Virus record (IMG/VR): IMGVR_UViG_3300020228_000001
Location: 1-58,468 of that record
DNA: 58,468 bases
Strand: one strand, 5' to 3'
Origin: a virus
Lineage: Duplodnaviria; Caudoviricetes
Notes under the pieces: generated by a model
Seen by the model: the letters and a program-made list of their open reading frames with translations, nothing else
Databases searched by the model: none
What the model was told of the DNA's origin: nothing
Made by a program: the position numbers and the translations under genes
In this document: positions 1 to 58,468 of the stretch, in pieces
How the letters are laid out: every line of letters begins with the position of its first letter
Position numbering within the stretch: the first letter of the stretch is position 1

Positions 1-127
1 ATAACGTGTTGTTTGTACCATACTTCACGACTTGTCCATCGGTATATAATGCCATTTTGGCATATCCATGATAGTATACACCGTCTTCTACGCAATACAC
101 CTCTACGTCTTTGCACCATGCCAACAC
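1..127. repeat. Terminal direct repeat (circular assembly overlap), copy 1
   Basis: Positions 1-127 are identical to 58342-58468, and an ORF runs uninterrupted across the junction. Confidence 0.97.
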
Positions 128-307
128 TTTCACCCTTGAAATTGTTCCAGCGAGTTCTGGATTTGGAATAGCAAACGTATATAATTTAGCAGCAGACGTC
201 GAAATTTTGGTAGTATCTCCATCGGCGGTTTCTTCATCAACACTGGCATAAGACGAGCCATTATTAGAGCCCCCCGCAATCGGCCTAAATGTTGCAACTA
301 AGCTCAT
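1..307 (-). CDS. 5' part of an origin-spanning gene (182 aa in total), putative virion adhesin/fibre-associated beta-rich protein
   Basis: ATG at 307 overlaps the stop of the upstream gene (ATGA); reads MSLVATFRPIAGGSNNGSSY... in frame through the terminal repeat into 58468-58100. Confidence 0.75.
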   Translation of the reverse strand, partial: MSLVATFRPIAGGSNNGSSYASVDEETADGDTTKISTSAAKLYTFAIPNPELAGTISRVKVLAWCKDVEVYCVEDGVYYHGYAKMALYTDGQVVKYGTNNTL

Positions 308-1812
308 GTCGGCCCCATCGTCAGGCTACAGGTGATCTGCTTGCATGTGAGGATCCCTGAGATTACCACCGTAAGCCATTCCTCTGCCGCCACTGCAATA
401 CTCAGCCCCGTTTCGTGCATGTGGTTGGCTGATGCAATTGCGAAGGTATCTACCAGCGTCCCTATTGCGCCGTCGATGGCATGCTTGTAGAGCGTGCACG
501 TTACCGATCCAGTGACCGGCGCGCCAGCAGCATCAAAGCTGCGAATCCTTGCAGCTGTGATCTTAGAGGCTATCGGGATCTCGTAAGCGCACGATGACGC
601 AATTAGGACAGAAGTACCATCACCAAACGGGAAGGCAACCGCAAACCCCGACGTGGACCAGGCAGGATCATCTGTGCCCTGCACGAGCCTCTGGCCCGCC
701 ACGCCCTTGTTGAGAGCAAGCGGCGCAGATATGCCTCGATATAGCAGTTGGCCGCGAGTGGTGAGCAACGCGGTAATCGGATCTGCTGCCCAGGCCCAGA
801 CGTTGGTACCTTGTACAGGCACCTGGCCGGCTGCTCCTTTGGCTGTCTTGATCCATCCGGTCTCGCCGCGAACCAGAGACGCCCCCCAGGCAGCGGACCC
901 GACGAAATCAAGAATATCAGATAACGAGCACTCTTCACCCACGCCAGTTCCGGCTGCTTTCCTGGCTAATATCCGAGCAGTTTCGGCAAAGCTGGTAGCT
1001 GCTGCGGTGATAGCTGCCCCGTCTCCTCCCACATGGTTATGGTTGTCGCCGTTCGTGACTCCCTGAATGTTACCCAGGGCAGCGAAGGCCTCCCGGACCG
1101 CCTGCTCTGAAGCGACTTTTGTGTCGGACCCCGGAGTTCCGATGCTTGTGACTATGTCATCGGTGTCGATCTTGGTGTCTGCCAGCTCTCGGACAGCCTG
1201 CTCGGATGGGATTTTGGTATCTGATCCAGTTGCCCCAACTGTGGTGATTATGTCAGCCGAGGCTATCTTTGTGTCTACCAGAGTACGAACGGCTTTCTCA
1301 GTGGGCTGGATGGCATCCGACCCAGGAGAAGCTACAGTAGTTGAGACACCCTCGACACCGACAGCGAACATCCAGATGTTGGCCGTTGTGACAGTGGTCG
1401 CCGTGGCTGGGACGTAAACGGCTCCCAGGATGGCGCCGGGCGGAACGTCTGCGGGTGGCTGGGGAGAGGTGTAGCTCTTCCATTCACCGAGCTGCTTGGG
1501 ATCTACGATAACGGTGGGCGTGCCTTTCGCGATTACCGCATCACCGGCAGCGTCTCGATAGATCACATCTACCCCAGGAAGTGTCGCGTGCCCTTCGTCG
1601 TGCGTAGTAGTATCTGCCTCGACATCAACAGGAGCACCGGCCACTCTGATCCTGCCTGCTGCGATATGCACGACCCGGCTGGCGGGCGAGCTGGCGGTTA
1701 GCTGGTTGCCGTTCACCACCCCGGTACCTTTGTTTGCTCGCGCCAAGGCGCTTACGTGCGTCGTCAAGATGCACTGGCCGGGCCGCGGCTCAAGAAATGT
1801 TATGTCGGGCAT
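304..1812 (-). CDS. Fibre-like structural protein
   Basis: 502 aa; three GSDxxxxxE(K/Q)AVR repeats and two fibre-type repeats (e.g. RGQLLYRG...KGVAGQRLVQG); lies in the structural module. Confidence 0.65.
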   Translation of the reverse strand: MPDITFLEPRPGQCILTTHVSALARANKGTGVVNGNQLTASSPASRVVHIAAGRIRVAGAPVDVEADTTTHDEGHATLPGVDVIYRDAAGDAVIAKGTPTVIVDPKQLGEWKSYTSPQPPADVPPGAILGAVYVPATATTVTTANIWMFAVGVEGVSTTVASPGSDAIQPTEKAVRTLVDTKIASADIITTVGATGSDTKIPSEQAVRELADTKIDTDDIVTSIGTPGSDTKVASEQAVREAFAALGNIQGVTNGDNHNHVGGDGAAITAAATSFAETARILARKAAGTGVGEECSLSDILDFVGSAAWGASLVRGETGWIKTAKGAAGQVPVQGTNVWAWAADPITALLTTRGQLLYRGISAPLALNKGVAGQRLVQGTDDPAWSTSGFAVAFPFGDGTSVLIASSCAYEIPIASKITAARIRSFDAAGAPVTGSVTCTLYKHAIDGAIGTLVDTFAIASANHMHETGLSIAVAAEEWLTVVISGILTCKQITCSLTMGPT

Positions 1813-1823
1813 AATAAATTACC

Positions 1824-2078
1824 TCACGCAGAGAGATTCATGAAAAGCGATGTGTTGTTGCTGCTGCTGTTGATATTGCAGGGCCAATAGTCTGGTGATA
1901 GGAATGTCAGATAATCCGACTGCCCCATAGCATCACCCACATGGGCGGCCACCGTGACCGGCAAGAGGCCGGGGCTCGCTTCCCACGACATCCCGTTTTC
2001 GTCTACGCCATGCATCGGCTCGGGCGGAGGGCCGTCTATTGGCCCCAGGAGCATCATGAGCAGAATTAAGAAGATCAT
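1824..2078 (-). CDS. Small hypothetical protein with a hydrophobic N-terminus
   Basis: MIFLILLMMLLG signal-like start; ATGA coupling to the upstream gene. Confidence 0.5.
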   Translation of the reverse strand: MIFLILLMMLLGPIDGPPPEPMHGVDENGMSWEASPGLLPVTVAAHVGDAMGQSDYLTFLSPDYWPCNINSSSNNTSLFMNLSA

Positions 2079-2656
2079 TGTATCCCCATAATTTTCTTGC
2101 CAGCTTCCTTTGTTGCCTGCCGGTTATTGCGCCGGCTCAGCACCACACCGATTGAAATTAACAGGATTGTTACAAGGACGGCCCCGACGATATGCCAGCC
2201 ATACTGCCCGATCCTGCCCCAATAGACGCCTATCGCACCCAACGCACCTACATAAGCACCACCGAAGAGCCCTATTGTGAGCCACCTGAGCACGGGGTTG
2301 CCCCAAATCAGATTCCAGGTGATACTCACCAATCGCGGATATTCTTGTATTACCGAGATGCTTGCCTTGATTTCTTTTATCTCTTCGGCAAGAGTGTCGT
2401 TTTTTAGGCCAGCCTGATATATCGCATCGGCCTTTGCTGAGCCGAGGTCAGCGCCATCTACCAGAAAGCCTTTAGTGGCCTGGTATGCTCCGCAAACCTC
2501 TTCGACTTTTGTTAGGCGCGCATTGAACTCCCTTCTGAAAAAGTCGCAGTTGTCGCGGCCAACCATACCACGATCTACTGAACCCTTCAGCTCAGTTATT
2601 GCTTTTTCGTTCTTTTCGATGCCGTCTAGGATGAGTCGGAGCATTGCGTCATCCAT
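2075..2656 (-). CDS. Coiled-coil membrane protein (possible lysis module)
   Basis: Likely start MDDAML at 2656; coiled coil followed by two hydrophobic helices. Confidence 0.55.
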   Translation of the reverse strand: MDDAMLRLILDGIEKNEKAITELKGSVDRGMVGRDNCDFFRREFNARLTKVEEVCGAYQATKGFLVDGADLGSAKADAIYQAGLKNDTLAEEIKEIKASISVIQEYPRLVSITWNLIWGNPVLRWLTIGLFGGAYVGALGAIGVYWGRIGQYGWHIVGAVLVTILLISIGVVLSRRNNRQATKEAGKKIMGIQ

Positions 2657-2661
2657 GCAAC

Positions 2662-2871
2662 CTACCGGGGGAGCGTGATCAGCCCGCCGCCGTACTTCCT
2701 GGCAATCATGACTACCATAAACAGGATTGAACCGATTCCGGCTATCTGTTCCACAGTCAGGCCCGCACCCGCCAGGCCGAAGGATACTAGTAAGCTCGAT
2801 ACCAGGCCAATAAAGGCCACTATTTCTGTCTTGGATTCCCAAGGCATCTTAGGCTCTAATTCAACTGCCAT
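2662..2871 (-). CDS. Holin-like small membrane protein
   Basis: 69 aa, PWESKT motif, two TM segments, basic residues near the C-terminus. Confidence 0.5.
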   Translation of the reverse strand: MAVELEPKMPWESKTEIVAFIGLVSSLLVSFGLAGAGLTVEQIAGIGSILFMVVMIARKYGGGLITLPR

Positions 2872-2884
2872 TTAGATCACCAGT

Positions 2885-3244
2885 TCATATGAATATAAGT
2901 CCACCGTTTTCGGTTTCAATCGGTGTCAGGTTGCCCACTTCCGCGCTGATGTTCTGCGGGAGCGGTGTTGCCGTCATCGTGAAATTGATTAGCAGGTCCG
3001 GTACGCCTGCCCGCCCGTTATCGAGCTTCCTGGTTCCTGAGAAGAACTTGCCCAGGTCTGCTAAGGGCCGGTCCTTCCAGGCCGTCAGGTTCTCATTCAC
3101 GGCGGCTATGGCGTGGGCGCTCGTGGGCGACAGGCCCGACAGGCTCACGGCCTGCACCGGGGCGGCGCGGGGCTGCAGGAGGTCGAGCGGGGTCTGGGCG
3201 GTAGCCACGGAGATTAAGGCTAACAGAATAAGGAAGAGTCTCAT
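2885..3244 (-). CDS. Secreted hypothetical protein
   Basis: Signal peptide MRLFLILLALISVATA. Confidence 0.55.
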   Translation of the reverse strand: MRLFLILLALISVATAQTPLDLLQPRAAPVQAVSLSGLSPTSAHAIAAVNENLTAWKDRPLADLGKFFSGTRKLDNGRAGVPDLLINFTMTATPLPQNISAEVGNLTPIETENGGLIFI

Positions 3245-3615
3245 TTTGCCCCCTTCTTTCCGAGGGTGCTGGTATTGTAGAAGCCCTCAACGCCTTCCTT
3301 GCCGAGCTTTCGCATTTTCGCCAGGACAATCTCAGGATCATAGCCGAAGCAGGCCACCCATTCGATTCTCGTTAAGGGCGTGGCATCGTCCGCTGTGGTA
3401 TAGATCCTGTCACCATTGACCGGGCTAATTCCACCTACGGGCAGCCTCCACTCGAAGCACTTGGGCAGAAGGCAACCACATGCTTGATCTCCGGTGCCTG
3501 CCGTGTCTCTCTGGGGCGTATTTAGGATACCACAGTCACTACAGCAAAATTTCTTAGCCCGGTCGTCTACTGATTGGACCAGGCAACAACCCGCACATTT
3601 CGCTTTATATGTCAT
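3241..3615 (-). CDS. Cys-rich (zinc finger) hypothetical protein
   Basis: CxxC...CxxC and CGC motifs; GAGGA SD upstream. Confidence 0.55.
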   Translation of the reverse strand: MTYKAKCAGCCLVQSVDDRAKKFCCSDCGILNTPQRDTAGTGDQACGCLLPKCFEWRLPVGGISPVNGDRIYTTADDATPLTRIEWVACFGYDPEIVLAKMRKLGKEGVEGFYNTSTLGKKGAK

Positions 3616-3848
3616 TTATTATTCCTCTTAGCATTTTTCGCCAATTTCAGCAATAACGCCCTTTATTTCCACAGATTTCATTGATTTGGCCTCACTTTCC
3701 AGCACCACCAATCGAGCAGAAGTATTGATCGGTTCCCTCGACCGCCTTTTGCTGGCCGTCGCTTCTCTTCTTCACGAAAATTTGTGCCATGAAAATTCTC
3801 CTAGATCTTAATCGCCTTCCGGTGGCGTTCCCTAGAAAATGATAGAAA

Positions 3849-4433
3849 TCAAGCGCAGTACAGCACATTGAACGGCTGTGTGTTGTCTTCCAGATCGACG
3901 GCGCTGGATCGATCCTTCACGTAGATGTCTATCGAGTTGCCCTGGTGTGGATCTGTATATCTGATCTGGTCCCCGATTTTTAAGGCTGCCTCGGTATATA
4001 TGTTGTATGTCGTTTCCATGAATCCCGATCCGTTGGGATCTCTCCTGACTGATGTCTTGGGAAAGACCACGCAGGTGATCGGCACCAGCGTCTCTCGGAA
4101 TAGCGGCTCGCCTGTGGTGCTGATACACTCGATGAGGATGTTGCAGTCCAGGTCCGCTGTCGAGATGTCGGGCAGCTCGGTCAGATCTTCCTCGTTGGTC
4201 AGCCTGGTTGCCTCGATGAACTCCAGCCCTTCCTCGTCGATGTGGACAGTCCCTTCAACGGTGGTGTGTCCTGTCGCTGGCGAGACTGTGATAGCGAGCC
4301 GGAAGGCCTCGATGGGGGTCTCTGCTGCACTCAGGTCCAGCTCCGAGGTTAAGCCGTCGTACAGCACCCAGGGGCCTTGCAGGATCTGATTAGCTTCGAC
4401 CTGGACAAACTCATCAAAAAAGCCGTCATCCAT
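3849..4433 (-). CDS. Putative head closure/neck protein
   Basis: Follows the head-tail adaptor; C-terminal LKIGDQI motif; likely start MDDGFF. Confidence 0.5.
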   Translation of the reverse strand: MDDGFFDEFVQVEANQILQGPWVLYDGLTSELDLSAAETPIEAFRLAITVSPATGHTTVEGTVHIDEEGLEFIEATRLTNEEDLTELPDISTADLDCNILIECISTTGEPLFRETLVPITCVVFPKTSVRRDPNGSGFMETTYNIYTEAALKIGDQIRYTDPHQGNSIDIYVKDRSSAVDLEDNTQPFNVLYCA

Positions 4434-4434
4434 C

Positions 4435-4662
4435 CTACACCTCACCGATCCGTGGCCACTCACCCATAATCCGGTTTCGCTCGATGAGCTGCGCCCTGGC
4501 TGCCATCATGCCAGCGAACGGAGCCGGGTCGCCCGCCTTGGTGCGCTGTTTGAATTCCAGATAGAACGTGCGCTCCAGCGCGGCCTGCTGCATTGGACTC
4601 AGTTGCTTCTTTCCGATCATCGGCATTCCTGTTGCCTGGCTGATTGACATTTTCTCGCTCAT
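4435..4662 (-). CDS. Hypothetical protein
   Basis: 75-aa ORF translationally coupled within the head operon. Confidence 0.5.
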   Translation of the reverse strand: MSEKMSISQATGMPMIGKKQLSPMQQAALERTFYLEFKQRTKAGDPAPFAGMMAARAQLIERNRIMGEWPRIGEV

Positions 4663-5075
4663 AGATATCCTGTGATGCTGTAACCGCTGCTTGGATTGTC
4701 ATGCTGGCCTATGCCGAACTTGAGCGCCCTGTGTGCAGAGGATGACGCTCTGGGCGTGATGCTCGGACTCATGGCCATAGCCTTGAGGGCCACGCTCTTT
4801 TTACGCCATCCTTCAGCTTTTTGTGAAAGTGAAACGGAAGACCCCCCCATCGATTTATCGGCGAGGCCGGCATACATCCCGGCGATGGTCTCGGCACAAT
4901 AGCTGGCAGCGAGAAGGGCATTGCCGCTTGCTCTGGCAAGGTTGTACTCAATCTCGGAATCTGTGACCAAGGACAGGCTTGCCTCCCGGCCCAGCTCCAG
5001 CCGGACGGCATCGACGGGCACGTTAGCCGGATCGCCTGTATAAGTCGATTCGGGCTCTGGTTCAGGATCGGGCAT
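4659..5075 (-). CDS. Head-tail connector/adaptor protein
   Basis: TYTGDP..VRL..L.TDSEI..ADKSMG..S.SQK pattern typical of phage adaptors; located downstream of the MCP. Confidence 0.65.
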   Translation of the reverse strand: MPDPEPEPESTYTGDPANVPVDAVRLELGREASLSLVTDSEIEYNLARASGNALLAASYCAETIAGMYAGLADKSMGGSSVSLSQKAEGWRKKSVALKAMAMSPSITPRASSSAHRALKFGIGQHDNPSSGYSITGYL

Positions 5076-5130
5076 GTTATTATTCTCCTCATCAGTTTAT
5101 TATTTCAAAAAAGAAATGATAGTGACCCGC

Positions 5131-6561
5131 TTAAGCGGTGCGGGTCCACTCAAGAGATACGAGCACTTTTCCGCCCGCAGTGCTCTTGGCACTTGTCAGA
5201 TAGTAATATCCGTCTGCAAGGACCACATTGTTGGTCGTTGGACTTGCCGAATATTCTACGTTCAAGGCATCAGATGCCACGGCGGTCAAGACACCGGATG
5301 CAGACGCTCCCGTGGAATTTCCACATGTCACAGTACCATTGTCGCTTGCCGCAATGGCCTTCATGACAATGCCACGAATTTTGTTTATCGTGACCTTCTG
5401 CGGGAAGTAGATTCTACTGGTGGTCTGCTCGCCCGTCTCGAAGGACATCGTGAACGTGCTAACGCCTTTGAGAAGAGCTGCCTCAAGCTTGGGTATAGTT
5501 ACCCCCAGGGGCTGCAATGCGGAGGCGCCGATCGAGACAAGCTCGGACTTAACCACATTGAAAACGATCTTGCCAACCGTGGCGCTCTTGACCTTGATGC
5601 GGCCAACGATCTGCTTGAGCTGGTCTGCCCCCGTTGGCCCCGTCAGAGTCCAATTGCCTGCTGTGACCCCATCCAGATATACCGGATCTCCCACATTTCC
5701 AGCATCGGTGTTGAGTGTCGTCAGCTCCAGGATATCCCTGGCCTCTGATGTGGTGGTGCCAGCGTTGACGCTGGATGCGACGAGCTGAGCGGGCTTCCCG
5801 GAGGTGTCTGCGTCAGCTTTCTCGACTATGAACGTGTCTGTGGTGAAGTCATAGCTCGATATGTGCAGAAGCTCTCCGATGGCCAGGGCTCCGACCGAGT
5901 AGACGGTGAACTTCCTGGGAACGTCCGGGCCCATGTCACTCATGACGACAGTGCCCGGTGCGATCTTGGCACTGGTCACGGAGCTATCCTGTAGCCCGGA
6001 AGTACCGACCTTGACCCGCTCTATTTTAACCGTGTTGAAGACGATCTTGCCTACGGTTGCCGATTTTACCTTGATCCGGCCCACTATCTGCTGGATCTGG
6101 TCCGCGCCTGTCGGACCTGTGAGTGTCCAGCTTCCTGCTGTGGCTGCATCGAGATAGACTGGATCTCCGACTTCTCCGGCGTTGGTGTTCAGGCCGGTTA
6201 GCTCCTCTATGTCAGAAGCGAGGGAGGTCTCTGAGCCGCCATTGACGGTGCTTGCCACGAGCTGGGCCTGCTTACCGGACGTGTCCGCATCGGCTTTCTC
6301 TACAGTGAAACAACTGTTGGCTACATTGTAGCCGGTGATGTGCAGGAGGTCTCCCTTTGCCAGGGCTCCGGCGCTGTAGACGGTGAACTTGCGGGTCGTC
6401 AGGTTCAGGTTGTTCAGGTCGTCTGCGGTGGAGGTGATCTCCGTCATTGTGCCGGCATCGTTGGGCAGGTGCAGCTCTTTGATCCGGGCCCTCTTGACAT
6501 CAATAGAGTCCTGCTTTACCGGCCCACGTGGGTACTCTAATCTAGCTGGGCCTTCCACCAT
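5131..6561 (-). CDS. Head decoration/head fibre protein with two tandem ~120-aa cement-like domains
   Basis: Duplicated RKFTVYS...ADADTSGK...GDPVYLD...VGRIKVKS domains; SVTSAKIA-type linker. Confidence 0.6.
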   Translation of the reverse strand: MVEGPARLEYPRGPVKQDSIDVKRARIKELHLPNDAGTMTEITSTADDLNNLNLTTRKFTVYSAGALAKGDLLHITGYNVANSCFTVEKADADTSGKQAQLVASTVNGGSETSLASDIEELTGLNTNAGEVGDPVYLDAATAGSWTLTGPTGADQIQQIVGRIKVKSATVGKIVFNTVKIERVKVGTSGLQDSSVTSAKIAPGTVVMSDMGPDVPRKFTVYSVGALAIGELLHISSYDFTTDTFIVEKADADTSGKPAQLVASSVNAGTTTSEARDILELTTLNTDAGNVGDPVYLDGVTAGNWTLTGPTGADQLKQIVGRIKVKSATVGKIVFNVVKSELVSIGASALQPLGVTIPKLEAALLKGVSTFTMSFETGEQTTSRIYFPQKVTINKIRGIVMKAIAASDNGTVTCGNSTGASASGVLTAVASDALNVEYSASPTTNNVVLADGYYYLTSAKSTAGGKVLVSLEWTRTA

Positions 6562-6787
6562 CTGGGATCGCCTCCGTTATTTGTGAATTGTCGTCGTCAG
6601 GCATCCGGTATATCGCCCCGGATCTGATGAGCGTCTGGAGCGGATTGCCTCGGGGGTACTTCTTAGGATCTTTGGTGTCCATCTTAGCGGCATCCTTGGC
6701 AGAAATGATAGAGCCCCGCGCATATTGGCGCAGGACCTTACCATCATGCCTCTGGAATGCCCGCATTACCTTGTAGCTGTCGGGCAT
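6542..6787 (-). CDS. Small hypothetical head-region protein
   Basis: 81-aa ORF directly after the MCP with GAGGT SD. Confidence 0.55.
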   Translation of the reverse strand: MPDSYKVMRAFQRHDGKVLRQYARGSIISAKDAAKMDTKDPKKYPRGNPLQTLIRSGAIYRMPDDDNSQITEAIPDGGRPS

Positions 6788-6797
6788 CGGTGGGACC

Positions 6798-7865
6798 TCA
6801 AGCTATTGCGGTATAGAAGAACATGCCCGCATCAGGAGCTACGACGCAGGGAGCCCAGCACTGGAATCCTTGATAGAATGTCGTGTGTACGTGCATATCA
6901 GGCACTTGAGACAGGGCAGTCTCGAAGCCTCCCAGAGGCTCGTTGAAGGACAGGTTCATGGCAGCAATGGTCTTCAGGGGGCCGGGCTTGTCCACGAATC
7001 CGAGCCACATGCTCTTTCCGAAGATCCAGTCCAGGACCACAGCAGCGCCAGGTGCGGCGGTGTTGTACATCGCTCCGGCGACTATGATCTTCTCGACATC
7101 CAAGGCTTGAGCGATCATCTGCTCATTGAGCTTGGTGGGAACCTTCTCAGCGCCCTGTGGGTTTCTGAAGAGCGAGATGAGCTGCGGGTTGATCCTCAGA
7201 GCCTCGTAGACCTGCTCGCCCATGATGAGGGTGTTGGGCTTGACGCCTGCCTTCTTCTTGATCGCCATCTTGGCATCCTTGAAGAGGCCCAGGGGGTCCG
7301 AGTCGGAGTCGTTGAACCTGCGGAATGTCTCGCCGGTCGTGACCTCGCCATCTGCCCAGGTCTCACCGGAGTTGACGCCAGTCACATCGATTCCCCAGAC
7401 ACCTGCCTTGAAGTAGGCATTGGCAATGGTCAGCTCTTTGTTGAGCTGCAGGACATCTGTGACCATGTTGGTCGTGGCCTGCTCGATTGGGTAGCCGTCG
7501 TCGGCTACGAAGGGCAGATCGGCCAGCAGAGGCATCTCGAAGGCGTACCTCTGGCAGACGTAGCTGCCGGGAGTATCCACCTTCAACTCGCCCTGGGGCG
7601 GCACGGTGCCGGGCCGCCAGGTGCCTGCCTTGTTGGTAAATGCGTTCTCTTTTGCCCATTTGGGATAGAGACCAGCGATCTGGTTGACTCCGATCATCGG
7701 GAACCATTGGTCTGCCACGAAGTTGGAGGGCTCCTGCCTGTAAGCCAGGGACCACTCGGATTCCAGTCTGGCTACATGGATCTGGGAATAGTCCATGCCC
7801 TTGCAGACTACATCCTGGGCAGCCGTGGCTAAGGCTTCTTTGTATGCAATATCCGTAATAATCAC
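6798..7865 (-). CDS. Major capsid protein (HK97 fold)
   Basis: ~355 aa; SLAY..FVADQWFP, SDP..D, GVKPNTLIMG motifs; follows protease/scaffold/cement genes; true start may be ACG at 7856. Confidence 0.85.
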   Translation of the reverse strand: MIITDIAYKEALATAAQDVVCKGMDYSQIHVARLESEWSLAYRQEPSNFVADQWFPMIGVNQIAGLYPKWAKENAFTNKAGTWRPGTVPPQGELKVDTPGSYVCQRYAFEMPLLADLPFVADDGYPIEQATTNMVTDVLQLNKELTIANAYFKAGVWGIDVTGVNSGETWADGEVTTGETFRRFNDSDSDPLGLFKDAKMAIKKKAGVKPNTLIMGEQVYEALRINPQLISLFRNPQGAEKVPTKLNEQMIAQALDVEKIIVAGAMYNTAAPGAAVVLDWIFGKSMWLGFVDKPGPLKTIAAMNLSFNEPLGGFETALSQVPDMHVHTTFYQGFQCWAPCVVAPDAGMFFYTAIA

Positions 7866-7877
7866 CTCAAAAGAGTT

Positions 7878-8306
7878 TTAAGTCACCGCATAGGTGAATG
7901 GTCCCATCAAGCGCACTGAGGCAGGCAGGCCCGCTGCGGCACCGACAATACACTGTCCGACAATGATATCAGCAGCCGTTGGGGTCGCCTTGTCGCCCAC
8001 TCCACCGGTGCCAACTTTTACCCAGTCACCGGCTGCGAGTGCTCCACTCCCAGCCTTGACTAATGCAACGCCGCGTGTCTGGACCTGGGCCACGGTCTGG
8101 AATTTTGCGGACGTGACCGATGCTTCCTCGATGGGTCGGTTGCAGAGGACTCCTGCAGATAAGCCGCTACTATATGCTTCCACCGTCCGGTTGACGGCTG
8201 CCCGCTGCTGAACAAAACAATACTCGTAGGCCGTCAGATCTCCATAGACATCAAACGGACTGATGTCTCCCGGCATTGCCTCCCTGAACGGGGCTGTGAT
8301 AGCCAT
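7878..8306 (-). CDS. Capsid cement/decoration protein (DUF2190-like)
   Basis: Gly/Ala-rich 142 aa with GVL.N.P and V..G....AGD.V motifs, directly upstream of the MCP. Confidence 0.7.
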   Translation of the reverse strand: MAITAPFREAMPGDISPFDVYGDLTAYEYCFVQQRAAVNRTVEAYSSGLSAGVLCNRPIEEASVTSAKFQTVAQVQTRGVALVKAGSGALAAGDWVKVGTGGVGDKATPTAADIIVGQCIVGAAAGLPASVRLMGPFTYAVT

Positions 8307-8981
8307 CTAATGCACCCCCATCTGAGATCTTACGTAAGACTGCCTTTCCTCGGCCAGGACTGCCTTCGCCAGCTTGCCGTTCTCGCGGGTAGCCGCGGTT
8401 ACGGCCATTGCCCTGCGGACCTTGGGGTCTGTCGGGCCGCTGCCGGACTTCTGGATCGTGCCTTCATGCTTCTGCACGATCGCCTCGAACTGTGCCGTAG
8501 CACTGCCAGGAGCGGGCCTGCTTGAGCCCATCTGAGTGCCCAGGATGCCCATCGCCTCTTTCTTGACGGCGTTGGCCTGCTTGAGAGTCTTGAGGATGCT
8601 TTCTTTGGCGCTTGCGGACATATCGGAGTCCTCAAGGGACTTCAGGATGGTCGCGGTCTCGCCAGGGTTGCCCAGCTCGCTCAGGTAGCTCTTGGCGATG
8701 CCTTCAAGCTCCTGCTTTCTCATCTTGGTAGACTGCTTCTGAACAGTCTCCACCAGAGGCCGCACGGCCTTCTGGATTTCTTCCGATATCATAGCTGCAA
8801 TATCGGACTTAGTGACCTGAGCCACACTGGCTCCGGCCCTTGCCCCAGCGGGCTTGGTCTTCATCATGATACCTTCCTTGGAATTTTGCATTGATTTGAA
8901 AATAAGGAATTTTTTTGAGTTAGCCGCTTTACCGACTAACGAGACTTCATCTAAGTCCAAATTTTTAAGATCGTTTGGCAT
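8307..8981 (-). CDS. Putative scaffold protein
   Basis: N-terminal LxNLDLDEVSLVGKAAN..FLIFKS motif typical of XkdF-linked head proteins, then coiled coil. Confidence 0.6.
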   Translation of the reverse strand: MPNDLKNLDLDEVSLVGKAANSKKFLIFKSMQNSKEGIMMKTKPAGARAGASVAQVTKSDIAAMISEEIQKAVRPLVETVQKQSTKMRKQELEGIAKSYLSELGNPGETATILKSLEDSDMSASAKESILKTLKQANAVKKEAMGILGTQMGSSRPAPGSATAQFEAIVQKHEGTIQKSGSGPTDPKVRRAMAVTAATRENGKLAKAVLAEERQSYVRSQMGVH

Positions 8982-8993
8982 AGAATAACCTCA

Positions 8994-9947
8994 TTAAAAT
9001 GGAGTTCGTTCGCCCTGGCCTGCTATCGAGAAGCCGGTTATCTCGCCCTTCTTCACGGCATCCCATACATCTTTATCATGGATTTTTACAGCCATGACCC
9101 ATGAGCCGGACTTCACGACTTGCCCGCCACACCTGAAGTCTGTGGGCGCTATGTAGCTCTCGATGATGTCCGCCTTAGCCGGGCCTTCATGCTCTTTGTT
9201 GATCTTCTGCGAAGTCTGCATAAATTTGTGGCAAGCACGCCTTATTTCAGACTTGGAGATGCGGTCGCCCTGCAGGTCAATTGTGTCCGGCTCAGACACG
9301 ACACCGTAAACGATCTGCCGATCCCCCTTGATGATAGGCACCCGGAAGGACTTGGTTATCTTGCCGTCTTCCTCTTCTTCCTCGTCATCCTCTTTTAGGA
9401 AGTCCGGCTTGTCGTCCTCGTCTGCATCGTTAGATTTCTCGGTGTCCTCTTCATCGCAGGGCTCGTCTGCCTTCTCCATCTCGTCATCATGAGCTTCAAG
9501 GATGGCCCGGATCTGATCGATCAGCTCACCTTTGCCGCCGTCGTCATCCTTGTCGAGCCCTTCCTCTTCCGGCTCAGGCCCTTCCTCGCCCTTCTCGGTG
9601 TCGTCATCGGCCTCTTCTGCCGGGGCTTCTTCCTCTCCATCATCGCCGCCGCCGTTCTCCTGCATCCACTGCTGTAGAGCGGCCTGATGTTTCTGCTCAT
9701 CCGCATGGATTGCGGCCATGATCTCTTTCAGCTTCGGGTCTTGGATGCCTTCAAGGGCCTGGCTCAGTGCCTCCACGCCCCCGGACTCGTCGGCTAGCCG
9801 TTCCTTGACGAAATCGAGGTCAGAGCCTTCTTTCTCCAGCTCTTCCTCGCCTTCGTCTTGCATTTCTTCATCTTCATCTGGTTTCAATTTTGAACCTCCT
9901 AATCTGGGGGTGTGTAGGTCAGAATAATCGAGGGATTTTAGCACCAT
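8994..9947 (-). CDS. XkdF-like prohead serine protease with acidic N-terminal region
   Basis: IVYGVVSEP..DLQGD....EI..A.H.F ... IESYIAP ... GSWV ... VKKGEITGFSIAG motifs. Confidence 0.8.
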   Translation of the reverse strand: MVLKSLDYSDLHTPRLGGSKLKPDEDEEMQDEGEEELEKEGSDLDFVKERLADESGGVEALSQALEGIQDPKLKEIMAAIHADEQKHQAALQQWMQENGGGDDGEEEAPAEEADDDTEKGEEGPEPEEEGLDKDDDGGKGELIDQIRAILEAHDDEMEKADEPCDEEDTEKSNDADEDDKPDFLKEDDEEEEEDGKITKSFRVPIIKGDRQIVYGVVSEPDTIDLQGDRISKSEIRRACHKFMQTSQKINKEHEGPAKADIIESYIAPTDFRCGGQVVKSGSWVMAVKIHDKDVWDAVKKGEITGFSIAGQGERTPF

Positions 9948-10012
9948 TATTATCTGTTTACCGTAAACCTTAAATAGATAGCATGCCTGTTAAGTATTGG
10001 AAGTGAACTGAG

Positions 10013-10246
10013 ATGCAATATGCTGCCACGCTGAAAAACCGAGAAGTTTTGAGCCTACACAAGACCATCGCCGCCGCCCGATTGGCGGCACAAAAAAACG
10101 ATGCCGAGTACATCCGGCCTGCCGAACGCGCGCAGCCCCCGGAAAACTCCTCAGATGAATGTGATGAGATTATATATACAGACTATCTGGGGTGGTCCCT
10201 GCGAATTGATATCGGGAATAGTGGCGCATTCGTGAGTGGATTTTAG
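10013..10246 (+). CDS. Hypothetical protein (counter-oriented moron)
   Basis: 77-aa plus-strand ORF downstream of a TTAAATA box (~9970). Confidence 0.4.
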   Translation: MQYAATLKNREVLSLHKTIAAARLAAQKNDAEYIRPAERAQPPENSSDECDEIIYTDYLGWSLRIDIGNSGAFVSGF

Positions 10247-10392
10247 TGCCCCGACAAAAGAATATGGGGGCGGCTATATCCTTTCGTCTGCCTCTTGAGG
10301 AGGATTACAGCTTTCGCGAAAAAGCAAAAGTAGAAGGACTTTCGCCCGGAGAGTACGCCAGAAAACTATCCCTTGTGGCCGCTCATGCTTAA
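10246..10392 (+). CDS. Small ribbon-helix-helix-like protein
   Basis: Manual translation ..AISFRLPLEEDYSFREKAKVEGLSPGEYARKL; not in the ORF track. Confidence 0.55.
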   Translation: MPRQKNMGAAISFRLPLEEDYSFREKAKVEGLSPGEYARKLSLVAAHA

Positions 10393-11156
10393 TGGTATTC
10401 GTTCCAGGAGTTTGTAGCTCCTGGTTCATCATATAATTGTTCCCGTCTTTTCCCGGGCGTGTTCAAGTACCGTGGTTTGGAGGGGGCAGGTGTCTGCACC
10501 TCGGTCTCGCCGTAGTTCATTTCAGATTCCGGCCTTACAGGATCGTTGCGATGCTTTATTCCCCATACTTTATTGTTGGCATCATATAGCGCCTGCGCTT
10601 TGTTTTTTAATTTTTGTTTTGCCTTATCGCCAATGTCGCGCAATGCGGCATCCAGTTTGAATTCGTTGTTATTTAACTTCATTCGTTGATGTAATATTGC
10701 CTCGATCCCAGCTTCCAATTTTTGGTGTTCTGCATATATAACATCCCGCTCAGCTTCTGCCGTTGTCAATTCGTGGCGGTCTGGCCCATCCGGCTCTTTC
10801 GCGGCTTCCTGCCCTTTCGGCTTGCTCGTGTTCAGCCATCCGATCTTGTCGAGCGCACTGCCGCCACCCAGGAGCGTCTGGATGGCCTTGCCACCACCCA
10901 GGGTAGACTGCCCAGCACCCTCGGCCCGTCTGGCCTGCTGGTTCCGCTTGTGCTTGGCTCCCTGGCTTTCCTTGCCCTTCGGCTTAGGTTTAGCCGCACT
11001 TGAGCCGCCTGACCCGAACTGGCCGTTGGCCGCGTGCTCGTGACCGGAGGCATCCTTGACCTTCATGATAGCGATCTGGCCGGACTTGGATATGCCAAGA
11101 TACTCAGCACCGCTGGATCGCATGACGCCTGTGAGCGCAGGAATTTGCATTAGCAT
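10389..11156 (-). CDS. Putative virion-internal protein with N-terminal module paralogous to 15872-17758
   Basis: KVKDASGHEHAANGQFGSGG...[15 protein letters not shown] shared with the zincin-domain protein. Confidence 0.55.
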   Translation of the reverse strand: MLMQIPALTGVMRSSGAEYLGISKSGQIAIMKVKDASGHEHAANGQFGSGGSSAAKPKPKGKESQGAKHKRNQQARRAEGAGQSTLGGGKAIQTLLGGGSALDKIGWLNTSKPKGQEAAKEPDGPDRHELTTAEAERDVIYAEHQKLEAGIEAILHQRMKLNNNEFKLDAALRDIGDKAKQKLKNKAQALYDANNKVWGIKHRNDPVRPESEMNYGETEVQTPAPSKPRYLNTPGKRREQLYDEPGATNSWNEYH

Positions 11157-11398
11157 GAAACCACAACCAGAAGAGTAAAATATAAATAGATTAAATGCAA
11201 ACTATACAGTTATGCAGAAAGTGCCTTACAGGTTCCGAGGTTTCAAGCGATGGGACATCGGCCAGCAGGTCACATTAGCCGCTTTCGATCAACAGTACAG
11301 CAGAGCATCTGAGCCAAGGAGCTTCAGATCTTCCCAGTCGTCCACCAGCCCCCTGCCCCGGTAGATTGCCTCTTGCCTGGCCTGATATTCTTCTTCAG

Positions 11399-11608
11399 TC
11401 ATTCTGCGATGATCTCCACTTGTTTTGGCAGGGATATTCCTATGACCCAATCGATCCTAATGCAGTCAAATCCCAGCTCGCTTGATATGATCATGTGGTT
11501 GGCGTCATGACTCTCGATTTTGCCTTCATATAGACCATCACAATCAACGATGTTCACCCAGACATGTTGCCCTTTAGCGACTTTCAGGAATTCTGAGATG
11601 ATGGTCAC
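11399..11608 (-). CDS. Small Sm/LSm-like beta-barrel protein (tentative)
   Basis: GQHVWV....YEGKIESHD...I........I....VIGI pattern; GTGA coupling. Confidence 0.35.
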   Translation of the reverse strand: MTIISEFLKVAKGQHVWVNIVDCDGLYEGKIESHDANHMIISSELGFDCIRIDWVIGISLPKQVEIIAE

Positions 11609-11793
11609 GGCTTGGCCTTCCTTTCCTTGGTTTTGCGCCTGGGCTTTTCCGTTGTCTGCTTCCATGGTGGATATTCATGCGTTACATTTTCGATCGCGGT
11701 GTTATCAGGTAAATCGACATTCAAATCCACAATCTCTGACGAGCTGGCGCTGTAAGTCCAGGCGCCATCTGGTAGCTTGATCATTTCTTGCAT
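11605..11793 (-). CDS. Hypothetical protein
   Basis: TAATG-coupled to the minor capsid gene. Confidence 0.45.
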   Translation of the reverse strand: MQEMIKLPDGAWTYSASSSEIVDLNVDLPDNTAIENVTHEYPPWKQTTEKPRRKTKERKAKP

Positions 11794-12761
11794 TAAGTTG
11801 AGCCTCCGTAATCGATATCTAGGAGCACGTGGATGCAACGAGGATGATGCAAACCAGCATCCACCGCCGTCTTGAGTGCCGGATATTCTTTCGATCGGCC
11901 CGAAATTGACACAATTTTCCCGGCCCAATCCCTGCACGGCCCGCAGCTATTCGTCCGGACTTCTCTGCTAATCAGTGCCAAGTCACCCCCTCGCCCCAGG
12001 ATGCCGTTCATTGCACCCATGTTATAGAAATCGCGGGCTGCTGTTGTGGCGATCATCATCGCATAGTCTGCGAGCCCCAGCTCTTTCCCGTCAATGGTTT
12101 TGTGGGCAACTGGTCGTTCTCGGAGTCCTGTGTAATCGGGCTTCCTGGATGATAGATCGCCCTGGACCTTCCTCTTGGTGGCTTCGGCTATGATTTCTTC
12201 AATATGCCTGGCTAGTTGGGCATCTATTTCCCGGAAACGGTTCATCTCCTGCTGTATGAGTGCCCTGGCCGCCTTCTCGTGTGGGCCTTGTAAGCTGCCG
12301 ACCCTTGAGCCTGCTAGATATAAACCGGGCACCGAGGCCCCGAGCCATGATGCCGCCTGCATGAGCAGCTCTCTCCTGATACTGCTCGTGTGCGCCCTCA
12401 GAACGTCTGGATTTTCTAAGTTCTGGCTGATCTCTGACTGGATTGCTTTCTCGCCTCGCCGGTAGAGCAGTGCGATGGCCAGAGCGGTTTCCTTGATCCG
12501 CTTCCTGGGGTCTTTCTCCTTAGCCGTGGCCTTGACAGCCTTCTGGATCGGTGCATCTGGCAGAGCGGCTATGAGGGCTCCATGTGGCCTGCCTGACATC
12601 TTCCAGAGGAGCCGCTTCAGGGAGACGATATCATAGCCCAGCGACCGGGCCTGCCGCCAGAACTCGCTGGTGAGGAAATCAAAACGCTGCTGATCGGTGA
12701 GGAGCGGAGAGCCCGACAAGTAGCCAGTCTCTCGGATGAGCTGCAGGAGTTCTGCGTTCAT
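11793..12761 (-). CDS. Minor capsid/head morphogenesis protein (MuF-like, min_cap2 type)
   Basis: CGPC..WAGK..S.SG...YP.L.....GLHHPRC.H motif; directly downstream of the portal. Confidence 0.8.
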   Translation of the reverse strand: MNAELLQLIRETGYLSGSPLLTDQQRFDFLTSEFWRQARSLGYDIVSLKRLLWKMSGRPHGALIAALPDAPIQKAVKATAKEKDPRKRIKETALAIALLYRRGEKAIQSEISQNLENPDVLRAHTSSIRRELLMQAASWLGASVPGLYLAGSRVGSLQGPHEKAARALIQQEMNRFREIDAQLARHIEEIIAEATKRKVQGDLSSRKPDYTGLRERPVAHKTIDGKELGLADYAMMIATTAARDFYNMGAMNGILGRGGDLALISREVRTNSCGPCRDWAGKIVSISGRSKEYPALKTAVDAGLHHPRCIHVLLDIDYGGST

Positions 12762-12770
12762 ATGAGATCC

Positions 12771-14261
12771 TTAAGCAGCCTGCCCCATGATCGCATCAAG
12801 CGCGCTCTTGCCGTCGAGCAGGCTCTCGATCGGTGCATCGCCGTGCTCTGTGAGCTTTTCGTCTACATCTTGCTCTATGTAGTTGGGAAGTCCCAGGTTT
12901 GAAATGATAGTGTCCCGGATGCCTGCCTGCTTGGAGAGATCCCAGCCCGACTTTTCGAAGAGCCCCAAGATGGCAACTACGTCCTGCGTGCTGATCGGCA
13001 CAATGGGGTCATAGACCATACGAGGCTTGGGCTTGCCTTTCTCGAATTCGAATTGTGGATTTAAACGGAAGAGCTGACGAACGGCCTGTTGGTTGATGGA
13101 CTCCATGAAGGCGGTCAGAGTCGCATCTACCGCCAACGTAAAGTTATCTGTCTTGTCTCTGCTTAACGCCAGAGATCCTGTGCCCCCCATGCCCAACGCC
13201 ATGAACTCGCTCATAGTAGAGATGAGGATTGCCTTGGCTTCTGCATCTATCGCAGCAGTTATGTGCCCGATGATGTCAGCGCCCTGGGCTGGCTGCAAGA
13301 ACCCTAGTTTAATCTGTGGTTGCCCGTTCGCATCCCACACCTGGGGGGTGATGATCCACTTTTGAGCATCTTGATTGATATTTTCCATCGTATCTACTAG
13401 GCTTTGATACGAGGCCATTGCGTCTATTGCGGCCTGATCGGTTGGTGCAGCAGCGACATACTGCGGCGCATTAGCGATGTTTGAAGGCACTTCTGCCCAG
13501 GGGATGCCTGCGCCTCCTCTTTCCGCCGAAATATTTCTAAGGTCTTCCATTATTTTCTTAGTGCGCCAAGCACGCCAGGCACTGCGGAGGATTGATCTGC
13601 CTTCTGGGTTGTCTTTGCCGGGCTCTGCCCTGATGAGGATAAGCTTCTCGATTGGAATAAAGGTGGTGCGGTAATCCGGCGCAGCTATCTGAGTAAATCC
13701 CAAAAGTCTAGTAACGTCTAACGGGCTGTAATCCCAGTGCAAAATAGTATCAGGAGACCTAAAGGCAAAGTTCGCCCACCCAACCGCGCCATCGTCATAA
13801 TTTGATGAATAGCGGTCATCGTCCTGCTCACCTTCGCGGAACTTATAGATTTTCTCAAATGGTGCCAGGCCAAATTGAAGTGTTGGTTTAGCAGCAGTCG
13901 CTACAAAAGTTTGCCAGCTATGCTGCATATCATTCATATTATTTTCTAGGAACTCAAACGACCCATTATCCTTGTTTTCATCGATGACAGGATCTGCGTG
14001 CCATTTGGCCCGCCTGATGAAGACTGAGTAGGCATTGAGGGAGGCTCCGCAATAAGCATCCGTGCCCATTTCCTCATAAGCAAGAAATAGGTTCCTGCCT
14101 TGTAGCTCCGGGAGGTAATCTCGCTTGATCCAACCTGGTAAAAAATATTGTTGCCCAGACCTGCCGAATTGCTGGCGAGCCAACGCACGCGGCGAAGAAT
14201 TGAATTTTGGATAAGGATTGTAGGCGGCTTTAGCTACCTTCTTGTTATTGTCTTTAGCCAT
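12771..14261 (-). CDS. Portal protein
   Basis: 496 aa; NPEGRSILR.A...W..K, ERGG.G.P and GSLAL motifs; between terminase and minor capsid. Confidence 0.85.
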   Translation of the reverse strand: MAKDNNKKVAKAAYNPYPKFNSSPRALARQQFGRSGQQYFLPGWIKRDYLPELQGRNLFLAYEEMGTDAYCGASLNAYSVFIRRAKWHADPVIDENKDNGSFEFLENNMNDMQHSWQTFVATAAKPTLQFGLAPFEKIYKFREGEQDDDRYSSNYDDGAVGWANFAFRSPDTILHWDYSPLDVTRLLGFTQIAAPDYRTTFIPIEKLILIRAEPGKDNPEGRSILRSAWRAWRTKKIMEDLRNISAERGGAGIPWAEVPSNIANAPQYVAAAPTDQAAIDAMASYQSLVDTMENINQDAQKWIITPQVWDANGQPQIKLGFLQPAQGADIIGHITAAIDAEAKAILISTMSEFMALGMGGTGSLALSRDKTDNFTLAVDATLTAFMESINQQAVRQLFRLNPQFEFEKGKPKPRMVYDPIVPISTQDVVAILGLFEKSGWDLSKQAGIRDTIISNLGLPNYIEQDVDEKLTEHGDAPIESLLDGKSALDAIMGQAA

Positions 14262-14276
14262 TGAAAACCCCAGTAA

Positions 14277-15221
14277 CTAAATGTTTATGCCGTCTTGGAT
14301 GTACTTATCTGCCCAGTAATTTGCGAGCTTATTGAACGCCCAGTGCCGATTAAATGTTGTTTTGGCATGACATGATTTGCACAACGGCACCAACTTCCAT
14401 CCTTTGTCGCTTTTGCATCCTTGCTGCTTGTTAAAATCACAGTGATGAACGTCTAACCCCTTGCCATTTTCATTGGCCCCGCATAGATAGCACTTCCTAC
14501 CAAATGCCTCTCGGACCTGCTCCTTTAGAGATTTATTGAATTTGTGACAATAAGGTAGATACGAAATACCGCCTTTCCACGCGGGATGGTCTGCCCCAGA
14601 TACAGATTTTGGGTGCGGCTCGATATTGTTTTTTCGTATTGCATAATGGATGACAGCCGGACACAAATTCAATTTTCTAGCGCACTCTTTTATTGATAAT
14701 TTCTCTTTAACATAATTTTCCTGCAACCACACGTGGGATATGTCGGTGAGAGGCATTCCAGTAGGTTTTGCTGTGATATTGTATCGCTTAAGTGCGCGAA
14801 GAACGGCACCATTCCTACATCCAGCGATCTTTGCACATTCGGTGGATGTTAAGCCCTGGTTGACATACAGCTCAGTTAACCACTCGTCCGTGAGAACTTC
14901 GATCTTTGGCCTGGCCGGAGCCCGTGGTATTATCTGATATCGCTTTAATAAATTTCTTATAGTTGTCTGCGTGCACCCGGTTAGTGCGGCGCATTCCCAA
15001 GTTGTTAGTCCCTTATCTACATAATGTTCTTTTAACCACCCTTCTGAAATGTTTGGACATTGCGGCCCAGGGTGGCGCGTCTTGATCCCATGGCGTTTTA
15101 AGGCAGTGCATATCGTAGCATACGTGCACCCAATTAATTGCGCACAATCTTTTGATGACTTGCCTTGGTTTACATACTGCTCAATAAGGAACTCTTTTGT
15201 AATCTCAAATTTCTTGGCCGT
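14277..15221 (-). CDS. HNH endonuclease with four N-terminal HTH repeats (apparent ACG start)
   Basis: Frame is open 155 codons upstream of the ATG at 14756, adding three (W/F)L.E.YV..G.....CA...GC repeats; C-terminal CYLCG..LDVHH..N..LVPLCKSCH. Confidence 0.75.
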   Translation of the reverse strand, partial: TAKKFEITKEFLIEQYVNQGKSSKDCAQLIGCTYATICTALKRHGIKTRHPGPQCPNISEGWLKEHYVDKGLTTWECAALTGCTQTTIRNLLKRYQIIPRAPARPKIEVLTDEWLTELYVNQGLTSTECAKIAGCRNGAVLRALKRYNITAKPTGMPLTDISHVWLQENYVKEKLSIKECARKLNLCPAVIHYAIRKNNIEPHPKSVSGADHPAWKGGISYLPYCHKFNKSLKEQVREAFGRKCYLCGANENGKGLDVHHCDFNKQQGCKSDKGWKLVPLCKSCHAKTTFNRHWAFNKLANYWADKYIQDGINI

Positions 15222-15377
15222 AAATTACATCTCCTGCCATGTATTCCTGAAATCGCTTTATGCTGGCAAGACGGTCAGGAAACCGCCCCTTCAGAATCAG
15301 TGATCAGCCGATCCCTAGCCAACAGATAATGATTAGCTTAATAGCATATATACTTACCGAGTCGCTGCAAGCTGGTT

Positions 15378-15875
15378 TTAATCCTTCTTTGCCCCTTTCT
15401 TCCTATTGGTGTCGCGGCTCACCGCTCGCAGATTGCGCTTGCTGTTGCTGCCGCCGTTGCTGATCGGATTGCGATGATCAGCCTCGCGTGGATCGCCGCG
15501 CTTGAGCCCCAGCTCTGACCGGGCCGCGTTCCTCTGCGCGCGCTCCTTGATCTTGGACGGCTTGCCGTGGTACTCGCGATATTCTTTTCCATAGTCACGG
15601 GCTGCGGCTTTCTGGATGCCGTTGAGGTTGAGATAAGGGAGCTTGTCGAGGGCGGAGGGGGCCATTACTGCCGATTTTTCTGATACCAGGGGCCAGTCCC
15701 CTCCCCCGTCGTCTGGCATAATAGGATCATAAAGGATACCGTGATCGCCTGGGTATGGTTTGGTGTGGATAAATTGCCCTGAAAAGATCTTATGAGGAAT
15801 GTGATCAGGGAAAGCTTCACACGTTGCGCTCATCGTGTAACGCTTGCACCCTATGCACTGACCCGACGTGCTCAT
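15378..15875 (-). CDS. Cys-rich domain fused to a small HNH domain
   Basis: CIGC..CEAFPDHIP..I..G..H..P.PGD.GI at the N-terminus; ADHRNPISNGGSN...NLR.....N at the C-terminus. Confidence 0.65.
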   Translation of the reverse strand: MSTSGQCIGCKRYTMSATCEAFPDHIPHKIFSGQFIHTKPYPGDHGILYDPIMPDDGGGDWPLVSEKSAVMAPSALDKLPYLNLNGIQKAAARDYGKEYREYHGKPSKIKERAQRNAARSELGLKRGDPREADHRNPISNGGSNSKRNLRAVSRDTNRKKGAKKD

Positions 15876-17758
15876 TTGATCGTCCTCACGGTGTTCTGGA
15901 ATGCTTCCATAAGCTTAGGATGTACCTTCATACCACAAGTAATTGCCGATCCCAGCTCTGCGAAGAATTCTTTTTTATTCTCTGTCGCGTACTCTGTTAA
16001 TGGAATGCGCCACCCATCGACCTTGTTCATTTCTGCATTAAAGGCCTCGCCCAGGTGGTGATAATGATATACGGCGTGCATGCACTCATGGGCCTGGGTG
16101 GCATAGAGAGGATCATCTACGGCATCGGCTACGGTCCAGTGGTCTGTGTTTTTTGTGCGTTCTAGCTTTTCCTTATATTTCTTAGTCTCGTTTTCTACAT
16201 ATTCGGCGGTGTAGACCGAACGGTTTTGATACTTCGGGTCGGTCTCCATCAACTTGATGGCTTTTTCGGTCATCAAGATATTATAAGCTTGATTGCCCCT
16301 CATCTTACCAATGTCTTCTTTTTGGTATTTTTCGGGGTTTTTTGCGTAGGACTTCCGGACGCCACATGATAATATCTCCCCGCTGTGACGATTGGTGATA
16401 CACATTCCATATTCAGAGCCCGCCCGATCAACAAATCCCATCTTCCCAACGGCCACACCATACTTGCCAAGGACGTGCTCTGCACCTTTTAGCAGGGAGT
16501 TCATCCTGTGAATTGGTAAACCTTCATATGCGACCTTTGTTCCCTCTGGCACATATTTGGCCATCCTGCTCAAAGCTTCTACAGGTGTCTTTGCAGGAAC
16601 GTGTTCTGGTAGTTCTGTGACGTTGGTGTTTATCGGCCCGGTGGGTCGTTTTGCTGCTGCGGGCCTCGCCCCAGGTGGCGTTGTTTTTGGCGACTCGTGC
16701 TTGGGCTTGCCGTCTGCCCCCAGTTCGTACATGGTCTTCTCGCGACCATTCCCGCTGTCAACGAACGTTACTTTTCCCAAGTCTTCCAGGTTGTGCATTG
16801 CCTGCCGGAATTTTTCATTTCCGAACATGGCTTCTGGGACGGTGAGCGGACCGTCTTTTGCGGCTCGGTACATCACAACAGCCACGTCGTCTGCTGTGGC
16901 GGGCGTCATGATGTTGCTGCCCATCAGCACCCTGCCGCCGCCCTGGACGACAGCGACCGAGATGTTGACCTTCCCTGCCGACTTGTACCCAGTAAATGCC
17001 CCGCCGGTATTGACCTCGACCTCACCGCCATTGGCATCGGGCTCCTTTGGCCCCGGCCCGATCTCCGGCTTTGGTTCTGTTTTTGGTTCGGGTTTCTTTT
17101 CCTGTTTCGGTTCCGGCTTCGGCTCAGGTTTCGCCTCTGGCTTCTTGGGTTCTGGCTTGGGCGTCGGTTTCGGATCGGGTCTTTGTTCTGGCTTGGTTTC
17201 CGGCTTCGCTTCCGGTTTTGCTTCTGGCTTCTTAGATCCCGGCTGAGCTGCGGGTGTCCCTTGTATAACAGAATGCGGCACCCATCGAGTAACCTCTTTC
17301 CCCGATTTATCCTTATATGTCACTTTGGCGTTCGCTTCGTATATCATCTGGACGCGGGCCTTCGTGCCCTTTGGAATGCCGCCAGTTGATGTGTGGAATT
17401 CAACCTCGTCGCCGTTTTTTAGCTCCGGGGTATTCTCGGGCTTCGCTGGCTGCTTAAACCAGGGATTGTTGTCCAGGGCGCTGCCGCCGCCCAGAAGAGT
17501 CTGGATCGCCTTGCCGCTGGTGCCAGACTGCCCGGCAGCTTCCGCCCTGCGATCCAGCTTGCGTTTGGTCTTCCCCGGCTTGCCCTTCCCGGACCCACCG
17601 CCGCCGCTCGTGAACTTGCCATCGCCGGCGTGCTCGTGGCCTTCGGCGTCCTTCACCTTGCGGATGTTGAAAGCCAGATAAGGCAACCGATCCAGCGCAG
17701 ACGGCGCCATGCAGCGAGGCCGCAGGACCTTCTGCAGAGCCGGGATATTCATGATCAT
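15872..17758 (-). CDS. Multidomain virion-associated protein with C-terminal zincin-like metallopeptidase
   Basis: HECMH plus TEYA..N..EFFAE motifs; long PE/PK-rich linker; likely start at 17758. Confidence 0.65.
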
Positions 17759-17762
17759 GCTT

Positions 17763-19067
17763 TCATTTCCATGCAGGTTTCTTGGTGGCTCCGGCGAAGG
17801 AGAGCTTTGGCGCGTCTTGCACTTGCCCCAGGGCTTGCCATGCGTATGCCAGAGCGTCCGCTTGATCATCATGATTTCCGATCGGGAAGCTGAGGAGTTC
17901 CGCCTCGAACTCTTGCGGCAACCCTCGGACGTGATAGACCTGGCCGAGCTCGTAGCGGGCCTCCAGGGGCGCAAATCTGCTGACTTTATCTGAGATCGGC
18001 TTAATGCCCCGGACATTGAGCGAGGTCTGCGAGGCGAGCTGCTGGATAAGGGCCTTCTGGTAGGCCACGTCTTCAATTCCTACCACGGAGGGCTTCCACT
18101 TAGCCGCAAGCTGCTTGATGAATTCAATTTGCTGTGAGAATGATGCTCTGATCCTTTGGACATCGAGAACGTGCAGGTTGCCTGCCGGATCCCGGCCCAG
18201 GACGGCTCCAGCGGTGTAGTCTGCCGTCTCTTTCTCTGAGATGGCCAGATCTATCCCAAGGGCGATCTTCAGGCCTTGTGTGGGGGCGTGATCTTCATAC
18301 TTGAGCCAGGCTCTTTGTATCCTGGTCGCCCCGGCTGCTATGAACTGGCATTCATACTCTTGGGCTACCCAGGCGTTGCCTCGCTCCAGGCGCTCCTCCT
18401 CAATGAAGGTCGGATCAATTCTTGGGCACTGGTGCCAGGGGACCTCAACCTTCTGCCAGCCGCTACTTTTGGCCCAGGTTTCCCAAAAGAACCCTTGCTC
18501 CCCCCTCGGGGTGGACATGAGGATGAGTCTGCCCTTGGAAACAGCCAGCATGGGCCGGACTGCCCCATAAAGCTCGTCTGGTATTCCTGCTGCCTCATCG
18601 AGGATCAGGAGAGTTACGGCGCTTATGCCTCGGATGGTCTTCTCCGAGCCGGGGAGGGCCAGGACCCTTGAGCCGTTGGCAAAGCGCACTGAGAGCTTAG
18701 TATCTGAGTCGAGCTTGACGTTCTTGTTGACCAATGATAGAAATTCTGCGAACTTGAGCATGAGTTCCTGGGACTGTCTCAATGAGGGAGAGTCCAGGAC
18801 TATTGTGCTTTTGGGCTTGTTGATGGCTTCCCACAGGGCTAGAATAGCCGTTGTGGTTGACTTGCCGGACTGTCTTGAGCAGTTGAGTGCGATCCTTTGC
18901 GCCTTAGATCTCAGGAATTGGGCCTGCCAGGGGTCCGGAGTGAATTTGAGGTAATGCAGAGCAAATGCAACGGGATCTTTTTCGGCTTTCTGTTTGATGA
19001 GGCCCTCAGCCTTCTGGATAGCTTCCAGCCTTGTCGAGTGTAGCGAGGAGTTCTTTGAGTCGGGCAT
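17763..19067 (-). CDS. terL: Terminase large subunit
   Basis: SRQSGKS Walker A, LILDEAA Walker B, STPRG coupling motif, IDLA...HDDQAD nuclease motifs; exact start uncertain. Confidence 0.92.
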   Translation of the reverse strand: MPDSKNSSLHSTRLEAIQKAEGLIKQKAEKDPVAFALHYLKFTPDPWQAQFLRSKAQRIALNCSRQSGKSTTTAILALWEAINKPKSTIVLDSPSLRQSQELMLKFAEFLSLVNKNVKLDSDTKLSVRFANGSRVLALPGSEKTIRGISAVTLLILDEAAGIPDELYGAVRPMLAVSKGRLILMSTPRGEQGFFWETWAKSSGWQKVEVPWHQCPRIDPTFIEEERLERGNAWVAQEYECQFIAAGATRIQRAWLKYEDHAPTQGLKIALGIDLAISEKETADYTAGAVLGRDPAGNLHVLDVQRIRASFSQQIEFIKQLAAKWKPSVVGIEDVAYQKALIQQLASQTSLNVRGIKPISDKVSRFAPLEARYELGQVYHVRGLPQEFEAELLSFPIGNHDDQADALAYAWQALGQVQDAPKLSFAGATKKPAWK

Positions 19068-19542
19068 CTAGTTCAGCTTCTGACAGCGACTCTATGGCGG
19101 ATGCCTTACGGCTCTCTGGGTCGTCTCCCGAAAGTTCAAGCTCCAGCTTGACTGAATCCACCATCATCTTTGTACCGATCGGCCAATAGATTGATGCAGA
19201 GCCCAGGGTGAGCTTGTGGTCCTCGCCGTCCGAGACTGCAAACCTTTCGCCCAGCTCGACGGACATCATCTGCTTTGCCCGACGCTTTCCTAGGTTGATA
19301 AGATCCAGAGTGTTTACTACTTCATCAACCGCTTTTTCGCGGCGCTCTTCCAGTTTTTTGGCACGCTTCTTTTTCGCGTCTTTCACTAGGTCTTTCAGGT
19401 CCCACACGGCAGATTTGTAGCGGTGGATGGTACGCCACTTTTCTGGGATGCCTAGTCTCTGAGCGATGGCCATAGGGCTTTCTTTTTGGAGAAAGCCTTC
19501 TTCTATCTGCTCCAAGTAGAGGGATATCGATTCATAGGCCAT
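19006..19542 (-). CDS. terS: Putative terminase small subunit
   Basis: HTH-like N-terminus (SPMAIAQRLGI), LSEAELDARLKEL C-terminus, directly upstream of terL. Confidence 0.6.
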   Translation of the reverse strand: MAYESISLYLEQIEEGFLQKESPMAIAQRLGIPEKWRTIHRYKSAVWDLKDLVKDAKKKRAKKLEERREKAVDEVVNTLDLINLGKRRAKQMMSVELGERFAVSDGEDHKLTLGSASIYWPIGTKMMVDSVKLELELSGDDPESRKASAIESLSEAELDARLKELLATLDKAGSYPEG

Positions 19543-19599
19543 TTGACATCACGGTTTGACAAGGATTGACAAATTGACATGATTTGACAAGGATTGACA
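19543..19599. repeat. Six TTGACA direct repeats upstream of terS
   Basis: TTGACA at 19543, 19556, 19566, 19574, 19584, 19594. Confidence 0.85.
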
Positions 19600-20569
19600 A
19601 GAATTAGAATCCGCCTGGCCGGGCTTCGCTTTTCGATGTAGGAGGAATTGAAACGAATCCCGATGGCTCAGGATATGATCCCGGCCAGGGCGAGTTTCCT
19701 GACAGGCAGGATAACAGGGAAATGCGGCCAGGTGTCTGGCCTTGAATGGGTTACTGCTTTCCCGATGGCATGGGGGGTTAAGTCGTAACTAGGAGAAAGG
19801 GCCAGGAAAGAATCGGAGGATTCAGGAACCTGGCCCGCTTGGATAACGGGGAATGGCACGGTGCAATTCCAGCGATTGCTCGCCGCGTTGAGCCTTGCCG
19901 CGCCTTTGATGGACGGGTGTCGGACCTGTCCTTGATGGAAGTCTGTCTATTGGCTTGACTGAGCACCGATATATCAGATATCGGGTTCCAGATGGAACTG
20001 TAATATTACCGGGCCCTTCTCGGCCAGATCCTGGTTATCCTGGGCGCTTCCTTCCTGGATTTGGCCAGCACTCCGCCGCATCCTGGGCAGCGGGCCGGTG
20101 GCTCTATGCAGGCATAATATCGCCCACACCATGAGATGCGCCAAGACGCGATTACCTCTTAGCTTGGTGCTCATCTGATTGGGTGATGATATCCAGCAGG
20201 CGCGGGAAAGGCCGGTGATTCATGCCTACGTCTTCCGGTGGATGGCATACACCGCAGCCGTCCTCTGTGAGGGGCTTCTTGCTTGATTGCAGCTCCAGCG
20301 GTTCCTCGGGCTTGCTCATGGCGGCCTGGATGCTTTCATTGCCTCATACTGGGCCTTGATTCTCTCGCGGCCCATGCGACACTGTAAAGCTGCCTGATCC
20401 TGCTTGGCCCGTACCTCCGCACCGATGCTGCCAAGGTGGGAGCCGGACCAGAAGGATTTCGTCTTGCCGCGATGCTTATCCGGGCTGGATGATGTTAAGG
20501 ACATGAGAAAACCTCGATAAAGACTATAAATGCCCCGTTTCTAGCGGGCGGTCGGGATAGTTCCCGCCG

Positions 20570-21019
20570 TTAGTGCGATATTCGTTTCATAAAATGTTTT
20601 GTTAGCCAGGGGTGATCTTCCGAGACGGTTTCACGTTCGCGTCTCTCGTTCACGACTTCTATTGTTCTACCGTCAGAGAAATGATTGGTAACTTTCAGCA
20701 TGCCCTCGATGTTTCCACCATCGTTGAAGACGGTGCTGCAATTTGGATTATTGCAGACTGCCCGGCCATCTCTGCGTGTCTGTATCTCCCAGCCACATGT
20801 GCAGGATTTGCGAGAGAAGCGCATGCAAGAAGGCTTTTCCTTCACCGTGGAGAATTTAGTCTCTGAGTCGAGATTGTTTAATTTCTGCCTAAAATCGAGA
20901 ATAGTAAGCTCGCCCAGTGTGGTCTTGTAAACCTTTTCAATCGGAGAATCGTAATATTGCCCTTTCCGGCTCGATGCCTCTGGCCGCGCCATCCTTCCTT
21001 GCGGTCGGTGTGAGGGCAT
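20570..21019 (-). CDS. Zinc-ribbon protein
   Basis: CTCG...CNNPNC motif. Confidence 0.55.
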   Translation of the reverse strand: MPSHRPQGRMARPEASSRKGQYYDSPIEKVYKTTLGELTILDFRQKLNNLDSETKFSTVKEKPSCMRFSRKSCTCGWEIQTRRDGRAVCNNPNCSTVFNDGGNIEGMLKVTNHFSDGRTIEVVNERRERETVSEDHPWLTKHFMKRISH

Positions 21020-21046
21020 AGCCTCTTTTTATAGGCCCTAAAAATA

Positions 21047-21298
21047 TTAAGCTTCGTTCTTGATAGCTATCGATTGGATAGCTATCGATCTGTACCCTAC
21101 CGTCACCCACCCGCCTTTTTTCCGGGAGGCCTGTGGCTCATGCTCCACCTTTTCCGCTATGCCTAGCCGGATTAGCAGATTGAGCGCATTGCGGACGGTG
21201 CCTTTCTCCAGCTTCACCTCGTCTGCGATCTCTGGCAGCGGCCTGATCTCCGATGATAGAGCGGCATTGACGGCCAGGAGCGTTGAGTCCAGGACCAT
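21047..21298 (-). CDS. Winged-helix DNA-binding protein
   Basis: LPEIADEVKLEKGTVRNALNLL...G. Confidence 0.65.
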   Translation of the reverse strand: MVLDSTLLAVNAALSSEIRPLPEIADEVKLEKGTVRNALNLLIRLGIAEKVEHEPQASRKKGGWVTVGYRSIAIQSIAIKNEA

Positions 21299-21564
21299 CA
21301 GGCAGTCCTCCACCATATCGTTCTGGTAGTCACATGGCCTTTCGGGTTGGTCTTGATGCTATGTAGCTTCATGCCGACTGCTCCGAAGCGCTGCAATGCC
21401 CGGCAAGCTTTCTGGGCTGACTCTTGCGAGCTGCCTGTCCAGATGGCCAGCTCCGTGGCGCTCAGGGCGAAGTCCTCCCGCTCTGGCAGAATCTGCTCGA
21501 TTCTGTCCCGGAGGCGCTCGTGGTCGAGGATCATACCCCTCCCCTCCATTCCTTCCCCACTCAT
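21298..21564 (-). CDS. Winged-helix DNA-binding protein
   Basis: LSATELAIWTGSSQESAQKACRAL...G. Confidence 0.6.
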   Translation of the reverse strand: MSGEGMEGRGMILDHERLRDRIEQILPEREDFALSATELAIWTGSSQESAQKACRALQRFGAVGMKLHSIKTNPKGHVTTRTIWWRTA

Positions 21565-21716
21565 GCCTTTCTGCTCTCAATGTCTCGCCAGGCTGATGCT
21601 TTCGCGAGAGATTGTCTGACTCCTGTGTATCCATGGCCGAGGCCCGAGACAACGTCTGCCGTCAGATGCCAGCCCGGATGCTTGCGGAGCCATGCTATGA
21701 TGTCATCCTGACTCAT
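21561..21716 (-). CDS. Small winged-helix-like protein
   Basis: MSQDDIIAWLRKHPG..LTADV...LG....VRQSL. Confidence 0.5.
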   Translation of the reverse strand: MSQDDIIAWLRKHPGWHLTADVVSGLGHGYTGVRQSLAKASAWRDIESRKA

Positions 21717-21885
21717 GCCTTGCCCTCCATAGTGGCAATCCTGCCTTCCCACCGTTTCTGCTCCTTCTGGGCCAGGAGGACCTCTTCCTTGGCTCGCATG
21801 ATCATGCTGCTCAGCGCGAGATCTAGCCGCTGCCAGTACAGGAGATGTCCCTGTGCTTCGGCGAGTTCCTTCTCGGCTTTCGGAC

Positions 21886-22716
21886 TCATACCAGTCCCTG
21901 CCTTTTCAGTTCGGTGTAGCGAGCGGCTACCTTCTGAGTAGTCCAGCTTCCACCAGGATTTCTCTCTAGGGCTTGCGCTATTTCGTGGTTGAGCATCTTC
22001 TGTGCCTTCATGCTGATGATCTTCGCGTCAGCTACCTCATGATAGTCTAGCTTCGGATTTGGCTTGGCGTGTGGCGGTTCTTCCGGGATGCCGCGCGGAT
22101 TTGCGCGCGCCGGCGCCGGGGCTCCCTCAACGCCGGGAAGGCTCGGAGAGGTGGCAGCTATTGCGGCCATGCGTTCCCGCTGTTCCTGGCCCCGGATGAC
22201 GCCTACTACGCGCCGGCCATCTATGGCGAGGGCCCCCTTGATTTCGTCGTATGACCAGTTCGCCGCGTGCATCTCCAGGATCCTGGTTTTCTGATTTTGG
22301 CTTAGCTTGACTTTCTCAGGATTTTGAACTATCCGGGGATTCCGGACAGTTGGGTGCTCTGGAAGGTTCGGCTCTGTCAGAATTTTTGGAGTGGCATCAG
22401 AGCGATCGAGGTATTGCTTATCGCCATCCTCCGGCTTTACCTCCAGGAGAGCCGGCTGAGCTGCAGGCAGAATATCTGTCTCTATTTTCTTCTGTACTTC
22501 TGGCGGCGTGGTGAAGATGCCACCCCGGATTGCCGGGCCTTGAATCGCCGCGTATCCCTCCTGCGTGGTCATGATTGCTTTCGCGAGATCATCCATCGCG
22601 GTTTCCGGGCCTTCCAGCAGACCGACCGCGTTGCTGTCCGAGCTGACCGTGATGCCCATATCCGGCCCGATTGCTATGAGCAGCCTGCCGTTTTTTCCTC
22701 TGTAGACTGTGATCAT
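21886..22716 (-). CDS. Hypothetical protein with HTH-like segments
   Basis: LSQNQKTRILEMH...SYDEI and NHEIAQAL segments. Confidence 0.5.
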   Translation of the reverse strand: MITVYRGKNGRLLIAIGPDMGITVSSDSNAVGLLEGPETAMDDLAKAIMTTQEGYAAIQGPAIRGGIFTTPPEVQKKIETDILPAAQPALLEVKPEDGDKQYLDRSDATPKILTEPNLPEHPTVRNPRIVQNPEKVKLSQNQKTRILEMHAANWSYDEIKGALAIDGRRVVGVIRGQEQRERMAAIAATSPSLPGVEGAPAPARANPRGIPEEPPHAKPNPKLDYHEVADAKIISMKAQKMLNHEIAQALERNPGGSWTTQKVAARYTELKRQGLV

Positions 22717-23030
22717 TTCGCGGCCTCATCTATCGGCTTGTTGTGTGCCTTGCGCTCGATCCAGGACGGTTTTCTGATCGGATTGATTCTCAGGAATTGC
22801 ATGTCTCTGTATGATCGTCTGGGCGGCTCTGGCTCAACTCTTACGGCCCGATGGGCCGGGCCTTTCGCTCCTTTCTTTTGGCTCATTTTGCTCTCCTGCA
22901 ATCGTCGCGCGCGTGCCCGCATCCTTCACACACCATACCAGGTTCTTTGGACAGATGGTCGCATGATGGCTCCGGGCAACATGTCACTGGAGCGCGGTGA
23001 AGCTCGATTTCGTTCATGCTCTTGCCTGCC

Positions 23031-23462
23031 TCATTTCTCGGGTAGCTTCACTTGCATGGTCGCCCCATTTTCTTTCAGGAGTTGCTTCATCTCCTGGACT
23101 TCCGCAAAATCTGTCAGAGAGCGATTCTGCTGTGCTTTCTTGATGGCCTCTGCCACGTCTAGCGAGCCTTGCCCACGCGCCTTCAGCCCAGTAGACGCAT
23201 ATTCCTTGATCGTTTCCAGGCTACTTTCGCAGATAGCCAGCTTCATGGCCCGCTCTTCTGAAGTATCCGCCCAGTCGAGGAGATTCTTTTTCAGCAGCTC
23301 CAAATTGCCTTCGATCATCGATACGACCAATTTGAGCCCGTCCACCGGCTCGGCTTCCGTTCTAAGTTGGATGATCGCGCCTTGGACGAACGTCTTGATG
23401 TCCTCCGGTGAGGACATACTCATAGCCGTGCTCAGCTTCGACAATGCCTTTTCTTTCGACAT
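23031..23462 (-). CDS. Hypothetical helical protein
   Basis: 143-aa ORF with GGAGG SD. Confidence 0.55.
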   Translation of the reverse strand: MSKEKALSKLSTAMSMSSPEDIKTFVQGAIIQLRTEAEPVDGLKLVVSMIEGNLELLKKNLLDWADTSEERAMKLAICESSLETIKEYASTGLKARGQGSLDVAEAIKKAQQNRSLTDFAEVQEMKQLLKENGATMQVKLPEK

Positions 23463-23509
23463 CTCTCATCATCCTCCCTCAGAAAATGGTTCAGCGCCCC
23501 CTAAACTGG

Positions 23510-24055
23510 TCAACATTCTGCAACACCTCTAATCGCGTTGCACCCAGCAACCACGCGATCAATTGATTTTTCGTGTTTTGCCCATTTGACGATCGCGTTT
23601 GGATGACTGGAAAAACTAAGAGCCTGTAAATGATTGATCTCTTTGCCTGGGATGAGCCAAACGTGCATCGGTGTCAATGATTCCCGATTATCGAAAGCGA
23701 GACACAGAAAATAATCAGGAACCGCATTTCGCCGTATATCAAATTGCCAACGGGGATTCCGCCTGAATCCGCCTATTAAGCATGATGATTTCACATCTAT
23801 CTTGAACCCTTTCCCACAAATGAAATCAAATGCCGGATTGTTTACCGGCATTCGCTCAACGTGGTCAAACAATCCAGCCAACACGCGTTCAGCTACATGA
23901 ACGCCCAAATAAGAGGCACAGTTCCTATTTTCGGACATTGGTAGTATGCCATGTGCTGTTGCATAGTCCCGCCGATACCCCCTAAGCTCTTCTTTGTGGG
24001 CGCTCCACCATGCACGCCTCTTGGCCAATCCTTCTTCCCGGTTCTTGTAAGGCAT
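23510..24055 (-). CDS. Putative PD-(D/E)xK endonuclease
   Basis: AE..L ... FDFIC..G.KIDVKSS ... DYFLCLAFD motifs. Confidence 0.55.
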   Translation of the reverse strand: MPYKNREEGLAKRRAWWSAHKEELRGYRRDYATAHGILPMSENRNCASYLGVHVAERVLAGLFDHVERMPVNNPAFDFICGKGFKIDVKSSCLIGGFRRNPRWQFDIRRNAVPDYFLCLAFDNRESLTPMHVWLIPGKEINHLQALSFSSHPNAIVKWAKHEKSIDRVVAGCNAIRGVAEC

Positions 24056-24868
24056 CTATCTCGCTCCTGGCGCTGCCATGCCTGCCTTCTGGCTCTCTAT
24101 CCACTCTGCCCCAGGAACGGCCTGTGGCGCGGGCTGGGCGGCTGCCTGGCGGGCTGCCTCGGAGACCGGGATTGGATCAGGGCGAGGCTGGGCCTGAGAA
24201 GTTTGCGGGCGGGCGAGCAACTTGACGAAGTATTTTCTCTGCATTCCAACACCGGACGCTGTGACTCTGAGAGTTGATCCGGCCAGCTCGGGGCCAAGCC
24301 TCTCCTTCAGGCAGATTGCCTTGATCTGCTGCATGAGAGACTTGCTGGTCACGCTCCAGGTCTTGATTTTGGGGTTCTCATCCACCAGGACCTCGATATT
24401 GAGGCCTTCGTTGGACTTCTTTGTGCCATCTGGTTGTGTGAATTCTATCGGGCCTGCTATCGGATTTCTCACTACTTTCAGGACTTTTTCGTCTCCATCA
24501 TCGAACTTCACGAAATTGCCATCAAGCATGTCTTCGGTGTCGTCCAGCCAGGTTCTCTGTCCATTTCCGTTCGGTGTAGTCATGTCTTTTTCAGCTCCTT
24601 TCATTTCTTTTTCATCTACGCCAGGATCGCTCACAGCGGTCTCTGACTTTGTAGTGAATTGCTTGCCCCTGGGATCTTCCGGTTCTGGCTCGATCTCCTG
24701 GTGAGCAGCCAGCCATTCCTTGACCTGGCCTAGGTCTTCGGGAGGTATGTCATTGGCCCGCAGGATGATCGAGAGGATGTAGGCGCTGGGCTTCTGGTGC
24801 AGCGACTTCATTCTACTCAGGGTACGGGTGAGGAGGGAGGACTGGGCTTCTGAAAGCTTGCATTCCAT
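24056..24868 (-). CDS. Putative ssDNA-binding/replication accessory protein
   Basis: FVKF.DG..K.L and W.VTS.SL..Q motifs, LRVT..G.G..RKY.V; adjacent to the primase-helicase. Confidence 0.4.
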   Translation of the reverse strand: MECKLSEAQSSLLTRTLSRMKSLHQKPSAYILSIILRANDIPPEDLGQVKEWLAAHQEIEPEPEDPRGKQFTTKSETAVSDPGVDEKEMKGAEKDMTTPNGNGQRTWLDDTEDMLDGNFVKFDDGDEKVLKVVRNPIAGPIEFTQPDGTKKSNEGLNIEVLVDENPKIKTWSVTSKSLMQQIKAICLKERLGPELAGSTLRVTASGVGMQRKYFVKLLARPQTSQAQPRPDPIPVSEAARQAAAQPAPQAVPGAEWIESQKAGMAAPGAR

Positions 24869-24996
24869 TGTCTACCATCTCCTGGTTTTGATAGCGTTCG
24901 CTGTTGTCGGTTCTATGTTTTGTGTACAAATGCTTACATTTCTTATAACTCTTCTAAAGAGAGAGAGAATAAGAGAGTTACACGAAATGCATGCAT

Positions 24997-27900
24997 TCAT
25001 ACACGGTCCTCCCTTCGATAGAAGTTTGGTATAGGTGCGGTAATTCCCTTCCAGATGTATCCGATGGTCTTTCTCTCTCTAATTACTCCCTTCAGAGCAC
25101 ACATTTCTTGCATAGCGCCGTTGAATCTGCCCAACCCCAAAGCCCGAAGGCCGGAATTTACGCAAAACTCCTTGTAGGATGAGTAAATCAGTGGGCCGTC
25201 TATGCTGACGCTTTCTTTTACAGTACAAACTTCTTCGATGAATACTTCCACCGAATTGTTCTCTTTGCGATATTCCTCAACCGCGTCCGTGATTTCTTTT
25301 GGTGGATAAAGACCGCCAAGCGTTCTGTAATCCTTGAGCCCATCCAGCGCCCAGTTCAAGATGCCTGGCAGTTCTTTTATCAGCTTTTGGGCGAGGTGTT
25401 TGTCCTGCTCCTCTTTGGCAAAAGTCCGATTAAACGGTATCAAGTGGACTCTAGACCATGCAGCGTTTGTCCTTTCGTAGATGGCGGGCTTGTTATTGGC
25501 CGCCAGAAAGATCTTGCCTTTTGGCTGATAGGTGAAGATCTTGCCGTACAACTCTCGGCAGGTTTGCGGATCGCCGCCAGTCCACGGCTTGATAACTGAC
25601 ATCGAGAACCGGCTGCCCTCTTCCGGCTCTGCTGTGGTAATGATCCGGGCTCCATAGAGCGCGGCCAAATCGTCTCTGACCTTCTCGTTTTTCGATATTA
25701 GGAAGGTCGAGATGTCCGCGTTCCTGGCATACTCGCCGCCCAACTCCCTCATGATCTCCAAGAAAATGCTTTTCCCGTTATCTCCGTCCGATCCGTAAAG
25801 GAAGAAGAAGCATTTCTCGGCCATTGATCCGGTGAGTGAATAGCCTACCACCCTTTGAATATAATCTATGATCGGTTCCTTGTTTTCAAACACCTCTCCT
25901 AAGAATTGCTCCCACCGCTCGCATTTTGCGTTTTCGTTGAATCCATATCCCGCGATCTTCATCAATCTGAATGCCGGGCTGTGATGCAGTAGAGCGAAAT
26001 CATTCAAATCCAAGACACCGTTCTGGAGATTGAGCTTGCAGTCGTCAGCATCGAGCGCCAGAACCGACAAAGAAAACGCCGGATTCTTTGAGGCGAGTGC
26101 TGCCGTGGCCGTATAGCTGTTGTTGTTTCCACATGATGAGGAGAACTTGGCCAGCTCCGCGCGTTTTTTGTCGTCTTCACAGTCCCTGGTTTCTACATAG
26201 AGATTAGAAATAACGTCATCGAGCGCGGTATAAGGCGCGGTTTCGTCTCTCTCCCAGTTCTTGCCTGTCCACTTGATCCAGTCCTTGAACTCTCTGACAT
26301 ACTTCAGATCTCCCCGGTGGAGATCTAACAATCGCTCTACGTTGCCACGATTATTCAGAGTCAGGAATCTTTTCTTGGGCTCCTCCGTTGGGGCTTCCTG
26401 CGGCCTTCCGGTGTTGCCTAACGGCTTGAAGACATCCCGTCCTGGCGCTTCTGGTATCGCCCTGGGGTGGTGCTTCCCAGCGCCAAGAGCACTGTTCAGC
26501 GTGGCTTCTATCTCGCCTTCTCCCAGGCCCGCCCTGTCCGCAGCACGTTCTAATTGCCTTCTGACATCCCACTCGTCGAGGCTTCCACCCGCCACCAGGG
26601 TTGCCAACTTAAACGCACTTGTGTTAAGCTGCGCGTTTCTGTTGCCTTCCTTCGCGAATGTGACCGCCGCTACTTCATCTTCAAAAGCCCGCTGCGCATA
26701 CCTATTATTAATCGCCGTCTTCTTATTATTTTCCAGTTTCTTTAGGTTCTCCTCCAGCCTTTTCTTAGGTCCATATTTTTCCTTTAGAATTTCTACAAAC
26801 CAAGCGGGCGCTTCTGCGAGTTCGCATTCATCCGGTCCTACTTCCCATTCATACTTAGAGCCGTTGTAGTGGGCACTAGGAGGCATAGCCACCTGTCCCT
26901 TTCCTACCTTGACATCGATCCCTGGGAGGATTCCGGCATTGTTTTTAAGTGGAAAACCGAGCTCTGGCCACTTGAAATGATAGTGGCACCCCCGCCCGGT
27001 TTTCACCTTGTGGGTCTTCGGCCATTCTCGATCTCGCAGGCTCTCCTCGCCCGTGGGACCGTCCACATCAACGACCATGAATCCGGTGTCCTGGCCACAC
27101 ATAACGCCCACATTGGACTGCGGCCACATTCCCCACCAGTACTCTATTTTCTTGGTGTCGTTAGAAGCGGTCTCCTGCCACTTTGTGACCCTGGGATGCT
27201 TGCCCCGGCTGTTGCCGTCACAGTCTGGCTTTCCGCACACACACGAGCCGTCCTGCTTGATGTTGTAGAGCGGAATAACCCGCCAGCCACGGGAAGCATA
27301 ATCCAGAGCGGCCAGGCGAAGTTCTCTTTGATGTGTTGAGTTGCCAACGGGCGGCTCGGAATTTCCACCAGGAACTTTTTCCGGTTCCTTTACAATTTGC
27401 AGTTTGCCAATTTCATCGATGTCTTTTTGTGATAAACACCTCTTCAAATCGTCCTTAATGTAATATTCTTTACCCAACGAATTCAACACTCTGATAGCTT
27501 CCCGTCCAAAGCTCGCCCAATCGGTTTCTCGGCTCACCGTCTTGACTGCTTCATTGTGCCAAGGCTGATTATTTTTACTGTTCATTTTGCCGACTTTTAT
27601 TTTATCGGCATATTTAGAGACGATTGGCAACAGTCCAAGGGTTTGTTTTGGATCTACCACGGGTTCGAAGCTTACCCAGGTTGAAATTCCGCGCTCTTTT
27701 GCCAATCTCAGAGCTTCTATTCTATCAGACCAGAGAGACGCGCCCGGTTCCCACTTCTTAGAATCTGCATCATTGTCACATGTCAGAGTGACCCCAAAGA
27801 GGCAATCCTGGCCGTAAAGATCAAAGTCCGTCCGAGCAGTGATACCATTCTTGGTCAACACCTGGAAGGGAATACCTGCGTTCTTGCAGGCCATTAAGCA

Positions 27901-28209
27901 GCGTCTTGATATGTAATCAGGCAATGCCGGATCATAGATATCTCCGACAAAGGTGAACTCCAATCTCTCACCTGGCTTGATGACTTCCTTGAGTCGCTTG
28001 AGGTCAGTTTCCAACCTGGTAAGAACATTATCCTTCAGGACGGGTCCTTTCTGTGTCCCTGGCTTATTGTAGCAATACAGGCAACCATGAGAACAGCTAT
28101 TAGGTCCATCATTCCCTTGTATGCTCTTGACTATGTTACATGCCCAAGCGGAGTATTCCAGAGCCGGTCCTTTTGGCTGGTAGATTACATCAAATCTTGC
28201 CATTGCCAA
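24997..28209 (-). CDS. Radical-SAM-like domain fused to bifunctional primase-polymerase and D5-like SF3 helicase
   Basis: CSHGCLYC and WVSFEP at the N-terminus; ALDYASRGWRVIPL, GKHP, VDVDG and TGRGCHY (prim-pol); GSDGDNGKS Walker A and ANNKP (SF3). Confidence 0.85.
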   Translation of the reverse strand: MAMARFDVIYQPKGPALEYSAWACNIVKSIQGNDGPNSCSHGCLYCYNKPGTQKGPVLKDNVLTRLETDLKRLKEVIKPGERLEFTFVGDIYDPALPDYISRRCLMACKNAGIPFQVLTKNGITARTDFDLYGQDCLFGVTLTCDNDADSKKWEPGASLWSDRIEALRLAKERGISTWVSFEPVVDPKQTLGLLPIVSKYADKIKVGKMNSKNNQPWHNEAVKTVSRETDWASFGREAIRVLNSLGKEYYIKDDLKRCLSQKDIDEIGKLQIVKEPEKVPGGNSEPPVGNSTHQRELRLAALDYASRGWRVIPLYNIKQDGSCVCGKPDCDGNSRGKHPRVTKWQETASNDTKKIEYWWGMWPQSNVGVMCGQDTGFMVVDVDGPTGEESLRDREWPKTHKVKTGRGCHYHFKWPELGFPLKNNAGILPGIDVKVGKGQVAMPPSAHYNGSKYEWEVGPDECELAEAPAWFVEILKEKYGPKKRLEENLKKLENNKKTAINNRYAQRAFEDEVAAVTFAKEGNRNAQLNTSAFKLATLVAGGSLDEWDVRRQLERAADRAGLGEGEIEATLNSALGAGKHHPRAIPEAPGRDVFKPLGNTGRPQEAPTEEPKKRFLTLNNRGNVERLLDLHRGDLKYVREFKDWIKWTGKNWERDETAPYTALDDVISNLYVETRDCEDDKKRAELAKFSSSCGNNNSYTATAALASKNPAFSLSVLALDADDCKLNLQNGVLDLNDFALLHHSPAFRLMKIAGYGFNENAKCERWEQFLGEVFENKEPIIDYIQRVVGYSLTGSMAEKCFFFLYGSDGDNGKSIFLEIMRELGGEYARNADISTFLISKNEKVRDDLAALYGARIITTAEPEEGSRFSMSVIKPWTGGDPQTCRELYGKIFTYQPKGKIFLAANNKPAIYERTNAAWSRVHLIPFNRTFAKEEQDKHLAQKLIKELPGILNWALDGLKDYRTLGGLYPPKEITDAVEEYRKENNSVEVFIEEVCTVKESVSIDGPLIYSSYKEFCVNSGLRALGLGRFNGAMQEMCALKGVIRERKTIGYIWKGITAPIPNFYRREDRV

Positions 28210-29065
28210 AGTCTCCTAGCTCTTTGATCGTGTGTGACACCCGATTCAGTATCGCGGCTCCCTTAGACGAATCGATTTTATAGAATCCTTGAGATTCCCA
28301 CGACGGGTAATCTGTCCAATTGATTCCTAATAAGAACGTCCACTGGGAAGGATCGGGATCTACAATGTCTCTTATGATCCATTGCTTCTTGTTTATGGAT
28401 TTTAGCTGAATCTTCAGATTCGGATATTTCCCTACAAGTTCGGGTCTTCCGGTCTTTGATCCAAATGCATCCAATCCGTTTCTGATCCGCTTGTAATTTG
28501 TTCCAGAAATTCTTATCAAGATATCCACGAATCGGAAATCTGAGTATTGGCTTATGCTTCTCAGCAAATCAAAACTTGGCAGCCCGTTTGGATCATGATA
28601 GATTAGGCCGTATCTCTTCCCGGTTTTCTGTATTATACCAGGCAAGATTTCACTATGGTTTCCGTTCCATAGCTCAACCAAATCAACGAACTCTGGATAG
28701 TCTTCCCATACACGTTCTCCTAGCTTGGTAAGACTGTCTGCATTGGCTTCGATGAAATGTATCTTTTGACCAAAATCATACTTCTTAGATTCTTCTAAAT
28801 ACAATAGCGGAGAACCTATACAATTAACTTCTTGGTTCCACCCGCTACCGGCGTTGATATCTGCGTATAATATGTCTCTTTGTGCTATTTCACACATCGA
28901 AGACGAATATTCTCCATTTTCGGCCTTGGTTTTGATTCGATTGATGATACTAAGCCATTGGCCGAGCACCTTGGATAGCCCGTATTGTTTCTCTTCGGTG
29001 TGTTTTCCTTGTCCCTGTGGTGACGAAGGAAGGCTATTTATATCGCCAGCTATCTTTGTACTCAT
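28190..29065 (-). CDS. Three-Cys-motif partner protein (TcmP-like, SAM-methyltransferase fold)
   Basis: HT..K...L......W ... LYADINAGSG ... GSP ... FIE ... DPNG motifs; adjacent to a CxxxCxxC domain. Confidence 0.7.
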   Translation of the reverse strand: MSTKIAGDINSLPSSPQGQGKHTEEKQYGLSKVLGQWLSIINRIKTKAENGEYSSSMCEIAQRDILYADINAGSGWNQEVNCIGSPLLYLEESKKYDFGQKIHFIEANADSLTKLGERVWEDYPEFVDLVELWNGNHSEILPGIIQKTGKRYGLIYHDPNGLPSFDLLRSISQYSDFRFVDILIRISGTNYKRIRNGLDAFGSKTGRPELVGKYPNLKIQLKSINKKQWIIRDIVDPDPSQWTFLLGINWTDYPSWESQGFYKIDSSKGAAILNRVSHTIKELGDFGNGKI

Positions 29066-29120
29066 TGTCTAACCAAACCCGCCTGTTGATCGTCGTAAGC
29101 GATTGACAGGCAATTCTTAG

Positions 29121-29264
29121 TTATTCGCTCTCTTCTATTCCGGCCACCTTGAGAACGTACTCTTCCCAGGTCAGCCCCATTGCATCTTTCTTTTTCACCA
29201 GTTTCTTGTGTTCTGCTCTGGTGAAACGTAGATGCACGTTCACCGTATCTGCCTCTCTTGGCAT
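29121..29264 (-). CDS. Small RHH-like regulator
   Basis: Manual translation MPREADTVNVHLRFTRAEHKKLVKKKDAMGLTWEEYVLKVA; TTTATA box (29287-29292) ~23 nt upstream, leaderless. Confidence 0.6.
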   Translation of the reverse strand: MPREADTVNVHLRFTRAEHKKLVKKKDAMGLTWEEYVLKVAGIEESE

Positions 29265-29390
29265 GGACGTATGTATGCACGTATGGTATAAATACCTTTT
29301 CCTCGCTCCCGCTCCTGTAGTCCGGGCACCTCGCCCCCTCGCAGAGAGCCGGGTGGCAAAGGCAGCCGGGTGCGGTGCAGGTGCGCTCGA

Positions 29391-30113
29391 TCATGCCCGC
29401 ACCTCTTCCTTTTCGGCCCATCTATCGAGCCTGGCAGGCAGCGCGGCAACCCTGGCGCGGGCGATCTCTACATATTTGGGGATCTGTTCAATTCCAACAC
29501 AATGCCGCCCCGTCTTCTGGCAGGCAATCGCTGTTGTGCCCGATCCCAGGAACGGATCAAGGACCAGATCACCGGGCTTTGAATATTTCTCCAAAATCTG
29601 CATGAAAAGCTTGACCGGCTTCTGGGTGGGGTGGTATCGCGTTTCTTTGTGCTTCATGTCTTCCTGCAGCATCCCATTCCACCGGAAAACAAATTTTCTT
29701 ACAGCCGTTGGAAACGAGGTCCAAGCAAGCTCACAGTCCGCAAAATCTCCTGAGTTATCCTTATCCCAAACAATCCAGCACGGTGAAGCTGGAAGACCAA
29801 AGAAATTTCCGCCAAAGATTATCTGATTCTTGGACACTCGGACAATCTCAGTGAATGCCTCTGGTGAGAGCGGTGCATCATCCCAGGCAGCGTTGCCATA
29901 ATCGGTTGCTTTTATGATAGTGTTATAATATTTCCCATTACGTTTATCGAATCCTGCAGGTCCGCTTCGTGTTTGGTTTTTTCCAGCCGCTTCCTTGAGT
30001 CCATAAGGCGGATCGGTCAGCACCAGATCAAAACTTTTGTCCGGGAATTGCTTCATCACCTGCAGGCAATCCCCTTCTATGATCCGGTCAAGCTCCGGCG
30101 CAGGCGTGATCAT
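29391..30113 (-). CDS. DNA N4-cytosine/N6-adenine methyltransferase (beta class)
   Basis: TDPPY, HPTQKP and DPFLGSGTT motifs. Confidence 0.92.
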   Translation of the reverse strand: MITPAPELDRIIEGDCLQVMKQFPDKSFDLVLTDPPYGLKEAAGKNQTRSGPAGFDKRNGKYYNTIIKATDYGNAAWDDAPLSPEAFTEIVRVSKNQIIFGGNFFGLPASPCWIVWDKDNSGDFADCELAWTSFPTAVRKFVFRWNGMLQEDMKHKETRYHPTQKPVKLFMQILEKYSKPGDLVLDPFLGSGTTAIACQKTGRHCVGIEQIPKYVEIARARVAALPARLDRWAEKEEVRA

Positions 30114-30267
30114 CCCTTCCGCCCTCCCTTTCTCTTCTCTGCTCGCGTCAGCTTCCTAGGCCTGAAGGAAGGGCAAGCCTGCCCCGCCACCAGAGCCGAG
30201 ACCACTCGGCAAGGCCCGGCCCACCGGCTCGCTGCATCCCAGTAGCATGAACCGCAATCACCGAAGG

Positions 30268-33200
30268 TCATGCCACCATCACCACACGCATTCGATATTG
30301 GTTTCCGTGCTCGACCATCTCCAGCATCTGGAAATAGAAGGCATCCAGATCCTTTGTATCGTTGATTGCGACGTCTGCGAACCTTGCCCCGTCCTGCCCG
30401 GTGATCGGCCCGCCTTGCCCCGCACGCATAACCTGGTGGGCTTCTTGTGCCCTTGCCCGGCGGTCCATGACTCTGCAATAGCAGACCGCGCTTCTCGGCC
30501 CGCTCAAGGGCTCTTCTGCCTTGGCTGCCTCATCCGGAGAGAGAAGGGCGCTCTTGGCCCGCTTCTTTGTGGTGGACTTGAGAAAATTTTTGATTTCCCG
30601 CACCTCTTCAGAACTCATCTTCCGCCCTCCCTTCCGCCGCTCTGGCATTCGATCAGATCCACAGCCAGCGCCTTGAACCGGTGCAGCTCATAGATCTCCT
30701 CCAGCAGCCGGTCCCTATCGGCCAGGACGATCTTCATGAGGTCCGAGCTGGCCCTCCCCAGGAAGGCCCTGGCTGGAATGCAATCATCTATGTCCCTCAT
30801 GGCCGTCCCGTCCTGTAGAAAATATACATCAAAACCGCAATCGGCGTCTGGTAGATCATACCAACTGCTCCGGTTCCGCTTCTCTTTCAAATTCCAGCAA
30901 CCCGTCCGGCGTACATGTAAGACACTGGCCGCTTTCGGTTGCTTGGAATCCTTTTCTTCTGAGCAATCTTCGGGAAAGCACTGAGATCAGATCTAGCGCT
31001 TGTTGATCTGATAATGTGCATCTGCAATGATCAATCTCGATCGCCGTCCACGGCTTCGGCCCCATGATCGCGATTACATGCAGATCGAAATTGTCTGCTT
31101 GAAAATCCGATTGGACGCGATATTTGCGAATTTCATTACTCATTCCCGTCCCTCCATATCGATGGCAGTCAAACCATAATCGAAGCATTGCCGGTGATCA
31201 GAATAATACTGCCTCACCGTCGCCTGAAAGCGAATCTCCGAGCCAGGGAACGGCAACTTTCCTTTCCAGTCACCGAAGGCAATCCAACAGTATGGCTCCT
31301 GACCGGCAACTGTCCTAACATTTTCAAGGATCACATGCCCCTTGGGTCCGACACCGGCAAAATTGGCAACGACTCGCGTCCTCTTGCCTCTGAGCGATGC
31401 CAAGGATGATCTCATGGCCACTCCACCTCAGGATATTCCGCGGCGAGTCTCTTTTTGGCCTCATCGTAGAACCATTGCTCGCCGGGATATTCGGCGCACG
31501 GATATGTGATTAACTCTGAAATTTCATCGATTGCTATTTTTTTCAGTATCTCGATCTGCTTGGCCTGCTCATCGATCCGCACCATGGCAATCGGCAGCGC
31601 CCTGGCCGCCTCCGCTGCCCAATAATCATGATCTACGTAAGGATCACGAGATGCGCATCTTTCGGCGATCTCGCACATATGGGCGAATATTTCCGGGCTC
31701 ATGCCTGCCCTCCCAGTGTAACATTCCAAATGCTGCCGTTCTGCAAAATCGAAACATTGAGCTGCTCGCCTGTGAAATTCAGAAGATGCGAGCCCTGCCC
31801 GCTCGCGTTGCCTGTGATGGACAGCTCAACAGCATGGCCGATCGGCAGCAGCAGGACCAGAGAGACAATGCCGAAGCAGATCGCCAGAGCAGCCAGCCAG
31901 ATATACAGCGGATCGGGCCTCATTCCAGATTCCTCCATGCTTTCAGCTTCCAGCGGCATGAATCACAGAAATCGGACGCCACCATACCCGGATAGCTCCA
32001 CTTCATTTTGAGAATCGCATGAGCGAACCCGTGTGGGAATCTCAATACAATGCCCGCCTGGAGTGGTGCGATACCGACAATTAGGCAGGCTTCGTCTCTG
32101 GTGAGGTGGTGATAGATATCTGTCCGAATCTTTTGGGAATGGGTGAGAGTTATTCGTTGTCGGCCAAGCTTCAGTATGCGAGTCATACCATCCCACCCGA
32201 CCGCATCTCAAGCTCTGCCATGCGATCCCTCAGATACTCGTTCTCCAGCAGGATTCCTGTGAGTGCGTCCGGTGCTGGGTATGGGTCGCTCGCCCGGACT
32301 TTCGTCCTGCCTGCCATATAGATCGTAGTATCGTCATGGACGATCTTGAGCAACCTCGCCCGACCGCACACGGTCTCAACTGAGAGACTGATCTCGATAG
32401 GGGTGCCCTGGTCGAGATCTCGCAGAGCTTCCATGAGGATGCCAAAATTGAAAATACCAGACGCGTAGCCCACCTTTTCTCGCTTTTCGCATTCTGCGAG
32501 AAGATCGGCTGCATGTGCGGAGCTAGTCCGAGCAGGGCGAGCCGTGACAAGCACATTTTCGACGAACGATACTTCTCGCTCGCCTATGATGAATCGATCT
32601 GGATTCATGCTGTCGTGCTCCTCTCGGCCCGGATCTGCCCGGTGATGCAGCCCACTATGACTCGCTCGCCCATGTAGCCCCAGAGCGATGCAGAGAGCAC
32701 CTTGGGCAGCTCGATCAGCTCATCTGCGATCCTGGCGAGAACGAAGTCCTCGCCATCAGGCTCGATGACATCCGAGAGCTTCCCGACGATGATATCCAGC
32801 TCTCGGAGGCGGCTAGGTGTGCCTGGAACGAAAGCTTTTTCTAGAACCGCATCTACAGAAGATGCCACTGCCTAGGCCTCCTCTGTGAGGGGGATGTCTG
32901 GGCAATCATTGCCCATTTTCTTTTGCTTCTGTTCGCGAGGATGCACCAGAGTCTCTTCGCGCAGGTAGAGTTTCCCGCGCGCCCCTAATTCATGTATCCT
33001 GCGCTTGATTGTGTCTCGCGATGGTGCCTTTACGCCACTCGGCACGAGCCCCAAAACAGTATCAATAGTCTTTGTGATGGTCTGGCCCGGTTGAGCTCTG
33101 ATCGAGGCCAAAATTATATCGTCCAATGCAGATTGTTTTCCGTTCATTGCCCACCTCTTTTGCAAGGTGGAGCCACGAGCCGCAACTTTCAGAGCCGATA

Positions 33201-34180
33201 GATACATATTCTCGCGCTGCTAGTTGCAACTACCGGGACGAAGCTGCAAAAGTTTGGCGACCTACACAGCTTTGCCCTGGGCTCTTTCTTGCTATGCTTC
33301 TACTGTTCAATTGTGCTTTTTCATGATATACCTTTTCATCTATGCTACTATGCCGCGCGTGGAGTGAAAGTGTCCTATTCGTCGATGCACTGATCACTTT
33401 CGACCCAGTTTTTTAAGCCATATTTGGCCATCTCTTCAGCGGCTTCCGCCGCCGTTTTGAAGCTCTCGCCGTTGACCCAGAACATCCCATTTGCCGGGCT
33501 GTATCCTGCCCAATTGTAATCAGAATCGATCTTTGGATTCTGAAAGCTTATCACATGATTTTGTCCAAGTTTCTCAATTATTTCGTCAATTTTCATTTTC
33601 AAGTCGCCCCCCATTCAGCCTTTAGAGCCGCATCGGCTGCCCGGAGCTTGCAGAGTATGTCGGCCATGTCAGATCCGGCGCACGATATCTCCCAATTGTA
33701 CCCCTTCGTGTTTTTCTCCAGCTTGATTTTCAAGGGCTCCACTGAAGCCCCATAAATATGCTCTACCACTATATTGGCAGGCAGTTCTTTTTCGCACATC
33801 TTATTCTTCCTCCGCTCTTGGTTGCCATTGGGGGCAGCTATCCGACTCATGGCTGGCCGCCCCGTATGTTTTACAAAATCCAATATCAGCCGGGCCTTTG
33901 AAATCATCCGGCGGGAATTGGTAGGCGGCGCATGTATCGCATCGCTTCATTGCATCGCCCTCTGGAGTGCAAGCAGGTCACAGTAGCCGCCGCGAATCTC
34001 TACAATATGCTCGCGGCTCGCGTCGGATGCCCCGGCCACAAAAGGATAGTCCACCTCGAAGGGCGCCGCCAGAACTCCGATCCGCCCGACCTTGAGCCCG
34101 AACGCCCGGAACTTCTCAGCGGCTTCCTCGATAGTGAAAACATGTTCACTTCCGTTTACGACCTTAACCTTGCCTTGCAT
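30268..34180 (-). other. Cluster of ~13 small, mostly translationally coupled hypothetical (early) genes, e.g. 30268-30618, 30615-30890, 30856-31143, 31140-31415, 31412-31702, 31699-31923, 31920-32186, 32183-32608, 32605-32868, 33947-34180
   Basis: Chain of ATGA overlaps downstream of the leftward TATA promoter at ~34205. Confidence 0.6.
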
Positions 34181-34182
34181 AC

Positions 34183-34273
34183 GCTAACTACAACGCATTA
34201 GTATATAAAGATTGCGTAGAATGCGTAGAATGCGTAGATAACTTAAAATACCAAGCATGCGTTTGTTGTTGTT
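34183..34273. promoter_or_regulatory. Divergent promoter/genetic switch with three 9-bp TGCGTAGA(A/T) repeats
   Basis: Leftward TTATATA (34202-34208), rightward TTAAAA (~34243); repeats at 34213, 34222, 34231. Confidence 0.7.
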
Positions 34274-34417
34274 ATGGTGCAAAAACGTCTATCAGTGGTC
34301 GTGAGCGAAGAAGCTTGGACCGTATTGAAAGAGTACCAAGAAAAGAACAAAATCGGAACGCGTGATGAGGCAGTCGAGACCTTCCTCCTCGCTCATCGAG
34401 GAGGTGAATTGAAATGA
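34274..34417 (+). CDS. RHH-like repressor
   Basis: Manual translation MVQKRLSVVVSEEAWTVLKEYQEKNKIGTRDEAVETFL. Confidence 0.65.
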   Translation: MVQKRLSVVVSEEAWTVLKEYQEKNKIGTRDEAVETFLLAHRGGELK

Positions 34418-34578
34418 AGTTCTGTGAATATTGCCAGCGCAATGTGAAACCTAAAAAGGACTGGTCGTGGCTTGGATTCTGCGTAGGGGTAGGCATCTTC
34501 TATATACCTTGGTATTTCGCGAAGGCACCACACTGCCCGATATGCAACGCGAAAATGGGAATGCTCAAGAAAGACTGA
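34414..34578 (+). CDS. LITAF-like zinc-ribbon membrane protein
   Basis: MKFCEYCQRNV.P...hydrophobic segment...CPICN; GGAGGTGA SD. Confidence 0.6.
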   Translation: MKFCEYCQRNVKPKKDWSWLGFCVGVGIFYIPWYFAKAPHCPICNAKMGMLKKD

Positions 34579-34645
34579 TTACCGTAAAAGCATCACTGCC
34601 CCCGGATGCAAAAACTAGATATACCGTACTCGCGCATAGAAGAGT

Positions 34646-35155
34646 ATGCCGCCAGAACGCTACAGAGACCGAACCCTGACGATCTATTTTCCCACCAATG
34701 ATGAATACCAAGAACTGAAGCAATCGGCAATTGCCGCAAAGACAAAAGAGTCTCTTTTCGCCCGCGAAATGATCCGAACCGGGATGCAGTACCATACCCT
34801 TTCTCCAAACATTCCAGCGATCCGCGAAGCCGCCCAATCTCGGGAGGCTCTCACCATGGCCCGGCGCTCTCTGAAGGATTCCGAAGCGGCCAGGCTGAAG
34901 CTGGAGACTGAGATCTTCGCCCTGAAAGGTTCCCTCTTCTTGCAGCCCACCCCAGAAGGCCGGGGCTCGCTTTCCTCCGAACTGATAGACCTTCTCCAGG
35001 ATGGCCGGGTCTGGCGCTCCGCTGAGATCATGGGCGCCCTTGGGATCGACGCCAAGAACATCGATGCCCTCAAAGTCCTGGCCGGGCAGCTCCATGCCCT
35101 CCAGGACCTCAAGATGATCGAGGAGACTGTGAAGGGGTGGAGGTGGATAGAATGA
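34646..35155 (+). CDS. Integrase-associated DNA-binding protein (RHH-like N-terminus, wHTH C-terminus)
   Basis: TLTIYFP....K..A ... coiled coil ... LIDLL...AEIM.ALGI ... GWRW. Confidence 0.55.
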   Translation: MPPERYRDRTLTIYFPTNDEYQELKQSAIAAKTKESLFAREMIRTGMQYHTLSPNIPAIREAAQSREALTMARRSLKDSEAARLKLETEIFALKGSLFLQPTPEGRGSLSSELIDLLQDGRVWRSAEIMGALGIDAKNIDALKVLAGQLHALQDLKMIEETVKGWRWIE

Positions 35156-35317
35156 CCCCCGATGAATCGATAGCAATTGTAAGAGCGTTAGCGGCGAGTG
35201 ATCCGTTTTTCGATAATGATATGGGAGAACTTGTTTGTGCGTTGTGTGGTGGCGATTGGGCGCACGAAGCGAATTGTTTGGTCGAGCGAGCAAAACGATG
35301 TGTCGAGATATGGGAAA

Positions 35318-36229
35318 ATGAACTCTGATCTCCTCGCCGCCTTTGTGGCCGATCAGCGCTTGCGCCGCCTCGCCCCCGGCACGATACAAACCAGTTCGGC
35401 CCGCATCCGGGCATATCTATCCTACTGCGAGAAAGTCGGGCTAGATCCTCTACAGGCCGGTAGGGAGGTCTTCCTGAAGTATCTCCAATATCGCCAGGAG
35501 CGAGGTGTCAGGCACGGCACCCTGAAGGGCGATTTCTCGGCACTCTCCAGCTTCTACGAGCTTCTGGAGGAGCAGGGAAAGAGCCGCTCCGCTCAAGAGG
35601 TAGGAGCTATTCGAAAAAAGTATCTCAGGCAGTACAAGCCTGATGCCGAAGAGCGGCAGATAATCAGCATCGAGCAGGCCGCTTCCATGGTAGCCGGGAC
35701 GATCGACACCAGGGACCGGGCTATTCTGCTCCTGCTGCTGAAGACAGGCATGAGAAGAGGAGAGATGGCTACATTGGATGTAGCGGATGTATCCCTGGAG
35801 GGATTGAGTATCAGACTGAAGCCCACGGGAAAGCGCAGCAACCGCCTGGTTTTCTTCGACGAAGAGGCAAAAGAAGCGCTCTCGAGGTGGCTCAAGGCCA
35901 GGGCGAGAAGGGCAGGATCTGAGCCGGCGCTCTTCCTGGCACCGGACGGCCAGCGGCTAGGCTACCGCGGGATCTGGTCTGCGGTGGTCCGGGCAGCGGC
36001 CAGGGCCGGGCTGCACGACCCGGCGAGCGAAAAGCTGGAGGAGCGCTTCGGGCCGCATTGCTGCCGGCACTGGAACGCCACCCACCTCCTGCGTGCCGGG
36101 ATGCCAAGAGAATACATGCAGTGGCTCAGAGGCGATGCCCGGCGGGATGCAATCGATATCTACAACCACATTGACCCGGAAGATGTCAGGCGGGCCTACT
36201 TGGTGAATATCCCCCTGCTCGGTATCTAG
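35318..36229 (+). CDS. int: Tyrosine recombinase/integrase
   Basis: TGMRRGE, HCCRH, LRGD and IYNH catalytic motifs; likely start MNSDLL. Confidence 0.92.
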   Translation: MNSDLLAAFVADQRLRRLAPGTIQTSSARIRAYLSYCEKVGLDPLQAGREVFLKYLQYRQERGVRHGTLKGDFSALSSFYELLEEQGKSRSAQEVGAIRKKYLRQYKPDAEERQIISIEQAASMVAGTIDTRDRAILLLLLKTGMRRGEMATLDVADVSLEGLSIRLKPTGKRSNRLVFFDEEAKEALSRWLKARARRAGSEPALFLAPDGQRLGYRGIWSAVVRAAARAGLHDPASEKLEERFGPHCCRHWNATHLLRAGMPREYMQWLRGDARRDAIDIYNHIDPEDVRRAYLVNIPLLGI

Positions 36230-36274
36230 GCGAGTACAAAAGGGCCAAATCGGAGCTCCCGCAGCAGCCCTAAT

Positions 36275-36472
36275 TTAGTCCTTTTGTCCACGCGAGAGCA
36301 CCGCAGCGACGTGCTCTCTCCAAGCCTCTGCCGATAGCCCCAGACAGATCCCGCAGTCCGCCTTTTTCTCGCGGCAGAGATGATAGGCAGGACACTCCTG
36401 CACCGCTTCCGCTGTCGGCTTGGACACTTTCGCAGCCTTCTCTTTTGGCTGCGGCTTCTTTTTGGGCGCCAT
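36275..36472 (-). CDS. Small Cys-containing hypothetical protein
   Basis: 65 aa; last gene of the late operon. Confidence 0.45.
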   Translation of the reverse strand: MAPKKKPQPKEKAAKVSKPTAEAVQECPAYHLCREKKADCGICLGLSAEAWREHVAAVLSRGQKD

Positions 36473-36476
36473 CTGC

Positions 36477-36686
36477 CTAGCCGCCCCTCATCTCTGCGTC
36501 TCTGCCTACCAGGATCTCGACAGTCGCGTCCAGTGTGGCCCCGTCATTCTTGAGGTAGAGGACCTCAACCGATTCGCCCAGGAGCCCGATCTGGCCAGGC
36601 CCCAGGAACAATAGCGGGCCGGTCATTGCGATCCAGTCAGGGACGGCATCCGCCCCGTCTACATCAGTGCCTTGATATCCTACCAT
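36477..36686 (-). CDS. C-terminal half of a structural protein paralogous to 37287-37670
   Basis: GPLLFLGPGQIGLLG...DATVEILVGRDA matches GPLTLIGVGQVALLG...DANVQIIVIRNA. Confidence 0.55.
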   Translation of the reverse strand: MVGYQGTDVDGADAVPDWIAMTGPLLFLGPGQIGLLGESVEVLYLKNDGATLDATVEILVGRDAEMRGG

Positions 36687-36698
36687 GATTACTTCTCC

Positions 36699-37277
36699 CT
36701 ACGCCGGCGTCCCTGGGGCCGTTCCCATTTTCAGCATTTCTGTCATGTCGTTCGACGTGCCTCGGGTAATCCGCACCTTGGAGCTTGCTCCCGTGGTGCC
36801 GCTGGTGCAGGTGTATATGGTCGTGTAGGCGAAGGTCACGGCTGCGTAAGCCCCGCCCAGTGCCTGGATAGCTGACTCAATAGCAGCAGCGATCTCTGAG
36901 CCGGAGTCCAGCAACGTGGCATCGACGGTGATCTCGCTGTAGTCGTCCTCGTCATCAACCATGATCTTCATTTTCGCGCCAGTCAGGAGCGAGCTGATGT
37001 CAGTTGATGGTGACGCGGCAGATATGTGGGTCCCCGCCGTGGCCGGATACTCGATGTGACTGGCATAATACAGATCTGCATAGTTGTCGGACTTCATAAA
37101 GAGCAACTGCATGGCGAACGGAGCCACGGGCTGCAGGTCCGCAATGACGGTGCCGGATGTCTTGGGCACCGGGATCCCCAACACGTCAATAGCCCCGACG
37201 TTCACCGTGGCCTCCTCCGAGATGATGGGCCCCCCTTCGGCCTGGATTCCCAGGCTGTAAGCGATGGGTATCGTCAT
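36699..37277 (-). CDS. N-terminal half of a structural protein paralogous to 37287-37670, with an inserted domain
   Basis: GGP...DLQP...SDNY.DL.Y shared with the paralog; ends at an in-frame TAG. Confidence 0.6.
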   Translation of the reverse strand: MTIPIAYSLGIQAEGGPIISEEATVNVGAIDVLGIPVPKTSGTVIADLQPVAPFAMQLLFMKSDNYADLYYASHIEYPATAGTHISAASPSTDISSLLTGAKMKIMVDDEDDYSEITVDATLLDSGSEIAAAIESAIQALGGAYAAVTFAYTTIYTCTSGTTGASSKVRITRGTSNDMTEMLKMGTAPGTPA

Positions 37278-37286
37278 ACTGCCCGC

Positions 37287-37670
37287 CTACAGGCCGGAAT
37301 CGACAGCGTTTCGTATGACAATAATCTGGACATTGGCATCGAGCACCGTGCCGGCATTGAAGAAGGCGAACACGTTGCAGGTTGCCCCAAGCAGCGCCAC
37401 CTGACCCACCCCAATGAGCGTGAGCGGGCCGTCCAGCGTGTTGGGCGCGCCTGAATCAACTTGATACGTCAGATCCTCGTAATTGTCGGACGTGATCATT
37501 ATCGCCAGCACGTCTCCGGGATCGCCAGGTTGGATATCCACCAGAGCAGATCCTTCTGCCGCGACGACGAACTGATTGACATCGTACGCCTCAGCCTCGA
37601 AATGATCATCAACCAGCTTAGACGGTCCGCCAGTGACAATCAGTTCACTTCTCCAATTTACAGTAAGCAT
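37287..37670 (-). CDS. Putative structural protein
   Basis: 127 aa with GAGGTG SD, in the late operon. Confidence 0.6.
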   Translation of the reverse strand: MLTVNWRSELIVTGGPSKLVDDHFEAEAYDVNQFVVAAEGSALVDIQPGDPGDVLAIMITSDNYEDLTYQVDSGAPNTLDGPLTLIGVGQVALLGATCNVFAFFNAGTVLDANVQIIVIRNAVDSGL

Positions 37671-37703
37671 TTTTACACCTCGAAATATGATAGAAAATAG
37701 AAT

Positions 37704-39140
37704 TTAAGCTGCCTCAGTGACAGCTACGGTTCCGACTTCCAGCCGCTCATCGGACTCCACATCAACATGCTCTCCGAATCCGGTTATTGTGGAGCCCTTA
37801 CAGGTGACTGAGAAGCTTGATACATCATCGATGCCCAAGAAGGCGCGGGATGTCGCATAGTCGATGTATATGTATTTTGTCAGGTCCGCGAACTGCAGCT
37901 CCTCCCCGATCCGGTAGCTGGCCAGCTTTGCCTCCAGGGAGGCCTGGATGTTGTCGAGCAGGTCTGCCTCAGGCGTGGCTGTGAGGACCAGCTCCAGGGA
38001 TATGTCCACCTCCTGGAGCTCCGGGCTTACGTAACCTCTCGGGTACGTGCCCCGCATCATGAAAATATCAAAGCTCAGGGTGCCGGCATAGCTGGAAGAG
38101 ACGATCTTGGTAGCCAGCAGGAAGCCCTCTTCCTGCACCGCCTGAACTGTCGTTCCGGCCGGTGATAGGGCTGGGATCGTGGCCCTGCCTGCCTTCCCGG
38201 TCGCCGTGGATGTGTCGTACACGAACGGCACCGAGACCTCGGTGGGGCAGAATTGCAGAGTCCTAACCCAGACAGGAGCTCCGGCAGTGTCCCCGATCTC
38301 AAACAGTGGCGCACCGTCTCGGAGGCTTGCACCCAAGACACCCGGCGCCGTGCAGCCGGCTGCCAGGTTGTCGAGCACCATGTCATCTATATCATCATCA
38401 ATGTCTCCAACAGCATCGATCACCAGCAGAACGTCACCCTGCCCCAGTGTCTGGACATGAGCCTCCCGGACCCCTGCCACGCCGTCTATGTGCTCTTCCA
38501 TGAGTGGGACGGTAGCCCGGCCATTCACCCAGATAGTATAGAGGGCCCTCTCCCGGAGATCCGTGTCCGACTCCTGGTCAGTACCGCCCGTGAAAGGCGA
38601 GTCGTTGGTGACTGTCTGGATTCCGACAATGGGCGTGCGGATGATATTGACTAGCCCGGTGCTGACGTTGCCTGTCGTACCGGAGGCCAGGGCGGTGGCG
38701 TAGGCATAGGCCTGCACATCCCCGATCCCCAGGGTAACGGCATCATCGACCGAGAATTGCAGCAGCGTGCCGTCATCGGCCAGAGCGGCGCAGATGGTGC
38801 CGGCTGGGATTATGATAGCACTCAGAGCAGCGGTGGGCCGGGAGAAGGTGAGCACTCCCATGGCGCGGATGCCAGGCTGTCGCCCTTCTGGCAACATCGA
38901 CAGAACGATAGCAGAGAGCGCCGCGCCGGTCGCGGTGAGGATGGAAGAGTCGCGGACTTTGGTTTTGAGCAATTGTATAAAAATCCAAAATTCTGATGCT
39001 ATGGCCTCTGCTAAAATACTGTTGAAAGTGGCAACAGAACGATCCTGTAGCAGTGGATCCCTGGTGGTCAGGAAATCTAACCAGTCCTCGTAAATGTCAT
39101 TAGCACTGTAATTAAGAAATTCCGTAAAATCCTGCGCCAT
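37704..39140 (-). CDS. Baseplate J/gp47-like wedge protein
   Basis: TATG.AL, IPAGT, G..GNV and GGTDQESDTDLRER motifs. Confidence 0.88.
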   Translation of the reverse strand: MAQDFTEFLNYSANDIYEDWLDFLTTRDPLLQDRSVATFNSILAEAIASEFWIFIQLLKTKVRDSSILTATGAALSAIVLSMLPEGRQPGIRAMGVLTFSRPTAALSAIIIPAGTICAALADDGTLLQFSVDDAVTLGIGDVQAYAYATALASGTTGNVSTGLVNIIRTPIVGIQTVTNDSPFTGGTDQESDTDLRERALYTIWVNGRATVPLMEEHIDGVAGVREAHVQTLGQGDVLLVIDAVGDIDDDIDDMVLDNLAAGCTAPGVLGASLRDGAPLFEIGDTAGAPVWVRTLQFCPTEVSVPFVYDTSTATGKAGRATIPALSPAGTTVQAVQEEGFLLATKIVSSSYAGTLSFDIFMMRGTYPRGYVSPELQEVDISLELVLTATPEADLLDNIQASLEAKLASYRIGEELQFADLTKYIYIDYATSRAFLGIDDVSSFSVTCKGSTITGFGEHVDVESDERLEVGTVAVTEAA

Positions 39141-39147
39141 TTAAACC

Positions 39148-39609
39148 TCAGTAGCTCGCCATTCCCAAGTCTTTCAGAGCCGCATTAAGCCGCGAATTCA
39201 TCTCATTCAGACTCGCAGCGTTCCCCAAAAACTCAACCGGAAATGGGCCGATGTAGGCCTTGATCGAGATCGAATTTCTTTCGGGTACTTCCAATCTGAG
39301 CCCAGCGACAATATATTCCGGGAAAAGCTCTTCCAGCTCAGCCTGGATCTGGCCTTTCAGGCTTTTCAGGATCGAGACTGTGAGCGGCATATTCATGTAA
39401 GATCGGATGCAGCAGCCGAAGTTTGGAAAAAGTGGACGCTCTCCCTTTTTTACTGAAAGCCATACTTGTATGCGCTGCATGATGCAATCCTGTTCTTTTG
39501 TAACACGCGCCACGTCCCCTGAAGAGGTCCTTACAGGGCTCCATCTGCCATGACATCTACAGATACCGTTTTCAAACACGCCGCTCATTTTCACGTCGCC
39601 AAAAGCCAT
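39148..39609 (-). CDS. gp25/gpW-like baseplate protein
   Basis: GD ... KGERPLFPNFGC motif; upstream of baseplate J. Confidence 0.8.
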   Translation of the reverse strand: MAFGDVKMSGVFENGICRCHGRWSPVRTSSGDVARVTKEQDCIMQRIQVWLSVKKGERPLFPNFGCCIRSYMNMPLTVSILKSLKGQIQAELEELFPEYIVAGLRLEVPERNSISIKAYIGPFPVEFLGNAASLNEMNSRLNAALKDLGMASY

Positions 39610-40104
39610 CTACGGCACCTCTTTCCTGGCCCACCACCCGACTATGCCGTCCGTGACCTGGCAGATCTGAACTATATCGCTGCTGACTGCCCCCAGCGAT
39701 TCCAGAGAAGTTGTATTATAATTATTGAATGATAGCTTGTAATTTCCGTTCACATAGAATCGCAAGATATAGGGCTCGGCGGGTGGCGTTACCCAGACGT
39801 TCCCGCCTTGGTTGCAGCCCATCCCAGAGGGGGCGGGCGGGCGCGGCATAGCTGCCGGGAGCACATCCCCCGCTATGGCAACCTCAGCCAGACCGCCGAG
39901 CGCCTTGGCGTCTGCGATAAGCTGCTTGATTATATCCCAGGTGAGGCTCTTCAGGCCGCAGATATCAGAGATCTCCCACAGAAGGACATCAACCGGGCAG
40001 TTCTTGTTGCACAGCCCTACCAGCTTGGAAACAATCGCGGGATTATCGTACAGAAAGGGGGTTAAGTCGTCTCTTATGATTCGGATGTTTTCATAGATCT
40101 GAAT
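39610..40104 (-). CDS. Hypothetical tail-region protein (apparent ATT start)
   Basis: Frame is open 80 codons upstream of the GTG at 39864, up to an ATT 7 nt after GGAGG. Confidence 0.55.
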   Translation of the reverse strand: MQIYENIRIIRDDLTPFLYDNPAIVSKLVGLCNKNCPVDVLLWEISDICGLKSLTWDIIKQLIADAKALGGLAEVAIAGDVLPAAMPRPPAPSGMGCNQGGNVWVTPPAEPYILRFYVNGNYKLSFNNYNTTSLESLGAVSSDIVQICQVTDGIVGWWARKEVP

Positions 40105-40106
40105 AT

Positions 40107-41309
40107 TTATCCCTCCAGTAATTTTACGCGAGCCTTCAGGGCTTCATTTTCTGCTATAAGCTGCTGGACTGCAACGGTCAAGATCGAGACCATTCCGCCA
40201 ATATCTCGCCCAATCCTCTCTTTTCCGTTTTTAACTCGGTGCGGAAATTGTGCGAATTTGGGGAGCGTTGAGTGGTCGATTTTCTTATCGTGCGTATGTG
40301 AAATTTTTTTGATTTCCGCGAGAGCGTCCCCCGTAAATGCGGGGGTATCGTCCACATACGCGGAGGCAGTCACGGTGCCGCCAAAATGGGCATTTCCTTG
40401 CCCCGAAAATGATATGCTACGGGCTCCATTGTAAGCATCGGGTGAAAAATAGATTTTACCCCACTCGATAAATTCCAGGGCGTTGTTAGCGCGGTCAAAA
40501 AATATTCTATGGTATGCATCAGCCGATGATATTGAACCGTTGTCCGCGAAAAATATTGTACCGTTCTCGGGTATGTGCAGGTGCGCGGTAGGTCCAGTGA
40601 TCCCTCCGGCGCCGATATTTCCGGCAACCGCCAGATTGTTATCTCCAGGGTCCGCGACCCCCCCGATATTTACGCCACCATTGACGCACAATTTTGCCAA
40701 CGGCGCGGTTGAGCCGCCGATATCAATATTGCCTAGACTACCAACAGCCCTCAGGATCAAATTTCCTTTGCCGTTACCAATTGAGAGGCTCCGATACCGG
40801 GTTACGCCACCATTATATCCTCGGTAGTTCAGCCATAGGTCAAGATCGTCGCTGTCGACCCCAAAACAGCCGTTAACGGTGTTTCCGGTGACGAACACGC
40901 AGTCTGCGCCCGACTCGTTCCCAAATAGTGCTGCTATTGTGGTCTCGTCGTAAATATATCCGGTGTTTTTCTTCACCACCAGTCTAGCCACGAGTTTAGT
41001 AGGCGCCCCGATGCCTACATCGCCGTGTTGGTTTGGCCGCAGTTGTCCAAATCCATACGGGACTGCGGGTGCTGCGGCGTTGGTCGTCATCGCCGGACTT
41101 GTGATAGTCTCGTTCGTCAGGACGAAGACCCCGCATCCGTTGATCGAGAGTCGGGTGTTCCCAGAAACGAGCGCAACTGCGGCGATTATGAAGAACTTTA
41201 CCGCGCCGCCCTGAGTAATCTTGGCGAGCTGGTTAGCCCAATATTTCGCGGTAAGATCTCCGGCGACTTGTATTGTGTTGGCATCGTAGTATGTCCAGGT
41301 TTCTGCCAT
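40107..41309 (-). CDS. Tail fibre/receptor-binding protein with chaperone-like coiled-coil C-terminus
   Basis: GDVGIG and GNIG..PTAHLHI repeats; C-terminal LTVAVQQLIAENEALKARVKLLE. Confidence 0.75.
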   Translation of the reverse strand: MAETWTYYDANTIQVAGDLTAKYWANQLAKITQGGAVKFFIIAAVALVSGNTRLSINGCGVFVLTNETITSPAMTTNAAAPAVPYGFGQLRPNQHGDVGIGAPTKLVARLVVKKNTGYIYDETTIAALFGNESGADCVFVTGNTVNGCFGVDSDDLDLWLNYRGYNGGVTRYRSLSIGNGKGNLILRAVGSLGNIDIGGSTAPLAKLCVNGGVNIGGVADPGDNNLAVAGNIGAGGITGPTAHLHIPENGTIFFADNGSISSADAYHRIFFDRANNALEFIEWGKIYFSPDAYNGARSISFSGQGNAHFGGTVTASAYVDDTPAFTGDALAEIKKISHTHDKKIDHSTLPKFAQFPHRVKNGKERIGRDIGGMVSILTVAVQQLIAENEALKARVKLLEG

Positions 41310-42481
41310 CAACAATCCTCCCAGCCAGCGGCGGCGATATTGCAGCACGCCGCGCCACCATGTGTCAGGCTGCCAGTCACTTCGACATCTCCATCCAGAA
41401 CGATCGTTCCGTCTGATTTTATCTCGCAGCTACTGTCCGCAATCGCGTTCCGCAGCCAGCAATTGCCGTCAATCCCTAGAAAGATCTCTGCCTTTGCCGT
41501 ATTGCCTGTCGTGTCGGTTGATGCCCGCACCCGCGCGGAACCATCCTTATAAATCCGCACAAGCGCCATTTTCTGCAAATTAATGAGTTCTGCCGCGATC
41601 TCTCCATGTTCATCTGAGGTAGGGTCGGCATGACCATATACCTTCATACGATTTCCGATGATGTCCTCTGTGCCCTCTGTATAGGTGTCGCCATGGACAT
41701 CTATCGACCCATACGGGTCGTGGTGGATATGCCCAAGATACGTATTGTCTAGCCCATTTTCTTCCAGGATGGACCCCTGGATTCGCCATGTCCCGTCCGC
41801 GTCGAAATACCAGTACGCCAGACTCATGTGCTGGAACTTGAAGCGGTTTTGCTTATCGTGCTCGGTCGGGCTCTTGTATGAAAAGTTTTTGAAGCACGTG
41901 CCGTATATGAGGTTGTCCAGGCCGTCACAAATTCCACAGCTCGGCATGGCATTCCCGAGCGGGCAGTCATATATAACAACGCTGTCAAGCGTCTTGGGCC
42001 ACCACTTACGGCAGTCTGGATTTTTTGGCTCAGGGAAAATTATATAATTACCATCTGCGTTCTTGCTTGGCTCCTCCCATGGGCAAAGCTTCTCGACGTA
42101 TTCCTGCTGCTGGTCGTCTGCCTGGGACCTGCAGACGGGCTCCTGCTCGACTGAGGTGCAGGTGCCCAGGACCAAGGCTTCTCTCTCTGCCAGCCAATAG
42201 ACATATATCATATCTCCTATTCTGGCGTGCCATGGATGGCCTTGGAAGCGGCCATGTTCTCTCTGCAGGCTGTTGAGCTTGACATACTCGATGGTGAGGG
42301 CCTTGTCAGAGATCCGGGGCCGGTCTATGAGCTGAACGTCAACCGTGTTGAAGTCCTTATCTGCCGGATAAGGCTGGACATGGGGCCGGACGTTGATGAC
42401 CTCGCATCGGTCTACCTGGCCTTTTCTAGAATCCTCTCTCCGGGAGGAGTCTATATTCCTATCTCGGACATTGGAAACCAT
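41309..42481 (-). CDS. Baseplate spike (gpV-like)
   Basis: N-terminal OB-fold-like TVDV..IGD.I.V..VLG pattern, beta-rich C-terminus ending LDGDVEVTGS. Confidence 0.6.
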   Translation of the reverse strand: MVSNVRDRNIDSSRREDSRKGQVDRCEVINVRPHVQPYPADKDFNTVDVQLIDRPRISDKALTIEYVKLNSLQREHGRFQGHPWHARIGDMIYVYWLAEREALVLGTCTSVEQEPVCRSQADDQQQEYVEKLCPWEEPSKNADGNYIIFPEPKNPDCRKWWPKTLDSVVIYDCPLGNAMPSCGICDGLDNLIYGTCFKNFSYKSPTEHDKQNRFKFQHMSLAYWYFDADGTWRIQGSILEENGLDNTYLGHIHHDPYGSIDVHGDTYTEGTEDIIGNRMKVYGHADPTSDEHGEIAAELINLQKMALVRIYKDGSARVRASTDTTGNTAKAEIFLGIDGNCWLRNAIADSSCEIKSDGTIVLDGDVEVTGSLTHGGAACCNIAAAGWEDC

Positions 42482-42484
42482 GGC

Positions 42485-42772
42485 TCAGATCCCCGTGTAT
42501 TCCGGCCAGCCGTATTTTTTCAGGTTAGCATTGTTTTGCGCTACAGTCTCCGCAAAATCGATATGAGGGAAAGCCTCATAATAGCCGTTGGGCAGCTCCG
42601 CCCTGGCGTTGAGCTTGGTGGAAAACTTGCCGTCTTTTGTGGCCGGATTGTAGAGGAGCGTGATAGATCGATCCGCCTTCAGCCTGCGGTAATTGATGGT
42701 GCGGTCTTTCGCCTCGGCTGACAGCATCGCTTCAATGTACCTCTCTTCTGAGAGCAGTGCTGTGGTGATCAT
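42485..42772 (-). CDS. Hypothetical protein
   Basis: ATGA-coupled within the tail operon. Confidence 0.5.
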   Translation of the reverse strand: MITTALLSEERYIEAMLSAEAKDRTINYRRLKADRSITLLYNPATKDGKFSTKLNARAELPNGYYEAFPHIDFAETVAQNNANLKKYGWPEYTGI

Positions 42773-43998
42773 ACGAGGAAAACTCCCGGATACTTCTGCA
42801 CCACAGAATCATCCTGATCTATGGCATTCCTGTAGTTGGAGTAGAAATTCATGATATCCTGGTCGCCTGATGGCTTGTTAACGCCCAGGAAGTTGGTAGT
42901 CACATCAAGCGAGCTGACGAACCCGCCCTCCGCCGAGATATCGACTACCCGGCGCGTTACCAGGCCCATTACGGCGCCCATCTCGGCCTCTTCTACGCCA
43001 TCGCACTTGACGGGGGGCATCTGTCCGTTCCATGGCCGATAAGCTACCTTGCTGAGCAGGCCGGGGGCTTTGCCAACTACCTTGACCGTTGGCACGTCTT
43101 TGTATTGGCGATACCACTCCAGGAGCTTGTCTGCGACTTCCTGGCATTTCGCCTGGTCTGCGTTAGGCAGCACGACGGGCGGAGCTTTGAGCAGGCCGTA
43201 AGACTGGATCTCCCAATCATTGTCGGGCTCTGCGAAGGCATGAATCAGGTTGTGGGTCTTGCCCTCCCACAGATCCTCGGGTGCACCCCCATAGACATCG
43301 ACGTGATTGCAGTAGCCCACCATATTGGTGGCGTTGCTGCCTCTCAGGATTGAGCCGGTCAGGTTGGAGAAGCCGCGCAGGTTCGTAGCCGGGCAGAACC
43401 AGAACTCATCGTTTTCATCAAAGAAATAGATGGACTCCGCCCAGCAGGAAACGGTGTATAGGGCCGTGTCGAAGTCTATTCCCTTGTCAAGCGTCGGGTT
43501 GACATCATCTGTGGTGTTCTTGGATGGCATGATGTGCCGGACGCCAGTATAGCTGAAATCGTCTAGCAGATCGTTGACAATCGTGGTTATGGGCGTCCCT
43601 GTTGCCCAGATCCTGGGGTTGATCCTGGCCGTCATCCCACCCTCTGAGCAAGACCCCTCGATCTTTAGGAAAAGCTCGTCGCACTCACATTTTTGAATTT
43701 CGCCACTGCACACGTTGATGGTTTTGGTTGATGTCGAATCGCACCCCAATTTGCTGACGCGGACCTGTAAAGATACTCGCTTTTTTGGAGCTGTCTTGAA
43801 ATTGCCCAATTCTTCCTCGGTGATCTCCTCAATACTTTTTGGTGCAAAGCTCCCAAAGAATTGCCCGCTTGGATTGCACAAAACAATATCATACTTGCCA
43901 GGATCTTTGCTGCTATTGCCCGTCTGTTCCATGTGGCAAGTGAGGAAATATCGAGACACATCAGTGCCATCTAGTATTAATATTGGAGTAATATGCAT
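42769..43998 (-). CDS. Baseplate hub (gpD/gp27-like)
   Basis: 409 aa between tape measure and spike genes; FFDEN..FWF and N.V.VYG motifs. Confidence 0.6.
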   Translation of the reverse strand: MHITPILILDGTDVSRYFLTCHMEQTGNSSKDPGKYDIVLCNPSGQFFGSFAPKSIEEITEEELGNFKTAPKKRVSLQVRVSKLGCDSTSTKTINVCSGEIQKCECDELFLKIEGSCSEGGMTARINPRIWATGTPITTIVNDLLDDFSYTGVRHIMPSKNTTDDVNPTLDKGIDFDTALYTVSCWAESIYFFDENDEFWFCPATNLRGFSNLTGSILRGSNATNMVGYCNHVDVYGGAPEDLWEGKTHNLIHAFAEPDNDWEIQSYGLLKAPPVVLPNADQAKCQEVADKLLEWYRQYKDVPTVKVVGKAPGLLSKVAYRPWNGQMPPVKCDGVEEAEMGAVMGLVTRRVVDISAEGGFVSSLDVTTNFLGVNKPSGDQDIMNFYSNYRNAIDQDDSVVQKYPGVFLV

Positions 43999-44014
43999 AA
44001 TAGCTCCTTGCTTG

Positions 44015-44040
44015 TGAAAAAATAAGAAAAAAATTAAAAT
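44015..44040 (-). terminator. Oligo-T tract (archaeal-type terminator) after the pentamer arrays
   Basis: Minus strand reads TTTTAATTTTTTCTTATTTTTTC. Confidence 0.55.
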
Positions 44041-44050
44041 TGATTATTTG

Positions 44051-44150
44051 TCCATACCACACTTTACAGGACCAAACCAGACATCACATCGCCGCACTTC
44101 ATCGCACCTTGCCTGACAATACTTCACCCCACATTACCAAACCATATCGT
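44051..44150 (-). ncRNA. Pentamer array B: 20 NN-(GGY-like) units, putative guide RNA
   Basis: Minus strand: AC GAT AT GGT TT GGT AA TGT GG GGT GA AGT AT TGT CA GGC AA GGT GC GAT GA AGT GC GGC GA TGT GA TGT CT GGT TT GGT CC TGT AA AGT GT GGT AT GGA. Confidence 0.75.
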
Positions 44151-44152
44151 AG

Positions 44153-44178
44153 ATTCCGCTCTCTTTCGGGAGCGGGAT
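44153..44178. other. Hairpin separating the two pentamer arrays
   Basis: Minus strand ATCCCGCTCCC-GAAA-GAGAGCGGAAT (9/11 pairs, GNRA loop); on the plus strand 11/11 pairs with two G-U. Confidence 0.7.
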
Positions 44179-44179
44179 A

Positions 44180-44249
44180 ACCATACTTTACCTTGCTTCA
44201 CCAGACTTTGCCTGACCAGACCGCGCCTCACCGAACCTCACCGGACCGC
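44180..44249 (-). ncRNA. Pentamer array A: 14 NN-(GGY-like) units, putative guide RNA
   Basis: Minus strand: GC GGT CC GGT GA GGT TC GGT GA GGC GC GGT CT GGT CA GGC AA AGT CT GGT GA AGC AA GGT AA AGT AT GGT; begins immediately after the nuclease stop codon. Confidence 0.8.
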
Positions 44250-44546
44250 TCACTTGAGCAGGATTTCGGTCAGTCTTGTCGAAAGCCTTTCGGGATCGTT
44301 GATCAGTTCATGTGATAGCCGGTAGACTTTCCAACCTTCCAATTTCAGGCATTTGGTCCTAAACCAATCTCTTTTTCTGGATTTGCTTGAATCATGACAA
44401 GGACCGTCCGCTTCAAGGACAATGTTCGGACTTAGTACAAAGTCCAACACAAAGCCGCTTGTTGTCGGATATTGTTCAACGAATTCAATTCCTTTGGATT
44501 TTAGCAAATCGAAAACGATCTGCTCTAAGTCGGTTCGCTCGTACAA
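44250..44546 (-). CDS. DUF559/Vsr-like PD-(D/E)xK endonuclease
   Basis: E.....L...G..F..QY...F..DF.....LEADG..H......RD..R...L...GW.V.R pattern; TTG start after GAGGT. Confidence 0.8.
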   Translation of the reverse strand: MYERTDLEQIVFDLLKSKGIEFVEQYPTTSGFVLDFVLSPNIVLEADGPCHDSSKSRKRDWFRTKCLKLEGWKVYRLSHELINDPERLSTRLTEILLK

Positions 44547-45127
44547 GGCGAAACCTCTTCGATCCTACTAACGGTGAACTGCCCGAAGAGCGGCCTGAAA
44601 TCACCGATACCGCCGCGCTTGCCCGCATTTTCGAGGATGCTCTGAATAATCTCTGGGCCCTCGTTTGCCGGATTCAGGAAGACGGGATCAACCACCCGGA
44701 TTCTGAAGATGCAAGACCACTTGTCGAACCTTGGCCGGTTCGCTATTACTCGCGCCTTTCCGATTACTACCGGACGGCTGTCTATTGTCCATTTCTCATA
44801 GATTAGCTTTGGATCATCTGGTTCGATTTCCAAGCCGGAATATACCAACTTCTTGAAAGTGGCTTTGCCTTTGCCACCCACCTTCTTGTCTGCTGCGCCC
44901 GTTCTGATTGTGTCCAGTAGCACCAGACTCGGCAGAACGATTTCGCCCCTTTCGTTCTTGTAAAGTCCTGATTCTGCCTGAATGTCTGAAGGCGGATGAG
45001 ATACGCCCTTCTGCCTCCATTCTTCGGAGACACGCATCGATTCTACGGGATTGTGCATCAGTAGTGGCTTTTTCCCAGTTATCTCGATCTCAAACACTTT
45101 TTCGATAGGCTCTAGTTCTATCTTCAC
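44525..45127 (-). CDS. Stand-alone Cas7/RAMP-like protein (Vipr-like)
   Basis: N-terminal EIEITGKKPLLMHN strand, LY...G.IVLP, RPRF..W and C-terminal Gly-rich loop AGKRGGIGDFRPLFGQF; likely GTG start at 45127 after GGTGA. Confidence 0.7.
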   Translation of the reverse strand: MKIELEPIEKVFEIEITGKKPLLMHNPVESMRVSEEWRQKGVSHPPSDIQAESGLYKNERGEIVLPSLVLLDTIRTGAADKKVGGKGKATFKKLVYSGLEIEPDDPKLIYEKWTIDSRPVVIGKARVIANRPRFDKWSCIFRIRVVDPVFLNPANEGPEIIQSILENAGKRGGIGDFRPLFGQFTVSRIEEVSPCTSEPT

Positions 45128-45140
45128 AAACTCACCGAAA

Positions 45141-45210
45141 GCTAATACTACGCACCAGTATATAAGCATACTGATCTAATAGCATCATTGAACGGTTAGC
45201 TATTTAAACT
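45141..45210. promoter_or_regulatory. Divergent TATA promoters of the RAMP operon and its RHH gene
   Basis: Leftward TTATATA (45159-45165); rightward TTTAAA (45203-45208) ~22 nt before the ATG at 45230. Confidence 0.65.
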
Positions 45211-45229
45211 GAGGTGCTAAGTAGGACTT

Positions 45230-45385
45230 ATGGCGCGAACCACGTTAACTCTTTCCGACCCAATAATGCACACGCTGCGATCCCATGCCGCTAAGAGTAA
45301 GAACAGCTCCAAGGCGCAAAGCGAAGTTGTTGAGGACGCTTTGAAGGAATATTTCGAGAAGTACAAGATCACAATCGAGAGCTGA
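45230..45385 (+). CDS. RHH/CopG-like regulator
   Basis: Manual translation MARTTLTLSDPIMHTLRSHAAKSKNSSKAQSEVVEDALKEYF; not in the ORF track. Confidence 0.7.
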   Translation: MARTTLTLSDPIMHTLRSHAAKSKNSSKAQSEVVEDALKEYFEKYKITIES

Positions 45386-45386
45386 T

Positions 45387-45860
45387 CTAATCTCCAGAAT
45401 TCGCTTCCAGCAAACTTATTTCTACGCTGTGATACCAGTCCTTAGCGCCCTTGGTCTGCACAATCTCCTTTTTCTGGACGTATGTGCAGAGCCCTTCTGG
45501 GAAGAGTGCAGAGTAGAATTTCTTAGGCCCGGCCAGCAGCCCCTTGATAGACTTCAGGTTATCGCTTATGTCTCCATCCGTCCCCTTCAAGCTGTTATAT
45601 TTCACCAGGATGCTCCACAGGCCGTCTGGGATGGTGCATTGCGTGAGCGGCTTCTGGCCCACAGTCTTGTGGATGACTATCTCGAACTCCTGGCTGTACC
45701 GGATCTCCAGCGGATTGGGCTGCGAGATGTCTGGATCGTTCATATCCCGGACCCCCAGCTCGATGCCGTGAATCTTGACATGGAAAGCGGAATCGACAAG
45801 CGAGATAGTGGCGGCCATCTTCTCGCTGCCGAGGCTTCGTAGGATATCTGAAACCGACAT
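45387..45860 (-). CDS. Tail/baseplate protein (tube initiator-like)
   Basis: First co-oriented gene after the tape measure; H.TVG..P..Q and ISLLE C-terminus. Confidence 0.5.
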   Translation of the reverse strand: MSVSDILRSLGSEKMAATISLVDSAFHVKIHGIELGVRDMNDPDISQPNPLEIRYSQEFEIVIHKTVGQKPLTQCTIPDGLWSILVKYNSLKGTDGDISDNLKSIKGLLAGPKKFYSALFPEGLCTYVQKKEIVQTKGAKDWYHSVEISLLEANSGD

Positions 45861-45903
45861 AAGAAACTCCTGGAAAAGATTTTAAGCTAGAAATGATAGA
45901 TGG

Positions 45904-46320
45904 TTGAGCATGCTACGAAAGATCTTGATTGTGCTATGCCTGCTTACGTGCCTGGGCGGGCTCTGTCTTGCCGCAGATACGAACAACAGCACAGACTTGA
46001 ATCATGCTTCCGCATTGAAGGCGTATGATCAGGGCCTGGCCTATGACAGTCTCGGACAGATAGCGAATGCGACGGGTGCCTATCGCCACGCGGTTGGACT
46101 AGATCCTAAGTTTGCTGAAGCTTGGTATAGTCTGGGACTGACCTTATATGCTGTTTCTGGCAAGTTCAACACTTACGACGAAGCCATCGGGTGTTTTGGG
46201 AAGGCCGTGGCGCTAAATTCGAGTTTAGATGTCTGGGATATCGGAAACCGAGACGATCCTCCCATGACTGTCAATTCTAAAGAGGATTGGGAAAATTACA
46301 AATTGCTTCATGCGCTCTGA
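45904..46320 (+). CDS. Secreted TPR-repeat protein (moron)
   Basis: Signal peptide plus AVGLDPKFAEAWYSLG...YDEAIGCFGKAV TPR motifs; counter-oriented. Confidence 0.75.
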   Translation: MSMLRKILIVLCLLTCLGGLCLAADTNNSTDLNHASALKAYDQGLAYDSLGQIANATGAYRHAVGLDPKFAEAWYSLGLTLYAVSGKFNTYDEAIGCFGKAVALNSSLDVWDIGNRDDPPMTVNSKEDWENYKLLHAL

Positions 46321-46328
46321 GGAGGGGT

Positions 46329-48812
46329 TTATCCCCTCAGATAACCAATCCCGCGCGTGCTCCCATTTTCCATTTTGTTTCTCAGGGCAAAGAGCAATTT
46401 ATCAGCACCCTCGTTTCCGATTCTGGAAATAATCTGGTCAATGTCTGCGGTTTTTTCGACCTTTTCAATGACGACTGTCAGGGATATGGGCGCATGAATT
46501 GTCTGCCCGCCGCCTGGACCAGGCGCGCCAGAAAACATCCTATTGATCTTTCCCAAGGTGGTCTCTCCTCCGACAACCACATCTGCTGGATTGACTTGCT
46601 CTCCTTGGTGCCCGATTATAGCACCGGAGCCGATGATGGATCCGCCCTCTGCCATACCATATAATCCACCACCTGGCATCCACCAGGGCCGCCATGTGGT
46701 TTGCGCTGCTATGTACTCGCCCTTATCTGCCTTAACAGATTCATATTTCTTGGCGGTATTGTCCACATATGCGCTCCCTGCCTCGTTGACCGTGGCAGCA
46801 ACTGCCTTTATCGAGAGCTGCGTGATCAAAGCATTGATCGCCCTCGTGAGTTCTGTGACGCCCGGAAGCCCATCGATAAAGCTCTTGGGCGCATTGTCGT
46901 AAGCTTCTTTGGCCCTTAGCAACGAGTCCGGCACGTCCTCCTTGCGTTGGTTTCCCCCGGTGTACCACCCAGCAGGTGAGTCTGGGCGGCTCTCTTTCCA
47001 CGTCAGGCCTGCTGCCTTTTCGGCCTTCTTCAGATCGGCTTCTTTTTCGCGTTTCGTGATGCCGAGGCCGTCACGGAGCCAGGCGAGGCCGCCTTTTATG
47101 GTATCAAGCAGCCAGGTGAAGAAATCCACCATCTTCTGCCAGATCACGACACCGTAATTGATGAGCTTATTCAGGATATTGCTGTTGTTCCACAGCTTCC
47201 TGAGCATATCGAAGATGAAGGCAATCATCTTGAAGAGCGGCGAATTGGCAACGATCCCCTCCAAAGCCACCTTGAGCACGCCGCCCACGCCACCGGACTT
47301 GTATGCCTTGCCGAGTGTGCCCAGCAGGTCCTCGATCGCCTTCTTTCCGTCTGCAATCGCAGCAAAAACGCCTTTTCCGATGCTCGACTCCGAGAACATC
47401 TTCCAGGCTTTCGAAACTAGCCCAAACCTTTTCTCAAGCACGTAGAGTACTGCAATCAGGCCCACTACGGCCATGATAGCAATTCCCAGCGGATTGGCAC
47501 TCATCGCCGCGTTGAGAATCCACTGAGCAGCCGCCATGAGCTTGGTAACTATGCCTGCTTTCGATATCAGGCCGATAACCGTCATGAGGCCAGGTATGAG
47601 CGAGCCGACCATGGAGACCATCACGAGCCCTGCAGATGCAGCCCCGAGCAGCACCGCCCCCCATCCCATGGCCTTACCGAGCCCTGGGATCTTGCCTATG
47701 ATGTCAGAGAGCTTGATGAAGCCGCCCAGGACGCTGTTGAGCGCAGGTAGCACAGCATCTCCCATAGCTGCCGTTGTGGCGGTAAGCCGCTTGCTAAGGA
47801 CCTCATCCGGCCTGGCGGCAACTGCGCCGGCGAGCTGCTTATCATCCGGTGCCTCGGTGCCGAGCCTTGCCAACCTGGCTGTTGCCGAGGTGGTTGAGAA
47901 TCCGAGGCCAAAGATATCATCAAACTTGGCTGCGGAATCTCCTGAGAGCTGGGGCGCAGAGATCTCTGAGGCGAGCTGCTCTGCGGAAGCGATGCCTTTT
48001 TTCTGGAGCATCTCCTGGTTGGCAAAGAAGTACTTCTCTATATCCTCTGTTGCCTTCTGAGCGGCTTTCTGGCCCATGCCCTTGTTCTTGCTGAGCACTG
48101 TCTGGAAGGTGCCCATCCGGGAGTCTCGGCCCGCGGACCAGTCGTCTCCCTGGGCAGACTCTATCCACTTCTCGGCTCCGGCCTTGTCGGGCAGCTTGCG
48201 GGCCATTAGCCTGCTGTCTAGGGTGGACTTGATGTAATTCTGAGAATGCTTCGATGATAGGGCCGCTGCTGCCGCCATTCCGACCATAGCTGCCGCTGCG
48301 ACGGTAAGGGCGGTGCGGTACTGGACCAGATTGGCAGAGGCGTTCTGCAGCCACCCCGTAAAGCCGGTCCCACTGCCGGCCAGGAAGCCGGACAGTGAGG
48401 ACTTGAGAGAGGCTACGCCCAGGTGCATGGCGCCGGATGTGCCCCAGAAAGCTGCCAGAGTCTTTTGACGCTGGAACTCTGCGGACACCCTGCCCAGCGA
48501 GGATACCAGGCCCGGCCCGATCGCCCGGCCAGCGTTCGCCACGGCTCCGAGGGCCTGCTGGTACTGAGCGAGCGGTGCGACTGCTTTTGATGTCAGGGCT
48601 CCGCCTAGTGCGGACAGATCCTTCATGGCCCCGGCATGAGCGGCGCTGGCGGCTACGGACGCTCTGCGGGCCTGCTCGAAACCGGATGAATCGATCCCTA
48701 GCTTTATCTTGGAATTATTTAGAAGAGCGTCCCTTTGTTTGCGGATCTCTACGAGGCGGTTTCCTATGCCATCTACGACATCGAGCTTGATTGTGACCTG
48801 TCTTTCCGTCAT
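46329..48812 (-). CDS. Tape measure protein
   Basis: 827 aa, Ala/Gly-rich, AAQWILNAAMSANPLG motif; after the tail chaperones. Confidence 0.88.
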   Translation of the reverse strand: MTERQVTIKLDVVDGIGNRLVEIRKQRDALLNNSKIKLGIDSSGFEQARRASVAASAAHAGAMKDLSALGGALTSKAVAPLAQYQQALGAVANAGRAIGPGLVSSLGRVSAEFQRQKTLAAFWGTSGAMHLGVASLKSSLSGFLAGSGTGFTGWLQNASANLVQYRTALTVAAAAMVGMAAAAALSSKHSQNYIKSTLDSRLMARKLPDKAGAEKWIESAQGDDWSAGRDSRMGTFQTVLSKNKGMGQKAAQKATEDIEKYFFANQEMLQKKGIASAEQLASEISAPQLSGDSAAKFDDIFGLGFSTTSATARLARLGTEAPDDKQLAGAVAARPDEVLSKRLTATTAAMGDAVLPALNSVLGGFIKLSDIIGKIPGLGKAMGWGAVLLGAASAGLVMVSMVGSLIPGLMTVIGLISKAGIVTKLMAAAQWILNAAMSANPLGIAIMAVVGLIAVLYVLEKRFGLVSKAWKMFSESSIGKGVFAAIADGKKAIEDLLGTLGKAYKSGGVGGVLKVALEGIVANSPLFKMIAFIFDMLRKLWNNSNILNKLINYGVVIWQKMVDFFTWLLDTIKGGLAWLRDGLGITKREKEADLKKAEKAAGLTWKESRPDSPAGWYTGGNQRKEDVPDSLLRAKEAYDNAPKSFIDGLPGVTELTRAINALITQLSIKAVAATVNEAGSAYVDNTAKKYESVKADKGEYIAAQTTWRPWWMPGGGLYGMAEGGSIIGSGAIIGHQGEQVNPADVVVGGETTLGKINRMFSGAPGPGGGQTIHAPISLTVVIEKVEKTADIDQIISRIGNEGADKLLFALRNKMENGSTRGIGYLRG

Positions 48813-49324
48813 TTAACCACCGGAATTATCCACTGATGGACGTTAAGCCTTCTACCATCCTCACTTTCTGTCTTCCCACATATCAGGCAGGTGCGGTCAA
48901 AAAATTCCCGAACCCTCTCCCTAAACTCGTGATTGAATTTTGGACAATATGGTTCAAAGCTTGCCCCGCCCCACCAACATGGGCTTTGCTCTCCAGAATG
49001 TGCAATGGAGTTCTTCAGTTTTGCTTCGGGTGTGTGGTGTTTTCCATATCTAATTGAAAGTGGACCAGTCTTTCCGTACTTGGCATTTTTCTCTCCTCGA
49101 TTCGCCGCAGAAATCTTGGCCCGCGTTTCGGGTGATAAGTGTTTCCCCCAATTGACATGTTTTTCACCAGAGTTGCTGGCAGATAGTTTAGCACGTGTTT
49201 CTTCTGTGTGATGCCTCCCAAACATCGGATGTGCTGCCCCAGACGCGCACCCCAACCCCAATTTCTTCCGTGTTGACGAGAGTTTTGCTTTCGATTCCGC
49301 ACTCATATGCTGCCCCTTTCTCAT
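48809..49324 (-). pseudogene. NUMOD3-repeat homing endonuclease truncated within the HNH motif
   Basis: H.S/T.E.(R/K).K.S repeats; CLICG..LNVH followed by an unrelated 8-aa tail and stop. Confidence 0.65.
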
Positions 49325-49389
49325 ATGTCTAACAAGGCCTCAAAACTATATCAAATCGATTAGCGCGGGGCGAAAGTGATGTTAATCCC

Positions 49390-49686
49390 TTACCTGTATC
49401 TCATATCTTCTTGCACCAGTGCCCGGACCCTGCCGTCCAGGATCTTCCTCATCCCCGCCTGCTTCTGCCTCTTCTCAACCAGGGCCGAGTGCTCTTCCGT
49501 GCCTGGCTTTTTCGCTTTCCGCATAGCGAAATAATCCTTGGTCGTCATTCCTTCTTGTGCCACGGCCGCCCCCCTCTTGACTAACCCATTTCCGGCCTTG
49601 ATCTGGGCGTCCTCCATCCCAGCCAGGCCGAGAAAGAGGATCTGAGCCGAGGTCAGGTCCGCCACCGGCCCGAATCCTTGCCCCAT
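49390..49686 (-). CDS. Tail assembly chaperone, frameshifted C-terminal part (gpGT-like)
   Basis: Reached by -1 slip at T-TTT-TTC (49725-49731). Confidence 0.65.
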   Translation of the reverse strand: MGQGFGPVADLTSAQILFLGLAGMEDAQIKAGNGLVKRGAAVAQEGMTTKDYFAMRKAKKPGTEEHSALVEKRQKQAGMRKILDGRVRALVQEDMRYR

Positions 49687-49691
49687 GCAGG

Positions 49692-50345
49692 CTATTCTTG
49701 ACCAGATCTGGCCTTCTGGGCTAAGAAAAAAGATTCGATCTCCGACCAGGCCGCTGTGGAGGCCCCGATTATGGCCATGCCGATCATGAGCACCGAGAAG
49801 CCCCTCAGCTCGTCAACCATTGCGGCTACGTCGCACTCATCACAGCCTTTGCCCTTGCAGGTGCACCCCGGATCTGGGACGATGCCTGCCTTGCACAGCT
49901 CGCCCAGGAAGAGCGTGAGCTTTGGTGATAGTGCCTTGGATGCTTTCGCCGTGAGTTCTGAGGAGGGCGGTTTAACCTCAATCTGACCGATTTCTTCTGC
50001 CGTGAATTGCCCGATCAGTTTCTTTTTTAGGTCTGATGGGAGGGCGTTTCCTGACCGGATCTCGGCCAGTTCCTCCTCTGTGAAGCATTTGGACACCCTT
50101 TCTGCCAGCTCAGGCGGTAGCGGTCCGGCCTTAAGCGAGGCTACTTCCTCGTCGGTGAGCCCCTGAGAGGACATCGACGCCAGGGCGTCCTCCAGCTTAT
50201 ACTCCGTTCTGTCTTCTATTCTGGCAAGCCCTAGATCTGGAATGGCGTGGCAGCGAACCACAGCACCGCCGTACTGCTCTAGCGGCACTTCAATCTCAAA
50301 ATTCTTCCCCATCAAAATTTGTTTTCGGCTAAGATAATTTGGCAT
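49692..50345 (-). CDS. Tail assembly chaperone (gpG-like)
   Basis: Between tube and tape measure genes; slippery heptamer near the 3' end. Confidence 0.7.
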   Translation of the reverse strand: MPNYLSRKQILMGKNFEIEVPLEQYGGAVVRCHAIPDLGLARIEDRTEYKLEDALASMSSQGLTDEEVASLKAGPLPPELAERVSKCFTEEELAEIRSGNALPSDLKKKLIGQFTAEEIGQIEVKPPSSELTAKASKALSPKLTLFLGELCKAGIVPDPGCTCKGKGCDECDVAAMVDELRGFSVLMIGMAIIGASTAAWSEIESFFLAQKARSGQE

Positions 50346-50391
50346 GAAAAGCTCCTATTGCTGTTTATTATAAAAATAGAAATATGCCCCC

Positions 50392-50952
50392 TCATCTAGG
50401 GAGCTTGTAGCTGAACTTGAAATCTCGGCTTGACACCACCGTGTTCTTCTCCGGGATGTCTCGATTGATTTTCGTGACCTTGCAGTCCACGAGCGCCTCC
50501 AGGTACCCGAAGTTTCCGGCCCCAATCTCGGCCTCGATGGCCTCCTCAAAAGTCATACCTGCCTGGGGGGTCCTCTTGCCCTGCACTTCCAGGATGTAGA
50601 TATCGAAGTACTTAGAGAGCCCCTCATCTGCCTGATCCTGCAGGAGCTGGGTGAGGATCAGAGCATCCTTCTGCGTCATGACGTTCTCGCCAGTGACCAG
50701 GAACGATGCATAAGCAAAGCTGCCGGTGTATGTGTGCTCCTGGTTGGTCAGAGCCACCGGATCATGCGTGCCGGTGCCGTGCTCATCCGACACGTTATGG
50801 TTGGCTGCATAGTTGATTGACCGCAGGGGGAAATAGAGCCCTGCGATATCAATCACCAGATCCAGGCCGGAGATGTTGTGCAGCGCATAGCCGTCCGAGA
50901 CCATGTATGTAGATTTCGGGTGATGCCCGATAGAGTTGTAATTGTCTGCCAT
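50392..50952 (-). CDS. Tail tube protein
   Basis: 186 aa directly after the sheath gene; beta-rich. Confidence 0.7.
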   Translation of the reverse strand: MADNYNSIGHHPKSTYMVSDGYALHNISGLDLVIDIAGLYFPLRSINYAANHNVSDEHGTGTHDPVALTNQEHTYTGSFAYASFLVTGENVMTQKDALILTQLLQDQADEGLSKYFDIYILEVQGKRTPQAGMTFEEAIEAEIGAGNFGYLEALVDCKVTKINRDIPEKNTVVSSRDFKFSYKLPR

Positions 50953-50954
50953 AT

Positions 50955-52631
50955 CTAGGCCTCCGCTATGGCGGTTGTGTCATAGTACTCGACGCCTATC
51001 CAGGTCTGGACCCGCTCGATGTGTCCGACTGGCTGAATCTTCAGAGAGATGTCCACTGCATTATGATCGCTCTCTGTGGGGGTGACGGCCAGTGTGTAAG
51101 TGTCCAGCACGCCCATGCCCATGAACTTTTCGAGCAGCACGTCAATCGACGCCTTCATCCGGGCCAGGTTGGTCGCGGTCCTGCGCTCGTTCATGAACTT
51201 CTTCACGATCTGATCCACAATTATGATAGTGGCGCAGATGGTCCTCACGTCCACCGTCCGGTAGAACGAATCATCGAGGTTGGTGGTGACACCGACATAG
51301 GGATGCACCCCCGTCTCTTTGATCATCACTTCCAAGCCGGCTGCATTCAGCACCTCTCTTTCTGCCTCATCCCACTGGAAGAGCAGTCCCTGAATTCCCT
51401 TGAGGCTGTTGTCATCTACTGCTGGAGATGTGCCCAGCCTGAGAGTTGCCTCCTGTCCTGCCCGCGCACCGGCGATATCCGCTTCAGTGTTGTCAAAGCC
51501 GTTGCTGATCAAGGTCATGAACAGGTTATTGTACCCTGCCACGAGGTCTGTCAAGTCCTCGGCCTCGGCGGTCTGATCCAGCGAGATGAATCCCTGGCAC
51601 GGTGACATCTTGCCCACCGGCTTGTTGGCCATCCTGGTCAAGAAGGCGTCCATGAGGGCCACGATCTCGACCTGGCCTTCATCTATGCCATACTCGGTGG
51701 CAAATACTGCAGATGGGTAGACGTTGGCTGGGAGATTCTCGACCACGGCGGTAAAGGCAGCATCCCAATCATCCTCGACGATAGTGGCGCCATTCAGGCC
51801 GCCCGTCATGTTGGTGGCTGCCATGAGTTCGGGCAGATGAGTAGCTCCGACCTCCATGGTGAACGAGACCAGCGCATCGTTCTTCATCTTGGCATCGAGC
51901 ATGGTCAGGCTCTTGATGTTGTTGTAGACCATAGGCAGCGTGCCGGCGTCCACGTCTGTGATTGTGACTTTCCTGCTGTATGCCTTATAGCGGATCTCGA
52001 CCTTCTGGGCAGTGGTCGGCCACTCACCGGTGGCGAATGATAGCGCGCCGAGTGTCTTGTCTACCTTGCACTCTTTCGGTGTCTGGGCCGGGTCTGCATC
52101 GCCTGTATAGACTATGGTGTAAGCGATACCAGCAACTTCGACGTAATTGACAGTTGACTCGTGGATGTCATTGTAGAGCAGCGCATAAGCCGAAGTGCCG
52201 CCGTTGCCTGCGAAGGACTCCACGGTGGTGAAGTGTAGATCTCCTCGCTCTATGGTAATTGTCGGGATGTTGCCAGAGAGGCCGGGCCCGGTCGCTTCGA
52301 AGGTGCCCACGACATTGTCATCTCCGTCCTCCACGTCAAGGGATGCGGTTGCGTAGCCTGCGCCCAGAACTCGGACGCCGTACACGATTGAGCAGCCCTG
52401 GTCTGCGGCAGCCTCAAGCCCTTCCTTGAGTTTCCCGGCATAGTAAGTCTTTTTGATCTTGCTGGCGGCACTTGCGGCGATTCCGTAGGGAACCATCGCA
52501 GGCCCCCTGTCGGCCGTGCCGATGCCCACGACGACACCACGGCCAACCGTGACGGCTACCTGGCCGATGCTCTCCAGAGTAACTACGTGCCGCAGGAAAT
52601 TGTACTGATTACCAAGCATTATTTCGGCCAT
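50955..52631 (-). CDS. Tail sheath protein
   Basis: IGTADRGP N-terminus; LNAAG..GVTT..VRT and I.L.IQPV..IE C-terminal sheath motifs. Confidence 0.88.
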   Translation of the reverse strand: MAEIMLGNQYNFLRHVVTLESIGQVAVTVGRGVVVGIGTADRGPAMVPYGIAASAASKIKKTYYAGKLKEGLEAAADQGCSIVYGVRVLGAGYATASLDVEDGDDNVVGTFEATGPGLSGNIPTITIERGDLHFTTVESFAGNGGTSAYALLYNDIHESTVNYVEVAGIAYTIVYTGDADPAQTPKECKVDKTLGALSFATGEWPTTAQKVEIRYKAYSRKVTITDVDAGTLPMVYNNIKSLTMLDAKMKNDALVSFTMEVGATHLPELMAATNMTGGLNGATIVEDDWDAAFTAVVENLPANVYPSAVFATEYGIDEGQVEIVALMDAFLTRMANKPVGKMSPCQGFISLDQTAEAEDLTDLVAGYNNLFMTLISNGFDNTEADIAGARAGQEATLRLGTSPAVDDNSLKGIQGLLFQWDEAEREVLNAAGLEVMIKETGVHPYVGVTTNLDDSFYRTVDVRTICATIIIVDQIVKKFMNERRTATNLARMKASIDVLLEKFMGMGVLDTYTLAVTPTESDHNAVDISLKIQPVGHIERVQTWIGVEYYDTTAIAEA

Positions 52632-52780
52632 TAGGCATCCACCTCAACCTCAACCTTTTTGTTCCGAGCTATCGCGAGCCCAGACTCCTTTACCCACTTC
52701 TGAAACTGCTCTTTCGTGATGGGAGGATTTGGCAGCAGCATAGCGTCCACTGCCCTCATGAGAATCTTCTTTTTCGCCAT
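52631..52780 (-). CDS. Small hypothetical protein (49 aa)
   Basis: GAGGT SD; TAATG-coupled to the sheath gene. Confidence 0.45.
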   Translation of the reverse strand: MAKKKILMRAVDAMLLPNPPITKEQFQKWVKESGLAIARNKKVEVEVDA

Positions 52781-52808
52781 AGGTACCTCAAAATAAATTA
52801 GAAAATAG

Positions 52809-53417
52809 CTAAACAGCAGCGGCGATGCATGCCACTATTCCAACCGCGAGCTCGACCTCTCTCACCTCAGATGTCCAGGTGATATGGTCCTCTGATTCGC
52901 CTACCTGCATTTCATTGTGAACTGTCTTGATATAATCGTCAAGCGATACCGCGCTAACTTCATACTCCAGCTTCAGATCCACCTGCGCCCAAAACAGATT
53001 TTTGCCTCCATCGAGCCTCTGAGGATCGAGGGGTTTACTGTCCAGGATCTCAAGAAACCGCCAGCCGTCTCGGTAGATCACGGCATCTCGGCGGGATGAT
53101 AGGCACTGGGCGTAGAATGCATACCACATCACCTCCATCTCTGCCTTCGTGTTGGCCCGCAGGACCACGTTCATGGTGGCGAAGTGATACTGCCCCCAGA
53201 AGTCGTCCAGGGTGCCGTCTGCGTTCCTGACCGTTCGCAGGATGGTGTTGCTGTAGAGGGACGGCGTGCCGACCGAGCTGAAGTAATAGGTGATAGCCGG
53301 GGCTATGAGATCTGGAATTATATTATCCGTTTCTTTTGTAGGATAATCATAGCCCGCCAGGACGTGCGGCAGCCATGCCAGAACCTTAGCCTTGGTTGCC
53401 GCTAGTAGTGGGATCAT
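52809..53417 (-). CDS. Putative tail terminator/completion protein
   Basis: PAIT motif; upstream of the sheath gene. Confidence 0.5.
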   Translation of the reverse strand: MIPLLAATKAKVLAWLPHVLAGYDYPTKETDNIIPDLIAPAITYYFSSVGTPSLYSNTILRTVRNADGTLDDFWGQYHFATMNVVLRANTKAEMEVMWYAFYAQCLSSRRDAVIYRDGWRFLEILDSKPLDPQRLDGGKNLFWAQVDLKLEYEVSAVSLDDYIKTVHNEMQVGESEDHITWTSEVREVELAVGIVACIAAAV

Positions 53418-53632
53418 GTAACGCTCTCAGAACTCGTTCTCTCAAACCGAATTTTCTTCCATTGACGCAAGCAGAACATCCTAAAAGCTTGCTCAATGCT
53501 GCGTCGCTTGCCCGTTTTGCGACCGTGGCGTCCTTCCCGGCCAGCACGAGCTGCCAGTATTCTGCCCCGGCCTGGACGGCCTCATCATATTCCGGCCCGG
53601 TGTCGATCTGCGACACCTTGCTGACAATGCTC

Positions 53633-54475
53633 TTAGCTATCTCTCGCGCTAAGATTTGATTTTCGGTAGTCCTTGACCTTGCTCGCCCAGTTCGGAGTAG
53701 AACGGAGATCCAGCTCTTGGGGCCAGAGATTTTCCATCTCCAAAAGGATATGATCGACACGAGTTTTCACCACAAAAGCCTTGATGCCGCACGTTTTTTC
53801 GGTCTCGCCCTTGATCGCCGCCTTGAGGTGGCAGTGCTGCTGAGGATTGCCTTGAATAGTCGCAATCACGCCGGGCAGGAGATTGAAATCCTTGCCTATG
53901 GCGGCTATGATAGCGGGCTCCAGAAGTCTCTCTGCCCGGATAGCTGCCCGTATTGGCAGATATCTGGTAGCATCTCCGAGGATTGCCGCCCGGATGCCCA
54001 CGTCAAGCTCCGGGCTGCCCTGGATCGTTGCCTTGACGCCGCAGCCCAGCTCATCCGTCTTTGCGAGGGCAGCGGCGATCCCCGCGGCATTCTCTCGCTC
54101 TCCCCGGATGGCAGCATTTATGCCAGAGGTCTGGCTGCGTGTGACTTGCCCCGGCATCTTGTAGATCTCGGAGTACCAGTTTCCACACGGTGGGCTGACC
54201 TCTACGAAACTGCCAATCCCACCCCAGTTAGGCAAATCGCCGGGCAACGTGAAAACGTAGATGACGTTCGCTCGTACATACAGTTGGTAATAAGCCGTTG
54301 GTTTTCGGTCTTCTGGTGATCTGACCGCCAGTTGCTGCCTGTATCCGTTTTCTGGCGGAATTTTATAGAACTCGGTCTGCCCCCGAGGCAAGTTGTAATT
54401 TATGCCCTCTGCCCAAAACCAAGACTTCCATGGCTTGTCCTGGAAGGCATCGATCCAGAACCACCCCGCGGTCAT
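53633..54475 (-). CDS. Structural protein with 15-aa I.AAI.G repeats
   Basis: Repeats shared with 55377-56438. Confidence 0.55.
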   Translation of the reverse strand: MTAGWFWIDAFQDKPWKSWFWAEGINYNLPRGQTEFYKIPPENGYRQQLAVRSPEDRKPTAYYQLYVRANVIYVFTLPGDLPNWGGIGSFVEVSPPCGNWYSEIYKMPGQVTRSQTSGINAAIRGERENAAGIAAALAKTDELGCGVKATIQGSPELDVGIRAAILGDATRYLPIRAAIRAERLLEPAIIAAIGKDFNLLPGVIATIQGNPQQHCHLKAAIKGETEKTCGIKAFVVKTRVDHILLEMENLWPQELDLRSTPNWASKVKDYRKSNLSARDS

Positions 54476-55377
54476 CAGAGATCCCCCAATAGCCTATAGG
54501 AGCTGCCCGACTCTGCCGTCCTGCGTCCAATGACTGCAAATATTGTCTTAATTTCACCAATGCCTGTTGGCGTGACCGACTGCATCGAAGCGACCACACC
54601 CACTCTCGACATATCAGGTATTAGAGAGTCCCCGATATCATAACTCCAGTAGAGCGTTTCGATTTCGCTGCCTTCTTGCTCTACAGTAATAAGGAAAGTC
54701 GGTAGGTTCGATTGATTTGACACAGCGACGCTCTTTATGACGCCCGCCGGGACGGTCTGCACCACGTCCCAGGGCTCTCCTGCACCGTCTGAGCGCAGGA
54801 GCTGGTTGCCCGCCCCGGCCAGAAGTCCGACCGGCCCGCCTGCTATGGCAGGATACCATTTCCCTGTCCAGGTCGTGGCGTCGTAAACCTCCTCGAAATC
54901 GCCGCCAGGGTACTCAGCATAATAGATCTTGTGATCCTGGCCGTAGGCCACGAGCGCCCATTTTGAGGCGGTTAGCTGGATCACAGCAACAGCAGCAGCG
55001 GGCAGAGTGGTCAGAGCCAACTTGGTCCAAGTCACCCCCGCGTTTGTGGTGGCCCACCAGCCGTCTGCAGCGCAAAAGATCGCGTGCCCATCATCGATGA
55101 AATAAAGTCCGTAGATCTTGCTTTCGTGCTCGTGAACGAGCTTGTACTTCTGGAGGTTGATCGACCGGAAGAGGTAATAATGGCCGTCCTCTGCCAGCGC
55201 CAGCACCAGCCAGATCTTGTGATATATCTGCCAGGTGTTGATTATCCTCGTGCCAGGGATGGGGCTGGAGACCTCCCAGAGGTCAGATTCTGAATATTCC
55301 TCCGCCGCCCCGCCTATCGATCTGTGTACTATGCGATCCCCGGATGATATGACTAGCCGGGGAAGTTCTTCGGCCAT
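54475..55377 (-). CDS. Beta-propeller/BNR-like protein
   Basis: TTNAGVTW, RSDGAGEPW and SYDIGDS Asp-box-like motifs. Confidence 0.55.
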   Translation of the reverse strand: MAEELPRLVISSGDRIVHRSIGGAAEEYSESDLWEVSSPIPGTRIINTWQIYHKIWLVLALAEDGHYYLFRSINLQKYKLVHEHESKIYGLYFIDDGHAIFCAADGWWATTNAGVTWTKLALTTLPAAAVAVIQLTASKWALVAYGQDHKIYYAEYPGGDFEEVYDATTWTGKWYPAIAGGPVGLLAGAGNQLLRSDGAGEPWDVVQTVPAGVIKSVAVSNQSNLPTFLITVEQEGSEIETLYWSYDIGDSLIPDMSRVGVVASMQSVTPTGIGEIKTIFAVIGRRTAESGSSYRLLGDL

Positions 55378-56438
55378 CAGTTCATCCTCCTGGCCACCCT
55401 GGCCCGGATGCCTACACTAAGCTCCTGGCCGGTCTGCACGGCTGCCTTGATGTTGCACTGTAGCTCGAACATGAACACAATCCTCGCCAGAATTCCTGCC
55501 TGCAGCTCGAAGTTCCGGGCTATTGCTGCATAGTAGCTACACGGTAGCTCCGGCTCGCCCATGATGGCGGCCAGGTTCCGGACAGTAAGCTCCGGCTCGC
55601 TCTGGATGGCTGCATAGATAGAGATTGGCAGATCCGGCTCGCCCATGATTGCCGAGATTATGCCCGGCTCCAGAAGCCGTTCCGCTCGGATAGCTGCCCG
55701 GATTGGCAGGGTAGCTTCCCGGCCTGTCTGGATTCCTGCCCGAAGATGACTAAGTAGCTCCCGGCTGTATGCTATCAAAGCATCAATACCAAAAGAAAGC
55801 TCGACGTCGGTCGCTACAGCAGCCCGAATAAGAGATGATCGTTCTGTATCGCCCTTAATCGCTGCCCTGAGATAAACGTCTACATAGGGGATAATGAGCT
55901 CGTAGTCGATGCCTGCCGCGAACATACCGGGCAACACCGAATCTAAGAGGGTCCGCCTGGCGTTTGCAAGTCTCATGGCATCGACTGAATTGAAATCTAT
56001 TATAGCCCGGCCAGGCCACCGGGATTCTATCCTCGTGCTTCCCGGTGAGCCTATCAGGGAGTCCATGACTGCCTGGATGGCAGGGATTGTGCCGGATCCG
56101 GTCAGGACCCGGGCATAGTTCTGTAGCCGGGCACGGTAGTCTTCATCTGTCTCTCCTGTCAACCGGGGCAGGTCGTAGATCCTGCCCCAGTGTTCATCCA
56201 GGTCTGAGCCCTTTGCGTACTCGATCTTGTTGAACAGACTGAATGCCTGAATCCCCTGCTGGAGCCAGTCGAACCTCTGCGCTAGGCCCACGGCGATGCT
56301 GTCCATGACAGGAGGCACGGAGGAGATAGGCTTAACGATCCGGGCCTTGATGCCTATAGATAGCTCCGACCCCCCGACACGATAGGGAGAAGCGAGATAC
56401 CAATCCGCCCCATAAAAAGATTCGCCGTAGCCTGTCAT
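55377..56438 (-). CDS. Baseplate wedge (gpI-like) domain plus 15-aa repeat region
   Basis: AKGSDLDEHWGRIYDLPRLTGETDEDYRARL motif, ending in AAG. Confidence 0.65.
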   Translation of the reverse strand: MTGYGESFYGADWYLASPYRVGGSELSIGIKARIVKPISSVPPVMDSIAVGLAQRFDWLQQGIQAFSLFNKIEYAKGSDLDEHWGRIYDLPRLTGETDEDYRARLQNYARVLTGSGTIPAIQAVMDSLIGSPGSTRIESRWPGRAIIDFNSVDAMRLANARRTLLDSVLPGMFAAGIDYELIIPYVDVYLRAAIKGDTERSSLIRAAVATDVELSFGIDALIAYSRELLSHLRAGIQTGREATLPIRAAIRAERLLEPGIISAIMGEPDLPISIYAAIQSEPELTVRNLAAIMGEPELPCSYYAAIARNFELQAGILARIVFMFELQCNIKAAVQTGQELSVGIRARVARRMN

Positions 56439-56448
56439 GGAAAAGTAC

Positions 56449-57015
56449 CTAAGAAATTAAGCTCTGTCTGCTGTTGAATTTCTGCATGAACTTGCCCTTG
56501 ATACCGATGTGGTAAGTCACTTCTTCCCATGGCAATGACTGAGACCTTATCGGATTGATCCGCCTGCATTCTCGCTTGCAGTCGGGGCATTCCTTCGTGT
56601 CTGGCAGCTTTCCACAGGTGTCGCACTTCCAGGACGGAGCCGCACCACAGTTGGGACAGACCTCCGGCTTCTCGTACGACTGGACGACACAACCACACGC
56701 CAGACAAGCATAGCTCAGCTTGTAGACCGTGGCTTCCTTGAAAATGACCAGCTCTTCTCCTGGATGCACATCTACCAGCATGGCCGGGGCAGAGACGGGA
56801 ACACCGATCTCACCACAAGCTCGCGTCTTTCTGGCCAGGTCTGTGGTGATAGGCAGCCACCCTGCCCCTTTTAGGCCGTCTGGTGTGTGGGTGCCCCACG
56901 GCTTGATCTGGCCGGTTTCAAGATCAAACTCCTGCTCCATCCTGCCGTCTAAGTATTCTCTCCACCAGAAGAAGGAGATGGCAACTTTCCAGGTGCTTGG
57001 CGCTATTTGGGGCAT
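56449..57015 (-). CDS. Multi-zinc-ribbon protein
   Basis: Four CxxC pairs; likely start MPQIAP. Confidence 0.55.
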   Translation of the reverse strand: MPQIAPSTWKVAISFFWWREYLDGRMEQEFDLETGQIKPWGTHTPDGLKGAGWLPITTDLARKTRACGEIGVPVSAPAMLVDVHPGEELVIFKEATVYKLSYACLACGCVVQSYEKPEVCPNCGAAPSWKCDTCGKLPDTKECPDCKRECRRINPIRSQSLPWEEVTYHIGIKGKFMQKFNSRQSLIS

Positions 57016-57133
57016 CGCTTTTGCCAGCCACCCGGCACTTCTTTCCAGCCGTTGGCTTTTAGCCATGCACGATCTTCTGTTAGCATCGCAGGATGGGGGT
57101 CATTGCCTGCGGGTTGTCCCTCATACAAGGCAT

Positions 57134-57724
57134 TCATATTTCTTGCCACCTGACCCCGGTTTGCAGTTCGTCCATTTCGCCAAACGCGCTGTCGTCTTCG
57201 ATTACGAGCTGGTGACACACCAGTTTGGTAACTTTCAGGGCACTCGCTGGCGTGTAGACAGTAGTGTCGAACACCAGGGGGCTCGTGGTCTTGTAATCGT
57301 CCAGATCTTCACAAGTTCCGCCTGCAAAGAATGGTATGCCGTGCACTGGATCGAGGATGTCATAGCCATACGATCCAGCGACGCCAGTTGGGGCGAAATA
57401 GCTCGCCACAGGACACCCTGCCTCTCCGGTCGCGGGTATAGCCACCTGGACCATGCCAGAACCTAAGCCCCAGTCGGCCTTGATCGTGCCGGGCCCGAAG
57501 TACCTGAAGTTGGTAAGCTGGCTATAGGTGCCGCCAGTGATCTCTGCGCCGGTGAACATCCACATCGAGCGGTACGTCTCCCCGCTGGGAGGAACATTGT
57601 TTGGGTATGATAGACCAGGATCTCTCGTGCTAGGGAGCTGGGTATTATACCTCTGGGTCGTCAGGGTTGTTTTGGTCCCCGGCGCCGCCCCATAATATCC
57701 TACAATGGTAACAGTAGCTGCCAT
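57134..57724 (-). CDS. Putative structural protein
   Basis: 196 aa, Thr/Gly-rich, in the late operon. Confidence 0.55.
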   Translation of the reverse strand: MAATVTIVGYYGAAPGTKTTLTTQRYNTQLPSTRDPGLSYPNNVPPSGETYRSMWMFTGAEITGGTYSQLTNFRYFGPGTIKADWGLGSGMVQVAIPATGEAGCPVASYFAPTGVAGSYGYDILDPVHGIPFFAGGTCEDLDDYKTTSPLVFDTTVYTPASALKVTKLVCHQLVIEDDSAFGEMDELQTGVRWQEI

Positions 57725-57727
57725 AAA

Positions 57728-58093
57728 TCAAATCTCCTCAAGAAGTTTGTCTGCGATTTGGGTCTCAAGTTCGTCCAGAATCTTTTCACCGGGGCCGTCT
57801 GCGACAGGCCCGAAAACAGGACGCGGCGGGATGAGCTTCGTTCCATGCTCGTTCCAAAAAACGTATTCCCCTATCTTGGGGTCAAAAACCCCGATCTCGA
57901 CGCCCTCTGGATCGGCCCGGACCTCGATGCTCTCCCGGTAGGCCCAGGTATCCCGGAGGGTCAGGCCATGACCCTTCTTCTGGATGGTCCGGGGCGCGTT
58001 GGGCGGAGGCACGCCAGAATCTATGCGGGCCTCGATGGCCACCTTGTATTTCTGCCCGGCTGCCTCCAGCTCGGGCGTGAAATTATAAGGCAA
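57728..58093 (-). CDS. Neck/tail-completion protein (Mu gpG-like)
   Basis: PPNAPRTI.KKG...L.DT...SI ... EHGT..IPPRP motifs. Confidence 0.7.
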   Translation of the reverse strand: MPYNFTPELEAAGQKYKVAIEARIDSGVPPPNAPRTIQKKGHGLTLRDTWAYRESIEVRADPEGVEIGVFDPKIGEYVFWNEHGTKLIPPRPVFGPVADGPGEKILDELETQIADKLLEEI

Positions 58094-58099
58094 GGAAGA

Positions 58100-58468
58100 T
58101 CACCAGACCGGGCCGATGAGCTGAGCGCCGCGAGATGCGGGTGGAATATAGGTTACTTCAGCGTATATTTGGGTACAGTACGCGGTTGCATAATGGTATA
58201 CTGTATTAAAAGGCGGGTCTGTATACCAATCCCCGTACATGCTTATCCCGATTTCAAGTGCGTTTAATTCATCCCATGTCCAAGCATTTCCTGTCCATGG
58301 ATTCGTTATCCATTCGTATGATTTTAGGACATACGATGTGGATAACGTGTTGTTTGTACCATACTTCACGACTTGTCCATCGGTATATAATGCCATTTTG
58401 GCATATCCATGATAGTATACACCGTCTTCTACGCAATACACCTCTACGTCTTTGCACCATGCCAACAC
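58100..58468 (-). CDS. 3' part of the origin-spanning gene (Tyr/Trp/Thr-rich, WITNPWTGNAWTWDELNALEIG)
   Basis: In frame with 307-128 once the contig is circularised. Confidence 0.75.
   Translation of the reverse strand: MLAWCKDVEVYCVEDGVYYHGYAKMALYTDGQVVKYGTNNTLSTSYVLKSYEWITNPWTGNAWTWDELNALEIGISMYGDWYTDPPFNTVYHYATAYCTQIYAEVTYIPPASRGAQLIGPVW
58342..58468. repeat. Terminal direct repeat (circular assembly overlap), copy 2
   Basis: Identical to 1-127. Confidence 0.97.

Follow-up and report, generated by a model that had tools for sequence, protein, structure and literature searches.

[quoted passage not shown] As laid out in the main texts of these preprints, a vrRNA consists of such pentamers (9–16 units, up to about 30) plus a conserved, structured 3′ tail, and shares its strand with the adjacent vipr gene. 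Pairing with double-stranded DNA is through the NN dinucleotides, every third target base being skipped; on DNA, the Vipr-vrRNA complex forms an R-loop-like triplex and the target is silenced, the systems being aimed at rival mobile elements (10.64898/2026.04.26.720920, 10.64898/2026.04.26.720927). The main texts report DNA binding and silencing by the ribonucleoprotein as demonstrated for two representatives only, namely those of SUSP1 and P. fulva.

Seven VIPR types and the accessory genes vap1–6 are distinguished in these texts, with type II (SUSP1, P. fulva) carrying vap1, predicted to be DNA-binding, and silencing its targets without a nuclease (10.64898/2026.04.26.720920). Accessory nucleases are mentioned as well: in the main text, predicted nucleases are ascribed only to types III and V, which are host-encoded, antiviral, and enriched in defence islands, and HNH is the sole nuclease domain that is named there, in a figure legend (10.64898/2026.04.26.720920).

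A phage-borne VIPR locus with a nuclease gene

How does the present locus compare to these systems? The window, i.e. the whole stretch of 58,468 bp analysed here, is a complete phage genome with direct terminal repeats, nearly all genes of which lie on the minus strand. We find it to harbour a cassette of ~1.35 kb that comprises a divergently oriented ribbon-helix-helix (RHH) gene, vipr, a DUF559 nuclease gene, and two vrRNA arrays (Table 1).

Table 1. Features of the cassette, its flanks and the guide matches in the window.
Feature	Position	Strand	Details and basis
409-aa tail-module gene adjoining the cassette	42769..43998	-	without Pfam or PHROG match; predicted target of vrRNAs of three cassettes
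Match of the L108-cassette vrRNA in the 409-aa gene	43394..43452	+	12 consecutive perfect units
Imperfect vrRNA-B match in the own 409-aa gene	43658..43713	-	27/38 bases, 11/19 units
vrRNA-B repeat tract	44051..44145	-	19 units (18–19 by count), GGY degenerate in several; array analysis
GAAA-loop hairpin just 3′ of array A	44156..44175	-	fold −11.5 kcal/mol, z −1.85
vrRNA-A repeat tract	44180..44249	-	14 NNGGY units; array finder, autocorrelation
DUF559/MTES_1575 nuclease (Vsr fold, EDxHD-like)	44250..44546	-	98 aa, predicted catalytic core only; ORF, Pfam, motif, model
vipr (RAMP/Cas7-like)	44525..45127	-	about 200 aa; phrog_4652, tblastn, structure
Small RHH gene within the cassette, divergent from vipr	45230..45385	+	RHH_1, E 3.7e-5
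157-aa conserved tail-module gene, other flank of the insertion	45387..45860	-	adjacency in relatives

The vipr reading frame is open up to an ATG at 45169 (44525–45169), homologues begin near a GTG at 45127, and the latter is probably the true start, yielding a protein of 200 aa as in a 95%-identical relative (P0001). A prior sequence-only reading of the locus had called this gene a RAMP, in agreement with its AlphaFold model (pLDDT 93.9), for which the best Foldseek hits in the PDB are type VII Cas7 and type III Csm3/Cmr4 (E-values from 6e-7 upwards; TM ~0.5). The protein matches phrog_4652 (E 4.7e-21) and no Pfam family, contains the conserved G-rich C-terminal motif GxxGGIGDFRPxFG, and by tblastn aligns to positions 28486–29076 of phage phiSUSP1 (28% identity, E 4e-6). 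Two IMG/VR relatives (L001, L002) share 80% identity with the window Vipr, Citrobacter phage Mijalis 29%, and Pseudomonas phage LESphi2 28%; at E 0.001 or better, the family counts 1429 representative relatives, and even in very distant phages Vipr homologues are found beside period-5 arrays.

The period-5 arrays of the window are far beyond chance. Their lag-5 autocorrelation amounts to 0.45–0.52 versus 0.21–0.29 at lags not divisible by 5. Of all 70-nt windows of the 58 kb, those with the 15 strongest period-5 signals are confined to 44046–44280, and an NNGGY array finder, applied to both strands of the whole window, returned these two arrays only. The NN series of vrRNA-A reads GC CC GA TC GA GC CT CA AA CT GA AA AA AT. 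Across related loci, arrays share the strand of vipr in 88 of 94 cases, with none on the opposite strand. The GAAA-loop hairpin that follows array A is likely the vrRNA-A tail; in L002 and L075, too, the first array is trailed by a hairpin with this loop but another stem sequence, at z-scores of only −1.2 to −2.3, and array B lacks an evident hairpin. Scans of the window against Rfam and for tRNAs returned nothing, and a promoter/terminator scan yielded four promoter-like sites versus 2.4 expected and one terminator-like site versus 1.8 expected, counts that carry no information. In a single metatranscriptome study, contigs from four runs extend over most of the locus, at low depth and 100% identity, and DNA carry-over is a possible source of them.

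The RAMP fold of Vipr, its homology to the SUSP1 protein, and the two same-strand NNGGY arrays together identify the locus, at the level of sequence and predicted structure, as a VIPR system, wherein the "RAMP" of the sequence-only reading corresponds to Vipr and the "guide arrays" to vrRNAs. Computationally, a target that obeys the skip code is present as well (see below), and array-guided DNA binding is consistent both with these predicted matches and with the published VIPR work, as presented in the main texts. An RNA-binding ring of the TRAP or nucleocapsid kind had been entertained as an explanation for the 5-nt period, and gave way to the VIPR identity.

Among the closest described counterparts are the type II VIPRs of Escherichia phage SUSP1 and a Pseudomonas fulva prophage (as described in the main texts of 10.64898/2026.04.26.720920, 10.64898/2026.04.26.720927, 10.64898/2026.10.15.759431). 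Like these, the window system is phage-encoded, combines a ~20 kDa Vipr with GGY/NN vrRNAs and a likely tail, and is predicted to target rivals through the 1-nt-skip code, with the skip at the wobble position and the own sequences matching less well. Unlike these, its accessory gene encodes a DUF559 nuclease rather than the predicted DNA-binding vap1, its Vipr shares no more than 28% identity with that of SUSP1, its likely tail is a simple GAAA-loop hairpin instead of a pseudoknot, and it appears to be aimed at sibling phages, in a late structural gene as opposed to a satellite recombinase or lysogeny regulator. With types III–V, for which nuclease or helicase accessories are predicted, the window shares a predicted enzymatic, DNA-acting accessory gene. 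Types III and V, however, are host-encoded, whereas the present subtype is viral: it resides in a complete phage genome, and a search of 185,579 prokaryote species genomes yielded only a single relative of the nuclease, located on a 2.5-kb contig with phage tail genes. Its DUF559/Vsr fold further sets the nuclease apart from that of HNH-bearing VIPRs.

The RAMP-plus-pentamer system itself is hence already known as VIPR. What appears to be new is a VIPR accessory gene of the DUF559/Vsr fold: neither "DUF559" nor "Vsr" occurs in the main texts of the VIPR preprints, whose supplements defining vap1–6 may already list the gene, and a full-text literature search for "DUF559" together with "RAMP" retrieved two unrelated papers only. 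The pattern of insertion site and neighbour-gene targeting, outlined further below, likewise appears to be new.

The nuclease and its association with vipr

As had been noticed from the letters alone, the nuclease reading frame overlaps the 3′ end of vipr, array A starts one base past the nuclease stop codon, and the product resembles DUF559/Vsr-like nucleases with a D...E.DG..H motif. The overlap amounts to 22 nt (44525–44546; vipr ends at 44525), and the first pentamer of array A is GCGGT (44249–44245). The reading frame begins with TTG and terminates with TGA (44252–44250, minus strand); homologues carry an ATG at the aligned start (MYQRT.. in L080, MSYERT.. in L079), which renders the TTG start plausible. 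The protein passed the Pfam cut-offs for both MTES_1575 (E 1.2e-9, 38.6 bits versus a cut-off of 38.2) and DUF559 (E 1.8e-9, 37.9 versus 20.6 bits), and the motif corresponds to D35, E45, D47, G48, and H51. In an alignment of 35 distinct VIPR-linked DUF559 copies, these five residues are invariant (35/35); MTES_1575 matches all 35 copies and DUF559 32 of them.

The nearest structures to the nuclease model (pLDDT 93.7) are the catalytic domain of the EDxHD homing endonuclease I-Bth0305I (3r3p; top Foldseek hit, TM 0.81), a Neisseria DUF559 protein, and DNA-bound Vsr (1cw0; query-normalised TM 0.80); the TM-score to 3hrl is 0.67, and 3hrl and 3r3p are also the PDB profile matches. By these structure and profile matches, the fold family is one of DNA endonucleases (Vsr, I-Bth0305I, PvuRts1I). 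The alignment of the 98-aa protein to the 97–98-residue 3r3p chains spans 95 columns, and as judged from the model, the window nuclease is a catalytic domain alone, with no added DNA-binding or specificity domain. It resembles Vsr (1cw0, 1vsr) in its fold and core motif, but falls short of the 155- and 134-residue Vsr chains in length and had no match to the Pfam Vsr model at E 0.1 or better, with only 1 of 35 relatives being recognised (E 3e-4). According to this family model, the protein would thus not be a Vsr mismatch endonuclease proper.

Is the nuclease gene a regular companion of vipr? We compared 149 Vipr loci (69 viral loci plus the best 80 of 161 metagenomic ones), 50 of which contain a DUF559 homologue. 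This invariably shares the strand of vipr and, as a rule, closely follows it (gap of −82 to +494 nt); exceptions to the latter are L012, where it directly precedes vipr, and L068, where it follows at a distance of 990 nt. A Vipr tree was built from 95 distinct sequences (11 of 105, with matches of <150 residues, were dropped), including 36 rows with DUF559, 44 without, and 15 from loci too short to judge. Within the clade of the window Vipr (SH-aLRT 95), DUF559 lies beside vipr in 22 of 23 members, and two further clades have it in 6/6 and 2/3 loci, the third locus of the latter being too short to assess; many other clades come with different accessory genes or none. Over the whole tree, the DUF559 label changes six times compared with a mean of 26.4 after shuffling, and none of 500 shuffles reached so low a number. 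Binned by identity to the window Vipr, assessable loci contain DUF559 in 6/7 (≥60%), 10/11 (44–60%), 3/6 (39–44%), 16/33 (34–39%), and 1/32 cases (<34%). The identities of DUF559 and Vipr correlate (Spearman 0.84, n = 33), with rows that are not phylogenetically independent, and this correlation reflects common descent rather than independent evidence.

The reverse search, an alignment-based one for close DUF559 relatives sharing the motif E[ATV]DGPCH, led to 13 viral loci and one genomic locus. All 11 close full-length relatives (at least 44% identity) reside in VIPR loci, ten of them with vipr and one at a locus that ends at the contig edge but has arrays; the three remaining hits were weak, partial matches outside VIPR loci. 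Relatives were absent from a tblastn search of 50,697 GenBank phage records and from a pattern search of IMG/VR with the single protein, whereas the alignment-based search did find them.

Conserved gene order with vipr within a Vipr clade, as expected of an accessory gene, is thus seen for DUF559, and the co-occurrence check that had been proposed beforehand turned out clearly positive. Could the nuclease nevertheless be a passenger (moron) that is functionally unrelated to VIPR? It does sit in a variable region between tail genes, and one close relative lacks it. Yet, the counts obtained in the clade (22/23) and in the reverse search (11/11), the unfailing strand agreement, and the invariant catalytic residues bring this view close to refutation, and we consider it hardly credible. 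The data instead support DUF559 being a conserved, catalytically intact companion of vipr, as the sequence-only reading had surmised. The exceptional relative, L075, is the one with the closest Vipr (91% identity); it has retained the arrays and the tail hairpin in the absence of DUF559, and VIPR can therefore persist without the nuclease. A structure prediction of a Vipr-DUF559 complex scored 0.00, below the mark and with controls not run, and counts neither way.

Insertion site and predicted guide targets

In relatives devoid of the cassette (L155–L157, L159, L175–L179), the 409-aa gene follows within a few bases of the 157-aa gene. By this comparison, the cassette has been inserted between two tail genes whose counterparts in relatives adjoin one another. 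The 157-aa gene had itself been considered as an accessory gene, and was rejected as a tail-module gene that cassette-less relatives possess as well. The same junction is occupied by a cassette of the window's type in L076 and by a divergent one (Vipr 41%, DUF559 56–58% identity) in L102, L108/L110/L111, and L174, where a small zinc-ribbon ORF takes the place of the RHH gene. The latter is preserved at the same place and in the same orientation in L076, L082, L079, L080, and L008 (64–88% identity). Other members of the window's clade occupy other junctions within structural modules.

What do the guides match? We searched for targets under the published 1-nt-skip rule, with shuffled-unit controls. 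For vrRNA-B, the best match in the 58 kb of its own genome falls into the adjoining 409-aa gene, where 27 of 38 bases fit, while none of 200 shuffled-unit controls exceeded 26. At the orthologous site of relatives that have no cassette, the fit is better, with 13/19 units in L156 and L159, and 14/19 in L175, L176, and L179; among units 1–15, these latter three sites match 14, that is, all but unit 3, which is mismatched in every candidate target. The exact pattern of units 4–13 (20 specified bases) occurs in five contigs in all of IMG/VR, and in 5/5 it lies in the 409-aa gene at an empty junction, while an equally long ten-unit pattern from vrRNA-A has no match in IMG/VR. Neither does the exact 14-unit vrRNA-A pattern; the best match of this guide in its own genome (18/28 bases) is below the shuffled-unit mean of 18.5, and a 21/28 match in L157 is at control level.

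Guides of other cassettes match the window as well. The vrRNA of the L108 cassette matches the window's 409-aa gene over a run of 12 units, and likewise L157, L159, and L102, as compared to never more than seven in shuffled controls; the run is broken in its own phage (L110). More weakly, the L102 guide fits 12–13/20 units in the window, L156, L157, and L110, 10/20 in its own gene, and 8/20 in L159. In all three sets of guides and targets, the skipped base coincides with codon position 3. Since the guides fit siblings better than the own copies, as published for other clades, the sequence matches indicate that VIPRs at this junction are live weapons among sibling phages, with the attacker's own allele being mismatched.

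Possible roles of the nuclease

The considerations above leave DUF559 as a candidate DNA-cutting effector, or dedicated accessory nuclease, of a phage-borne VIPR subtype, the reading that we favour, with chances that we judge to be evenly balanced. In the proposed mechanism, the specificity of the core-only nuclease, which lacks a DNA-binding extension, would come from the Vipr-vrRNA filament or from filament-distorted DNA, and the enzyme would nick or cut the bound genome of the rival, thereby turning silencing into destruction. Cutting would fit a late structural target, because silencing alone could be complemented in trans by the attacker's copy during co-infection. Such a division of labour is reminiscent of class 1 CRISPR interference, where Cascade recruits Cas3, with Csm/Cmr being the type III complexes: in either case, a RAMP backbone is assembled on a guide RNA and, as proposed here, a separate nuclease would act at the bound target. 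The window differs from these systems in having no CRISPR repeats, spacers, or other cas genes, in a periodicity of 5 instead of 6 nt, and in the non-contiguous code of VIPR.

Several observations count against an effector role. L075 is without DUF559, though its Vipr carries a tyrosine at the otherwise nearly invariant D176. Many Vipr clades have other accessories or none, and the published type II silences nuclease-free. The order of DUF559 and arrays varies (of 35 loci, 16 have the arrays separating vipr from DUF559, and 19 have them downstream of the nuclease gene), which would also fit a mobile gene lodging in VIPR loci. Lastly, targets of vrRNA-A were not found in our searches, and unit 3 of vrRNA-B is mismatched everywhere.

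So far, VIPR has been demonstrated only as a DNA binder and silencer, and a phage-borne subtype with a 98-aa nuclease offers a concrete system in which to ask about cutting. The cassette is compact, fitting a guide-binding protein of ~200 aa, the nuclease, and guides of about 100 nt into ~1.35 kb; its natural targets are identifiable, and a contrast between self and non-self is built in. The conserved companionship of this small nuclease with a phage VIPR suggests that some phages cut, and not merely silence, the genes of rival phages. If cutting is indeed guide-dependent, this would place the cassette among the smallest natural RNA-guided DNA-cleaving systems and explain how rivals can be harmed via a structural gene, the loss of which would otherwise be made good in trans.

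Might DUF559 rather act on RNA, or on the locus itself, by maturing vrRNAs or by making and renewing guide arrays? The sequence-only reading had raised guide processing or acquisition as an alternative, and the fact that the gene directly abuts the arrays, which precede it in some loci and follow it in others, could be taken in its favour, as could the origin of the NN specificities, for which we found no explanation in the main text of 10.64898/2026.04.26.720920. This alternative found no support, however: the fold family is one of DNA endonucleases, 42 of 44 assessable VIPR loci without DUF559 still have arrays, and published vrRNAs mature without a DUF559-like protein, some via hammerhead ribozymes (10.64898/2026.04.26.720920, main text). 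We hold it to be very improbable. Only a little less remote, and still quite improbable in our view, is a VIPR-linked role other than that of an effector, such as non-specific degradation of host or competitor DNA once VIPR has stalled its target, or the countering of host defence. Linkage and an intact active site do speak of selection rather than mechanism and are as such compatible with this view, but an untargeted nuclease would endanger the phage's own DNA, and the cassette contains no evident immunity partner.

Alternatively, DUF559 may chiefly be a mobility (homing-type) endonuclease that spreads the VIPR cassette and is dispensable for interference. Free-standing homing endonucleases are familiar from phages, for example as the seg and mob genes of T4, and the resemblance is not confined to the catalytic fold shared with I-Bth0305I, the best structural match. 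As with free-standing phage homing endonucleases, the gene is inserted between conserved phage genes that abut in relatives; as with homing endonucleases, the site under predicted attack is located in a neighbour gene of insertion-less relatives, and the carrier's allele differs. Moreover, two divergent cassette lineages, with Viprs 41% identical, are found at one junction, and the L076 cassette is closer to that of the window (Vipr 82–83%, RHH 88%) than are its flanks (62–65%), the latter figures stemming from short pieces of 93 and 40 aa. What a homing endonuclease would be expected to bring along, and what this 98-aa protein does not have, is a DNA-recognition domain of its own; the match to the site is that of the vrRNA, not of the protein. 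Neither was the gene ever found apart from vipr (0/11 close relatives). We therefore regard mobility as its chief role as unlikely, with the qualification that this view merges with the effector reading if the specificity of the nuclease comes from the vrRNA.

That very merger deserves consideration: the cassette could be an RNA-guided homing element, in which Vipr and vrRNA would lend specificity to the core-only DUF559, an idea that we put forward as rather unlikely. Cleavage by the complex would fall within the 409-aa gene of a sibling, 60–600 nt from the empty insertion site, and recombinational repair from the attacker's genome would copy the mismatched, and hence immune, allele along with the adjacent cassette into the rival. 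As to generality, a feature speaking against it is that, in DUF559-type loci, the best matches of guides to their own flanks are not enriched near arrays (9/37 lie within 600 nt of the array versus a null of 0.20); in loci without DUF559 the same test gives 37/119 versus 0.18, the test being of low power with flanks of ≤3 kb and own copies that are expected to be mismatched. By the sequence matches, a "target next door" has so far been shown only for the 157-aa/409-aa junction. A homing reading, if true, would connect RNA guidance with the spread of selfish genes in viruses; in its RNA-guided form, the cassette would amount to a natural phage gene drive, with guide, cutter, and resistant target allele tightly linked. 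In line with such a scenario, the two divergent cassette lineages share their junction, and the window, L102, and L108 each possess a guide against the neighbouring gene to which their own copy is the poorer match.

Variation in the vipr cassette

In most relatives of Vipr, the RAMP/Cas7-like protein of the VIPR system, the C-terminus reads ..EEVSA, to which the Vipr of the window and its 95%-identical relative P0001 add the extra residues PCTSEPT. The extension is coded by bases that also belong to the beginning of the DUF559 nuclease gene, so the vipr/DUF559 overlap looks as if the boundary between the two genes had recently been fused.

We find the DUF559 gene to be missing from the locus L075 (3001-3830), although its Vipr is the nearest to that of the window (91% identity). 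The locus retains two arrays and the GAAA-loop hairpin as in the window, and its Vipr carries two substitutions: the nearly invariant D176 is replaced by Y, as is F184 within the G-rich C-terminal motif.

Immediately 5′ of vipr, cassettes of the window's Vipr clade carry one of two alternative small genes. One, divergent from vipr, encodes a ribbon-helix-helix protein with 64-88% identity to the window's copy in five lineages (L076, L079, L080, L082, L008). The other, co-directional with vipr, is a zinc-ribbon-like ORF with two CxxC pairs (L102, L108, L174, L002, L075). The two may represent alternative regulators of the cassette.

Array ends and annotation

A hairpin tail follows the first vrRNA array only, with none after the second (window 44051-44070 (-); L002 4790-4815; L075 3810-3840), and the final four units of the window's second array match no target. 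The second array may have another kind of tail at its end, or transcription may continue from it into the next gene.

Upstream of its Vipr homologue, Citrobacter phage Mijalis (KY654690; L003 4830-4990) has a period-5 vrRNA array. In GenBank this array is covered by an annotated 44-aa 'hypothetical protein', CPT_Mijalis043, which is probably a spurious CDS.

Genes near the tape-measure gene

NUMOD3 motifs are the kind of DNA-binding module that homing endonucleases typically carry. The window's 171-aa NUMOD3 ORF has no detected nuclease domain; its homologues in L088, L168 and L169 lie on the opposite strand, 1-2 kb from VIPR cassettes. The TPR-repeat ORF runs against the direction of the tail genes around it and probably represents a moron in its own right.

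Features of the window discussed here
Feature	Position	Strand	Remark
PCTSEPT extension of Vipr	44528-44548	-	coded by stretch common to DUF559 gene start
Ribbon-helix-helix gene	45230-45385	+	divergent from vipr
TPR-repeat ORF	45904-46320	+	signal-peptide-like N-terminus; between tape-measure gene and 157-aa gene
171-aa ORF	48809-49324	-	three NUMOD3 motifs (E 1.6e-23); just upstream of tape-measure gene
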